Positions 1 to 64,000 of a stretch of DNA of 64,000 nucleotides are shown here, one piece after another (positions within the stretch are counted from its first letter, which is position 1; each line of letters starts with the position of its first letter). Under the pieces are notes generated by a model, which saw nothing but the letters and a program-made list of their open reading frames with translations, was not told the DNA's origin and did not search any database. The DNA is taken from positions 13,454,001 to 13,518,000 of the forward strand of contig NC_135263.1 in NCBI RefSeq assembly GCF_964204865.1, in the 5' to 3' direction. The translations under genes were made by a program, and so were the position numbers. The stretch comes from Styela clava (Eukaryota).

Positions 1-168
1 GAATAAGGCGAAGAAACCTGTTTCAAGTTATCACCGAGCGATATTTAGGTTTATGAATTTCATTCATAGGCTTCATAAATGTCTTTGATAGTGAAGTAGC
101 ATGCGTTTCTTTGAAGAATGTTTCATATCATATAATAAAACTATGTTGTCTATATCCACGTACTGTAG

Positions 169-3100
169 ATATTCCTCCACCTCCGCCAAGTTGTCCCGGA
201 GACAAAGTTCACGCAGACTGTGCATCTTCGTGTCAAGACTCTTGTGAAGTTCAACATGATGGGTGTACACTTCAATGTGATCCACACAAACATTGCGTTT
301 GTCCTCCGGGAACTGTTGAAATAACTACTGGATCGGATAAGTGCGTTGAGCCGTTAAAATGTCCAGGTGGGAATTTTTGAAGATTTAGAAAGAAAACTAT
401 TTGTAGACTCATTCACATTGGAGATTTCAAAGAAATTCCGGATTCACCATTTTATAGGGTCCTCAAGTCCGGAAGGCCTCGACATTTAATTATAAAAAAA
501 TATTGATTATAAGTCGTTTTTTAATTATTAAAGCTTGTTCCAGAATAAAACCGGTTTGTATTATTTTAAAACTGATGTTTTTTGTCAGGTTAACAATTCT
601 TGTTCTACATATTTACTTTTGAATTATTAAATAAACTGAATACGATCGAATAAATACAATTGTCTAGAAAAGACCTACACCATTACCTTTGAAAACAAAA
701 TATGGCAATTTAAATTAATTGAATATTTTTTACCATAATATTGCCTTTATGAAAACGGCATAGGAATAAAAAAAAGTTTGAAAATATCGATATATAACAA
801 TACCAGTTTATCTAAGCAACAACGAGTCTAAGAATTATTATATTTTATACTATTTCAAATTTTTTTTTATCGTAGACTGTTTTTTTAAATTAAATTATAA
901 TTTAGCTTACCAGTAACGTTAAATATATCAGTAACGGGACCATATCTTCCCAGCTCTCGTGACTAACAACCGGTATTATGGCATCAGGTTTTCTGGTACC
1001 GTGGCGTTTTATAACAGCCACTGTTACTTAAAGTTTTTTATATTCAACTTACTATCCGATTTACGTGGGGGATTAACGTACGTATTTTTCCTGTAATTAA
1101 AATTCCTTATCTCACCCAATTCAAAAACTTATATATGTCATAATGGATTTTTATGCCGTTATTGCTAAAGAGGGGTCTCACAACTGGCATAGCCTAGGGC
1201 CTCTCTTCGTACAAAACCGGCCGTGGTTGCAATGTAACTTGATTTTGTACTTTCCGCCTTGAGAAATTCACCATGGAAGACTGAGTTTTTGAATTCTTTC
1301 TCAAATGGGACTAATCTAACTATTTGATTAGCATATAGATGTGTTATCAAAAACCAAATAAAAAGGGCCAAAGACAAAACTTTGGGCTGTTTAACCTTTT
1401 ATACCAGTAACTCTTTTTGTATTAATGGTGTTTGAAAGTTTATGTAATGTTAAATAATAGTTGTATTTTGCAATAACCATTTTTTTTATAGAACAACCGA
1501 CATGCTCGAACCTTATTCCTGAAAGAAGAACGGACTGCGGAGGTGGATTAGGAAAAGAAAAATGTGAAGCAAAAGGATGTTGTTGGGACAGCAGTATTAC
1601 TGGGGTCAATTGGTGTTTCTATAAAGGTAAAGTCACATCAATTTTCAAAATATACTACACGATGAAGTCTGATAAAATTTGTGAATTTTTATTATTTTAC
1701 CAATATCTAATTAATAATTACTTGTTTCAGTATGATTGGATAGTTTTATATCTCTATCTTGTTTTGGTAAATGTTATTTTGTCAGAGCAACTCTAAAGCA
1801 TTTTCAAGACCAAAGAGTTCGAAAGTTATAAATCATGAACGCAGGCCCCAAATATTTACACACTCATCTAAACTAAAATTTCACAGATATGTGCATTTAT
1901 ACTGATCCACAAAACAGAGTTGATTGCGGAGGAGGATTAGGAAAAGCCAATTGTGAAGCAAAAGGATGTTGTTGGGATAACAGTATCCTTGGTGTCATAT
2001 GGTGCTTTCATGAAACAGGTATTAGAAGTTTTTGTATCATAATCATCTGTTCCCACTCACTTCGCATAAACCAGTACTATGAAGTTTATTTAATAACTTT
2101 TGTGTGATTTCGTTTTGTTCAATAAAACTGTGTAAGCGCATTAGTTGCGGTCGTAGGTTTGTGAGTGTGTGCGGTAGATGAGAGAATAAGGCAAAGAAAC
2201 CTGTTTCAAGTTATCACCGAGCGATATTTAAGTTTATGAATATCATTCATTGGCTACATAAATGTTTTTGATAGTGAAGTAGCATGCGTTTCTGTGAAGA
2301 ATGTTTAATATATATCATATAATGAAACTATGTTGTCTATATTCACGAACTGCAGATATTCCTCCACCTCCGCCGAAATGTACTGGAGACAAAGTTCACA
2401 CAGACTGTGCATCTTCGTGTCAAGACTCTTGTGAAGTTCAACATGATGGGTGTACACTTCAATGTGATTCACACAAACATTGTGTTTGTCCTCCGGGAAC
2501 TGTTGAATTAACTTCTGGATCGGATAAGTGCGTAGTACTGTCAAAATGCCCAGGTGAGAATGTTTGCTTATGTATGTCATTACTATTCTCTTACGCAGAT
2601 GTTTCACTGAAATGAAGACAAGTCATGTCCAATAGACACTGAACCGTATGTAGCTATGATGATAGAAGAGAAAAAAATAACAAAACAACTCTTAGTTTTT
2701 TATCATATATAATCCATGTGCACATGTGATAAGACATTTTCTGCAGTGTTTGTGAATTCCGTCACAAGAATAACTTAACGGTACAAACTAGGCATAAGCG
2801 TTTAAATATTGTATTATCATTTTACATAATTGTCAGTTTATAGTGTCTGTTGATATCTTATTTTCCAAGATATTCGGGGATATTAAGATACGACACTTAG
2901 AACCGGTGGGTAATAATCATTAATGAAAAATAAAATGGTAATAATTATTCTTCGCTGCTTCCAAAAGCCATGTACTGACAAACCCGAAAATTAGGGAGAG
3001 AGAATTTATTTTTTGCCGAACCGGAAAACACAATGATGATACAAATAACAAGAGAGCTACGCCCAAATATATGGACACGTCTGTTCGCAGTACAGTACGG

Positions 3101-6100
3101 TTTACCGTACCGTCAGATCACAGTCTACAAATATATTCACACCAAGCGAAGCAGTACAGTAGGACACAAAATGGCGTCCGATGACCGCAGAACGTTTAAT
3201 GACGTCATAGCAAACAAAAACAAATCTCACAGAGCTAACAGAAATATTTAAAATGAATAAAAGTAATAGCCTTCTGGGGAAAAATTTTATCTTCAACCAC
3301 TGAAAATTTCAAAGCAATTGGTCCAGTATTCGAAGAGAAAAGCGGTTTTTTATTATTTCCACTAGGTGTGTTATTCTGTGTCAAACAACAAGAACAAGAA
3401 CAACATAATATTGAAACGATCGTTATGTCCACTACGTGTCCAACAAGAGAGCAATGCTCAAATATATGGACACGTTAATCAGAGAGAAGCTGTCCTTACC
3501 TTCGACGCTACCGGTACCTAAGGCGCTATTCGCCATTCCCGTTATCCTGGCAAAGCAGAAACTTCGTTACACACCACCGACGTTTGATAATGACGAGCAC
3601 GTGATCAGAAGAAGAAGAGTGCCAGCATAAAAGCGACTTTTTACGGTTTTCACTAGGTGTCCAAAAAAAGTAAAACGATCCATAGGTCCACTCCGTGTCT
3701 AATAATACAAAATAAGAGTAATAGCCTTCTGGTAAAAAAATCAATCTTTAACCACAGAAAATTTCAAAGCAATTGGTTCAGTAATCAAAGAGAAAAGCGA
3801 CTTTTTTATAACGTGTTAAAGAACAAGAACAACAAGATTAACAAGAACAACAACAACATAATATTGAAACGATCTATAGGTCCACTAACGTGTCCAATAA
3901 TAATAAAATAACACATAATACAGTTTGCGGTAGATGACTGGGTGGTAACGATACGACCATAAGCGGTCATCCGGGTCATTTACCACCCAATGCAAATACA
4001 TGAATAAATAAATAAATTGATACTGGTTGTGTTTCATTAAACTCTCAGTATATTAAAAAAGCTCATAATAAAAATTGATTTTTTCGTGTAATGAGGTGTG
4101 ATATTTATGTTAGAGTGAAAACTAAATAGCAAAATACCTTATAGGAATACAGAATTCGATTTTATACTAAACCTAACGGTGAGAATTCAGCACAAAAATC
4201 ATATTTAACTCAAATGGTGAAATCCACAGGGGTATATTCAAGGGTGAAATTCACGGGTTATAATCAATGGTGAAATTCACAGGGTTATAATCAATGGTGA
4301 AATTCACAGGGGTAAACAAGGGTGAAATTCACGGGTTATATTCAATGGTGAAATTCACAGGGTTATAATCAATGGTGAAATTCACATTGTTATAATCAAT
4401 GATGAAATTCACAGGGTTATATTCAATGGTGAAATTCACAGAGTTATAATCAATGGTGAAATTCCCATTGTTATAATCTTCCTTTGTAGCCACATGTCAT
4501 GAAAGGACAAAAAAGTTTAAATAAATAACGGATTGGTAACAAACGATTATAAAATAAATAAATAAATGATCAAACACTTAGTTTTATCAGATAATTCAGA
4601 GTATTGAAACTTTTTATCCGAAAAAAAGAAAAAAAGATCTCTTTTGCGAGGCCTCGCTCGCGTGCCGAATAAATGAGCTCGCGAGCCAAATGGCCCACCC
4701 CTTACCTAGAGCCTCTCTTCGTACAAATCCGGCCCTATTTGCAATGTAACTTGATTTTGTTCTTTGCGCATTGAGAAATTTAACAAGAAGGACTAACTTT
4801 TAGAATTCTTTATCGAATGGAATTAATCTAACTATTCGTTTAGCATATAGTTGTGTTATCAATATCCAAGTAAAAAGGGCCAAAGACAACTGTTTAACCT
4901 TTCATGACAAAAACTCATTTTTGTATTTTGTGGTGTTTGAAAGTTTATGTAATGTTAAATAATTGTTGTATTTCGCAATAACCATTTTTTTTATTACAGA
5001 ACAACCGACTTGCTCAAACCTTATTCCTGAAAGAAGAACGGACTGTGGTGGTGGATTAGGAAAAGAAAAATGTGAAGCAAAAGGATGTTGTTGGGACAGC
5101 AGTATTACCGGAGTCAATTGGTGTTTCTATAAAGGTAAAGTCACAATAATTCTCAAAATATACTTCATGATGAAGTATGATAAAATTTGTGAATTTTTAT
5201 TATTTTACCAATATCTAATTAATAGTTACTTGTTTCAGTATGATTGGATAGTTTTATATCTCTATCTTGTTTTGGTAAACGGTATTTTGTCAGAGCAACT
5301 CTAAAGCATTTTCAAGATCAAAGAGTCCGAAAGTTATAAATTATAAACGCAAGGCCCAAATATTTACACACTCATCTAAACTAATATTTCACAGATATGT
5401 GCATTTATACTGATCCACTGAACAGAGTTGATTGCGGAGGAGGATTAGGAAAAGCCAATTGTGAAGCAAAAGGATGTTGTTGGGATAACAGTATCCTTGG
5501 TGTCATATGGTGCTTTCATGAAACAGGTATTAGAAGTTTTTGTATCATAATCATCTGTTCCTACTCACTTCGCATAAACCAGTACCATGAATTTTATTTA
5601 ATAACTTTTGTGTAAATTCGTTTTGTTCAATAAAACTGTGTAAGCGCATTAGTTGTGGTCATAGGTTTGTGAGTGTGTGCGGTGATTAAGATAATAAGGC
5701 AAAGAAACCTTTATGAAGGTTTATGAATTTCATTCATTGGCTACATAAATGTCTTAGTAGCATGCATTTCTTTGAAGAATGTTACATATCATATAATAAA
5801 ACCATGTTTCCTATATTCCCGTATACTGTAGATATTCCTCCACCTCCGCCGAAATGTCCCGGAGACAAAGTTCACACAGACTGTGCATCTTCGTGTCAAG
5901 ACTCTTGTGAAGTTCAACATGATGGGTGTACACTTCAATGTGATCCACACAAACATTGTGTTTGTCCTTCGGGAACTGTTGAAATATCTACTGGATCGGA
6001 TAAGTGCGTAGTTCTGTCAAACTGCCCAGGTGGGAATGTTTGCTTATGTATGTCATTAGAATTTTCTTAAAGCAGACGTCTCACTGGAGTGAAGAAAATT

Positions 6101-9100
6101 CAAGTCAGAGAAAAATCATGTCCAAAAGACACTGACACCGTATGTAGTTATGATGATAGAAGGGAACAAAATATCAAAACTACTCTTAGTTTTTTTATTA
6201 TATATAATCCATGTGCACATGGGATAAAACGTTTTCTGCAGTGCTTGTAAATTCCGTCACAAGGATAACTTAAAGGTACAAACTAGGCATAAGCATATAT
6301 ATATTGTATTATCATTTTACATAATTGTAAGTTTATAGTATATGTTGATATCTTATTTCCCAAGATATTCAGGGATATATATTAAGATATGACCCTTAGA
6401 ATCAGTGGGTAATAATCATTAATAAAAATTAAAATGGTGATAGTTATCCTTCGCTGCTTCCAAACGGTGCTGTATTGACAAACCCGAGAATTAGGGAGAA
6501 AGGGAGAGAGAATTAATTTTTCGCCAAAACAGAAAACATGATAATGATACAAATAATAATAATAAAACAACACATATATAATACAGTAGATGACTGGGTG
6601 ATGAATGAATGATACGACCATAAGCCGTCATCCGAGTCCGTTAGCACCCAATGCGAATACATGAATAAATAAATTGAGACGAGTTCTGTTTTATTAAACT
6701 CTCAGTATATAAAAAACAATATTACAATCAAAATGGATATTCTCGGGGAATAAGGTGGGATATTTATGTTAGGTTAAAAACTAAAAGGCAAAATAATTCC
6801 TAGGCATGCAGAATTCGATTTTGTTCTAAACCTAACGGTGAGAATTCAACACAAAAATTGTTCATTTGGGATAGATTCAATTTATAATCAATGGTGAAAT
6901 CCACAGGGTTGTCACGCGTTTGTTCAAATTCGTCCTTGTTTTATTAGAGCTATGAGTTGGGTATGGTTTTCTGAAATAACAGAACTTGTTGTTAGTGATT
7001 TCGGTAAAGAAGAGTACCTATTCTTAAAATTTTGAATCCCTCCACTGGTTATAATGAATATGTCACTACAATATGTAGTAAAATGTGTTGATAATCATCG
7101 ATGCACGTAATGGTATTATATTATTTGTTTATGAGGACAAGTACAAAAACACAATTACGTCACATGGTAAGCAACCTAGTACTCATAATTTGAAAATTCT
7201 CGCTGAAAAATTGCTGGCATCGGCAATATTTTGTTTATTGGCTATTGCATAGTTTGTGTGAATACGTATGGTAATGATTGTATTTGTTAACGAGAGAGCG
7301 ATGCTCAAATATAGACACAAAATTGTACGGGTATGCAATCTGTCACAGTAGCCTGACAGTACCGTATCGCAGATGAGCAGCAGATTTTAACTTGAAAGCG
7401 GACCCGCGACGAGGAGCGCACGCCATCACACACAAAATCATATCCCAGAAATGAACGACCGAGGCCACAGAAATCTTTAAAATATATAATATATAGGTAG
7501 ATACAATAGCCACTGAAGATTTCGAAGCAATGGGTTCAATAGTTAATGAGAAAAGCAAGAAGAAGAAGAAAGGAAACACTAACAAGACGACCACAAACAA
7601 CAACATAACAAAACTATTCATAGGTTCACTCCGTGTCCAATAAATATAAATTTTTACTCATAACAGACCAACCAACCTGCTCAAACCTCCTTCCCGAAAG
7701 ACGAAGAGACTGTGGACGTAGATTGGGAAAAGGAAAATGTGAAGCAAAGGGATGTTGTTGGGACAGGAGCATTTCTGGAGTGAAATGGTGTTTTTACAAA
7801 GGTAAAGTTTCATTTTTGAATAAATTCACGATTTTAAATGAAGAGGCAAGGATTAAATATATATATACGTTTTATTTTACATGCATTTAGTAAATATTCT
7901 AATACTTCTTCCGTTATTATTTCCAGAGATATGCAAGATGTATGAACAGCATTACGTTCAATATAATTGACTTCCAGATGTTGCTAGATTGAGAAATTTA
8001 TCATTCAAATATAGTAAATTTGATGAAGGACTTTTATTATAAATGTACTGAAAGCTCATGGTTGTCAAAAATAGAACATCCTAGATGTTATATAATATCA
8101 ACTCAGTACGTCTATATTATTATTAATACACTCACATGCCTGCATACAATTTCATAGACATGTGCATTTATACTAATCCAAAGAACAGAGTTGATTGCGG
8201 AGGAGGATTAGGAAGAGCCGAATGTGAAGCAAAAGGATGTTGTTGGGATAACAGTTTCACTGGTGTTAATTGGTGCTTTCACAAATCAGGTATAAAACTT
8301 CCGAAACTTGTTTTTCTATGTTTACCTGTATCTGCCGTCAATAACCTATTAAAAATAAAAAATTGAATCTGGTTCGTTTAATATATTGACTTCTGTCTGT
8401 TCTGATGAACAATCTTATGGTTACTGAAATAGGATGATTCAAAATAGGAGTCTTGAAGCGAGCAGCTTGTCAAAACTATGGTGTCTAAAATATTTAACAT
8501 AATGTGATTTGCAGTTCAATATATTAATTAAACATATTAGTCTATATCGTTATGCTTTTCTCACCCGTTTCAGATGTCCCCTCACCTCCGCTAAAATGTC
8601 CTGGAGACAAAGTTTATACAAAATGTGCATCTTCGTGTCAAGACTCTTGTCTAGTTCAGCATTCTCTTTGTACGCTTGAATGTAATCCATTCAAAAATTG
8701 TGTTTGTCCTAAAGGAACAGTGGAAAGGAAGCCAGGATCGAAAGAATGTATCAAACTGTCGGATTGTCCTGGTGAAACTTAAACACTTTTATTATATTAT
8801 GAAATAACTTTCTTTTTCTTTAAACTTTTTTGTATCTATTGGTCTTTCATTATTTCATTAATTAAATGTTGCTTGAACAATCAGTGTGGATTTTAAATTT
8901 GGTCAGTGTAGAATCAAAATTACGAATTTATGTTATAGAATTCTCATAACAATTTAAATCCCGCAGACATGGGGAGTCAAACTTCGGGATTACTAGTTTA
9001 GCTTCATTACAAAAATGTTTGATGAAGTAAATTGATTTTTACAGGCGTGTGCAATTACAAGGAACCAAGCGCTAGAATTGACTGCGGAGCATCGAGCAAC

Positions 9101-9631
9101 AGAAAATGCAAAGCGAAGGGTTGTTGCTGGGATAACAATATTTACAATCTCAAGCGGTGTTTTCATAAAACAAGTAATGGACCGTTAAACATTGACAATC
9201 ACAAAAATTTTCTTATATACGTGCATTCTTTCGTTGCTGTAAATAAATCTTAGCATCCATCAAAATTCTTGCAAATATGTTCTAATACTCAGACACGTCA
9301 TTAGAATTGCTCAATCGACCAATATTTATTGGCATTACATCTGCTTCAATTTTCAATCGATCAATTTCTAATAGCGGTCCCCAGAAATTGATGAGTTTAT
9401 GCATATCTACCTTCAGTCATGTCAGTAATGACTAGTTAATTAAGCCTCTTTTCTTACCTAGATTAATTGTTTTTGAATTTTTCAGCCGTTCCCAAGCGCT
9501 GCCCACCTGTTGATCCTGCAGAGCCCGTTTGCGTCGAAGGCTGCCGCAAAAGTACTGATTGTAAAAATGGCCAATCCTGCTGCAGCACTGGATGTGGTCA
9601 TAAATGCATGAATAATTATATTGGTGGATAA
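169..9631 (+). CDS. Multi-exon Cys-rich modular protein, 5'-truncated by the window: TIL-(trefoil-trefoil-TIL)x3-trefoil-WAP
   Basis: Twelve ag/gt-bounded exons joined by phase-1 introns. TIL exons: 169-366, 2356-2553, 5832-6029, 8574-8771 (198 nt, 10 Cys, e.g. CPGDKVHTDCASSCQDSC...CTLQC...CVC...C...CP). Trefoil-A exons: 1492-1626, 5000-5134, 7667-7801 (135 nt). Trefoil-B exons: 1887-2018, 5395-5526, 8158-8289 (132 nt; R-x-DCG...C-x4-CCWD...WCF). Trefoil-C exon: 9045-9173. Terminal WAP exon: 9486-9631 with TAA. AATAAA at 9784-9789. Confidence 0.9.
3048..3897. mobile_element. Two head-to-tail Helentron-type non-autonomous elements (HINE/DINE-1-like)
   Basis: Copies at about 3048-3442 and 3443-3897. 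Each starts ACAAGAGAGC, with a perfect GAGC-aat-GCTC hairpin in the second copy. Each has the subterminal inverted repeat TGGACACG...CGTGTCCA and a (CAA/GAA)n tract. No TSD, A-rich target. Both are absent from the paralogous intron at about 6551. Confidence 0.7.
4212..4478. repeat. Minisatellite, 26-27 bp unit (CAATGGTGAAATTCACAGGGTTATAAT), about 10 copies
   Basis: Direct tandem repeats read from the sequence. Only about one unit is present at the paralogous site near 6885-6910. Confidence 0.9.
7289..7640. mobile_element. Helentron-type non-autonomous element, same family
   Basis: Starts aacgagagagcgatgctcaaatatagacac, has the shared core and a GAA/CAA tract, and ends ataggttcactccgtgtccaa just upstream of the exon at 7667. 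Confidence 0.65.
9486..9631 (+). CDS. Terminal exon encoding a WAP (four-disulfide core) domain, not shown in the ORF track
   Basis: After the ttttcag acceptor (phase 1) it reads VPKRCPPVDPAEPVCVEGCRKSTDCKNGQSCCSTGCGHKCMNNYIGG*. Eight Cys in the WAP pattern C..C..C-x5-C-x5-CC-x3-C-x3-C. Confidence 0.85.
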
Positions 9632-12600
9632 GATGTTCGCAAAAAATATGATATTGGATTTTCAAGCATAGAAGTTAGTTATAATATACGTTGAATTGAA
9701 ACTGTATAAATGTTATAATATAAGGTCCCGTAATTTCGCTAATACATGGTTTAAAATGTTGTAACATCTTCTTGGTGCTCCATAATAAAAATGGTGATAA
9801 TTGGTGTCAAATTCTTGTTTGATTTTATTGAGATTTTGTAGGCAAGTCGCCAGAAAGTTTATAACAGCCTGTAGAGTAGACGTGAAGACAAAGTAGACCC
9901 AAGCTGCGCAAAATCGCTTTACATTTGGTTCAAAGTCATTAGTTTAAATATTTCCAAAGTTCAATTTTACGAACTACTGCGGAGCAATAGAAAAAAATAT
10001 GAAAACTAACAATACGCGCAGTTCGTCCAGAATTAGCTCACCGAAGACAAACTTGACATTCGTGTGCCGTAATAGCGCAATTATTTTCAAACCAGTGAAA
10101 TATAAAAAAAATTAAATATCGCTTTATAAAACACTTCTATATACAACTACTAAGAATATAAAATTAAGTAGTTCAGTAATAATATGCACGTTTATCCTCA
10201 GCATCGACGACAACAGAATCGACAATAAATTAGCATTCGACACGAAGTCCCTACCATCATACCTCTAACATTTGATGAGACTCATTTATCTGTCAGTCAA
10301 TATTATGTCACAGACCTTGCAACCATCGCGAAACTGTTAAAAATCACACAGATTACCAGTGATGCACAGTCACTTTATATCAATATTATTTACATGTGCA
10401 GCTTGGGTTCCGATCGCCATGAAATTCACTGTAGTAAAAACATTAAGTTTCGTGGCACATTACAGTATTTCTGTAGATGGTCTCACAATACAATTTTGTT
10501 ATTTTTGAGGCATAGATGAATCGCGTATAGAAGGCATTCACTATTGTGGTTTATACTTGCTTGAATAAAAATCATTTAGCTATATTTTTACTGTGAAATT
10601 ATAGTATACTTGATGGATTTTAAAGCAGTGTAGCTTCCGTAGACTTGCATGGTTTCTCGTAAATTATTAACTCCAGAATCATAGCAGTTTAGCAGGACGA
10701 GATGTCGCGGTATTCAGTATTTAAAACAGCTAGGTCGTGCAGAATTTTGATCAGATTGTAAGATACTGAAGAAGAGTACAGGCCCAGTGACCAAGCATGT
10801 CACTTGGCCAATGCCAATGTATAGTTAAAAAGCTATTAAAAGAGCTGAAGGCTGTAGTGAAAAGTCATGGTACCAGAAAACGTGGCGTCATACATACCTT
10901 TCGAGTCGCGAGAGGGGGAGGGGCATGACCCAATCACTGAAAAATTTTAAAACTATCATTCCAACCCTCAAAAATAAACAGATATATATTCGATAAGAAA
11001 GATGCCTGAATGTTAATTAAAAATATATATATATAACCAAGCAATAAAATCTTCCACTGGTGTTGCATACCGTCAGTTCCCTCGCTATATAGCATACTGT
11101 ATTGTGTGTTATTGTATGAAAATATTGGTACCCTGTCATAGTTTCACGTGTTCGACGAATAATTAAAACAGTATGTATGAATTAATTTTGTGTTGCTTGT
11201 GCATTATAGTCACAGGAAATGAAAATATAGACAACCGATCCGGCCATCCACGATGCATAGACACCCAATCTAATTTTCGGTACAAGGGGGAAGTCGAGCA
11301 GGTATACACATCTTTGTAGTAATAATACTAGAAAGTCAAAACAATTTCCTATTCGTTACAAAAAAAGCATAACAATTTTTTTACACGACTCACCTTTATC
11401 AGGACTAGGCTGTTTGACGCTAATGGTTTATCATTTAAAAAATTGTATTAGAGTTTTTTTAGGTGGATCAATACTATTTTATCGGCAGTGATTGCCAAAA
11501 AGTTTGTCATATCATCAATTACAATTGATATTCACTTTTCGAGACACGGGATTCGAATTAATTTGCGGGTTGACCGCGTCTTCAACCATTGTGATTTTCT
11601 TTTCTAGCGAAGGGCAGAGAAGGTGTATTATTTAGTTGCCAAAAGTGGCAATCTCGTTGTAGTTGAGTTGCGTTTCACTAGGTTCAATATTAATATTACT
11701 TGCTGTTTATATGTCAGAATTTTTCACATGAAGTACGCATTTGAATTAAAACTATGGAATTATAGTAGGGTCTGTAGACACATCACAAATAATTATGCAC
11801 AAAGACGTGATTCTATTCTGAATTATCAAATGGCCTTGAATTTGTTCAACTCATGACATGCCCCATACTTGATTAAAGGATTTAATGTTCGGTAATTTAT
11901 TACAGAGTTAAGGATAAACATCAGTAATATTGTTAAATCAATACAAAACTCCTTCAAAGTAAACTTTTAAATTTCAAGGGCCGACGTCCAGCGCCGTTGA
12001 AACAACAGTAAGTAGCAGGTGTTTCTTAGGGTCTACTGAGTTAGCTAAGAATAGATAGATAGATAGTTTATTTCGAAAACTCCATAACAAACCTAAATTT
12101 AAAATGGAGAATTCTGGAGGGCAAGCAAAACCTACAAAAAAGTTTAAAACATGAAGTATCTCATGTGCCTGCCCACCAGCACGCACACAAAAACACAAGC
12201 CCAATTAAATGAGGCTTGGGCCAAACTTAAAAAACAAAATACACGATAGTAATAAACTTTCGGGCTGTTGTAGAAAGTGATACTTGTTATTGTAATTTTA
12301 GTTTTTGGCACATTTGACGGTCTTTCCTACAAATGTTTACCTCGATCAGTCATGGTTCAGTTTTTGCGAACTTTACAAGGTTTATCATTGGTTTGTACAA
12401 ATATTAGATTTAAGAGTTTGTAAAGGGAACTTTCTCATATCTAGGCTACGCGTGCTTACTCAGAACTCAACTCAAACAGACTCATATCATGGAAAACTTA
12501 CTCAAACTAAGAATAATTATGGTAGTGAATTACAAGCTAGCAAAAACTGGTTGATACGAAAATGGAAGAAGCTCAATTTCAGTTAGACTTAGAGTAATTG

Positions 12601-13023
12601 AATAATGTTATCAACTTCTTTACTTAGCCTCAGCTTAGAATCTTACCACGAAATTTAGGTTTTGATTATTCCAATCGCACATGGAACGAGTATATAGATA
12701 CGGTAATAACCATTGACTTGAATTGGATGGTCTATACTATAGCTCAATTGTTCTCAAATTTTATGTGCCTGCGGACCGCTCATGCTTCTATGAAGTAAAC
12801 TCAGACCCCCACAATTTTTAAACCGAAAACACAATAGAATAACATAGTATAGAGCTATTCGGACAACTTTTAAATTAGCTAACACTCTTCTCGTACGCAA
12901 ATAGCGTACTGATTTATCTCATGTGATCTTGCACAACAACTTTGTTGCTTGCTTTTGTGATTGTTTTTGATTTGAACACATGGCCATATAAGTAAGTGGA
13001 GACGAAGGGGATTATGATTTTGA

Positions 13024-13200
13024 ATGCAGTGGCGTCACAAGCACAACTACTTAATTTTTGTGCGATATAATCATGAACATGATATCGAAACTGAATTTTT
13101 GTTTAGCACTCCATTAAAAACTACGGCAAAAAGGGCAGATGTAATGGAAAAAATATCAAAGTTTTTTGATACGGAAGGCCTCAATTTAGATAAGTCTTTG
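13024..13200 (+). pseudogene. hAT (Buster/Charlie; ZBED5/ZBED8/FAM200-like) transposase fragment
   Basis: IFVRYNHEHDIETEFLFSTPLKTTAKRADVMEKISKFFDTEGL resembles the Buster-type block FVRY...EEFLF..L..TT...D.F.....FF. It is short and frameshifted upstream. Confidence 0.65.
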
Positions 13201-13329
13201 TCGTATTTTCGTTGTTCAGACATTTCGCTGTAATAGAATAGAATGAATGTGAAACTTTAAAGTACCGGTAGTCTGACGAGATCGCTGAAATGCGGTCACG
13301 GAACTACGCACGTTGCGAGTTTTTTAATT

Positions 13330-13510
13330 TTGAAGATGTCATCACACAGAAATTTAAAGTGAAAAACGAATTCCATAGAGCACAGCACACTTTTTAAATA
13401 AGTAAAAGTAATAGCCTTCTAGCGACAATAACAATCTTTAACCACTGAAAATTCTGAAGAATTTGATCATGTAGTTAAAAACAGAAAAGCGATTTTTTTC
13501 TCAACAAGAA
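13330..13510. mobile_element. Partial copy of the Helentron-type family core
   Basis: aaagtaatagccttct...atctttaaccactgaaaatt...aaaagcgattttt is shared with 3260-3350 and 3715-3810. Confidence 0.55.
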
Positions 13511-15589
13511 AGAAATATCAAGATGTAGCTCAATGTTTTCATGAATACATTGGTATTTCAGAGGTTTTATTTTTAGGCAACGTCAACTGCAATATTGATC
13601 ATTATAGCTATCAGCTTGAATATATGCAAAAAATGCTGACACATCTTGTTCATTTGCAACTGAACATCGCGAATGCAAATTAACAATTTTGTGTCTGCCG
13701 TTTGGTTTGTAGGCATTTAACAGGAAACGAGCAGTCCGATAGATGTTAGTTAAATATTATGACGCCTGAAGCATAATTTTGAAGGTTACAAATTACAATA
13801 TTTGCTATATATACATTTTATTACATTAAATATCATATAAACATTTCATTACAAGTATGACATAACCTAATGTCATGTCAAAGTACTTGTTTAGCTAAAG
13901 CTTTTATCAGATTGAATGAAATTGAATGTATTGTAATTCAGGTCTCTGCGTTTTATAATCGGAGATGGTAAGAAAAAGTATACTTTAATTATTGGTTGTC
14001 GGTTGTCAAAATTGACTTTTTAACAACGAATTTGTTTATAACCAATTGTCTATTTTACAACGACCGATTTTGGGACAAAACTGGGACTGGTCTAAAAACG
14101 TGAGTCTGAAAAATATCTATTCAAAGGTTTTCTAATAGGCCTAACAGCTAAACTAAAAAATATGTGTTCTGTAAAAATATGTGTTGCGATCAAACGTGTC
14201 TGATCTGTTGGCGCGGTCGAATTGCATTTTTTATAAAGTTTTTTGTTCGTTGCACATCCGGTCGTGATCAAGGGTTTTGGAATTCATTCTCAGTTTATGT
14301 CGTGTGAACATATAAATTGGCAGCATCGAAAAAATATTGATTCTGCTGTACTCGGAATATGGAATGCGAGATCATGTAGTATATTATTCACAAAATGAAA
14401 TTACACTCGAGCAAATAGCATTTGCGAAATGCGCGTTTGAGAGAAGCAGTGTTTTGAAATGGAAAGTGTTTTACTTTCTATCATAAAATCAAGCAGATGA
14501 CAGTTCACGATAGAACTTACAGAACGTCCAATACTACTAAATTCATGACTATTTTAGTTCTATGTAGATATGTTGAGGGTTTTCAGTGTCAAGATCTGCA
14601 TTCATGTTATAGCGAGGTGCTTTCTAGCCCAACCAGGGAGATTTCCCTACCCCAGTTAGAAACTTGATTGTTTTTGGGGAGAAAATTTAAATTTGTGTTT
14701 GCGTATGTATAGTATTGTGATACATATTTATTCCTTACCATACCAACTATTCAAATGATACAAAAGCCAGAAGGCAGGTCGCACGTATCGCAAGCAAATG
14801 AGAGCAAAGAAAGAATTTTTATACGTACTGGGGGACGAATTAGAAGCTCAAAATTGGTATGAGTTTTATATTTATGAATATTTAGATAATAGATAACCTT
14901 ACAGTTTTATTGTCTGTTAAAAACCACATATGCAGCTGTAAACGAAATGCATTGCATGAGATAAGATTTATTTTTCAACACTTTTCATATGATTGTAAAT
15001 ATGACTAAGCTTATTTTCATATCGGAGTATATCTAATATTAATACCCATGTAACAGTAAGCTATAACTAAAGGATTTCATGCGGGAAGCGAAATAAATCT
15101 ACTACCAAGATTATATATTTGTGAAATATCTCATGAAACTAGCAATTTGCATTTATATAGATTTTCAGTCAACAGTCATTCAATTAAGAGTGCAATCCGT
15201 ACGATGATGGCCATAATCTGCGATTGCGAACCGGTATAATGAGCGTAACATTTTGGCGGCTGTAATAAATTGGCAAGGGTTTTTACGTAGCGGAAATAAT
15301 CCAATGTATTTGGTTTACGTCTTTCGCGTGTTTGACAGAATACTCGACATTTAAAGTGTAGAAATGTTTTGCCATTTGCATAACATATGAGGTTAAACAA
15401 ATCTTTGGAAATCGACAGAGCATATTTCAATTATAATTTAGTGTGCGAGAAGATGCAGCATATCTTCTAATTTTCAGTGACGGCAATAGTTTTTATTTTT
15501 ATCTTTTGCCAATAGAAAGTAATATATTCGTAGCTTAAATGGTATGGAATACGAGTTTTTTGTGACTTTCAATATTGACACAAAGTAAG

Positions 15590-18500
15590 ATGGCATCGGG
15601 ACATGATCGTGAACCTATGGACGTTACATTCAGTGAAGGGAATTTGTACGATCAAAGTAAGTAGCAGTTTTATCTTCTGATGTCGAGGAAACATAGTTAG
15701 CATAATGGAATTCTAATGAGTTAATTTCCATCTCTCTTTAGAGGTCTGTTTTTCGTAATGATAAAGCTGCAGGCAATGATGTACGGTACCTAGCAAAAAA
15801 ATGCTGTTATTATATCGTTTATGCCTGATTTATAGAGCTTAGTTTTAACCTTTTATAAGGCATAAACATGTTTCCTGACCTTTTGAGTGCAATGGAATGT
15901 TTGCCTAATTAGATCAAACTTTGTGGGCTCATTTGAATGAAATTAGTCGCAGTTATTTATTGTATTGTAAGTACATTCCAAAAAAGCTCTTTCAGAAATA
16001 TAAAACTTGATTTTAGTACATGAAATCGACGAAAAAATTCTTGAGGCTTATTGTGAAGTAGTAAATGGACATATCCATCCGTATGAGCAAGATCTTGTGT
16101 TACCCTGTAGCCTGGTTAATAGAGTTGCGGTTGATTTTCCACCTTCTTATATTTTGTTTTCATTTTATGAATGCAGTATTGACACCCATTCATCCTCCCA
16201 AATATCTTTCTGTGTGCAAGTGTGATCAATGATACTCTGGTTGTGAACCACTGGCATATACCCTTAGTAGTTTCCAATGCAATATTTTTCATGAAAGACA
16301 CGTAAATCATACACTTATGCATATTTTTTTTTTGTGTGAAATCTCAGATTCCGATCGTAAACGATTCAAACCTCTTCGAGCGATCAGAAGAATGTTTCGA
16401 GGAAAGAAGAAATCGAAAGAATTTAGTAAATCTACTGGATCATTATACACGGCGGCTGATGAACAAGATGGGTACGTGTTAACGAAGATACGTAATTTTC
16501 CCAGAATCATCATATCATAATCAATAATTATATGTAAATGAACTCATTTTTTCAATTTTGTCATTCGAAACCACTGAGATAAGCTGAAAACAACAGAATG
16601 ATTTAAAAAAGAATGTGGATTGTTCCATTTGCATGTCACAATATATTACCCTAGCCATCATGTTGAATGAGTCTCTTCGATGGAATCTGGCAACAGCTCC
16701 CAATTTACGACATCTATGACGTCAAATACGTCACGTGTCACGGACGTTTGTTTGTTTACTACAATTAATACATGTTTGGCAAAAAGAGATTGCCCAACGA
16801 TCGTAAAAAGCATTATTTATGTCCGTGGAACATTCGTTTTGTTTACCATACACCTAGGTAGTCAAAATATTTTTGTCAAACAACGACATAGGTGCAGTTT
16901 TGGCGTATTATGTCGATGATCTATAAATGCCAGTTGAAGTTTCGTTTTTTCTAACCAAACTATACACTGTAGATAATCGAGGACGTCAAGGGTGACTCTA
17001 CTTAGCCTCAATTTCAATTCTGTTCGCGACCCTATAATTAGGTCACGTGTACTTTTGCGGCTGATCTTAATCTTCCCAAACGGTTTTAAATTTTGTCTAT
17101 GAGTGAACTTTTGACCTTTGTGTCTAGCCACGTGTTACATATTTGATTAAGGTTGGGCCAAGAATAAGTGTTACCATATCGTGTAGATTACTTTTTCCCC
17201 ATGCTTTGCATAGCGTAATTTTGTCTTTTCGGCGTATTTAAATTTTTCATGTTTATACAGGTTACGACCTAACGCGTCGTTTGCGCGTAGCTTCTCGCAC
17301 GAGAGTGTTTTTGCACCGGAAGGTAACATCCATGGACCGGAAGACAGGTCGCTAAGGCACGCATTATCTGCAGACAACGTTGGCATGGTCACGGTACCGA
17401 TCAATCGATTGAAAGTATGTGCATTTATCTTCATTTGAATATTATGATATTTTATTTAGTGACCTTCCTCTTTCTAATGATTGGTCAGCTTTGATATAGA
17501 TCCAAGAGAAAACACATCATATAGAATATCATAATACACCAAAGTATAACTACAGAATATCGTATGGATAAATTGAAGCATTTGTAATATATTTTTGTAG
17601 GTTTAAGACTCATAAATAAGCGGGTTATATGTCCCCCTAATTACATTCAAAAGAGGAGGCCAATGGAATGCAGATCAGGCCATATCCATATTTCGCAGTT
17701 AATGTTTATATGGGATAGCTTGTAGATTTATTTTTTTTCGTGACGTTCATAAAGTTAAGTGACATTTTTAGTACAGCTGGGAAAATTATTCATTTTCAAA
17801 AGCAGATTTCAGAATCATGATTCATTTATGGAACAACATAGAATAGAAAAATACGTAATTGTGTCTCATTCTAATATCAACTATCGAGCATAACAATGTA
17901 TGTTATTAGTACGATATTTGGTAGTTTTGCGTTATATATAAATGAAAATTTTTTCAAATATGGCGGAAACTTATTCGAGAAAAATACTCCTGACGATGAA
18001 AATTTGATCTGCCAGTATTTTTTTGAAATCGAATTTGATATTTCACTAAATAACCTGACACAATTTTAAAATACCTTTGGATACAAAACACAGCTGTTTG
18101 CGATTGAACAAATATGGAAATAGCAAGTAATCTCATTAGCAAACATGAACGACCAATCGAGAAACTTGTTTCAGCCAACGCTGCCATATAACAATGATGA
18201 CTGTGCGTTAAAATGTGATGTCGTAAATTGTAATGTCTCCCTATAACTGAAATTCAGTAAACAATTTTATTAATTTTCCTAATAAGGGGTGCAATCCGTG
18301 TTTGTCAGTAGCCAATCACTCATAAAATAAAACATAAAAAGCATGTATGGTAACGGAACAATCCATTTAGTTTCAATTTAAAATTTATTTGTAACCCGCG
18401 AATGAAAATAAATTTGACGACGAGAATATTTTTGTCAAAAGTGAAAACTTTAATTCAACATATTTACTTATCATCCGTGGTTACGTTATGAATTTATGTA

Positions 18501-21500
18501 AAAGGGCAGGGTTTATAACGGGTTTGTGCTAGATCACATATATATATGTACTTTTTTCGCGCAAATATTTTCTCATAAAGTTGCTATTTACTTTTGGCGC
18601 ATTGTAACAGGGGTGTTATTCGCCCTTTGTTCCTACCAGTTCAACGCAGTGATTACGATGTTGTCATTTCCATTTTGAATGGAATTCAGTTTGACTTGAG
18701 ATTTAAATTCACGCACGAAAGAATATTTAATAGAAATTAAACCCGTTGCCAGCTATTTTAAAGTTTTTTCCAAACTTCGGGTCAATACGTGAAATCTCAG
18801 ATTTCGATGACGCAGAGGTGTCGTAGACTGGCATTTTAATTTTTCATTCTTCTGTGAAGTTTTAGATACTTCTTTAAAATGTTACTTCATTCATTTATAA
18901 TTTCAATATTATAAATGATGTAGCCTGTAATGTCTGACGAGTAGTAATATTTTGCTCATTAATACATGTTCCCGTGAAGGTTCCGTTAATGGGAATTTAC
19001 GCGGTATCGATAAAGTATTTTTTATTGTAAATCATGACATAACAATTCTTAAAAATCATCGCCATAACCATGAATTACTACAGACGACCACGAAAAACTT
19101 TCCTTAGTGACCTTTCGATTGTTAACTGGCTTCTAGTGACGTCATTAAAATAGTTCATTTGCGATGATGTATGATTAGTCATTTAAAGCAATAATTACCT
19201 TCGATTTTTATGCATCCAGTAGATCTTTGTGCATGATGTTTTGAAACTTCTAAGCACCACCTTAATAAATGGAACTATTTCTCAATTCTTTTCATGTTAA
19301 TTTATGTTGCGACACATCACATTTACGCCATAAAGAGTTTATCGATAACTTATTTGAAATTTTCGCAAACAAAATATTCTTTCGAGTTTACACTAGTCAA
19401 AGATTGGCCGTGTGATAATAGCCGGGTAATTTATTTGTTCATGTATGATTGGCGTTGAGTTATTTCATTATTGCTACATTAAACATTTGACTCCCGTAAC
19501 CCGACAAAAATGTTAAACATTCGTTTGTTATCCTTCATGACGACAGAGAGTGTTCGATTATACACAACCGAACAATAACTGGTTGTATAGAGTTCTGTTT
19601 GGAGTAAATGTCGAATACAAAATCACTAATTACAAATTCAGTTGCTTTTATCGTCAATTAAACAAAGACTTCAAATTCATTTTTGAATAATATCGTCGAT
19701 TTATGCACATACAGAAATTGGAAGAAACGAAAATTATACTCGGGTATTCAGAAACAAAAAAAACTAGCAGCATTTTCATTGCCTCATTTAAATTCGATTA
19801 TAAACTACTTAATATTGTCCACAGACACAACATTGTCTAAAACGAGGTGAAGTCACTCGTGATCGTGAATGTCTACAGCTTTATCGCTAGATGGCGATAT
19901 TAAGAACACAGCCAAAAACTTTTTAAAACGCTACACGATTCTCCGGCCTATTAGCTGGAGAATGGTACTTTTCAACGGACGTACCTTGCGCTGCTCTGTT
20001 ATCAAATGTATTTTTAACACTATTTCCAACAGTTGCTGAAAATTTGCCTGCGCACCGCTTTACAGAAATATCTATATATATATACGCGTATAGCTTAAAG
20101 TGCGGAAAAACTGAACATTGTTAGCCCGTTGATAGCTTGCTTTTGTAAATTCTTGTTTGACACGAGTGTGTTAAGTTAAGATAACACAACAGGAGACTCC
20201 CGGCGTCACCCTATCACATAATTTTGCCTTTGTCGGAACGAATAGAGTTGAAACCCAATATCCAATAGATATAATATATATACATAATATTCTTTGCCGT
20301 ATATGGCCACGTCTACGTAAAGATATGTAAATTTACATCTGATTTAAAAGGAAAGATTTACCTAACAACTGTACATACATATATATATATATATCAAAAA
20401 TGTTTCAGTATTATAAAAATGCTAACATACTAATAAGCCATATTAAACACAAAAGCCCAGTCATGCCAAGAATTTCCGACAGGTAACTGTGTCCAAATAT
20501 GGCGCATGGTCTTGTGTATCCTACGTCACAGGTCGTGAGCAAATTGATTTCGATTATGACGTAATCGACCCATATAGGCAAAATATTCGAAATCAATACA
20601 GATGATATGATTATCACAATGGACACTTAATGATTTTATTATTATGGGAATTTAACATTTAGACTGTACATGACTCCAACGAACAGGAAGAATATAAAGG
20701 CAAATAGCGTAAACCGTAATGTCTAAACAATTAAGTATGTAAGAACGGTAATTTTAAAACACTAGAACCCTACGTAATATACAGAACTGTGAAGTTAGCC
20801 TAGTTAGTAATTTTGATACAAGCTCGGGAAGTGCCAGGTGCTGAAAATAGTGAACAGAATTTTTAAAGTAAAGATAAAAGAAAAATTTTGAGCACCTGTA
20901 TGTGTAAAAACAGAATATGGTACAAGAATAATTAATATTTGATTTGTTTAATAAATTTTTTGAACAAGTATATTTTATTTATATCATACAAAATTTTTTT
21001 AAAAAAAATTTGATATCACATAAAATTCAACTACTCGATGCATTTATTATACATACATAATCGAAAGTTTCCAAAATTAACTGGAGTGTGCACTCACATC
21101 CAGCACATATGTCACATCCAAAGTCATAGGAGTGGATAAGAAACCAATAACGAATAGCGATGAAGTATCATTGTTGGATATTGAGACAACGTTATCCTAT
21201 CTCATACAAGATAATAAAATCAATATCACGAGCACTCATATGAAATTCAGCAAACTGAAGTTAGGAAGCTTACCAGCCACTGCAGACGCGCTAAATGCTA
21301 CCTAAAGCTTTTTTTTCGATACGTGTTTTACAATTTCGTCTTGAACAAACTAGAAGTTGGTCGTGTAGACAGTGGTATATATAAAGCCTCTAAGATTTGG
21401 AATGGCTGGAATTGGCCCGTTTCGAAAAAACCTGCCCATCGTTTCACACTTTGGTCAATTGTTCTGGTGTGCTATAGTGGCGGTTAGAAAAGTGGATGTG

Positions 21501-24500
21501 ATGTGTTCGTCAAGAAGTTTTGAAACGAGCATTATCCGGCGACACTGGTTTGATTGCGCGTCTACATATGCAGATCGTATCGGTTGATAATATCGGAAAT
21601 GAAAGCGATTTACTCAAATTATTAGATTTTTATGACGTGTCCGGATCCGTACAATTTTATGTGCATTTTTTGGTATTATCGTAACTTGCGAATGAATGGT
21701 GGGTACCATAAAAAGTGTGGCATTCGTGTGTATTTATTTAAATCTGGTTTGCCTGGTGCCTATATATTGATACATATTATTAAGTAATAATCTTTAAATT
21801 AGAAATAAATAACAAAAAAGGGCAAAAGTTGACGCCGGGTCACCTGCAAAGACCTGTCTGGAAAAATTTTAATCACATTTTCACTTTGTTACTCTATGAA
21901 TGGCCCACGATAGATCAAGAATGACTCGGCACACATGTTCTAACCACAGCACGACCGTTTGCTATTTTGATTGATGTCGTGACAAATATGGCTGGTTATA
22001 TTTTATAAATGTTTCAAACGCATTTGATTGTCCGGAAATGATGCAGTTTCGAAATTTTTCATAAAATCATCGTTGTCGTAAGACCGGGTTTCATGTCAAT
22101 TCTATATAAACTTCGACCACTTTATGTTTTATGGTGTTTTTCTAACTAACTATAGGCATATCTGCAGTTTTTTCCATCATTGGTATAGATAGGCAATCAC
22201 AGAATTCTAGATTTGAACAAATACAAGTATAAAAAATAACGAAAACTACAATCGTTATTAGATCTAACATATAATATTTCTAACGCAATATGATTATACA
22301 TTTTATTTCACTCTATAAATTAACACACATAGCTCAAATCACATTCCGAAGTTGGATTTTCCTGTATTTGAATACCCTTAGCAAAAATATTCACGGATAA
22401 GAATTAGTCATTGGTACAAATCTTTGTCTTGACGGGAACCATACACGGATAAATCATCCAACCATCTCTCTTTAACTGTTTTGTGATATTTCATTAGGTA
22501 TCCAAAATGGTGCGATAGTCAAATGTAATGCATAAAGTTTGACTTTTGTATATCACCTTCTAAATGGTGAGGCTAGGAATATATCTTTTGGCGTGACTTC
22601 TGGTCGCCGGACTTTATCAGATGCAAGAAAGTAATTTTGATATATTTGGACAGCTTCATATTTTAGCGTTTTGAATAATTTCCAAATGTTGTTTATAAAT
22701 ACGGGGAGTTTGTTATATTCTGGTATAAAAAGCACAGAACTTGAGTGTATTTTTTTGTAGTTTTCGCACTAACAGCTGTACGCCCGTTTGGCCTATTCAG
22801 TAAGTGACGTTTGAGTGTCATGTAGAGGTAAAGTGGCCTAAAAGTATTGTATTGCTAACGCAAACTGTTATGATAGTCCAAACATGACAAAATAATGAAG
22901 TATATTTGTACCAGGCTTGAATGATACATAAGTATTCAATTTGTGAACTTCAAAGTTACAAACAACGACACATTTAAATGATTTGTTGTTTATTACGTCG
23001 CCTGAACTAAAATAATATCATACAGGGCTTTAAATCATCTGTTTAATGTTACAATGCCGTAATGCTGACATCGCTCTGAGATTACTCCTGCGAAATGATT
23101 AAATTGCTGAGATAATTGAAGTTTTTAGGGAGTATTCTTGTAAAAAACAAGTAATACCGTTATCAGTGTCATAAAAAACGTCCTGTTAGAATTGTTTATT
23201 GTTCTCGGTATAGTATTAGCTGCTAGGTCTAAGGATGTTTACTTCATAGACCTAGGCTTTCTTCTTCGATTGTGTAGAAATGGTGACGTGTTTATGAACG
23301 ATTAGGAGCACTGGAATGATAGTTCAGCACACAACCGATATTGCGCCTAAAATATGTAATATTACTCGATTCGTATGGGTACGAGAATTTTGACACCTAA
23401 TGTAGGATTCATGTAGTGCATTAGGGGCTAGCCACATTTGCGACCAGTGTATGGCTTTCAACGGATTCAAAATTAAAAAAAATAGATTGAAACCATTAAA
23501 AAATGGAGTCAAAACCAGGTATCTACCTAATCGTCGACACGCTGAGCCAACGACCTGCTCAAATTCTGTTTTGGATTAAATCCAAATTGTTTTACAGATG
23601 TTGAGATAAGAAAGTCATTGATAATGTTTGCGGCAATTTTAGATTTGAGCATTTACAACCACAAGTTTTAGGGATAAAATTACTATTATAACCAACTCGA
23701 AAAGCAATTTTACACCGCTCCAGGGAATTTTTAACGCCAAACTGAGACCAATAACGATATCGGCATGCTGCGTTTTTGTAACTTCGCAACAACATTCAAT
23801 AATTCATATACGGTTGATTATGTCATTCGGCTGAATCAAGCAAGGCACATTAAAAAAACACTCTTTCAAAGCGTGATTTAAAAATGTGTCATGCATGATT
23901 TTGTGTGGTGTCTTAATAAGGTATGAAATGATATTTTGAAACACACAACAACGTGAGAATGGATGTTTATTTATGACTTCCAAACACCGTGTATTGATTA
24001 CGAGAGGAAGATAATGCAAAGATTGTAAATTTAGACAATTGCTGGAGGTTGAGAGAAGAGAGAACAGGCGACGTTATCAGGAAGGCTTGTCAGAAGAATA
24101 TAAAATTTATATCACATATATTCACATCACCGCGACAATTGATAGATAGATTTTATTGAAAATGAGGCGTAGTTATACATCAGAAAAATTCCTGCTTCTA
24201 TTTGTGTTTCTCTTTATATTTTCTATCTTGATCAAAAGCCAATTTTCAATAAATAGACTAAACTAAAAAAGAGCAGAAAAATAATACGTTCTTTTGACAC
24301 CAAACTGAAAATTTATATCAAGCTCCCGTTAGACCATATTTTCAGATCTGAATTGTAAGCGGTACAGGTGTTTAGGCAAGTAGATGCAAAAATCGAAATA
24401 TTTGACGTTAATCATGTAATTATATAATGATAAGACGTCCTAGTTTAACTTGACGATAACAGTTATACATGCGAGGAACGCCTTGAACATAAAGACTACA

Positions 24501-27500
24501 TCGCGGGCGCTCTCTGCTTGATGCGTATTTGTCTTTTCGCTTTCCGTGTCAAACAAATATTACACCCCTTTGTCATGTACACGGATAAGCAAAATACCGA
24601 TACTTATTCATTTAGTTACTAGTTCGTCTTCATCAAATACTGAAACAATTTTTAACTAATTGTTATTCAGATAATGCAATTATGGCCTATATGAAGAAGA
24701 CTGTTATTTTTCATATGCATAGCCAGATGCGAGCCATCGATTTTCCATGTCCAACTCGCAATAGAAAATTTCTGACAGGAATGAGAGAATTCTATGTGCT
24801 AAAATCATCTCGTAAATACTTTTCGAGTCACGCTTAATTTCACGCTGGGGCAATTAAATTGGATGTTAAATTCAATTTTCAATTTTAAGGATAATCAGGT
24901 TTAAACATATTAAAATGCCAATAAAACATATTCAGAATAGATAATCGAATTCATATATGTTTACAGCTTTAGAGCAGAAAAATATCAGAAGTATTTTTTG
25001 TATAAGATGCAAATTTATACGCTGTTCGTTCAATACAATGTTCTTTCACGAGGATTATATTAGACAATCGTTTGATAGGTTTTTCGAGTATAGCTTCAAG
25101 TCGGGCCAGATTTTTACACCAGAAATTGAGATTGGTCTGTCTAAGGCTTGAGTATTAGAATGAGAACTATTTTTCGTTCAGAGTATTGTTTTAATTAGAT
25201 ACATCCAACTTGGGCAAAGAATAAAACTTTTATTCACTTCGGCCCTCCGCACTTAGGCCAGTACCACGGGATACATGGTAACTTTACCTAATACTTGACT
25301 TTTACGTTGACGGCCAGTTACAACAGCCAGGCCGTCGAAAGAATTAACGTTGTTGTGGCTTGAGTGCGGTTGCTTGCAACCATTTCTCAAGAGAGTAATC
25401 TCGGGCTGTGCTCTTGGGGACCAACAAAGTCTAGTGAGTCAGTTACAACGTAATTTCAGACAAATAAGCGATCCCATAGGAAAGATGTCTGTAGGTAGGT
25501 GAAGTGATTCAGTTATAGATTGTGACATTAGTTGAAATTGTAGTAGAAAATGTTACCGTAAGAAAGAGTCCCGAAACCTATAAAACATAGTATGAAGTAG
25601 CCTACAATAAACCGAACTAGAATATTTTCGCCAAGCTCGCAGTTGTCTTGTCCTGTAAATAGAAATATGTTCTATACGCGAAGATGCTATTATTAAACTT
25701 TGTGGTTGCCGTTTTTAGTTTAACAATTGAAACTGTTTGTCAGAATTTGATCCCTGGCTAGTCACGTGTTGAGGATGGTATTCGTCGTTGCACTTAGCTC
25801 AATATTGAAGTGATAGAATGATTTTGTTGGTGTGAGAAACAATTTGAGACCTGAGCATATATGATTTGTGCCTTTGTGAATTATTAAATACCTTGAACAT
25901 GGGTAAGGGTTAATGAGTCACCCGTTGATGCAATAATTTTTTTTTCATTTCTTCGAGCAATGAGCTGTGGCAATGTTCGCTTTTGTATTACTGAGGTATA
26001 TGAAACAATAGTCAACGAATTTCTATCACACACTTGAATATTTCAAACTGATTAGAGTAAAAATTGTTTCCTAATGAAGTAAAATCTGTGGGTTAATTAT
26101 TGTAGCGAGTTCTAACATCCGTATATCCATATAGCGTATTGGAATCGAATATTAGCGCACATTCTTTAATTTACTATTAATATACAGGACATTAGTATGT
26201 ATATGAAAATGTAGAATATCATATTGTCATTCAAATATTGTTAATTGGTCGAATGATTGCGGGTGAATTGGTTGGCGATAGAAATCCCTTGATATAATCA
26301 TTAAAAAAACTCAAAGTACAAAAAGAATATGAAGTCAACATTCCAAACTTTCAAGAAAAAGATTTTGCCGAAGAATAATTCTAATTCAAAATCAGAAAAG
26401 GCAAAGCGGAAAATTATTCACCCGCATTTGGAGGAACAAAAGGAGAATCATGTTGCTGTTACTCCCGTTATTATTGTTGATCAAGAAATCGATAAAGATG
26501 AGCAATCAGGTAGCATAATTGCAAGTGACGCTTCCCCGGTAAAACCAAGATCAAAAACTTTCGCCTGGCCTGGAAAATCGAAGAAGAAGTATGAAATAAA
26601 AGATGATGAGACCAGTGAGGGAGAAAAGACAATGTCAGATGGCAATATAACGCCATCAGCTTCAGAGAATAGCAGCCTTGCAACTCCAACAAGAAGAAAA
26701 TCTAGAAGCCCTATTACGAGATTAGGAGGAATGATTCGGAAATCTATGTACGGAATGAGATTCTCTTCAATTGACGACAATCGTGAAAGCGTTGAAAAGA
26801 ATAGTGACCCTATCGCCCGACCCAAGTCTTTATACGTGCTAAACACCTCATCATCTACGTCGGTGCTTTCTATTGTCAGAAAAAGTTTACGCAGAAGATC
26901 AAGGCAAAGCGATGGAGACGTACCAATGCCTGTTGTGACAATTGAACCCTCACAGTGTGACGCCGATGCCACGCCAGAAAAACTGAGCGTTGACTTCACA
27001 CCAGAAAATCTTTTTTCAGATATAGAAAGCAAGGAAAGCCAGAAGTGCTCAAGCGAAGATATATCAAGTTCAGAGTCAAGCGTTGAACTTGAAACAAAGG
27101 TTATTTGTGTGGGTGCTTTTATTATAACAAGCAAAGCTAAATTAATATTTATCGAAGTAATTAGCATATCGCGCACTGAACTTGTAGTAAATAAAAATAT
27201 CTCATTTCGGTTTCGATAGGGAATTCCTTATAATATCGCATGAGCGAGTAGGCCTAAATGCTTTTTGAGAAACAATGTAATCCCGCTGGGGTTTTTAGTG
27301 AGATGCCAAAAATTCTTTGGCGATTGAATCAACTGGAATCCATGCGAGTTTCAGTTAGGCCAAATGTTTTCTTTTCGATCAATGACGAACAACCACTTCT
27401 TGCTGGCTTAAGATATTTTAACGCTTTGGAATCAAAAAACAATTAGCCATAATATGAAGGGAGCCCCAAACTGATTTCGAACCTCAGATTGCTTAATAAT

Positions 27501-30500
27501 AATGTTGGACATACTGTCTATGATTGAAACCGTGCTGCTACTAGGTAGACGAATGTAAGATTTCTGCCTATTGACTGCACAAGGGAAACCAAACATATGT
27601 ATTGGTGTTTTTTTCTAATTCCACACGAAACGGTGCCGAGATTACAATTTACAATACTTAAAAGTATTTAGATATCTCTAGCCCTCAATCTAAAAACAGT
27701 GTCGGATAAGTAGACTATACTTTGACGACCAGATTAAAAAAACGGATATGTATGATATCCAACCACGATTTGAATGGCCTATTCCAATGAGGGCTATTGA
27801 ACCTTATTTGCCAGAAGGCGTTGTAGTTCAGGACTCAGCGGTATCTTCCGGTAAAATGAGTTAATGGTTTCTGACAAGAAATTAATTGATACTTATGCTA
27901 AAAGTCATCCGGTCGAGAAAGATCACGGAGTTAATGGATGGCACTTATAAGACAAGGTCAAATGTCCGATGACGTAATTTGGTGAACAGCACATGCAGTC
28001 GCCCAAGTTACATGGAGGAATTTCTTACATAATTTGTTCTTAATCCATAATATGAAGTGCACTGTTGTAGGCTAAGCCGTAAATAACTGTGCACGGGTGA
28101 TGTCATGCGCCTGCGAGATTGTTCAACAATATTCTAGAGTCCTCTATTTGACTCAATTTTTCAAGAACTCGATATATTCTTGTGATTTAACCCCAATCTA
28201 GCATTTCATGAAAATTAGACAAACTATGATTTTGTTCGACTTCTTGGTATGAATAGGGTGATAGCCCCACACAATCATCAAATACCTAACTATTTATGTT
28301 TATTTTTCAGGAATCAGACGAACCAGATGCCGCCAAATCAATGAGCATTGGAAGTGACGTTACGAAAAGTACAAATGATCTGAAAAAGACGGGATCTGAA
28401 ATTAATTTAGATTTGGGTGAGTACAAATTATTCTTATTCGAATCCGTCATAATGATATGGCTTGTTAAAAATATTTTTCCACTGTTGCAATTCAATGCAA
28501 GATAAACTTGAGGTATCACAATCTCAAAAACTTTACATGTCTCCCATTTCTGGTTCGATTATCGCCGATGCTTCACGTGGATTGAATATAGCATACAATG
28601 TGCATTATTGTCAATTCCTTATCATTGGTACCCAATGGAAATTCCATCCAATAAAATTTATATTGTAAACTAATGACGATAACAGGATAAGTCTGCCCTG
28701 GTATGGGCCAATTAAGCAAAATAGTATTATACATCGATATAACATGCTTGACTGAAGTTAATCATTTGTGGCGCCCACTTTCACGCTTATAAAACATTGC
28801 AGAATTTTATCACCATACCGTGTACGGTTAGTTGTAAGATTGATTCATATCATGTTTGATTTAGATTAAAATTCTTGTTTCTCACAAGACATTAAATATG
28901 GATGAAGTCTATGGGGAGGGAGATCTGATGACGTAATTAGATACTTGTACGGGAGTAGCGTAGAATCAAGTCTTATTTTTATTATATATCCCAGTATTTA
29001 TCGATTGCGTGTTATAGGGAACGGAAGCGGTATGCGAAAGAAATCTTACTATGCCTAGCTGAGGTAAACATGCCTCCGAAGGTCGTTGAACATCATAAAT
29101 GTACAAGAAGGTAAAACCCACAGGGTATTCAAAAATATATAGACTGTATGAGAAGAATCCGTGTAGCAGAGAGAATAATGGTATATATATATGTAATCTT
29201 CTAGTTGTCGGGTATAGAGCAACCGAGAAGTGGATAGGAATAAATATAACTTGGAATTGAAGGTGTAAAATAAGGCTGGCTGTTTCCTCGATTTTAAATT
29301 GACTTGTCTGCGCGTCATAAACATGGAGTATATATTTGCTTGTTCGACTCGCCATAATCTGTATTCCAAAGTATTTGCGGCTCACGAGTAGTTGATATGT
29401 TTTAATCCATCTGGTTCAACACACTGGCTTTTGCAATACGATAAAGTATGATTTTGTTCGCCAAAAAATAGCAACCAGTATGCCCAGTTTTCCTTTATGT
29501 TCCAAACATTATGCAAGGGATATCGTCTTCACCTTCTCGCCATTCTTAAGAAGACACTATCTTCGAATTATCGCGAGGACACAACGTGCCCATAAGCAAA
29601 CGGCTGTCTACGCGTGATTGCAATCAGCGTAAGAGGAAACGACGTGCAGTTTGATCAATTCGAGGCGAGTTGACTACAAGCGACATGTTACGGCATTAGC
29701 TGCAATTTTGCACTGGCGGTAATTTTTAGTCAATCCAACGTATAAAGTAATGCTTGGTCGATCCTAATAGGTATCGCACAGGTCTAGATGCATTCCCTAC
29801 GCGAAAATTAGGCTGTATGGTAAAGCCTTTAAAATTTAGGTATAAATGCATTATTCAGATTTCCATCGCAAATTAACTTAGTCGATGTCCAAGTTTTCTT
29901 TAGCTAGGACGGAATCTAGAGTAGAATGTAAATAAATAAGAAACCATAGCCGATTACTGCACCTTTTAAAATTGTGGTATTGAAGACATTTCTATTCATC
30001 GTCTCCATTATGAGAGTTAGTTGGCATTGGTTTGAAATCGTTGACAGCATATGACATATGAAAATACTCAATATTCAGCAACTATTAATAAATGCCTTAC
30101 AGTTACCGGTAGGCATTTATTATTCGGATGAATGCTATAGGTCAAATATGACTTGGACAAACAGGAAATGTCAGCATAAAATGTAACAGAAATATGACGT
30201 TGCGATGATCCGACACCTGGATTGACATTTCATTCTATAGTATTTAGTGTTATCTCTGTCTTAGAATCACCAAGTGTTTGCCGAGTCGCAGGTAGCATTG
30301 GCGTCTGATTTCAGGCATATTATTGACTATACAGTATTTCAACTAATGTTCGAAATGTAGTTGTCTTTGCTAGATCTTTATGGATCTAACGAAAATAGCA
30401 TTATAGATCAGATAATTGTGTAACTGTACCGCCTTGGTTCTGCTTGCCAAAAAACGATAAAAATATATATACGGAAAAGTCGCACGCTTTTTTATGTGTT

Positions 30501-33500
30501 CTAAATTGTTGCAAAAGAAGTAAAACTAAAGCAGCTTTGCTTTTTCGAGATACTTTGTGGAAGTACAGGCTGCAGTCGTTTCAACACACTTGCCATGTAT
30601 CGTCAAACTCGTGTTGTAGGCTTATCACGTACTCTGTTATCGTATTCGACAAGAGCGCTCAAGTTATGCTAGTTATAATTAGCATTCGCCGGAGTTGACT
30701 CGGGTAATTAGTCCCTCACATCGCTAGCAATCTGCTTACTGAACAGTGCAAATTAACCACAAATAGCGATTTGTTTCTTATGTCCATCTATAAATAATTG
30801 AGCATCATAATGCATAGAACATGGGAAACAGCATATCTTATGTAGTGTCGAAATATTTCAACCGAGATTGATTCGATATATTTATGACCATTGTTTGGTC
30901 AATCACAATTTATTCAGCGCACAAGGTGGCGGCGTGAAATATTCGTCGCATTCTTCATCTGTCGGCCTGTAGCTGTTTGTGTACCAATTAGTCGGCCGTT
31001 AGAGGTAAACAACCATGAAACGCGAAGTAACGTGCGTTGCAAAGTATTAGGGCCGTTTAGTAATCAATGACAACACTTCAGTGAGGAAAATTTAGAGCAG
31101 TTTGATTTCGAACAGATAATGAATGACCCTGTCATAACCAGTGGCATCGTAGTTTGAAAGATATACGTTCAATTGTAAAGGCGTGGATGATCATTAGTTC
31201 GGAACAACTTGCAGGTACTAGGGATATACAAGAGTATTGTCGGTCTGACTTAGATAATGGTTTAATTAATCATGTATGTATATGATTGGAAAAACAATCC
31301 TTCCCAGGAAATCCTTTTTTTTTCATTTCATAAAAATGTAAAATATATTAAAATGATTATCTGGTATGTGTGAATCACAATTCTTTTGTCTCGTTGCAAC
31401 AGTAAATTATCTAATGGCTTTAGCGTCACACTGTCGATCTTCGACAATATTGCTGCTGTGACCATGGTTTTGAAAATTATGACACATAAACGCTTTAAAA
31501 TTAGTATTTCATTGAATCGCAAACCAGAAGTTAAATAAGGCTGCTTCAATATCATTGTGCAATCTGGTATGGTCATAAATATATGCACTGTATTAGTATA
31601 TATTTTCATGGCTTGTGATGGACTATGTTGCATACGCTCGTGAATCGGCTAACCCGAAAAATCTGTGTCATTTCCCGTTCTGTATCACGAGTGGCTAATA
31701 ATATACACGGATAAGGCTGGATGGAGCTGGATAAGTTATACTACCAAAACTAGTTTCCACCTGGACCAGTTTTGATTTAGATATTACATCACAACTTGGA
31801 ATTAATGATTTTACTCAGTCCAGCCGACAGAATCTAGTACTATAGCTGGATATGATATATTTGGACCGTGTTTCAATCCGAACAACTAAAGTCATCAATC
31901 TCGGAATGTGGATGTGACTCCGATGCATGCTAGTTTAAGTAATGATTGAGATGACTCCAAGGGCACAAGTCTATTATAAGGAGGTACATAAATCGTGTGA
32001 AGTATAGTTCAAGTAACGATGTCATATTTTTGTAACCAAGCAACGGCAATAAAGAGGTGTACTTAGATTTGTTTGCTCACTTATCTTTGACGCTGCTCAA
32101 ATGTGTGTATAGGCAGGTAAAGCATGACACAACTCATCAGTTACAAGCATCGAAAGTTCGCAGTGTTAGGTGTATTACATGTACATCTAGAAGTTATCAA
32201 CGAGCAGGATTGGCATATTGATCTCTTTTTACGACATTCGTATCGCATTTGTGGTGGTCATTTGCCTAATGGATATTGGCAATTACGAGATTCGTGTCGA
32301 TATTGGTAGTTGTGTTTTATGGCCTTTTTACGTTTGAGACCTTCGATTGAACTATCATTTTACGGAAAGTAATTCCTCCGATCCCTTTCCCCATTTACTA
32401 CTCGTTACAAGCCATCTCCTCACTCTTGAAGAAATTGATTACTTGAGTTTTGTCGAGAGAACCGAGTTTATTAGGCCGCTATTGGACATGATTCATCGGG
32501 CAAGTTCATACAAAGTCGTTGAAGCAAAATGCCGTGCGAGTGCGATTAAACGACTACATACAATATAATTAATCCGCGATTATGGGAGCTCATAATAAAA
32601 GTAATGAAGCCGCAACAATCGCGAAGGCCTTAGTCTAGTGATTAAATTAACATTGTATGAATGGGATTGAACTGTCAATTAATTTACGCCGTACATGAAG
32701 ATATCAAATGAATACATAGCTCTTAGATATTGTGCAAGTTCATTTGAGGGTGCGATAGTTTGTCAGATAATATTAAAGTCCTGAGGATTAGTTACCGAAT
32801 AGTTAGTGGAAGATGTCGTCTTGATCACATGGGTTAGACCTGCTGGTAAAGTCTAATGTGGCGGTATTTCTAAATTGTTTCAAATAAATCCCTGGGTATG
32901 TGCTTGTCGTCAAGTGTAGGGTACAAGCTTCATCATCGCCCCCAATTGAAAGCTCTATTAGAAAAAAAAATCTTGAATGTAAACTAGTACTACCATCTAT
33001 TATTATTTAACATTCATCCCTAATATGCAGTCATTGTCACTTCGTAGATAAGTGACTATTTTCATTCAAGATTCCGCAAGTAAAGAGCAGTCTAAATAAA
33101 TACATCTACCCTTTGAATGGGGTTTAATGAATGCAAGCACGAAACAGAATGTTACCATCAATTTATATCGATTTTTGGGGCTGTAGATTTCCAGCCTTGA
33201 CAACTCTATGGTAGTGAGACGCAACTTTTTTTTCGATGAATAAGCATACTAATATTGTATAATTAATAGATGATCCGAATTTGAGTAAAGGGCGAGATTA
33301 ATTTCACGGTTACATTATGCAATCATCGGTGCCTGATTGTCCATTTGCTTGTGGAGAGATACTTGGCAGTGCTATTTATCAATACATATTTTGAAAAATC
33401 TGATAATGTCAGGAAAAATTATCAGTCAAAATATGTGATAATTATTATAGATGTTTGCAACATCAAATTTAGATAATGTATAGAATAGACAATAGATATC

Positions 33501-36500
33501 CGCTGATTGTTTAACTTCGCTTTTGAATGGCGAAATCTGTTGACATACTACTATCAAATGTACATAGGAGGTACTTGATACACGCATTGTCTGTCGCCTG
33601 TACTTCAGTTGTCGCGATACTTTCATATAGGATCATTCGCCCTGGTTATTGATTAATAAAATACTTTTATTTCATGTTCCTGACACTCAAGCACTTCTGA
33701 TGATGTCATTTATCAAGTTATGTTTTATTGGGCTTGTTTGGGGGAAGTTGAAAGATGTTGCAAAGTTGAGCAGTTTATCGGAGTCGAAAAAGCAAATTTC
33801 CATCATCGCCTGATAGGGATATAGCCGAATATAAAATGCAAACGATTTTATGAATATTTCATTAGTCTGCACACTTACGCAAAATCCCCCAGTCGGCCAA
33901 TTCACTGGCAAACTTGCCGGAAGGTAGTAGCAGATTCAGTGGTAACGCGACATCGGTAACTCACACAATTTTATGTTTAACATAGATGGCGGACAACTAT
34001 TTAGCCAAAGTAGAAGTGACTTTTTATTAAAAGAAAAACCAACATGACATTGTGGATTTTTGTTCCGGAAGTGCGTTTGTCACGTAATAGGTCGTGAGTT
34101 GCAAGAACAGTGATTTCTTGCACGAAAGTTTAGAGAAACTTAACGCTTTTGTATTAGTTTATGTTGAATTTATAACGTGTAAATGCTTATCGTTGCATGA
34201 ATTTTTATTTTTCACCGAAGCTTATCGATCCTCTCGTGGAATTGTTATCGCAAAGTATGTTTGTATAATTTTGCATTTGCTAACCAAGTAACTCATTTGT
34301 CTTTATACATTTTCAGACATGAATGATTTACCAATAAGCGTACCAAGGTTAAATAACAAAGCAGCTTATGATAAGATTGCGCTGAGGCCGAAGAGAAGAG
34401 CCGCCGGTAGATCACGAGGTGCTCAGGTAAGCTATGAAAAAGTAACGTGCAACCTTGGAAATTTAAGGTTAGCTTCCACTCATTATACTTTACGGCTTTA
34501 CGCTGTAAAGAGACGCCTCAATTTTGTGCTGCAATTTCAGAGATTCTATTATAAAATCAACGTGGCTCATCACGTGGTCTCGTGACCTGTCTATCTATAC
34601 CAATCCAATTCGCCAGCCCAAAATATGGTGATTCCACACTATTGTGCTTCATAGTTCATAGATTCGTTAAATAAAGACCGTTTGAATGTCATGGTACCAC
34701 CTCAAATTCCCGCATGTTTTTTTTTTCAGCAAAAGCATGTGATTCGAGTAGAGGCACAAATTAACGGATTTCCTGATTCACCAACCATCGAAGATGAAAA
34801 AGAAGAAATATCCAGAGGTAAGTAAATAGTAATAAGTTCAACTAACAATGATAACTAGCAAGAGGTATTTGACAGGAAATTCAGATGCTTCATTTAGAGC
34901 CATACACAAATGGCCTCGACAATTCGGTGCTGCTTAGCTTTTTGGAGAAACGTTTTGTGGAAAACCGAGTTTACATTTATCAACCCCACATGCTTTGTGC
35001 TTATTATTTGATTAATATATACTATTTATTATTAGTTACAGTATCAATTTACGCTTCGGCCACTTTTTGTGTGTATAAAATATTTCATTCATGCATAATC
35101 CAACTTATTTCTAGATATTTCTCCGCCTCGAGCGAAGAAACCCCGGCCACCAAGCTTCTCACTACAACCACCTCAAGCAGAACAGAGCGCAACTGGATCT
35201 GGAACGACTGTCACACCCAATAGACATTCTATGTTTGGCAGATCACCATTGGGTGCGGCGCCGGGGATGATTGTTCCGACATTAGAAGACATGCAAAAAA
35301 TTAAGCTACGTAAACGACAACCAGAATTGGAGCCCAAAACCACTGACAAATCAACCAAAGAAAAACCGATGTCGAACAAATCAGATGTTGACAAGTCCAA
35401 ACTATCAAAAAAATCCAATTCTTCGGAGAAGAAACCTACCAAACAGGATCAAAAGGGTCAATCGGATGGAGGTTCTTCTATTTTTCCTTGGAAAAATAAA
35501 TCAAGTTCGTCGTCCAAAAGTCCGCCCGCCAATCCGAATGCTCTCGAAGACGCACAAAAAGAAAATGAGAAACCAAAACCAACTAAGAAAAATGTTAGTG
35601 CAAAAGACTCGAAATTGGGGTCGGCATCGAAACTATTTTCGGGGAATGACAAAAAAGAAACGACTAAAAAGAAGCCTTTTGGTTTGGGGAGAAAAGACAA
35701 AAATCATTCGGGTAATAATTCCAAAACAAAAAGTGAAAATACAACAGCTGAAAGCGTCGTGAAAATGGATTTGTCGAGTTCGGAAAAGGAAATTGAGGAG
35801 AAGACCAACGTGGAATCGGAAAAAATGAATGCCCATCAAGACGGTGGTGAATCTCCTGAAATTGTTGAAAATGAACCGAAGCAAAAACAAAATGTCAAAA
35901 GCAAATACGCGGATATGTTAAAACTGGAAGCAGAAAAATTGGCGGAAAAAAGAGTTGACGATGACCATGAAAAACCACCGTCCCCTATATCGCCTCTTGA
36001 TGTCGAAAAGATGATATTTGGTGATAGCTCGAAACAAAAAACTGTTGAGCATAACGAAATACCGCAAATCGACAAGCCCGACTCACCAAAATCACCGCTT
36101 GAACAGAAAATATCGATTTTCGGCGAAACCTTCAAACTAAAATCTCCTGATAAAGCGACAAATACATTCACTATCAATAACGTGACCGAAACAGAATCTG
36201 CAAAAGAAAAAGAACAAGATGTAACGATTAAGAAGAACACAGTAGTTCAGGAGGAAAAGAAAGATGAGCCCCTATCGCCTGTTAGAAAAGTGACAAGTCC
36301 TATAGAGGCACATGTGGAAGCTAAGTCGATATTGAAACGTTCGAAAAGTCACGAATATAATGCGGATATCACAAAGCATGTTGTACAGTCTGGTCAATGC
36401 GCAAAGGTGGAAAATTTGGAATACAAAGACGACATTTCTGAGCAACCGTCTTCTGAACAAATAGAGGAATCAAAATCACAAGTATCAGACAAAATCACAT

Positions 36501-37911
36501 TGACTACAAAAAAGAAGTCGTCGCCAGTATTTCCCAGAGCTCGCAACGAGGATCAAAAACATGTGTTTGGTGATAGAAAGATCCGTGCAAATACTGAACC
36601 AAGTGTAGGCAAAACAAAAGAGCCAAGTACAAACGAAGGCCAAAAGTCTACAACTATCTCACCGAAAACGCCGACGAACCCATTGTCAGATGAACAGCCA
36701 GGAGGACTTTATTCCCGTAACAAACTGAAATCGATTGGAGATAGAACCGGAACTGAGAAATTTGGGGAACGGAAATCTGAATCTTTCAAAGCCTCATTGG
36801 TAACTTCGCCAACAAGGGCTCTGCGGACCCGCTCATTCAACGTCGGATCGAACTCTCCTGTACAGGCTAAAATTTTAGCAGGTCAAAAAAACAAAGCGGA
36901 AACTCGTGATACAATAGAGAAAATTCCGAGTTCGCGAACTTTAAGCCCCACAAAAGAGAAGCCAGCTATTGCCACTAAGTCCCCGAAAACCCCGGATAAA
37001 AGCCCAATGAAAACATCCAAAACTTTATTTCAAGATGTTGAAAATAATAATATAAAACCAACTGAAAAAGTTGAAACAATCAAACAGCTTGATAAGTCGG
37101 AAGAAAGTGAAGTTATTGTCAAACCTGTTTTGCGTAGGAACACGACGAAATCTCGATCCTCCCGGGAAAAAGATAACAAAAATACGGACGGTGTTCCATC
37201 TTGGATACAACTGGCCAAACGACGATCGAAAATATGGGAAGATGGTCAGGCGAAAAATGAAACTGTAAGTTCTTTCATATTCTTTTAATATTTCAAAGTT
37301 GTACAGCAAACTAAATTACATTATTTGTTGCTGACATTTACATAAAAATGTAGCGAGTGCGTTTACATGTAAATGAGAATCCATGCTGCAAATATGTAAG
37401 TCCCAATTTTATTATTTTGATTCAGAATTCATCGTCTCAGAAAACCACGGCGGACAAGGCGCCCGAGAAGGACGCCGGTCGGCCGAAATCCTTGAAGGTG
37501 ACACCTGCAGAGTCTACCAACAAGCCGGAGGTCGAAAAAAATGTATCGAAGCCGGCGCCGAAAGAACGCAAAAATTTACCAGGAAAAATAACAGCATCAA
37601 ACACTGCAAGATTTGAAAAGGATACAAACGCGTCGAGAGAACGACCGAATCTTCCGCAAAAGAAATCCACTACGCCAACTTCTAAGTCATCAATAGCTCC
37701 GAAGGAACGCAAAGGCAGTTTGATGAGCCCCGATCCACCTTCTCCGACCTCTGACCAAACCAATCGAACTGCTCCTATCCCCAACATCAGCATGGTATCC
37801 CCAAAGCATGTGATGAGCGGCTCAAAAGAAGTGAAATCTGATGGGCAGCCATCTTGGTTGGCTATAGCTATGCGCAAACAGAAAACGTGGGTCAAGGAAG
37901 AAACAGTGTGA
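15590..37911 (+). CDS. CRACD: CRACD/KIAA1211-family protein (capping protein inhibiting regulator of actin dynamics-like, DUF4592), about 1094 aa
   Basis: Phase-consistent exons: 15590-15656, 16348-16471, 17261-17414, 28311-28416, 34317-34426, 34730-34817, 35115-37264, 37426-37911 (3285 nt in total). Family motifs: basic RKRFKPLRAIRRMFRGKKK; RSFSHESVFAPE (cf. RAFSHDSIFIP); ALSADNV (cf. AMSQDNI); LPISVPRLNNKAAYDKIALRPKRR (cf. IPLAIARLDNSAAKHKLAVKPKKQR); C-terminal PSWIQLAKRRSKIW and PSWLAIAMRKQKTW. Exact orthology among CRACD, CRACDL and KIAA1210 cannot be resolved here. Confidence 0.8.
26329..27099 (+). CDS. Probable alternative first coding exon of the CRACD-like gene (257 aa, Ser/Lys/Glu-rich)
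   Basis: Open frame from ATG 26329 with an in-frame TAA at 26302 upstream. It ends ...ELETK|gttatt in phase 0, compatible with the phase-0 acceptor at 28311. Composition resembles the large exon of the same gene. Confidence 0.6.
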
Positions 37912-38737
37912 ATTTGGAAGCGTGCTATTTATGAGGCCAGGAATTATCGCGAACAATTCGACAAACAGAAAATGTTTTACCATAGTGAAATTCGAACATT
38001 AAGCTCATGATTCTATGATTGGAAGTTTTGGAGTTTGTAAAAATGGTTCCCGCGTAATCAGACGTAGTCTACTTGGTATAGGTTCGATAAACAGTGGAAT
38101 GTTGGCCCAATTTGCCTCAAAATTAAATATATTTTGTGCAATAATATTAAAGGGAGAAAAGCCTGAAAGAAATTGGAATGGTAATTTGTAACGCGAAGTT
38201 TTTGATGTGGCTTTCAAGTACGTTTATTTGTTTAAGTATGACATTATTTACCTATTTTAAATAATTCAGATATAGCGCGAGTTGTTCCTATTTCCAAGGT
38301 CATATTTCTTACTCTATCACAATCTATTCTATACTAACTATACAATGGTAGCCGCCATTGCTTCCTCTTTCGAATTACCTTCACGTCACTAATTCAAAAC
38401 TTTCATTCAATATTATCTACTGCATAGCTGCTCATAATTATAATTGCAACCGTGTTGATTCTTATTTTTGCATTTTTTTCTTCTTTTTAGAGTACAATAA
38501 TACTGATATTTGCGATCAATAATACAACGTCGTACATTAAAAGGCAGACTTTTTATTTTCTATTGGTTTTGAAAACGAAGTGGTCATTTATTAGCCAACA
38601 AATATCGAAAAACTGAGATGTAAAGCGCCTCAAATAAGATTATAGGCGAAAGGGTGAAATCGGCTCCTGCGATGGGCCGAGATTTTTAGGGCCTGTTTGA
38701 ACAAAATTATCTGGGTCTGTTTCGTATGCGTCTAGTG

Positions 38738-40258
38738 CAGTGTTTCCCAACCCGAGTCCGCGGTCTCAAATGAGTCCGCGGATTGTTTGAATGAGTCCGC
38801 AACAAGTCAGATTTTCACTGCGGGCCGCAAACGTTTTTGCGAAACTTTACCATCAGCCAAGTTATTCACATAACATTAATCAATTCAATAATTACTGGAT
38901 ACTGAGTAGGGTTGGTCATATATTCAACTATTAGAATGGCAATTTGCTATTCGAAAATTTGATAACAGGTGACGCGACAGGTCACTCTCGCGTCGCTCAA
39001 TCAAACTATTGAATTTCACAACTCACTTTCGGATTTCCGATGAAAACACGGGTCGGCACACGCGTGAATAGATACCTAAATGGTGTTTCTCGCGCGCTCG
39101 AACAACTAGGATTAATGTTTTTTTTCTGGTAGGTATCAAGGGTGGCAACCTAAATTTTCTAAATTGAAAAGCTGCAATACTGAAAATAAAATGGAGAGCA
39201 CCATCATTTTTGTTTTATGATGGTCCACGACAGATTAAAAGCGCTTTTTTATACACTGAAAATCGCAATATTTCGGGGGCTACTGTAGTAAGGGCTTTTT
39301 CCCTTAGGATTATTTGCTTTACTGTCTCCACATTGGTACGTACAGTTCTGGAGCGCCGTAAGTGTTGTACCAACAGCTCAGATTTGTCAAATTTAAACGC
39401 CTTTTTATACCTTGCAAATCGCAAAATTTCGGGTGCTACTGTAGTAAGGGCTTTTCCCCTTCGGATTATTTGCTTTACTGTCTCGACACAAGTACGTACA
39501 GTACTGGAGCGCGGTAAGTGTTATACGAACAGCTCAGATTCGTCGAATTTACAAAAATACGAATCCAAACAAAATATAATCGGTCACTTCACCACGCATT
39601 TTTGTGTCCACGGATTGTTATATTTCCTTAGTAGTATTGCTTTTATTTCGTCAACACAACTGCAGATTAAAATGATCACGATTAAATTAATATTAAAGCA
39701 AGGCGATGAATAATTTTTTTTGATTTACTAATATATATACTTTGATTATATTTTTAATAAATACTAAATTAAGTTGTACTTTCATGGAATTTATAGCAGG
39801 TAGTAGAAATTTTGTAACGGCGATAACAAATTCGCAAGACCGCGAAAAAATATGTATCAAAACTAAATATAATCGGGCTATATATTTTCATATTATTATG
39901 TTCGCAGAGAGCCGTGGCATTTTAAAGAAGTAATGCTTTCATCTTGTTGTAAGTCGGAGCAACCGCGAGTTACCATGAACACAATTAAATTAAAACCGAA
40001 AGGAATTTTAAATTCCCGTCGTTGTCATGGATTGAATATAGTGCGACAGAAAAGGCCATTTATACACTAAAAATTCGACTCTTTTAACAAACGCGCGATT
40101 TCGGCAAATTTCGGATTGTGGAAATCGTTAAAATTCTGTTGTGTTTAGTTTTATTACTTCTTCACGCTGAGTACATTTGCAATAAACGCACGTTGAGTCC
40201 GCAAAGGTTTTCGCCGGTGAAAAAATAGTCCGCGACCAAAAAAGGTTGGGAAACGCTG
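38738..40258. mobile_element. Non-autonomous hAT element with TIRs and a perfect 8-bp TSD
   Basis: TIRs CAGTGTTTCCCAACC / GGTTGGGAAACGCTG. TSD GTCTAGTG at 38730-38737 and 40259-40266. Subterminal GTCCGC repeats. Confidence 0.85.
39241..39552. repeat. Two-copy tandem repeat of about 156 bp inside the hAT element
   Basis: cgc.tttttatac...aatcgcaa.atttcggg.gctactgtagtaagggc... is repeated at a 156-nt period. Confidence 0.85.
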
Positions 40259-41438
40259 GTCTAGTGCCATAATCGCAAAAATGGTTATTTATGCACGGAA
40301 TTTTCTTTGCTGGTAGCCTATGTATATCTGATTTAGGAAATCCACATGGGTTTCTGCCAGACCATGCAAGCAACTTTTTATTATAGCTATCTGAAATAGA
40401 GAATGGTTGCTCGCCAATAAAAGAAATAAACACTACGTGAGAATTTGAGAAATGAAAACACATATTTCTCACAAATTTCAGAGACTAACTGGAAAGTATT
40501 TATCCTGCTGAAATCAACGTGACGGCATTGATCAATTGCTTATTTGACGACTGAGATTTACTGGATGCGCTAATTATCGTGTCTTATCATCCTCCTATAT
40601 TAGCCGAATAAATACGAAAATTGAAAGCCAAGTCTTGACTCACTGCCGTTACTGTACAACGGTGGTTTTCTCTCATGTGGTTCTAAACATATTCTGAACT
40701 TTTTGTGGCCGCACAAAAAACATACCCGAATAAATTGGTATAGGTAAACATACGATTAATTTCACCTTTAATAGAGGCGTCGCGGGGGACAATCCATGTT
40801 GTTATCTTTGTGTTGACACCATTGCAGCTTCAGATTGCAACCTCCTGAAAATAGTACCAAATAACGCACACCCAGTCAATCATTTCCTGGCCCCCGTTGT
40901 GAAAAACGAGGCTGGTTCCATTGACCAAACTTTTCGCAACAGACGACCTATGCTAAACCTGTTAAATAAGCTAGTTTTATAACCTTGGACCAGCTTCAAC
41001 TCAACTAAATGTTGATTCAAAATAAACCACACAAGCATCCCGTTAGGCCAAAAGAATAACCAATATGATCAAAGTGACTATAGTTCATAGTCACCTTGAA
41101 TATGATAGACTGGTGCCATAAAAACGTTCTTTCGTTGGCGATTAAAATTAGCGTTAAAATGGAGAATACCGACTTTTTTGTCTGCGATAAACAAGTTTAC
41201 TGTGACCTAACAATTGAAATGTGTGTAGCCGCGTGGTCACTCGGTTTCCCTTTTTCTGGTGTTTTGTCTTACAAAGATTTGTGTATATATCAAATTACTT
41301 TAGTTTAGGGCATGGCATGCTAGTGCCCCTATGTTTAGTCTGTGCAAACCTGTTGCACAGGTACATAATGGCTCAAATGACGATCTTTTGCAGTCTCGCA
41401 CGGCAGAGAGTTCGTGGAAATACCGGCTATGCGACGAG

Positions 41439-42687
41439 CAGTGGCGTGCCGAGAAGGGGGCCAAATGGGCAACCGACCCGTGCGGCACGTTGTCGGGGGC
41501 AGCAGAGCCAAGCTATAGAGTTTGCGTTATTACACATGTTTTTTTTTCGATGTGTTTTTTTTTTAATTGGAAGCTGACATTATGTGGTTAGTCTTGTGTG
41601 AATGACTGGATGTTTCTGACTGGAGTCAAGAATGGATGTTTCCCCGACTCTTGCCCCCTGAAAAATTCTTTCTATATATATTTGACAATTGCAACATTTT
41701 GGTGCTTATTTTAAGGGTGGTTCCGCGAGTTAGCGCCTCAAATTAGTTTATATGTTTCAAACTATCATTTTAATTCAAAATATTCAACCCTGGTATTAAA
41801 ATTACCGATAGAAAAGTTTAGCATAGGGCCTTACTCTATCACAGCGTAAATATATACTACTACGATCACATCTATTTCTAGACTAATTTTTGATTACTGC
41901 AATGAAACTATATAATACCGCAAAATAATCATTGAGTTGTTTGATTCGTATCGAAATTTTTGAAACATACCCAAAAACTAACAAATAACATGCAAAAACG
42001 AGGTAATGCTTACAACCATACTAGAAAATATGTCTGTGCGCCTGCTAGAAACAGAGATTTTCCAAAAAAATGATTTTCTTACTTCATTAGTTGGCTGGGA
42101 TGTTTTTCCAACTGCATATTGTGTATTACTCACAATTAATTGGCTATAGCCGCATTACTCAATTGCTAGTTGCGGGCGATCTTTCTCAAAGTTTATTCCG
42201 ATAAAAACATATTCGAGGTCAAGTTTATATTTGATTAGCATCGAAATGAAATTCGAAAGAGGCTCTCGTTCTGACATTTGTCGACAGCAAAGAAGCGATT
42301 GGACATAGAAATAAGTGACTTGGAGTTCGATCTTATACATGTGAATTTGTTGCTCAGTTTGACGAACAAACGTTTCTATCTTAATTGACCTTTGACTTAT
42401 TTGTTCTCATGTGTAACGACGTCTATAATCTGTTTATCCCCCGAATTATATTTGACATTAGGTACGGGCAGTGGTGGGAATCAATTTTTTTGTCAGCCGT
42501 TCCATCATAAAAGTCATATTTTTCGGCTGGTTCTGTTACATGTTTTTTCTAATAATGCTAACCCGTTTGCTGATCTCATAAAATTCCGTGAGACGGTTCT
42601 ATAGAACCGGCTGAATCCCACTACTGGGTAAGGGGCATCATTATCAGAAACTCTCCCCGGGCAGCAGTGAAGTTTGGCACGCCCCTG
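41439..42687. mobile_element. Older hAT-like non-autonomous element containing a nested MITE
   Basis: TIRs CAGTGGCGTGCC / GGCACGCCCCTG. Degenerate 8-bp flanks GCGACGAG and GTGACCAG (6/8). Confidence 0.5.
42469..42626. mobile_element. Short hAT-type MITE of about 158 bp
   Basis: TIRs CAGTGGTGGGA / TCCCACTACTG. 8-bp flanks GGTACGGG and GGTAAGGG (7/8). A second copy lies at 48618-48786. Confidence 0.75.
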
Positions 42688-43287
42688 GTGACCAGCCGCC
42701 ATTCTGCACATACCCACTCCATCCTCTCAAAGCGACACGTTATATTAACATATATATTCAAAAATGCATTGCGTCTACCAATATTGAATGCGATTAATAT
42801 AAGAAAAACATTTGATTAGTCTAAAAGCGATCGAAGAGCACAGTATCTCACACCTCGTCACTTGCAAGAATGCAGCAGGTTGTAAAAATGTATTGCGCAA
42901 GACAATAACATAAAATGTAACCTGAAGCTGAATGCACAGCAAGATATAAACTCCAAAGAGATGATTTGGGATGCATATTTCCATCTTTACCTTCAAACAA
43001 AGGAGGTATAAAGAAATATATTTTCAACCCAGATTTGAAGTTACTATTTAACTTTCAGATATGTCCTAGCCATGAGTTTTCAGGGTGTCTTGGGTTCTGG
43101 AGTGCCAAATGACCATGCTTACTCCAGTCAGGTATAATAGATATCATAACTTATTGGACAAATCTACTTTCCAGTCTATCTGGTCTTAATGTAGTGCTGA
43201 ATATATGAACACTTCGAACAACTGACGATTATCTTGTACCATACTATTGAGATGGCATGACCTTGATAACAGCACTTTTTCTTATCA

Positions 43288-46200
43288 TTATGTTAGAGTC
43301 ACAATCATCCAAGCCAATGAGAGATAAAATAGACAGATAGGATAAACAGCAAGTGCTTTGCGATTCGGAGGTTGACTATCGCCAAGAAATGCTACAGAGG
43401 CTGTAACAGAAAAACATATATTCAGGTCAGTAAACTATATTAGATACATTTAATAACAAGAGAGCACCGCTCAAATATATGAATATGAAGATCAAAACAT
43501 ACTCAATCTGTCATAGTACACTACAGAGTCTTTATAACTTTGCCTGACCACCTGGTAGCAACGAACGCGGGGCCGCCACAAAAATTTTAAAAAAATGTCA
43601 TTTAAAAAAAATGTCGAGAGTTTGGGAAAAATTTTGTGCTAATGGACAAATACCCTACAGATATTCAAACACTTTAGTGGTCATTATTTGAATTTCTCAG
43701 TGATAGTCCTTTCAAAAATTCTGTAAAAAGCCTTTTCATATAAAAGTCAGGAATTTCCAATTATTCAAAGACATTATTTAATCATGAATAAGATTGATCA
43801 ATACTTACCAAATATTGACCATCCATATGCAAGAAAAACAGCTATAAAACGAACAATAAATAATCCAATATTTTGAGAAATAAAATGTACAATAAGCCAG
43901 GAAAAAATAAGTGAAGCGACGAGAGGAAACATACAATACCCAAGAACACACACGCTTTGAAAAAATGATCTGAAAAATATTAAATATAACAGTTTCATAA
44001 TAAACTCAATTTTCAATAATAAACAAGTTGGCAACACCGAAATGTATGAACATGGCACTAGTTGATGGTACATGGTGACGCAATATTTTATTAGCAAAAT
44101 TTGGGTTTAAACAACAGTCTTCAGAGAAAATATACACATGCTTCAAGAGGTTACCACCAATCACTAAAAATTTGCTAGCTATTGTTTCAGCAAATAAGAT
44201 AAGATAAAATCATAGAGGTTTCGGAAAAATGACCTGTAAAATCTGATATATCCAACAAATGCAATAATACACCGAATTGGTTTAAAAAACTGGCAACAAA
44301 TACTTCTGAAGTTGGGTAGTTTGTTAATAAATTTTATTCGACTATTTAATTCATTTTTCTCATGTATGAGTTATTACCCACATATGCAAACCCAACAAAT
44401 GGATTTTATATTCTTTGAATAAATACAGATTTTGTACTCACATTTCACCACCAAGAAGTTGTGAATTTAGTGTGACAACAGCAGCACCGACCCAAATAAC
44501 AACAAATACTTCAGCAAATTGTGGGCCGCCTTCACCAGTCTTTTCATCTGTAGCTTGACCTATGACAATGAGAATCAATTTAAGTATATTTGACAACATA
44601 CTCAGACACGAGCATTTAAGTTTTTAAATATTTTCAAAGAATTTTTTTGCCAAGGAGAGTTTCTGTAGGCTTCTTCTAACAACTTAAGTGATAATATGCA
44701 TTAGATGCATAATTAAATAACTGCAAAATATCAGTAAATTATTATTGGGCGCAGGCCTAGTGCCAGAATAACAATATCGGTTTTAAACGCCATGCCCACT
44801 ACCTCACATAAGGTGCAATAAATTGGGTAAGAAACACCAGACATTCCTGTCCTTCAAAAAATAGTAGCTTCTCCCATATAATAACTCATTACATGTCAGT
44901 GATTGCTTGTACAGGGCTGTGTTTGGAGTGAAAGACGTGAAGAAGCATCGTATAAAATGCTTGTCTCGAATTAGAATAAACATAACATGTTTCAGAGTCT
45001 TTAGTATGTTTGTTATTCTTCTTCTTGTAACCCTACGAAAAAAATCGTTCTTCTCATTCACTATTGGACGAATTGCTTTGAAATTTTAAGTGGTTGAAGA
45101 TTGTATTTTTTGCTGGAAAGCTATTACTTGTATTTGTTTCTAAATTTTATGTGAGATCTGATATTCCATAAAAATGCGCACTATAATTTTGTATTATTTT
45201 ATCATTTCTGTATTAATTATGGGACGTTTTTATGACATTGTGATGGCTGTCTTCCATGTTTTCATGACATTGTGTCTATATATATTTGAGCATCGCTCTC
45301 TTGTCTTATGTACTATCAATTTCAGTACTTACCTTGCAAAAATATTGCCATGAGACAACAGAGTATTAATGGACCCCATAAATCCCCTGGAAAAAAACAA
45401 AATTAGAATAAATTCAATTTAATATTAAACAAATTTTGAATTTGTTATGTAGAGTTAAATTACTTCATCAAGTACATGTATGCATGTTTAATAGTCTCAA
45501 TATAAAACAGCATAAAAAACAATGAACATAGTAATGGTGACAAGATACGTGAACAAGACAATGATGACCTAACCAGGACACAGCTGTGTGACAAGTTCAA
45601 CCTATAAATGTAAATAGCAGTATGAACAGAAAACCCAACACAATGACTTTAGGTTCAGTAGTTAGTTAATGATAGGTTCTTGTTCCAGGCTCTAACATAT
45701 AAAAATTTGAATGGATGAAAGAGAAGACATTCAGCAATAACCAATGTTAGGGTCAGGGTTCCATAAACTGATAAAGGTGGAAATAAGGCTTCCAAGTTAA
45801 CTTGAAAAAGGAAAAATAATAAATCCATAAATATCTTGAAAATTGCAAACTTTCAAATTACGATCTCCCTGACTTTATCATACGTACGTATAAGTTGAAT
45901 GAATATAGATATAGCAACTATTAATAACACATTTCAAAAATACTCACAATCCCTGAGTAAGGTTTTGTCTTTCTTTGGATAAACAACATGGACAAATTTG
46001 CTACCGATAGCTTTGAAATCTCTCATCTAGAAAACAATAATTTTAGAATCAGCATCTGTCATGAAAAAATTGATCTTGTAAGTGTTAGCTAACTGTATTA
46101 GAACAAAAGTTATATAGATTATAATGAAGATGTTGGGACATTTACGGATCTAGGGTGGCTTACCCACTTTGCGGCCACGACCTAATTGCGGCCATCAACT

Positions 46201-47711
46201 TCATCGATCTAATTAATGCCGAAAAAATTAACGAAACGCGACGGCATTTCTCAAACGTTATTGTCCACTTGTCCCATATAGCTCTGCGAAATTACACTAA
46301 AATGCGGCAAAAAAGTTGCGACTGAAAACCCGACCAAAAAAAAAAATGAATCATTTTTTCATGTCGCCATTACCATTGTCCTATTAAAAAATTTGAAAAT
46401 CCATACAAATATAAGAGATAAATAGATGAAACTTGGCAAGGGGGTAGAGTTGTGTTTCTTTTAACCATCTTTAAATTTTCGCATTTCTACATTTAAAGGA
46501 GGGAAAATAGGGGGGTGCGCATTTCCAATACGCCGATAATATCTTTGTCGACCAATTTGCGACCACCGTGTTTTTGTCTGTTTGATTGCTGTGATGCGGT
46601 GCTTTGTATATAACTTGACGAGTTTTGTTCGAAATGACCGTGTTCTTAAAATATATGACTGTCAGAAATGCGATTAGAAGCCCCATTTTTTCACGCATTG
46701 CTGCCTATGCTCTCAAGTGCAGTTTTAAGTATTCTGTGGCATCTGCAGCTGCCGCAAAACCATGGCGGTATTTCCATACCATGGCCGCTACGGCCAAACT
46801 CATGGCAACTGACTTTTTAGCTGTCACAAACCAATGTCGAGCTGCCGTTACCGCGGCAGCAAATTGAAAACCAATGGCAGGTAAAATTTTGCTGCCGTAA
46901 CCACGGCAGGTGGGCCGTAAAGACAGGGCTGTCTATTATGGTGACAAATATTGGGTAAGTTGGAACGTTTTTCTTATGGATACAGTTTTGATTGATTTGG
47001 GGTTAGGGTTAGAGTTTAAGTAGATATAATTCCACATGATCAATTAAAATCTGGTACATTAATTTGTGAATATACAGTTAATACTGATTACTGAATAGCG
47101 CTATAAAACTATGGCAAGAGCTGCCGCGGTTCGTTCGTGGCAGGAGCTGCCATGAAGTGGTAAGAACTGCGCCTCTATGCTCTAGTCTTGACGCAGCAGA
47201 AACGATGTTCAAGGCTTGAAATCCGTGGTCGCACACTGGTCATTCGGTCGCAAATACGTCTCCCGAGTGTCATACTTTGGTGGTTTGTATAGCTTTAACC
47301 CCTGATCGTAGAAAGTTAATTCGAGGTTTAGCGTGTAGAATAAATGCCAATGCACATACTATGAAAAAATTAATGAGTTAGAAATATTGGTTTTTGTTTT
47401 ATAGCGGTTTGAATGAAATCGTCCGCAGACTGGCTACACCTCCCTAAAACATCTGCACATACAAACATAGCTTAGCACTAGAGCAATCATAGATCGCAGA
47501 AATATATATTAATACTTAACTATGTAGTAGCCCATCATTTAAAAATAAAGTGTTAACAGTTACAGCAGTATAGTGAGTTACTCACAAATGTGACTCTAAC
47601 AGGCTCGTCCAATGTTGACAATTCATCTAAATCGTCTTCTGGTTGCTGTATTGGAACTGAAATATCTCCGTCTACAGGATTATCGTAGCTTATTTCCTGA
47701 AAGTCCGACAT
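43288..47711 (-). CDS. YIPF6: Protein YIPF6 (Yip1 domain family member 6), 216 aa
   Basis: Exons in minus-strand order: 47711-47586, 46026-45948, 45386-45333, 44559-44442, 43969-43809, 43400-43288; all phases consistent (651 nt). Translation includes STLDEPVRVTFMRDFKAIGSKFVHVVYP, LLRDWDLWGPLILC, GGPQFAEVFVVIWVGA, ISFFQSVCVLGYC and FLGDSQPPNRKALAVYP, which are hallmark YIPF6 blocks. Confidence 0.93.
44975..45304. mobile_element. Helentron-type family copy in opposite orientation, in YIPF6 intron 3
   Basis: The reverse complement begins ACAAGAGAGCGATGCTCAAATATAT..AGACAC and contains the family core. Another partial head lies at about 43455-43520. Confidence 0.6.
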
Positions 47712-48617
47712 TCTTTATAAATGGCAAGAGAAAAAATATCAATATAACTTTAGCGATCCAAGCACAAAACAGAGCCAAGAGTCAACAAATTGACGTGTTC
47801 GGGTGGTGTCGAGAGTCACCGAATAAAGTAACAAATTTCAGAATGAGGTAATTTTATCTGAAATATCTAATTTTTTATAAAGAATTCATATCTGTGCACA
47901 CAGTTGCTGTTAATTTAGCTCGTGGCATTTGCAACTCTCACAAATATGGATACGTTATCATATCACAGAGAATGTTAACCCTCTATAATCATATCAGAGT
48001 TTTGTTTGTATCCGAGTGACCGAATAAAATTGATTGATTGAGTCATTATATAATGGCTATGATCATATCATGAAAATCGAAGTAGCTATAAGTATAAGTT
48101 TATTTCGACTCCATAATCAGCAAAACAATAAAATGAATGGTAAAAATATATAAATAAAACCTGATTATGAAATCAGGAGAGCGAACAAAACCTTAGATAA
48201 GGTTTAAAACGTACAAAATGTATATAAGATGGAAGGTTTTGCCAAGAAGATGTGGTACGTGTTCACTCACCTAAAATAATGCCAATGAGGCCAATGCCCT
48301 TCGGGTATTTATTTGGTAGCTTATGTAGTTGCATAAATATATCGAAATCAAGTCAAAAGTTTTACCCAACTCCAAGAAACAGACTTCTATACGCTAAATG
48401 CGCAACTGTTCCAACAGAGCTAACTTGGCGCGTCAGATATAAAATACGCCTGGTCGCTGAACACCAAATTTCGTAAATGGAGCGGCTACAACTTCGTTTA
48501 ACATTCGATCCCCTTGTTCCTTCGTGGTAAGCCGCGACTTGTGATGAAATTGTTGAGTCAATTACAATAATTTTCAAAAAGTTTGTCATTTTTAAGCGCC
48601 AACGATAGGCCTACATG

Positions 48618-48786
48618 CAGTGGTCTGATTCAAATTTTTTGTACACCGGTTCCTTCACAAAAGTCATATTTTTTAGCCGGTTCTGTTACAAACATACCAT
48701 TGACAGTAACCAGTAATGCTAACCGGTTCGCTGATCTCATAAAATTCCGTGAGACGGTTCAAAAGAACCGGCTGAATCCCACCACT
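48618..48786. mobile_element. Second copy of the 42469-42626 MITE
   Basis: Shares aaaagtcatatttt...ggttctgttaca...gctgatctcataaaattccgtgagacggttc...gaaccggctgaatcccac. No clear TSD. Confidence 0.7.
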
Positions 48787-51700
48787 CATTGCTACTCATT
48801 TGCACACATATACATACTTTTTTCCCCGTTTCGTTGATGCCATCAAAAAAATACGAGACGCCAACATTCAATAGAAACGCAAAGTATATTACAACACGAG
48901 TATGAGTTTCGAATTTATTTCTCCAGAAGCCATATTACCTATATCGACATCTATTAAAAGGTACTTTAAAACACATTTTGTAGCAAATATTAGTCCACTT
49001 TACTGGAGAAAACTCCCCTTCTGAACAGTAAGACAATGCGCAGCTGAATAAATGAGCAGCTCATTAAATGACAAGATAAAGGCAATATATAGGCACAAAG
49101 TACAGAAATTGAATTGAATTCTTAAAACGATAAGTTTGAGAAGGAAACGACGAATGTTTTTTATATAATGCAGAAAAACTATCCAAAGAGTACATCCATG
49201 CAAGTTACAAAATATGATTTTCGATCTCACAAAGATAGCTGATTAGACAAGTGTTGATGGCAGACCAGTTGAATTTATTTGTTCATCATAATACCATTTG
49301 TAATCAGATCCCTTTTACGTTATACCAGAACTTTGTCATACATGTAATATGAAAAAAAACAAGGCAAGCCATCTTCATATAAGTGCACAATATTTTTTTG
49401 ACAGTAATAAACAGAGTTAGCAACTAAATCTCCATCGAGACATTTATTTCCAGAAAAAGTGTAGTAAAATTTACAACTTCCACAAAATTGTTATCTTTGA
49501 TATTAACATTTGTCGCCACAACAAAATTGACTCATGCCAAATTTTATTTTGCTGAATAATGAAGGATGCAAAGTTGTTGTTGTTGCCTGGCAACTCTATA
49601 TCACTATACTCCTAATAAAAAAAAATCGAACAAAAAAATATATGGCACAATGTTAAATTGAGCACCGAATACTAATGATATATAATATATATATATATAT
49701 ATATAAACAACTAATAGTACCAGATTGTAAAATGCCAAAAATGTTGCATGTAAACATGCAGAATATAAAAAGATGATATCACAATATTTCTAGATTCGAT
49801 TTCTATAGATCTATATACTATACTCTTTATAATGAGAATTTAAAAACTAAATATAGAATTGATCATTAAACAAGCACCAGTCGGTGTAATAATGGATGTA
49901 AGGTAAACATTTCAATTTAATAAAAAGCACCCAGTGATCACTGCTAAAAGTAAACCATGAGGAAAGAAAAAAAATTGTGCGAATAACATGATGGGAGAAG
50001 GGTGAAATTCGAAAGGTGGGAAGATTTACTTCAAAAGTGTCTGGCAGAGCTCACCAGAGACTACGATGTAAACTGACCAAATCTTCACGTTGTATATCAA
50101 AACAAAAGAGTATCACTAGAATAGAAGTCATTTTTTATCGCCGGAATTAATAAAAACTTATCACTGGCAGGAATTCATTGTATCATTCTTTACTTGGTTT
50201 GAAGGGTTGGGGTTTAAACCATGAAAGATGAAATGGGCTCGAGATAAGTATGCACTATCAATTTTTATACTCTTTGGAATAAACAAATATATAACTACTG
50301 TTTAGGATGTTCTACTAGCGTAACAATATAGGCACTGAGAGGTAATGCAAATACAGAAAGTATCAATTCTTTGACTAAGTAAAATATCATTATAAATATT
50401 AACAAAAATTAGATATCACCCAAACTGTTTAGAAGTTTTGGTACAAAGATGCTCAAGAGTCAAGACCTTCAACTGGCCGACTTTACCAATTGGTTTCACT
50501 CAGTGAGATATACACAGACTGCATTGCAATGAAACATATCATCCCACAATGATAAAACTGGATTTGTGATTGTGTCATACATCTTGAATGGTAAAATTGC
50601 AGAAATTATCAAATTATAATAGTGAAGCTTTTGAATAAAAAGGTACACACATCCTAATAAAGGCCACTTGCTGGGAAGTCTCATAAATGGTTATATCATG
50701 ATTTATTGCAAATATTCATTTAGACTTTGAATCTAAATTCGTCAAAAAAAATAGAAATTTGATCTCAATTAACTGTTAACAGGCGGCAGCAATAAATATA
50801 CTATATCTATACATTCTATTCACTATATATCTACTAGTATATTGGTTGATATAACAATATTATTTACGAAAAATTTACTTTACTTTTAAAATATTTTACC
50901 CTGAGAAAAAAACTGCACCTTGGCACATATTAATTGTGCCAATGTTCTGAATACAAAGAAATGGATTGAAGGGAAAAAATGTTTCTATATTTTTCTGTGA
51001 TGGATAATCTGTGCATAACGCACAGAAGCTTAGGATTTCACATTTTTATTTACTTCATCATTTCTATAGTATTCATATAATAAAAAATAGTATGTTTAGT
51101 AGAGAAATCAATGAATTTATACATATAGATGAAAAAGATTCACCATTTATTCCCAAACCAGATATACATAAGGGTTGGCAAGAGTCAAACTGTACTGAAA
51201 TAGTTGGTCTGGCTTATAAAAAGAGTGAATCAAGCAAAAGTATGCAATCAATAAAATGATTTGGCCATCCATCTCAAGGGGATTATCATATCATTAAACC
51301 ACATTCTAAACAATCTTCATGATACTCAAGGTTTAGGAACCTAGGACTGTTTCTAGAACAGACGTTCTCAAAATGTTTAAGGTAAAAGTATCATCAATTT
51401 ATCAAGTCGTATCGAATGGTAATAATGTTTTAAGTGAATAAGGCCTATAAATTGACATTTGATTCAATAAACACATTTGATCATATATGCTATTATTATT
51501 ATCTTCGAACTAATAGGACTAAATTAATTGTAAGAAATTCATTGTAGTTGATAATTTAATTAAAAAGGTCATGATTATGCATTTTAATAAGCAGCAAAAA
51601 TATGTGTGAAGCAAAATGACACAAACAATTTGAATTAAGTAATTCCAGTTTGAATTTTACAAATTTGTAATAGAAAATTTAGAAATCATAAATGTACCAG

Positions 51701-52082
51701 TATAAAAGAAAATAGAGCATCTTGCAATGCAGAGGATTTATAGCAAATTCACACAAAAAAATGACCTAACGATCAATTTAAAAAAGTCTATTTTAATAAG
51801 CACCATAGTATTCGGATATAAGGCAAGACTTCACAATTTAATTGAGCATTGGTTATGATGCAATAAAACATTCATGGAAATCACAATTTGGCATTAAATT
51901 TTTGTTCCTCTGAATAGTAATGATATTCAATTGCAACTTTATTCATTCACATAAAGGCAGCAGCAATATAGAACAATGTCATATTTCTTGAAACGAAAAA
52001 AAAAGTGTAAAAGTTTTTACAGAAAAAGTATGTTGACGAAAATCAAATGCTTGTCTACACCATTTATTCTTGAATGCTGAGA

Positions 52083-55000
52083 TTAATATTTGTAAGTCAG
52101 CCTTTCATTCGACCGGGCAGTATTAATGATGTCGTTCAATTCCATTTCTTCTTGGTATTTGGTATTTTGATAATCTGCTAATTTTCGAGACATCTTAATA
52201 TAGGCAAAATTTGCAGAGAGAGCCATCAGGAAATGTTTCTGAAAATTTTCATAGTTTAGTATGCATCTGCAATATACTATCATTATATCACAAATATCAT
52301 AGAAAATCCATGGACTGTACTCTAACAACATAGTGTGGCAGTGGCATCCAAATCTCTAGAATAAGCGAATGAAGTCAATCAAACTAGACAATTTTGACGC
52401 AATAGTGGATTCGACAAATTGGGCCCATGATGGAACATTTGCAAAAAAATTTGTCAGCGTTTCTTCGCTGTGTTTTGGCAAATAATTGCCAAAAACTAAA
52501 ATCAGGCAATTTTTATGCTTGTTTCAAGTTGATACGAAGTGATCTGATATCTTATTAAAGCCTATAGATTCCTAAATCGTAAAATTTATGGAAAAATATT
52601 ATGAAATTTGAAGATTTAGAAACTTTAGCCAAAATCTGGTAAAAAAAATCCAAATGTCTAGTAAAGCAATAAAATCCATTTTCAGTTTGAAACTGGCAGC
52701 AAAAAATCATGTTCCCGAAATTTATTGTGTTGCTCAAGCTATGCTAAATTTATAAAAACTGCCTTTATGCACATTAGTAATGCATATGCACATATATCTT
52801 AGTGCACTGACAGTCGCTAGATTTCATGATGGGACTGAAAAGCAAAAGATGCCCCCAGGGCATACAGATATAATAAGCATAAATCAATGACAGTTGAGCA
52901 TAGTTCGAAAAATAGTTTTTTTTGCAATTTGTCAAATCGTAATTGCTCAATTGATTTTCAAATGGACTGGAATGGAGTATTTTTAAATAAGTTGTTGATC
53001 AAGCAAGTACCATGAAGTGCCTCCTCCAAAATTGTAATAAAAAAAAAAACTATAAATATTTACAATTACATCAATACCATTCTTTGTAAAAATACCTCTG
53101 TATGACTGACAATGCTTGATTGACCACCCTGTAAAGTTTGTAAATTATTCACCAATAAAACTTGTATCCCTCAAGAATGTGCTGTTGTATTGTCACTTAC
53201 AGTCACGGTTTTATCTACTTTATTTGCTAAAGTAAAACAGTATCCTGAAACTATAAACTTTGACAAACCACCAAACCATTTTCACTTTTACAAAGTAAAT
53301 ATGCATGAAGGGAAACCTATCAGAAAATCAAGTTCGATAAATAATTATCAAGGACTCACCAAGCTTAAGACAACTATGCATGATCCAGCAAATGCAATCA
53401 AAAACATCTGATATGTTAATGTGTACTGAAAACAAATATATATTAGTTTGTTTAGTTTTTGGTACTTTCCTTTTGTTAACAGTTTGGCAAATTTTTATAT
53501 CTTCCTCTAAAACTGATAGTTCCAGTTTCTTCTTTCAACTACGTAGAGATTGGTTGGAACAAATTGATTTATTATATTACAGAAATCAGTATAGTACATT
53601 GACTCACAATTTTACAATTTTATAAAGAAGGTTTATGCATTTGGATACAAAATTTTATAATCTATAGAATGAACAAGGCACATTTTTTTTATCGTTTTGA
53701 ATTAAAACTCAGTTTTAGTTAACTGTACCAATTTCCATTTTTTGGATTAGGCTTTAAACAGATTTTCCCATCATTTTGGTTTATCTCAAATCTTTATACT
53801 GCACTTCTTAAAAATATTAGTTGAATTGTATCGTGGCACTTACATCATTACTGTCACAGACAGTTTTCAAGTTTTCCCCACAAAGTTTGCCATAGTTTTC
53901 AGGAGCATTTTGGTAAGGCATCAGTCCTGAATATAATATATACATGTTGTCTTAGGTAAATTACAAAATTTTATTACTTACACTTTTGTCTGGTACAATG
54001 CTCTACAAACAGCTGTCAGGTATAGATGGAATTAAACCCTTTCTTTGAATATCTCATAATGTGGTGTAATTTACTCTTAAACTTGCCTTTAGCAGAAGAT
54101 TCTTCCTCTGCATATTTCCCAAATTCAAAACATTCGTTAAAAACTTCTTTTTATGAACATATATACCCAGTAATATATATATGGTAAATCATAATCAAAT
54201 GAGACAAATTATTAGAATTCAGAATATTGAAAACAAAACGTTGTTGGAGTAGGTCTATATGACAAATTGACAATACTACGGTATATATCAATATTACTTA
54301 TGAATACTTACTTTATGAACGGTAATATGTGCCTTTGAAGCAAAACCTTACCAAATCGCATTCAAAAAAGCAATAAAAATTTTGTGATTTTAATCAGAAA
54401 TATGTGAATCTCTCAAATTAATAAGTATTAAATAATATCTGCACATTCCTCATTTAAAATATTATATGACATATTATATAATTTTAATTTACAGTATTAT
54501 TACTGAAATTGAATTATTCCATGGCAACAGCACCCAAATATGGACCCTGTTGCATTAAAATTGCACTAAGGATATGCATATGAGAAAAAAATTCTATTAA
54601 TTAACTATGAAATGCTGTTACATGCTGAAATTTGAATATCAAGTATAGGAATAGTTACGAAAAATTTATACCTGCTTGGACGAAATCAATACATACTCCA
54701 GTAATGTTTGAACTTGGTTGATCCAAAACAATACCACATTGTGTATTTGACACTTGAAAAAAGTAGATAGGTAAACCAGCAAACACAGACATTAACAACC
54801 AAGCCACAGATGTGAGGTATGTTATCACAGAATACTGAAAATGGGAAAGATATAAAATTTTTGCTGTGAATATATGACAGAATCCAACCAGCTTCTATGA
54901 GCCTGTTTTTTAGACTCTGAAATTGTCATACCAAGGGTTGTGTATTACTTGAAGATAGCCTAAACGAAAAATGTCCATTTGGAATTGTTTCATGATAATT

Positions 55001-56922
55001 TCTCCAATATTATTTCGTTTCATGACGCATCAAATAATGTGATTTTACATATTTTTTACGAGTCAAATAGAATGAAAAGATTGCACATTCGGAAGGGTAT
55101 AATCAATAGGCTATATGAAACAGACAAAATATTGGTTATTATTATTGAAAAATATTAAAATACTGTATAATTCAAAATGTTCACCTGTTAATGTAAACAT
55201 TATAACCACAATTTTATTTTAGATTTTATGCGTGCATAAATCAGGTCCAAAAACCAGTCTGGTTGTTGTTAGAACCCTCCAGGCTTTAATTATTTGAAAA
55301 ATTAATATAAACCATACACGTTAGTACTCATAGACATAAAGAAAACAATAAAATTTAATGCTATAAAACCTTAGGCGGTCTATTTGAGCAATGTACAAAA
55401 ATATACAAAGAAAGAAGCATATTCCCTATGCATTACATATATTACAAATAGTTCAGAATTTTTGAGTTATTTTGAAGAATCCAACAACTCAATAAATTGA
55501 ATACTAAACAGTTTGATTGCAATTACACCATTAGATTAGAACTATTCACCTATATAAGGGATAGCCTATCTACATTAAAATATTTTGGTATATGATGAAT
55601 TTGTTTTCCATTTAATTTTATATGAAAATAAAATCCATATTAATTTATAACATATTTATTTCCACAAAACAAGCCACACTGATGAATATTACGTATACTC
55701 AAAAATTGAATTTTGCTGGTTTTTATGGAGATTGTCACATACCGTAGGATATCTTTTCAGTTAATTCTTATTCCAAGTGATTAAAGATTTTTTGTTCAAT
55801 AAATTATCACAATACGCAAGCAATTTAGAACGATATTTGAAAAAATGACATTGGTTTTGCTGGTAAGGAATGCGAACTACTTGTAGGTACTCATAAGACG
55901 TCAGACGTGTAATTTCAATTGAGACTTAATTTTTGTACAATATCCGAATCATTAGAATAAAATAATCATTGACACAAAAGAGGACATCTCCGGACAAAAA
56001 ATAGTAGTTTTATTAACAATTTAGTAGAAAAGATTAAAAAGAACAACAGTGTGGATGGTCCACCTTGGTGGAGTCGTTATTAAATTCATTAACTACTGGT
56101 ACTACCTACCAAAATTCCAGCACAAATTCCACATTTGTTTGTTTTACAACTAAATTCAATTTCCTTTTTGACTGCTCTAGTTGCCAGTATTCCATCAACC
56201 AGAAGTAGGATTGTTAAAATGAACATGAAAGGTGCAATACCATATATAGCGTATTTGAATGCTTGAAACCTGAATAAGAATGAAAATTATTTAATTATAA
56301 TATTCAATATTAATGTTTATCTCTTTAATTAATCTGAAATTGGGAATAGACGAGAGCTTTTGAACAATAATGAAGCATGTTCATATCTCATTAGATCTCG
56401 ATTATTTTCATAGCTAATTTTTATTTCAAATCATTTGCACTGATTCATTAAGCAGCAGAAAACTGGCATATATCAAATATCAATGAAAAATGGTAATAAA
56501 CAGCAGGATTTTACTATAAAATATGAAACTTCACAGAAAAATGACATTAATTTGATAGTAATTATTCTGAATCACTTTTTCCAAATATCAAAGAATTTTA
56601 ATTTTATTGAACCTGAATCGATAAACTTTCCAACTATAATAGTGTTATCTTTGAAAAATTGTAAAAAATATACACTGGAAATTAATACTGTAATAGGGAA
56701 GACAAGTTTTTTCATTGTTCCAACTTACACTTCATCAATATTAGATGTGCCTTGAGAAAATCCGGGAATTTTTGCATCCACCAACACCTTTAATGATAGG
56801 GTGAGAGCTTCATGCCCCGTACCACAGAATAATGCTGTTCCTGCCCAGCAGATAACAAGAGCAATCAAAGATGCCCATGGTACCAGACCAAGACATTTAA
56901 CACAGGATTCAAAGCAACTCAT
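52083..56922 (-). CDS. GPM6: Neuronal membrane glycoprotein M6-like / myelin proteolipid (PLP-DM20) family tetraspan protein, 273 aa
   Basis: Exons in minus-strand order: 56922-56729, 56269-56110, 54834-54672, 53926-53844, 53425-53360, 52238-52083; phases consistent (822 nt). N-terminus MSCFESCVKCLGLVPWASLIA...GTALFCGTGHEAL. Loop CIDFVQAGLMP...KLCG..L..VC. C-terminus HFLMALSANFAYIK...EEMELNDI...RSNERL, like M6a/M6b. The a/b paralog cannot be assigned. Confidence 0.9.
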
Positions 56923-57238
56923 TTTAAATTTTTTTATTATACAGTTATAGCTCTGAATAAAAGTAATTTGTCAATAAGAAATTCTGATACAACCAAATAG
57001 TTTAATCCAGTAATCATCTAATTGAGTAAAAACTTTTTCGAACCACAGAAAACATTTAATATCATATATCAGCATATACAGTTTGCTGAATATCAAATGT
57101 AAATTCCATTATTTCATGTTTCAGATATGAACAATCTAATAATTGTTGAGGTATCGTAAGCCAGTAAGCTGTAGGACAGGGGTTGACAAAGTTTTCTGAG
57201 TGAGGCCCAAATAGTAAAAAATTCCGGGTGTTGTCAAA

Positions 57239-57527
57239 AACTGAATATAACTGAATACAACTGAATACAACTGAACACAACTGAAAACAACTGAATACAA
57301 CTGAATACAAAAACTGAACACAACTGAATACTACCGCACACAACTGAATACACGGCTCGTGGCACGTGACATAAGTTTGAAAATGAATACAACTGAATAT
57401 AACTGAACACAGCTGAATACAACTGAAAACAACTGAAAAAAACTGAATACGACTGAACAGAACTGAAAACAACTGAATACACGCAACGAATACAACTGAA
57501 TATAACTGAACACCACTGAATACAACT
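57239..57527. repeat. 10-bp minisatellite (AACTGAATAC)n in two blocks split by a spacer of about 35 bp
   Basis: Tandem AACTGAA(T/C/A)A(C/T) units, interrupted at about 57352-57385. Confidence 0.9.
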
Positions 57528-57554
57528 CGACAATGGCGCGGGAGGCATAAGATT

Positions 57555-57985
57555 CGTGACGTCATCACTGATTACGTCATAATCGATGATGCGAATTTTG
57601 GAGATAGCCTCTCGAGCAATACATCAAACGTTCCAGAAAGATGAGGCGGTTTCATTACGGTTATTCTTTGCGTGATTGGTGACGTCATTGCTGATTACGT
57701 CATAATTGATATTGCGAATTTTGGAGATAGCCCCTCGAGCAACGCGTCAAACGTTTCAGAAAGATTAGGTGGTTTCATTACGGTTATTCGTGTCATAATT
57801 GGTGACGTCATTACAAATTGCGTCACAATTACAAATGTGCATATTCGAAATATAGTGACGTGCAGTATAATGCACCCTTAATAAAAACGAGATGATTTGA
57901 GTGCGGTAACTTTTGTCGTGATTGATGATATCATCACATATCACATCGTTATCGCCAATGCGAATTTTCGAAATAGCACAGGGAC
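57555..57985. repeat. Degenerate tandem repeat of about 120 bp, 3-4 copies, rich in TGACGTCA/TTACGTCA
   Basis: gtgacgtcat...gattacgtcataat...tgcgaattttggagatagcc...ggtttcattacggttattc recurs near 57557, 57679 and 57802, and weakly near 57920. Confidence 0.75.
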
Positions 57986-58242
57986 AGGTATAGTTCTTAT
58001 GATTCCGAAAACTAGAGGCGATTTCGTTATGACGGTGTTCTCCGACCAGATCCGCCCCTCACCGCCGCGTGTTCGTCTCAACATTTAATTTTTGAACTAT
58101 AATTCATTTTCAAGCAATTTTCAAAATCAATTCATCGCGTCATAATATATTCTATGAAGATCTCATTGTTGAAGAGGGGCCACAAATGTCGTAGCCTGTT
58201 TATTTCTCATCGTCTAGATTCGATCCTGTCTATAGCTTAGGC

Positions 58243-58629
58243 CAGGGGTAGGCAACCTACGGCCCGCGGGACGTATCCGGCCCGCCGAGCAATATAATCC
58301 GGCCCGCGACGCTTCACTGATTTAGACTAAATTATATTATAATCTAACAAGTATATAAATCTCGTTTAATGAGCCTATAATTTTATTATAATTAGACAAA
58401 TGGCAACAAAACGTAGTTGATGCCGAGTCCAAATGGTTTAATGGCGCAGAAAATATTCAAATGATCAGTCTTCGCGCGCTGTTTGAAATTTAACGTCGGA
58501 TCTGTGTGAAAAAGGTGATTCATTGGCCATCCATTCGGTTTTTAACTTTTTTTTAAAATATGTGCGGCCCGCTAATGACTTGCAAGCTTTAATTTTGGCC
58601 CGCGAGCGATAAAAGGTTGCCAACCCCTG
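58243..58629. mobile_element. hAT (Charlie-like) MITE
   Basis: TIRs CAGGGGTAGGCAACCT / AGGTTGCCAACCCCTG (15/16). Subterminal GGCCCG repeats. Flanking direct repeat CTTAGGC (7-9 bp depending on where the boundary is drawn). Confidence 0.85.
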
Positions 58630-58779
58630 CTTAGGCCTACTATTTAACATACTATTGTATTATAATGCGGCTTATTGTGGCATCGGATGTTTACGATAGA
58701 TTGCTTGCAGTCCATTTGCAGATCTGAATATTCGTGTGCACACTAGTAAAGACAGTTCGTTTTCAGTTGTTTGACAGGT

Positions 58780-59440
58780 TTACATATTTATCCCCGGGGA
58801 GAGTAAAGTACAAAAGACGGCTTGATCCTAGGGCTAACCACGACCTCTCGTCCGGTTACCATCCATGTCAGGTGTGGGTTAGTTAGCCAGTTACCGTATT
58901 TGCTCGTTTAATAGCCCGGGCGCTTATTTTTTTTAAACAAACTCACTAACCTGGCCCTTATTCAAACCGGCGCTTATTCAAGCAGGAGCGCTTGTTATTT
59001 TTAAAGTGAAATTATACACAAAAATTACGATACCGGTATCTTTGAAGACAAATATTTGACGACATTAATCCTTTTTCCATGTCAAACGCAAATTATTCAC
59101 GTCTTAAGAGTAATTCCTCATAATACGCTTCTTATTTCCTATTGTTCTCTACCACTGAAAAATCAGCTTTCACACCGGGCGGCTATTCAAACGGGCGCTT
59201 AATCAAGACCGGGCGGTTAAACGAGCATATACGGTATTTGTTTTTAGAGGTATGGACTTGATGGTGAAGAAATCCGTAACCGACCAGCGGTAACGTGAAT
59301 AGTGTCGAGGAGTACAGCAACCCTCTCGCATAAAATTAACCTCCGAATGTGATACGGACCTGCAAACCCACGCAGAGGGATCGAAGGTGCGATGTCGAGT
59401 GTATTCCTAACGCTGAGCACGCTGTAGCCTACCGCCTAGC
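58780..59440 (-). mobile_element. Possible SINE-like element interrupted by the TA-MITE
   Basis: GC-richer tract on both sides of the MITE. The minus-strand head has only loose A-box/B-box-like words (gcgtgctcagcgttagg...gcaggtccgtatcac). No second copy seen in the window. Confidence 0.3.
58894..59234. mobile_element. Tc1/mariner-pogo type MITE with TA target duplication
   Basis: TA|CCGTATTTGCTCGTTTAA ... TTAAACGAGCATATACGG|TA; 17/18 TIR match. Confidence 0.85.
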
Positions 59441-60082
59441 TGCAAACCACCCATTATTCCTTGTTAAGTACGGGATTGCTTACGGAAGTGCTGAAGAAGG
59501 ATGTGTTTTGTATTCTAACTAAAGCACTTGGCGATGAATCACTGACACCTGGATTGAATATTTTCGCTTGTTTTAATAATATTACCACATGATCAAATTG
59601 CGAAAATTAGTTCAGTGTCGCATTTGACGCTGAAAACTTGTCTCCGGGGTCACAGGTCACCAGATGTCGTTTCAAACCTCAAACAAGACTTCTGACACTT
59701 CGCCCGCGCAAGGTGTTAGGTTATTTGGATGCTCGTTGGTCTTAGTTCTCCGATGAGATCATAAGCAATAATTTCGTAAGTGGTTTATGCGAGTAGTAAC
59801 CAAGGTATCTTACGACAGGACTACAAATCTGTATCGCTTGCCCTCGGATGAATACCAACCGTTATATGATTGCGACCAAAGCCTTATGTATACAGCACTC
59901 AGCCCTGCTGCCTCTCTGTTACGTGTTAGCCTGTACAATTCTGTTAAATCTGCTTCGTACCAAGCGAAGATTTCATCGAACCTTTCTTTCCCTTGGATGT
60001 ATTAGGTAACTTATGCAATTGATTTAGCTAGACTATTTTTACTGAGAAAGTCCATTCAAGTTGTCACTAAGAACTGAAGGAG

Positions 60083-63000
60083 ATGGATCAATCCAGTGAA
60101 TCACCATGCGGCATATGCTTTAAGAATTGTGCCGAAGGAAGCCACAGCATTTTATGCGAAATATGTGGAAACTGGTTCCACGGCACCTGCGAGAAATTGA
60201 AAGAAGAATCTATCATGGAACTTGGGAACCTCTCGCAAGCATCGTATATATGCAGAAAGTGCTCTTCGGAAGACGATGGTTCATTCGACTTCTTGACTGC
60301 ACTCCATCGCTTACGCAGAGTAAGTAATTCACCGCTCTTCCGTTCTTATAGACCTAATTACAGATTGTGCATCATCCGTCTAGTGTTTTTATAAAGAAAT
60401 TTATTAAAAGTAAAGTCACGCGCACTCGCTCAAAATGTAGGCGCTGATCTCTGAGCAAAGTTACGGACGATCGCTAAATTGCCAAGAGTTACTGAGGCTA
60501 TAAATTATTATTATATTGAGTGCAGTTAGTAAATACGGATTGCCACGAGACGTTAACGCTGTTTATGTCAACACGATGAAAAATAACTATGAAATAATGA
60601 ATTTCCACATGACGGAATTTATTACAAATTTGGGAATGAAAATTGCTTGTCTGATGGATATATTGTTAGTAAAACGGGTGAACACAGTCCATTCGATTAT
60701 GTATAGATTAAGCACAGTATTGATGGGAAAGATTTTACGGAATTTCATTCTCCATAACCATATGACGACTTTTCCCGAAGGTGAAAATGGGATTTTGTGT
60801 CTGTTCCAATCGGTTTGACAAACCCCGGATGGTTCCCGCTCAATGGGGTCAATGTGAATTTTAAAGTATTGTGATGGTGGAAACGCCATTAGGGATGCTT
60901 GATAGCGGAATTAAACATCATTTTCCATAAATTTTGTGATTGGTGATTCACAACTAATCTCCATTTCTATTTCTAGAGTGCCAAGAAGAATTGGGGCATT
61001 TTTTGTGCATGTACAATCAGGGAAAAGCATATCATGCCATATTTCATAAGTCATGAAAAAGATATCACCAAGTACCATACATCCACTGATCGTCACTCAC
61101 TGGACATATTGCGAAAGCATGGACTGGAGAAAGGCAAACGCCCACTTAAGACTACAGCAGATGGTAATTGTCTTTTCAACGCAGTGTCGTTGCTTCTGAA
61201 TGATTCTGAAGATATGGCTAATGAGCTTCGGACAAGAACTTGCATCGAAATGGTCAATAATGAAGACGAATACATTCAGTCTGATATGGGGAGAGTTGTT
61301 TGTCATGTGTCCCCGGACTACCGCGAAGCCTGTGTCGACTGTACTCGTATTGGTGCTTTTTCTTCAGCTTGGACAATAATGGCACTCTCTAACATCATTA
61401 AAAGACAAGTGAACATGCTGTACCCCCCTGTTAATGGGACAAGGGACTTATATCCAAAGTTTCTCAGCAATTGCATCAAGCCTAGAGAAATAGTTGGCGT
61501 AGATCTGTGGATTATGTGGACAACAACAGAACTGACGATGACTTCTGACTGGATTCCAAATCACTTTGTACCACTTGTTGAAGAAACTGAATTTAATCCT
61601 GGTGCTCTCCATTCTACCCCAGTAAAGGAGGCTTTGAATACTATTCCTGACTCTCCAGGCGTTACCCCATTCAAATTTGGAAAACTCAATTTTGATGAAA
61701 CCAGTTCTGATACTAGCATCGGTTTTGACCAGATTAATTTTGAATTTGGTTGGGATATCAGTGACGACAGCGATGACTCTGCTGATGCGTTCGAGCCAAA
61801 AAAGATGAGGGCTACCACACCAATTACCACATCAAGTCCATCTACTGCTTTCGAATCATCAAATGATGAGCGTGAAATACAATTGAGTGGCAGATTTCGT
61901 GCACCCAATGAACTTTACACAACTATGCTGGCAGAGGTTATTGCTGAAAAAGAAATCCCCACTGGTCCGAAAAGCAACATTGGATTCGTGGTACAGTTGG
62001 GAAAAAATAACAAGAGGAATTTTGTTCCAGATGATTGTGGCGCGTGGTGTGGTGTAAAAGCAGGGTCTACCAGAGCATATTTCCTCATTGAAGAAAATGG
62101 CAACCTGAAATTCGTCAGAAAAGATAAAGATGGCTTCTACACAGAGAAAAAGTCCGGGGGAAAATTCAGGAAAGAGCATGTACGGCCAATGCCCGACACC
62201 CAAGATATCCTAATTCTTCATAGAGTTTACAGCAAACTAAAGGCTAACACGAACTATCGAAAACGGGTGTCCTGGTTTCGTGGTTACGATGGTTCCTGCA
62301 TCGGTGAAGGGAAAGCTGTCGTTGAATACCTGGGAGCTTTTCCGAAACAGCCCATGCCTCCCCATGGAAATACAAAACGAAACAAGCGTGAGTATGTAAG
62401 AACACCTCCTGGAGTTGTAAAAAACATCGATGATCATGTGCAGTCGAGGATGTCCACAAGGGAAATCTATAAGAAAATGATTGGCGAAGATTCGATTCAT
62501 GCCCCGAGGGACTATCGACAAGTGAGATATAGGAAAATGCATGCCAAAAAAGACAGTTGGGGTACAGAGGGTTCACGCACTTTCGCTGATGGGGTTCTTG
62601 ATGTGCTAAGCATGGTACAGACAGATGACTTCGTGCGAGAGGCAGCGGTAATCAAAGGTTCCCCACCCTGTGTGATTTTGTATACCAACAATCAGCTCGC
62701 TGATCTCAAGCGAATAGCTTCAACAACAAGTGACAAAACAATTTTGGGTGTTGATCGCACGTTTAACCTTGGTGCCTGTTATGCCACTATAATAGTGTAC
62801 AAGCAGTCGAAAGTTGTAAGAAATAGCACTGGTGAAAATCCTATATTTTTGGGCCCAATTTACCTCCACTGGGATGGAAAATTCACGACATATTGTCACT
62901 TTTTCTCTCACTTGAGCTCCAGGATATCAACCACTGCTTTCACTTCGGAAATTAGGATTGGAAGTGACAACGAGTTTGCTTTAACAAAAGCTCTTGACAA

Positions 63001-63703
63001 GTGTTTTCCGGGAGTTCAGCGGTTTCTATGCACACGACACTTGATCCAAAATGTGCAGCGTTTGTTGCGGACAAAGGGGTCGATTTCCGAAGAGTCGAAA
63101 AAAATGCTGTTATCCTCTCTTTTCGGGGATGATGGAATTGCCAGAGCAGTTTCAAATGAGGAATTTGAAACCAAATCTGTCGAATGCAAAAGGCTTATTT
63201 CAAAGTTCCCCGAAGATATCAAGAGGTATATAACTGCACAGATTATGCCTCTGCTTGCAGAGTACGTTGTCAAACCGAGGAATGGGCTAATGCAAAAAGC
63301 GCTGTGGACCAACAACAATTCTGAGTCGATGAACAACCTCATAAAAGTTGACATTGATTGGAAGCCACAAAAGCTGCCTCAACTAATCAAAAAATTTAAA
63401 GACCATGCTATTTTGCAGTACACAGACATGCGGAGAGCCATTCACGGCAGGGGCAATTATTCCCTAAGTTCAAGGTTCAAAAAGTATTCCTACAGCAATG
63501 CAGTATGGCGAGAGATGGGAGAGGGCCAAAAAGAGAAAATATTTCAAAAATTAATTTTTGAAAAAGACCGTTCCCATATTCCCCTTGAAAACGAAATGGA
63601 AGAAGCGTCGAACCCAGCATTTCTTTGTCCAAGAAAATCGCACATTGCCAGAAAGCCGGGACAAAAGAAGGGAACTAGGGCCGAAAGAGCAGCAAAAAAG
63701 TAG
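60083..63703 (+). CDS. Mutator-like (MULE) DDE transposase fused to an N-terminal PHD finger and a vertnin-like OTU cysteine-protease domain, about 987 aa
   Basis: Exon 60083-60319 ends AGA|gtaagt (phase 0) and encodes a C4HC3 PHD (CGIC...CEIC-x4-H-x2-C...CRKC). Exon 60977-63703 follows ttctag and is in frame with the 889-aa ORF. OTU motifs: ADGNCLFNAVS...W...PNHFVPL. MULE motifs: LGVDRTFNLG (D), GSDNEFAL (D), LCTRH (CxxH), TNNNSESMN (E). AATAAA at 63928-63933. Confidence 0.8.
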
Positions 63704-64000
63704 ATGGAGAGATGTAACGTGGCTCCTATTATGACACAGACTAATATTCACTACACATAGCTTATTCATCCAGTGTTTTTGATGAGCTATCGGACAAAAT
63801 AGTCACTGGCTTCGTGTTTTTATCTTTTATTACAGTTCGTTTGTGTGTTGGTGTTTTAACAGTTCATTGTTTTCACGTTGGTTAGGCTGATGTGTATGCT
63901 TTAATGAACATGTCATTTCTTTGCACGAATAAAACAAAACGTGATGTTACATACTTTTCTTTGCTGTTGTTAAGATAATCATGCTCGCCTTTCAGTTTGT

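What the first reader, a model, noticed from the sequence alone, without database searches (positions are those of the whole stretch)
60083..63703. Intact Mutator-like transposase carrying a chromatin reader (PHD) and a putatively active deubiquitinase (OTU) in one polypeptide
Seen: the 889-aa ORF has no stops or frameshifts and holds an OTU-type catalytic set (DGNC...NHF). An acidic Ser/Thr linker follows, then a DDCGAW...PHGN..YVRT region and a full MULE D-D-CxxH-E core. A clean phase-0 intron (60320-60976) would add a PHD finger at the N-terminus. Established: PHD fingers often read histone H3 tails; OTU domains cleave ubiquitin or ubiquitin-like modifiers; some MULEs carry Ulp1 proteases or PHD fingers; OTU domains occur in other transposon classes such as some Helitrons. 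Inference: this is a read-erase-insert machine that could choose targets by histone mark and strip repressive or degradative ubiquitin, acting as a built-in anti-silencing module. I do not recognise the PHD-OTU-MULE order as a characterised family, but I cannot confirm novelty without a search.
Basis: partly seen in the sequence, partly recalled or inferred. Interest (0 to 1): 0.85.

Follow-up and report, generated by a model that had tools for sequence, protein, structure and literature searches.

The report
Young sea-squirt Mutator transposon with PHD and OTU
This is a young, transcribed, apparently still mobile Mutator-type jumping gene of the sea squirt Styela clava whose single protein joins a chromatin-reading PHD finger and a ubiquitin-cleaving OTU protease to the transposase, an arrangement conserved across many marine invertebrates that I found described in no paper.

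Summary
The 889-codon ORF (61034-63703) is open. The proposed GT..AG phase-0 intron (60320-60976) is spliced out in transcript-like contigs of three runs. RefSeq annotates exactly this 987-aa product in Styela clava.

The gene lies in an 8.1-kb element (window 57226 to about 65372, past the window end). It has about 690-bp terminal inverted repeats (TIRs) with subterminal tandem repeats. All five intact copies have perfect 9-bp target-site duplications. Seven full-length copies are 99.6-99.8% identical.

Domain order is PHD, OTU, disordered acidic linker, WRKY/GCM1-like DNA-binding domain, then an IS256/Mutator-type DDE core with D672, D743, C764xxH767 and E862. The fold search hits the ISCth4 transposase and OTU deubiquitinases.

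Across 36 full-length relatives (19-39% identity) the OTU Cys144 and His275 are invariant. A complex model puts ubiquitin's C-terminal tail in that site (0.86 against 0.00 in controls).

Named relatives come from tunicates, amphioxus, molluscs, a brachiopod, a crinoid and arthropods.

The "read-erase-insert, anti-silencing" mechanism is untested. PHD fingers and cysteine proteases are each known in Mutator-like elements, and OTU in Ginger1 and Helitrons, so this is a new variant of a known kind. A link to vertebrate vertnin could not be tested.

The parts
57217..57225 (.). Left copy of the 9-bp target-site duplication AAAAATTCC. The right copy lies outside the window, at about 65373-65381.
   Evidence: All five intact copies have perfect, mutually different 9-bp duplications.
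57226..57913 (+). Left terminal inverted repeat (about 688 bp), starting GGGTGTTGTCAAAAACTGAATA. The right TIR lies at about 64683-65372, outside the window.
   Evidence: the arms are 90-92% alike; the terminal 60 bp are identical at both ends of all five copies.
57239..57527 (+). Array of a 10-bp unit (AACTGAATAC, about 28 copies) inside the TIR.
   Evidence: Mirrored at the right end.
57551..57830 (+). Subterminal 123-bp repeats (2.3 copies here, 4 at the right end) that carry TGACGTCA-like palindromes. They may be transposase-binding sites (inference).
58450..59237 (.). Two unrelated high-copy short repeats (58450-58630 and 58892-59237) nested in the element's 5' non-coding part and shared by all copies.
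   Evidence: many dispersed copies at 82-97% identity and 3547 first-look candidates; high contig depth.
59803..60082 (+). 5' untranslated region. Transcript-like contigs begin at 59803-59824.
   Evidence: table 8.
60083..60319 (+). Exon 1 coding part (79 codons): PHD finger, C4HC3 pattern (C9, C12, C25, C28, H33, C36, C57, C60).
   Evidence: PF00628 30.7 bits against a cut-off of 24; the closest solved PHDs are Pygopus, KMT2C, MLL1 PHD3 and BPTF; the finger is conserved in relatives.
60320..60976 (+). Intron, 657 bp, GT..AG, phase 0.
   Evidence: sequence; joint in contigs of three runs; the RefSeq model uses the same junction.
60977..63703 (+). Exon 2 coding part (908 codons plus stop): helical linker, OTU, disordered linker, DNA-binding domain, DDE transposase.
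61067..61594 (+). OTU cysteine-protease domain (residues about 110-285 of the 987-aa product). Asp141 is at 61160-61162, Cys144 at 61169-61171 and His275 at 61562-61564.
   Evidence: PF02338 above its cut-off; fold matches OTUD1/3/5, A20, VCPIP1 and viral OTUs. Cys and His invariant in 36 relatives; ubiquitin tail docked at residues 140-145 and 272-276; coordinates.
61592..61867 (+). Acidic, Ser/Thr-rich disordered linker (residues 285-376).
   Evidence: pLDDT 26-31; no conserved columns here.
61871..62374 (+). Beta-rich domain with the DDCGAW and HGN..YVRT motifs. It is probably a WRKY/GCM1-type DNA-binding domain.
   Evidence: model pLDDT 87. GCM Z 6.5, NAC 6.4, WRKY33 5.3, WRKY 3.8/3.7, AFT2 3.8. 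These Z values are middling, so this is a lead with support, not proof.
62582..63574 (+). Mutator/IS256-type DDE transposase core. D672 is at 62753-62755, D743 at 62966-62968, C764xxH767 at 63029-63040 and E862 at 63323-63325.
   Evidence: the top fold hit is the ISCth4 (IS256-family) transposase, E 1.8e-6; catalytic residues invariant or nearly so. MULE in 30 of 36 relatives and Transposase_mut in 15; coordinates.
63704..63949 (+). 3' untranslated region. AATAAA is at 63928-63933 and the contigs end at 63949.

Best explanation
This is an autonomous, recently active DNA transposon of the Mutator (MULE) superfamily in Styela clava.

Shown: the 8.1-kb element has about 690-bp TIRs with subterminal tandem repeats and makes 9-bp target duplications. 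One two-exon gene is transcribed and spliced into a 987-aa protein. Its order is PHD finger, OTU protease, disordered acidic linker, a beta-rich domain that is probably of WRKY/GCM1 type, and a DDE core with a CxxH motif.

Inferred from the family: the DNA-binding domain recognises the repeated subterminal motifs, and the IS256-like DDE core cuts and pastes the element.

Inferred from conservation and modelling: the OTU domain is a working deubiquitinase, or a protease of a ubiquitin-like modifier, that the transposon needs. The most likely role is removing ubiquitin from the transposase itself or from chromatin or repair proteins at the site of transposition.

Inferred from sequence likeness only: the PHD finger tethers the protein to methylated histone H3 tails (H3K4me2/3 type) and so biases where it acts.

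The PHD-OTU-MULE arrangement marks a large clade in marine invertebrates, not a one-off fusion.

The confidence given (0.8) is for the identity and anatomy. For the proposed role of the OTU domain I would put it near 0.5, and for the PHD role near 0.4.
For: - **Boundaries, TIRs and copy identity:**
- **Target-site duplications:** perfect 9-bp TSDs at five copies.
- **Copy number:** 14 termini, so seven full-length copies, plus a few old fragments.
- **Intact copies:** five intact 987-codon genes.
- **Youth:** 62 substitutions, all private to single copies, 7-17 per copy.
- **Expression:** spliced transcript-like contigs, and the RefSeq model is identical to this locus.
- **Pfam:** PHD and OTU above their cut-offs.
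- **Fold:** ISCth4 (IS256-family) transposase and OTU deubiquitinases are the top hits. The middle domain matches GCM, NAC and WRKY.
- **Conservation:** OTU Cys144 and His275 and DDE D743 and C764 are invariant, and D141, D672, H767 and E862 nearly invariant, in 36 full-length relatives at 19-39% identity.
- **Architecture in relatives:** of those 36, 30 hit OTU, 30 hit MULE and 8 hit PHD. Lingula P0088 has the same order with MULE at 32.9 bits, above its cut-off.
- **Family size:** 1813 representatives at E <= 1e-30.
- **Ubiquitin docking:** OTU plus S. clava ubiquitin scores 0.86 against a best control of 0.00. That mark was reached by 51 of 78 solved complexes and 2 of 108 mismatched pairs. 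Runs agree in at least 98% of contacts and the partner pLDDT is at least 92. Ubiquitin residues 70-76 contact residues 140-145 and 272-276.
- **PHD:** the nearest solved fingers are Pygopus, KMT2C, MLL1 PHD3, BPTF, Alfin-like, DIDO1 and PHF2/8. From established knowledge most of these read H3K4me2/3.
Against: - Pfam MULE is below its cut-off in this protein itself (16.6 against 27.6 bits).
- No transposition event, protease activity or histone binding was observed.
- The ubiquitin-complex pass may reflect the model's memory of solved OTU-ubiquitin complexes. It cannot tell ubiquitin from close ubiquitin-like modifiers.
- The WRKY/GCM1 assignment rests on Z values of 3.7-6.5, below the level at which chance folds are excluded.
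- Among the copies, variable codons are 19 non-synonymous to 1 synonymous. The copies are therefore decaying neutrally, and intactness here reflects youth, not selection.
- The runs with the spliced contig are only guessed to be RNA, and their contigs match the family majority rather than this copy at 61899.
Confidence: 0.8

Rival explanations
1. The OTU domain is a self-processing protease. It cuts the 987-aa product in the disordered linker and releases a PHD-OTU piece and a separate transposase, as proposed for protease-bearing MULEs of Medicago.
For: A 90-residue disordered linker separates OTU from the DNA-binding domain. Babu et al. 2006 (PMC1702500) proposed polyprotein processing for MULE transposases fused to an OTU-superfamily protease. 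From established knowledge, viral OTU and papain-like proteases often do both jobs.
Against: The linker has no conserved column in 26 or 36 relatives, and no Gly-Gly motif is visible in it. An OTU cleavage site of the ubiquitin-tail type is therefore not apparent. The modelled substrate groove takes the ubiquitin tail with high confidence.
Confidence: 0.15
2. The PHD reads a histone mark to choose targets, and the OTU strips repressive or degradative ubiquitin from chromatin or silencing factors. That would make it a built-in anti-silencing module.
For: The PHD resembles H3K4me2/3 readers. The OTU active site is conserved and predicted to take ubiquitin. There is a precedent for MULE-encoded anti-silencing: the VANDAL elements, cited as reference 54 in PMC6446971. 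Ubiquitin or SUMO proteases have been acquired repeatedly by Ginger1, Helitron and MULE elements (PMC2836005).
Against: There are no data on targets, insertion-site chromatin or silencing. The five target duplications share no motif. H3K4me marks active, not repressed, chromatin, so the 'erase' step has no identified substrate.
Confidence: 0.2
3. The PHD-OTU part is a passenger picked up from a host gene (Pack-MULE style) with no role in transposition. Alternatively, the locus is a host gene derived from a transposase rather than a mobile element.
For: MULEs are known for capturing host gene fragments (PMC6446971). NCBI annotates the copies as ordinary protein-coding loci.
Against: The same domain order, with invariant OTU catalytic residues, is kept in relatives at 19-39% identity from several phyla. 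Seven copies at 99.6-99.8% identity, each with TIRs, and five with perfect TSDs, show a mobile element rather than a single-copy host gene.
Confidence: 0.03

Closest known systems
Rehavkus group of the Mutator/MuDR superfamily (Repbase; summarised in Dupeyron et al. 2019, PMC6446971)
   Same: [quoted passage not shown]
   Different: Rehavkus is reported from arthropods and annelids with TIRs of 26-400 bp, and the papers I read mention no OTU. Here the TIRs are about 690 bp, the host is a chordate and an OTU domain is present. Sequence kinship to Rehavkus transposases could not be tested because no Repbase sequences were available.
MULEs that carry a cysteine protease: Ulp1-bearing MULEs of plants, hydra and lancelet, and Medicago MULEs with a C-terminal OTU-superfamily protease
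   Same: A Mutator-type transposase is joined to a papain-fold protease of the ubiquitin/SUMO system (PMC2836005; PMC1702500).
   Different: In those elements the protease is Ulp1 (C48) or sits C-terminal. Here an OTU (C85) sits N-terminal, behind a PHD finger and before the DNA-binding domain.
Ginger1 DNA transposons (Bao, Kapitonov and Jurka 2010, PMC2836005)
   Same: The transposase is fused to OTU or Ulp1, and one family also has a PHD. They occur in marine invertebrates (Hydra, Aplysia, Branchiostoma).
   Different: The Ginger1 catalytic core is a Gypsy-integrase-like DDE with C-terminal accessory domains, and its termini differ. Here the core is IS256/Mutator-like with 9-bp TSDs.
OTU domains of animal Helitrons, and of a tyrosine-recombinase (Crypton-like) protein
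   Same: The family profile hits the OTU parts of Adineta Helitron proteins (E 1e-27 to 1e-23) and of a Tubulanus OTU plus Phage_integrase protein (E 8e-50).
   Different: The transposition enzymes are unrelated: a Rep/helicase in one case and a tyrosine recombinase in the other.
ISCth4 / IS256-family bacterial transposases (PDB 6xg8, 6xgx)
   Same: They are the best structural match for the catalytic part. From established knowledge IS256 is the accepted prokaryotic relative of Mutator, as also stated in the preprint read.
   Different: They have no PHD, OTU or WRKY/GCM1-type domain. Sequence identity is 12-13%.
Vertnin (VRTN) of vertebrates
   Same: A clam fragment of this family (P0238) is named 'VRTN-like protein' by its source; it covers the PHD end, the N-terminal half of OTU and the middle domain. 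VRTN is reported to hold a papain-like domain without a catalytic site (PMC10318531).
   Different: No vertebrate VRTN sequence was retrieved in any search, so the relationship was not tested. The element's OTU keeps its catalytic residues.

Membership tests
Mutator / MULE superfamily of DNA transposons | Target-site duplication of about 9 bp (8-11) | tested here: met
   Perfect 9-bp duplications flank all five intact copies, each with a different sequence. The left one is at window 57217-57225.
Mutator / MULE superfamily of DNA transposons | Terminal inverted repeats, often long | tested here: met
   The TIRs are about 688-691 bp, the arms are 90-92% alike, and the terminal 60 bp are identical.
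Mutator / MULE superfamily of DNA transposons | DDE transposase with the MULE signature (D, D, CxxH, E), recognised by the Pfam MULE or Transposase_mut models | tested here: met
   D672, D743, C764xxH767 and E862 are invariant or nearly so in relatives. MULE hits 30 and Transposase_mut 15 of 36 relatives, and Lingula P0088 is above the cut-off. This protein alone is below the cut-off (16.6 against 27.6 bits).
Mutator / MULE superfamily of DNA transposons | IS256-like RNase H fold of the catalytic core | tested here: met
   The Foldseek top hits are ISCth4 transposase chains at E 1.8e-6 to 1e-4, probability 1.00. TM-scores are low because the query is a 987-residue multi-domain model.
Mutator / MULE superfamily of DNA transposons | WRKY/GCM1-type DNA-binding domain N-terminal of the core | tested here: inconclusive
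   GCM, NAC, WRKY and AFT structures take ranks 1, 2, 6, 11, 12 and 17, but at Z 3.7-6.5. Only one Cys and one His are conserved, so a classical zinc site is doubtful.
Rehavkus group (MuDR superfamily) | 9-bp TSD, long TIRs with subterminal tandem repeats, PHD finger in the transposase | tested here: met
   The definition is taken from PMC6446971 and the Tribolium preprint.
Rehavkus group (MuDR superfamily) | Transposase sequence groups with the Repbase Rehavkus transposases | not testable with these tools
   No Repbase or Dfam sequences were available.
OTU deubiquitinases (Pfam PF02338, MEROPS C85) | Match to the family model above its curated cut-off | tested here: met
   27.5 bits against 23.3. 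30 of 36 relatives match.
OTU deubiquitinases (Pfam PF02338, MEROPS C85) | Catalytic Cys in a D-G-x-C loop, and catalytic His | tested here: met
   D141-G-N-C144 and H275 are present. Cys and His are invariant and Asp nearly invariant in 36 relatives. The Cys loop aligns with that of OTUD1.
OTU deubiquitinases (Pfam PF02338, MEROPS C85) | OTU fold | tested here: met
   OTUD1, OTUD3, OTUD5, A20, Cezanne, VCPIP1 and viral OTUs match at E 5e-6 to 2.6e-3.
OTU deubiquitinases (Pfam PF02338, MEROPS C85) | Binds and cleaves ubiquitin or a ubiquitin-like modifier | not testable with these tools
   Only a prediction is available: score 0.86 against a best control of 0.00, with the ubiquitin tail at the active site. 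Enzyme activity needs a bench assay.
PHD finger (Pfam PF00628) | C4HC3 zinc-ligand pattern and a model match above the cut-off | tested here: met
   The pattern is C9-x2-C12-x12-C25-x2-C28-x4-H33-x2-C36-x20-C57-x2-C60, read from the sequence. The model scores 30.7 bits against 24.
PHD finger (Pfam PF00628) | Binding of a histone H3 tail | not testable with these tools
   There is only sequence likeness to H3K4me2/3 readers.
Vertnin (VRTN) family | Detectable homology to vertebrate VRTN | not tested
   No vertebrate VRTN was retrieved. Only a source-given name, 'VRTN-like', on a clam fragment of this family.

The most novel reading that the evidence does not exclude
The PHD-OTU module is a chromatin-directed counter-defence carried by a whole clade of animal Mutator elements. 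The PHD finger would bring the transposase to H3K4-methylated chromatin. The OTU would remove ubiquitin from histones, repair factors or the transposase itself, which would protect or license transposition. In addition, vertebrate vertnin may be a domesticated, catalytically dead descendant of this clade.
Probability: 0.2. Interest if true: 0.75.

Novelty: new variant of a known kind. Interest (0 to 1): 0.5.

Why it matters
MULEs are reported as nearly absent from chordates, with one Ciona savignyi sequence in the 2019 survey (PMC6446971). Here is a young, transcribed family with intact copies in a tunicate.

The protease active site is as conserved as the transposase active site across several phyla. 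That argues ubiquitin-system enzymes are working parts of these transposons, not passengers. Ginger1, Helitrons and plant MULEs raised this idea but it was never tested.

The element offers a compact natural system for that test: one gene, clear ends and five intact copies. It can show what a transposon-borne deubiquitinase and histone reader do for transposition.

If the vertnin link holds, it would also give an origin for a vertebrate developmental regulator.

Tried and rejected
- **Designed armadillo-repeat proteins.** The PDB sequence search with the whole ORF gave these at E about 1e-11 to 1e-4, most with no stretch passing on its own. I treat them as compositional matches in the helical C-terminal part. 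The fold search does not support them.
- **Weak Pfam hits.** MEF2_binding, FYVE, RING and others are all below their cut-offs and were ignored.
- **Rfam.** A scan of 57000-64000 found nothing. The high contig depth at 58500-59235 comes from nested dispersed repeats, not an RNA gene.
- **Vertnin.** Neither the single-protein search, the family-profile search nor a profile built around the clam 'VRTN-like' fragment returned a vertebrate VRTN. The representative search shows only its best 150 hits, without names. The link stays untested.
- **PF27108.** It is precomputed on this protein but is not in the local Pfam copy, so its identity is unknown to me.
- **Literature.** Searches for an OTU-bearing animal MULE found none.
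- **Selection among the copies.** None is visible: 19 non-synonymous to 1 synonymous variable codons, all substitutions private.
- **Joined spliced protein.** I did not type or search a joined protein. Searches used exon references or the database proteins P0001 and P0281. In one search a script read the two exons in frame one after the other to count codon changes; the intron is phase 0. It printed counts only.
Full report
**What is at the coordinates**

The 889-codon ORF at 61034-63703 exists. Its frame is open upstream to 60977, directly behind a TTTCTAG acceptor. A 79-codon exon at 60083-60319 ends before GTAAGT. The interval 60320-60976 is therefore a GT..AG intron in phase 0.

Pfam gives three matches:
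- PHD on exon 1: 30.7 bits against a cut-off of 24.
- OTU at the start of exon 2: 27.5 bits against 23.3.
- A sub-threshold MULE match: 16.6 bits against 27.6.

**The splice is real**

Contigs of three runs of one study skip exactly 60320-60976. One 3472-nt contig covers 59824-60319 plus 60977-63949. Nothing covers the intron or 59420-59787. The contig ends 15-20 nt after an AATAAA at 63928.

All genomic copies keep the intron, so the joined form is best read as mRNA. The runs are only guessed to be RNA. Their contigs carry the family's majority base at 61899, not this copy's private G.

NCBI's protein XP_077976471.1 (P0281, 987 aa, 'uncharacterized protein LOC144432185 [Styela clava]') equals exon 1 plus exon 2 of this window without a difference. 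I did not type or search a joined sequence. I used the exon references and the database proteins.

**The gene sits in a transposon**

The window is contig C18 of a 377-Mb genome. The genome holds five intact copies and two broken ones at 99-100% protein identity.

Alignment of 20-kb stretches around five copies gives a shared block of 8105-8151 bp. In window coordinates it runs from 57226 to about 65372, which is 1372 bp past the window end. It has about 690-bp inverted termini that are 90-92% alike. The outermost 60 bp are identical at both ends of all copies. Each copy is flanked by its own perfect 9-bp duplication; here that is AAAAATTCC at 57217-57225.

The termini hold an array of a 10-bp unit and 123-bp subterminal repeats with TGACGTCA-like palindromes.

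A search with the terminal 200 bp finds 14 ends, which makes seven full-length elements, plus a few older fragments. There is no swarm of short derivatives.

The five intact copies are 99.6-99.8% identical. All 62 substitutions are private to one copy. Variable codons are 19 non-synonymous to 1 synonymous. This is a recent burst from one source followed by neutral decay. For the codon count a script read the two exons in frame one after the other. The intron is phase 0, and only counts were printed.

**What the protein is**

An AlphaFold model built on 26 relatives has mean pLDDT 78.9. Residues 285-376 and the last 40 residues are disordered.

Foldseek against the PDB gives two groups of hits:
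- ISCth4, an IS256-family transposase, as best match (E 1.8e-6).
- OTU deubiquitinases: VCPIP1, OTUD1, OTUD3, OTUD5, A20, Cezanne and viral OTUs (E 5e-6 to 2.6e-3).

PHGN..YVRT, residues about 378-545) was folded alone (pLDDT 87). It matches the GCM domain (Z 6.5), a NAC domain (6.4), WRKY domains (5.3, 3.8, 3.7) and AFT2 (3.8). Babu et al. 2006 assign this fold family to MULE DNA-binding domains (PMC1702500). The Z values are middling, so I call this probable, not shown.

The PHD has a complete C4HC3 pattern. Its nearest solved relatives are Pygopus, KMT2C, MLL1 PHD3, BPTF, Alfin-like, DIDO1 and PHF2/8. From established knowledge most of these bind H3K4me2/3.

**The architecture is old and constrained**

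A profile search of 1.84 billion representatives finds 13843 proteins at E <= 0.001 and 1813 at E <= 1e-30. Many cover the whole profile and have a 70-100-residue N-terminal extension.

In 36 full-length representatives at 19-39% identity to the Styela protein:
- OTU Cys144 and His275 are invariant, and Asp141 is nearly so.
- DDE D743 and C764 are invariant.
- D672, H767 and E862 are nearly invariant.

Pfam finds OTU in 30, MULE in 30, Transposase_mut in 15 and PHD in 8 of the 36. Lingula P0088 has PHD, OTU and an above-threshold MULE in the same order.

Named hosts:
- Tunicates: Styela clava, Ciona intestinalis.
- Cephalochordate: Branchiostoma.
- Echinoderm: Antedon (a crinoid).
- Arthropods: Oratosquilla, Pycnogonum.
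- Molluscs: Sinanodonta, Mya, Pinctada, Elysia.
- Brachiopod: Lingula.

Styela itself holds further, divergent lineages with long open frames.

**How it most likely works**

Shown: the ends, the target duplication, the copies, the transcript, the folds and the conserved residues.

Inferred from the family: the middle domain binds the repeated subterminal motifs, and the IS256-like core cuts and pastes the element.

The OTU residues are held as tightly as the transposase residues across phyla, so the protease is very likely active and useful to the element. A complex model of residues 100-290 with Styela's own ubiquitin scored 0.86 against 0.00 for the best of three controls. That mark was reached by 51 of 78 solved complexes and 2 of 108 mismatched pairs. 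The runs agree in at least 98% of contacts and the partner pLDDT is at least 92. Ubiquitin residues 70-76 lie against residues 140-145 and 272-276. OTU-ubiquitin complexes are solved, so this pass shows likeness. It does not show binding, and it cannot tell ubiquitin from close relatives.

My preferred reading is a deubiquitinase that acts on the transposase or on chromatin or repair proteins during transposition, with the PHD as a chromatin tether.

Self-processing in the linker is a rival. No conserved site is seen there.

**Comparison with what is known**

- PHD fingers define the Rehavkus group of MuDR elements. That group also has 9-bp duplications and long termini with tandem repeats (PMC6446971). 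The resemblance is close, but kinship could not be tested without Repbase.
- Cysteine proteases are known in MULEs: Ulp1 in several, and a C-terminal OTU-superfamily protease in Medicago.
- OTU is known in Ginger1 and Helitrons.
- The family profile also hits the OTU of Adineta Helitron proteins and of a Tubulanus tyrosine-recombinase protein. This suggests that one kind of OTU circulates among transposon classes.
- I found no paper that describes an N-terminal PHD-OTU module on an animal MULE.
- The 2019 survey found almost no MULEs in chordates.

**The vertnin lead**

A clam fragment of this family is named 'VRTN-like' by its source. VRTN is reported to contain a papain-like domain without a catalytic site (PMC10318531). 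No vertebrate VRTN sequence could be retrieved, so this remains a lead.

**Limits**

PF27108, precomputed on this protein, is not in the local Pfam copy. Repbase and Dfam were not available.

**Verdict**

This is a real, well-defined, young Mutator-superfamily element whose transposase carries a PHD finger and a conserved, probably active OTU protease. It is a new variant of a known kind and of moderate interest. The mechanistic story remains to be tested.

Noticed in passing
window 58450-58630 and 58892-59237: Two short dispersed repeats (about 180 bp and about 300-345 bp) are nested in the element's 5' non-coding part in all copies. They have many other genomic copies at 82-97% identity (3547 first-look candidates) and very high depth in the transcript-like contigs. 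They are probably SINE- or MITE-like families.
   Followed up: partly
window 57551-57830; L018:2590-3045 (right end, outside the window): The 123-bp subterminal repeats carry repeated TGACGTCA / TTACGTCA palindromes (CRE-like). These may be transposase-binding sites or host factor sites.
   Followed up: no
G000:C10:8545567-8548068, C2:26344621-26346192, C4:14977798-14979369, C17:18669334-18672210 and others: The same genome holds several divergent OTU-MULE lineages (31-50% identity) with long open frames of 940-1001 aa. One more PHD-bearing paralogue is P0002 (LOC120335330, 955 aa). The clade has diversified within Styela.
   Followed up: no
P0238 (Mya arenaria): A 370-aa clam protein named 'VRTN-like protein' by its source is a fragment of this family. 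It covers the end of the PHD, the N-terminal half of OTU and the WRKY/GCM1-like domain. It hints that vertebrate vertnin may descend from such elements, but no vertebrate VRTN could be fetched to test this.
   Followed up: partly
P0242 (Tubulanus polymorphus), P0245 and P0247 (Adineta steineri): The family profile hits OTU domains fused to a tyrosine recombinase (Phage_integrase, Crypton-like) and to Helitron Rep/helicase proteins. Related OTU domains therefore occur in three unrelated transposon classes.
   Followed up: partly
five intact copies, CDS 60083-60319 and 60977-63700: Variable codons among the copies are 19 non-synonymous to 1 synonymous, more skewed than the roughly 3:1 expected under neutrality. 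G>A is the commonest private change (14 of 62). This may be chance or a mutational bias.
   Followed up: partly
G000:C13:4816644-4833110 and G000:C3:15717261-15725355: There are two broken copies. One is stretched to 16.5 kb by an insertion that splits the gene near codon 130. The other has a frame break near codon 461 and a TAA.
   Followed up: no
P0001 and relatives: The Pfam family PF27108 is precomputed on this protein and on several PHD-bearing relatives, but it is missing from the local Pfam copy. Its name and position are unknown to me.
   Followed up: partly
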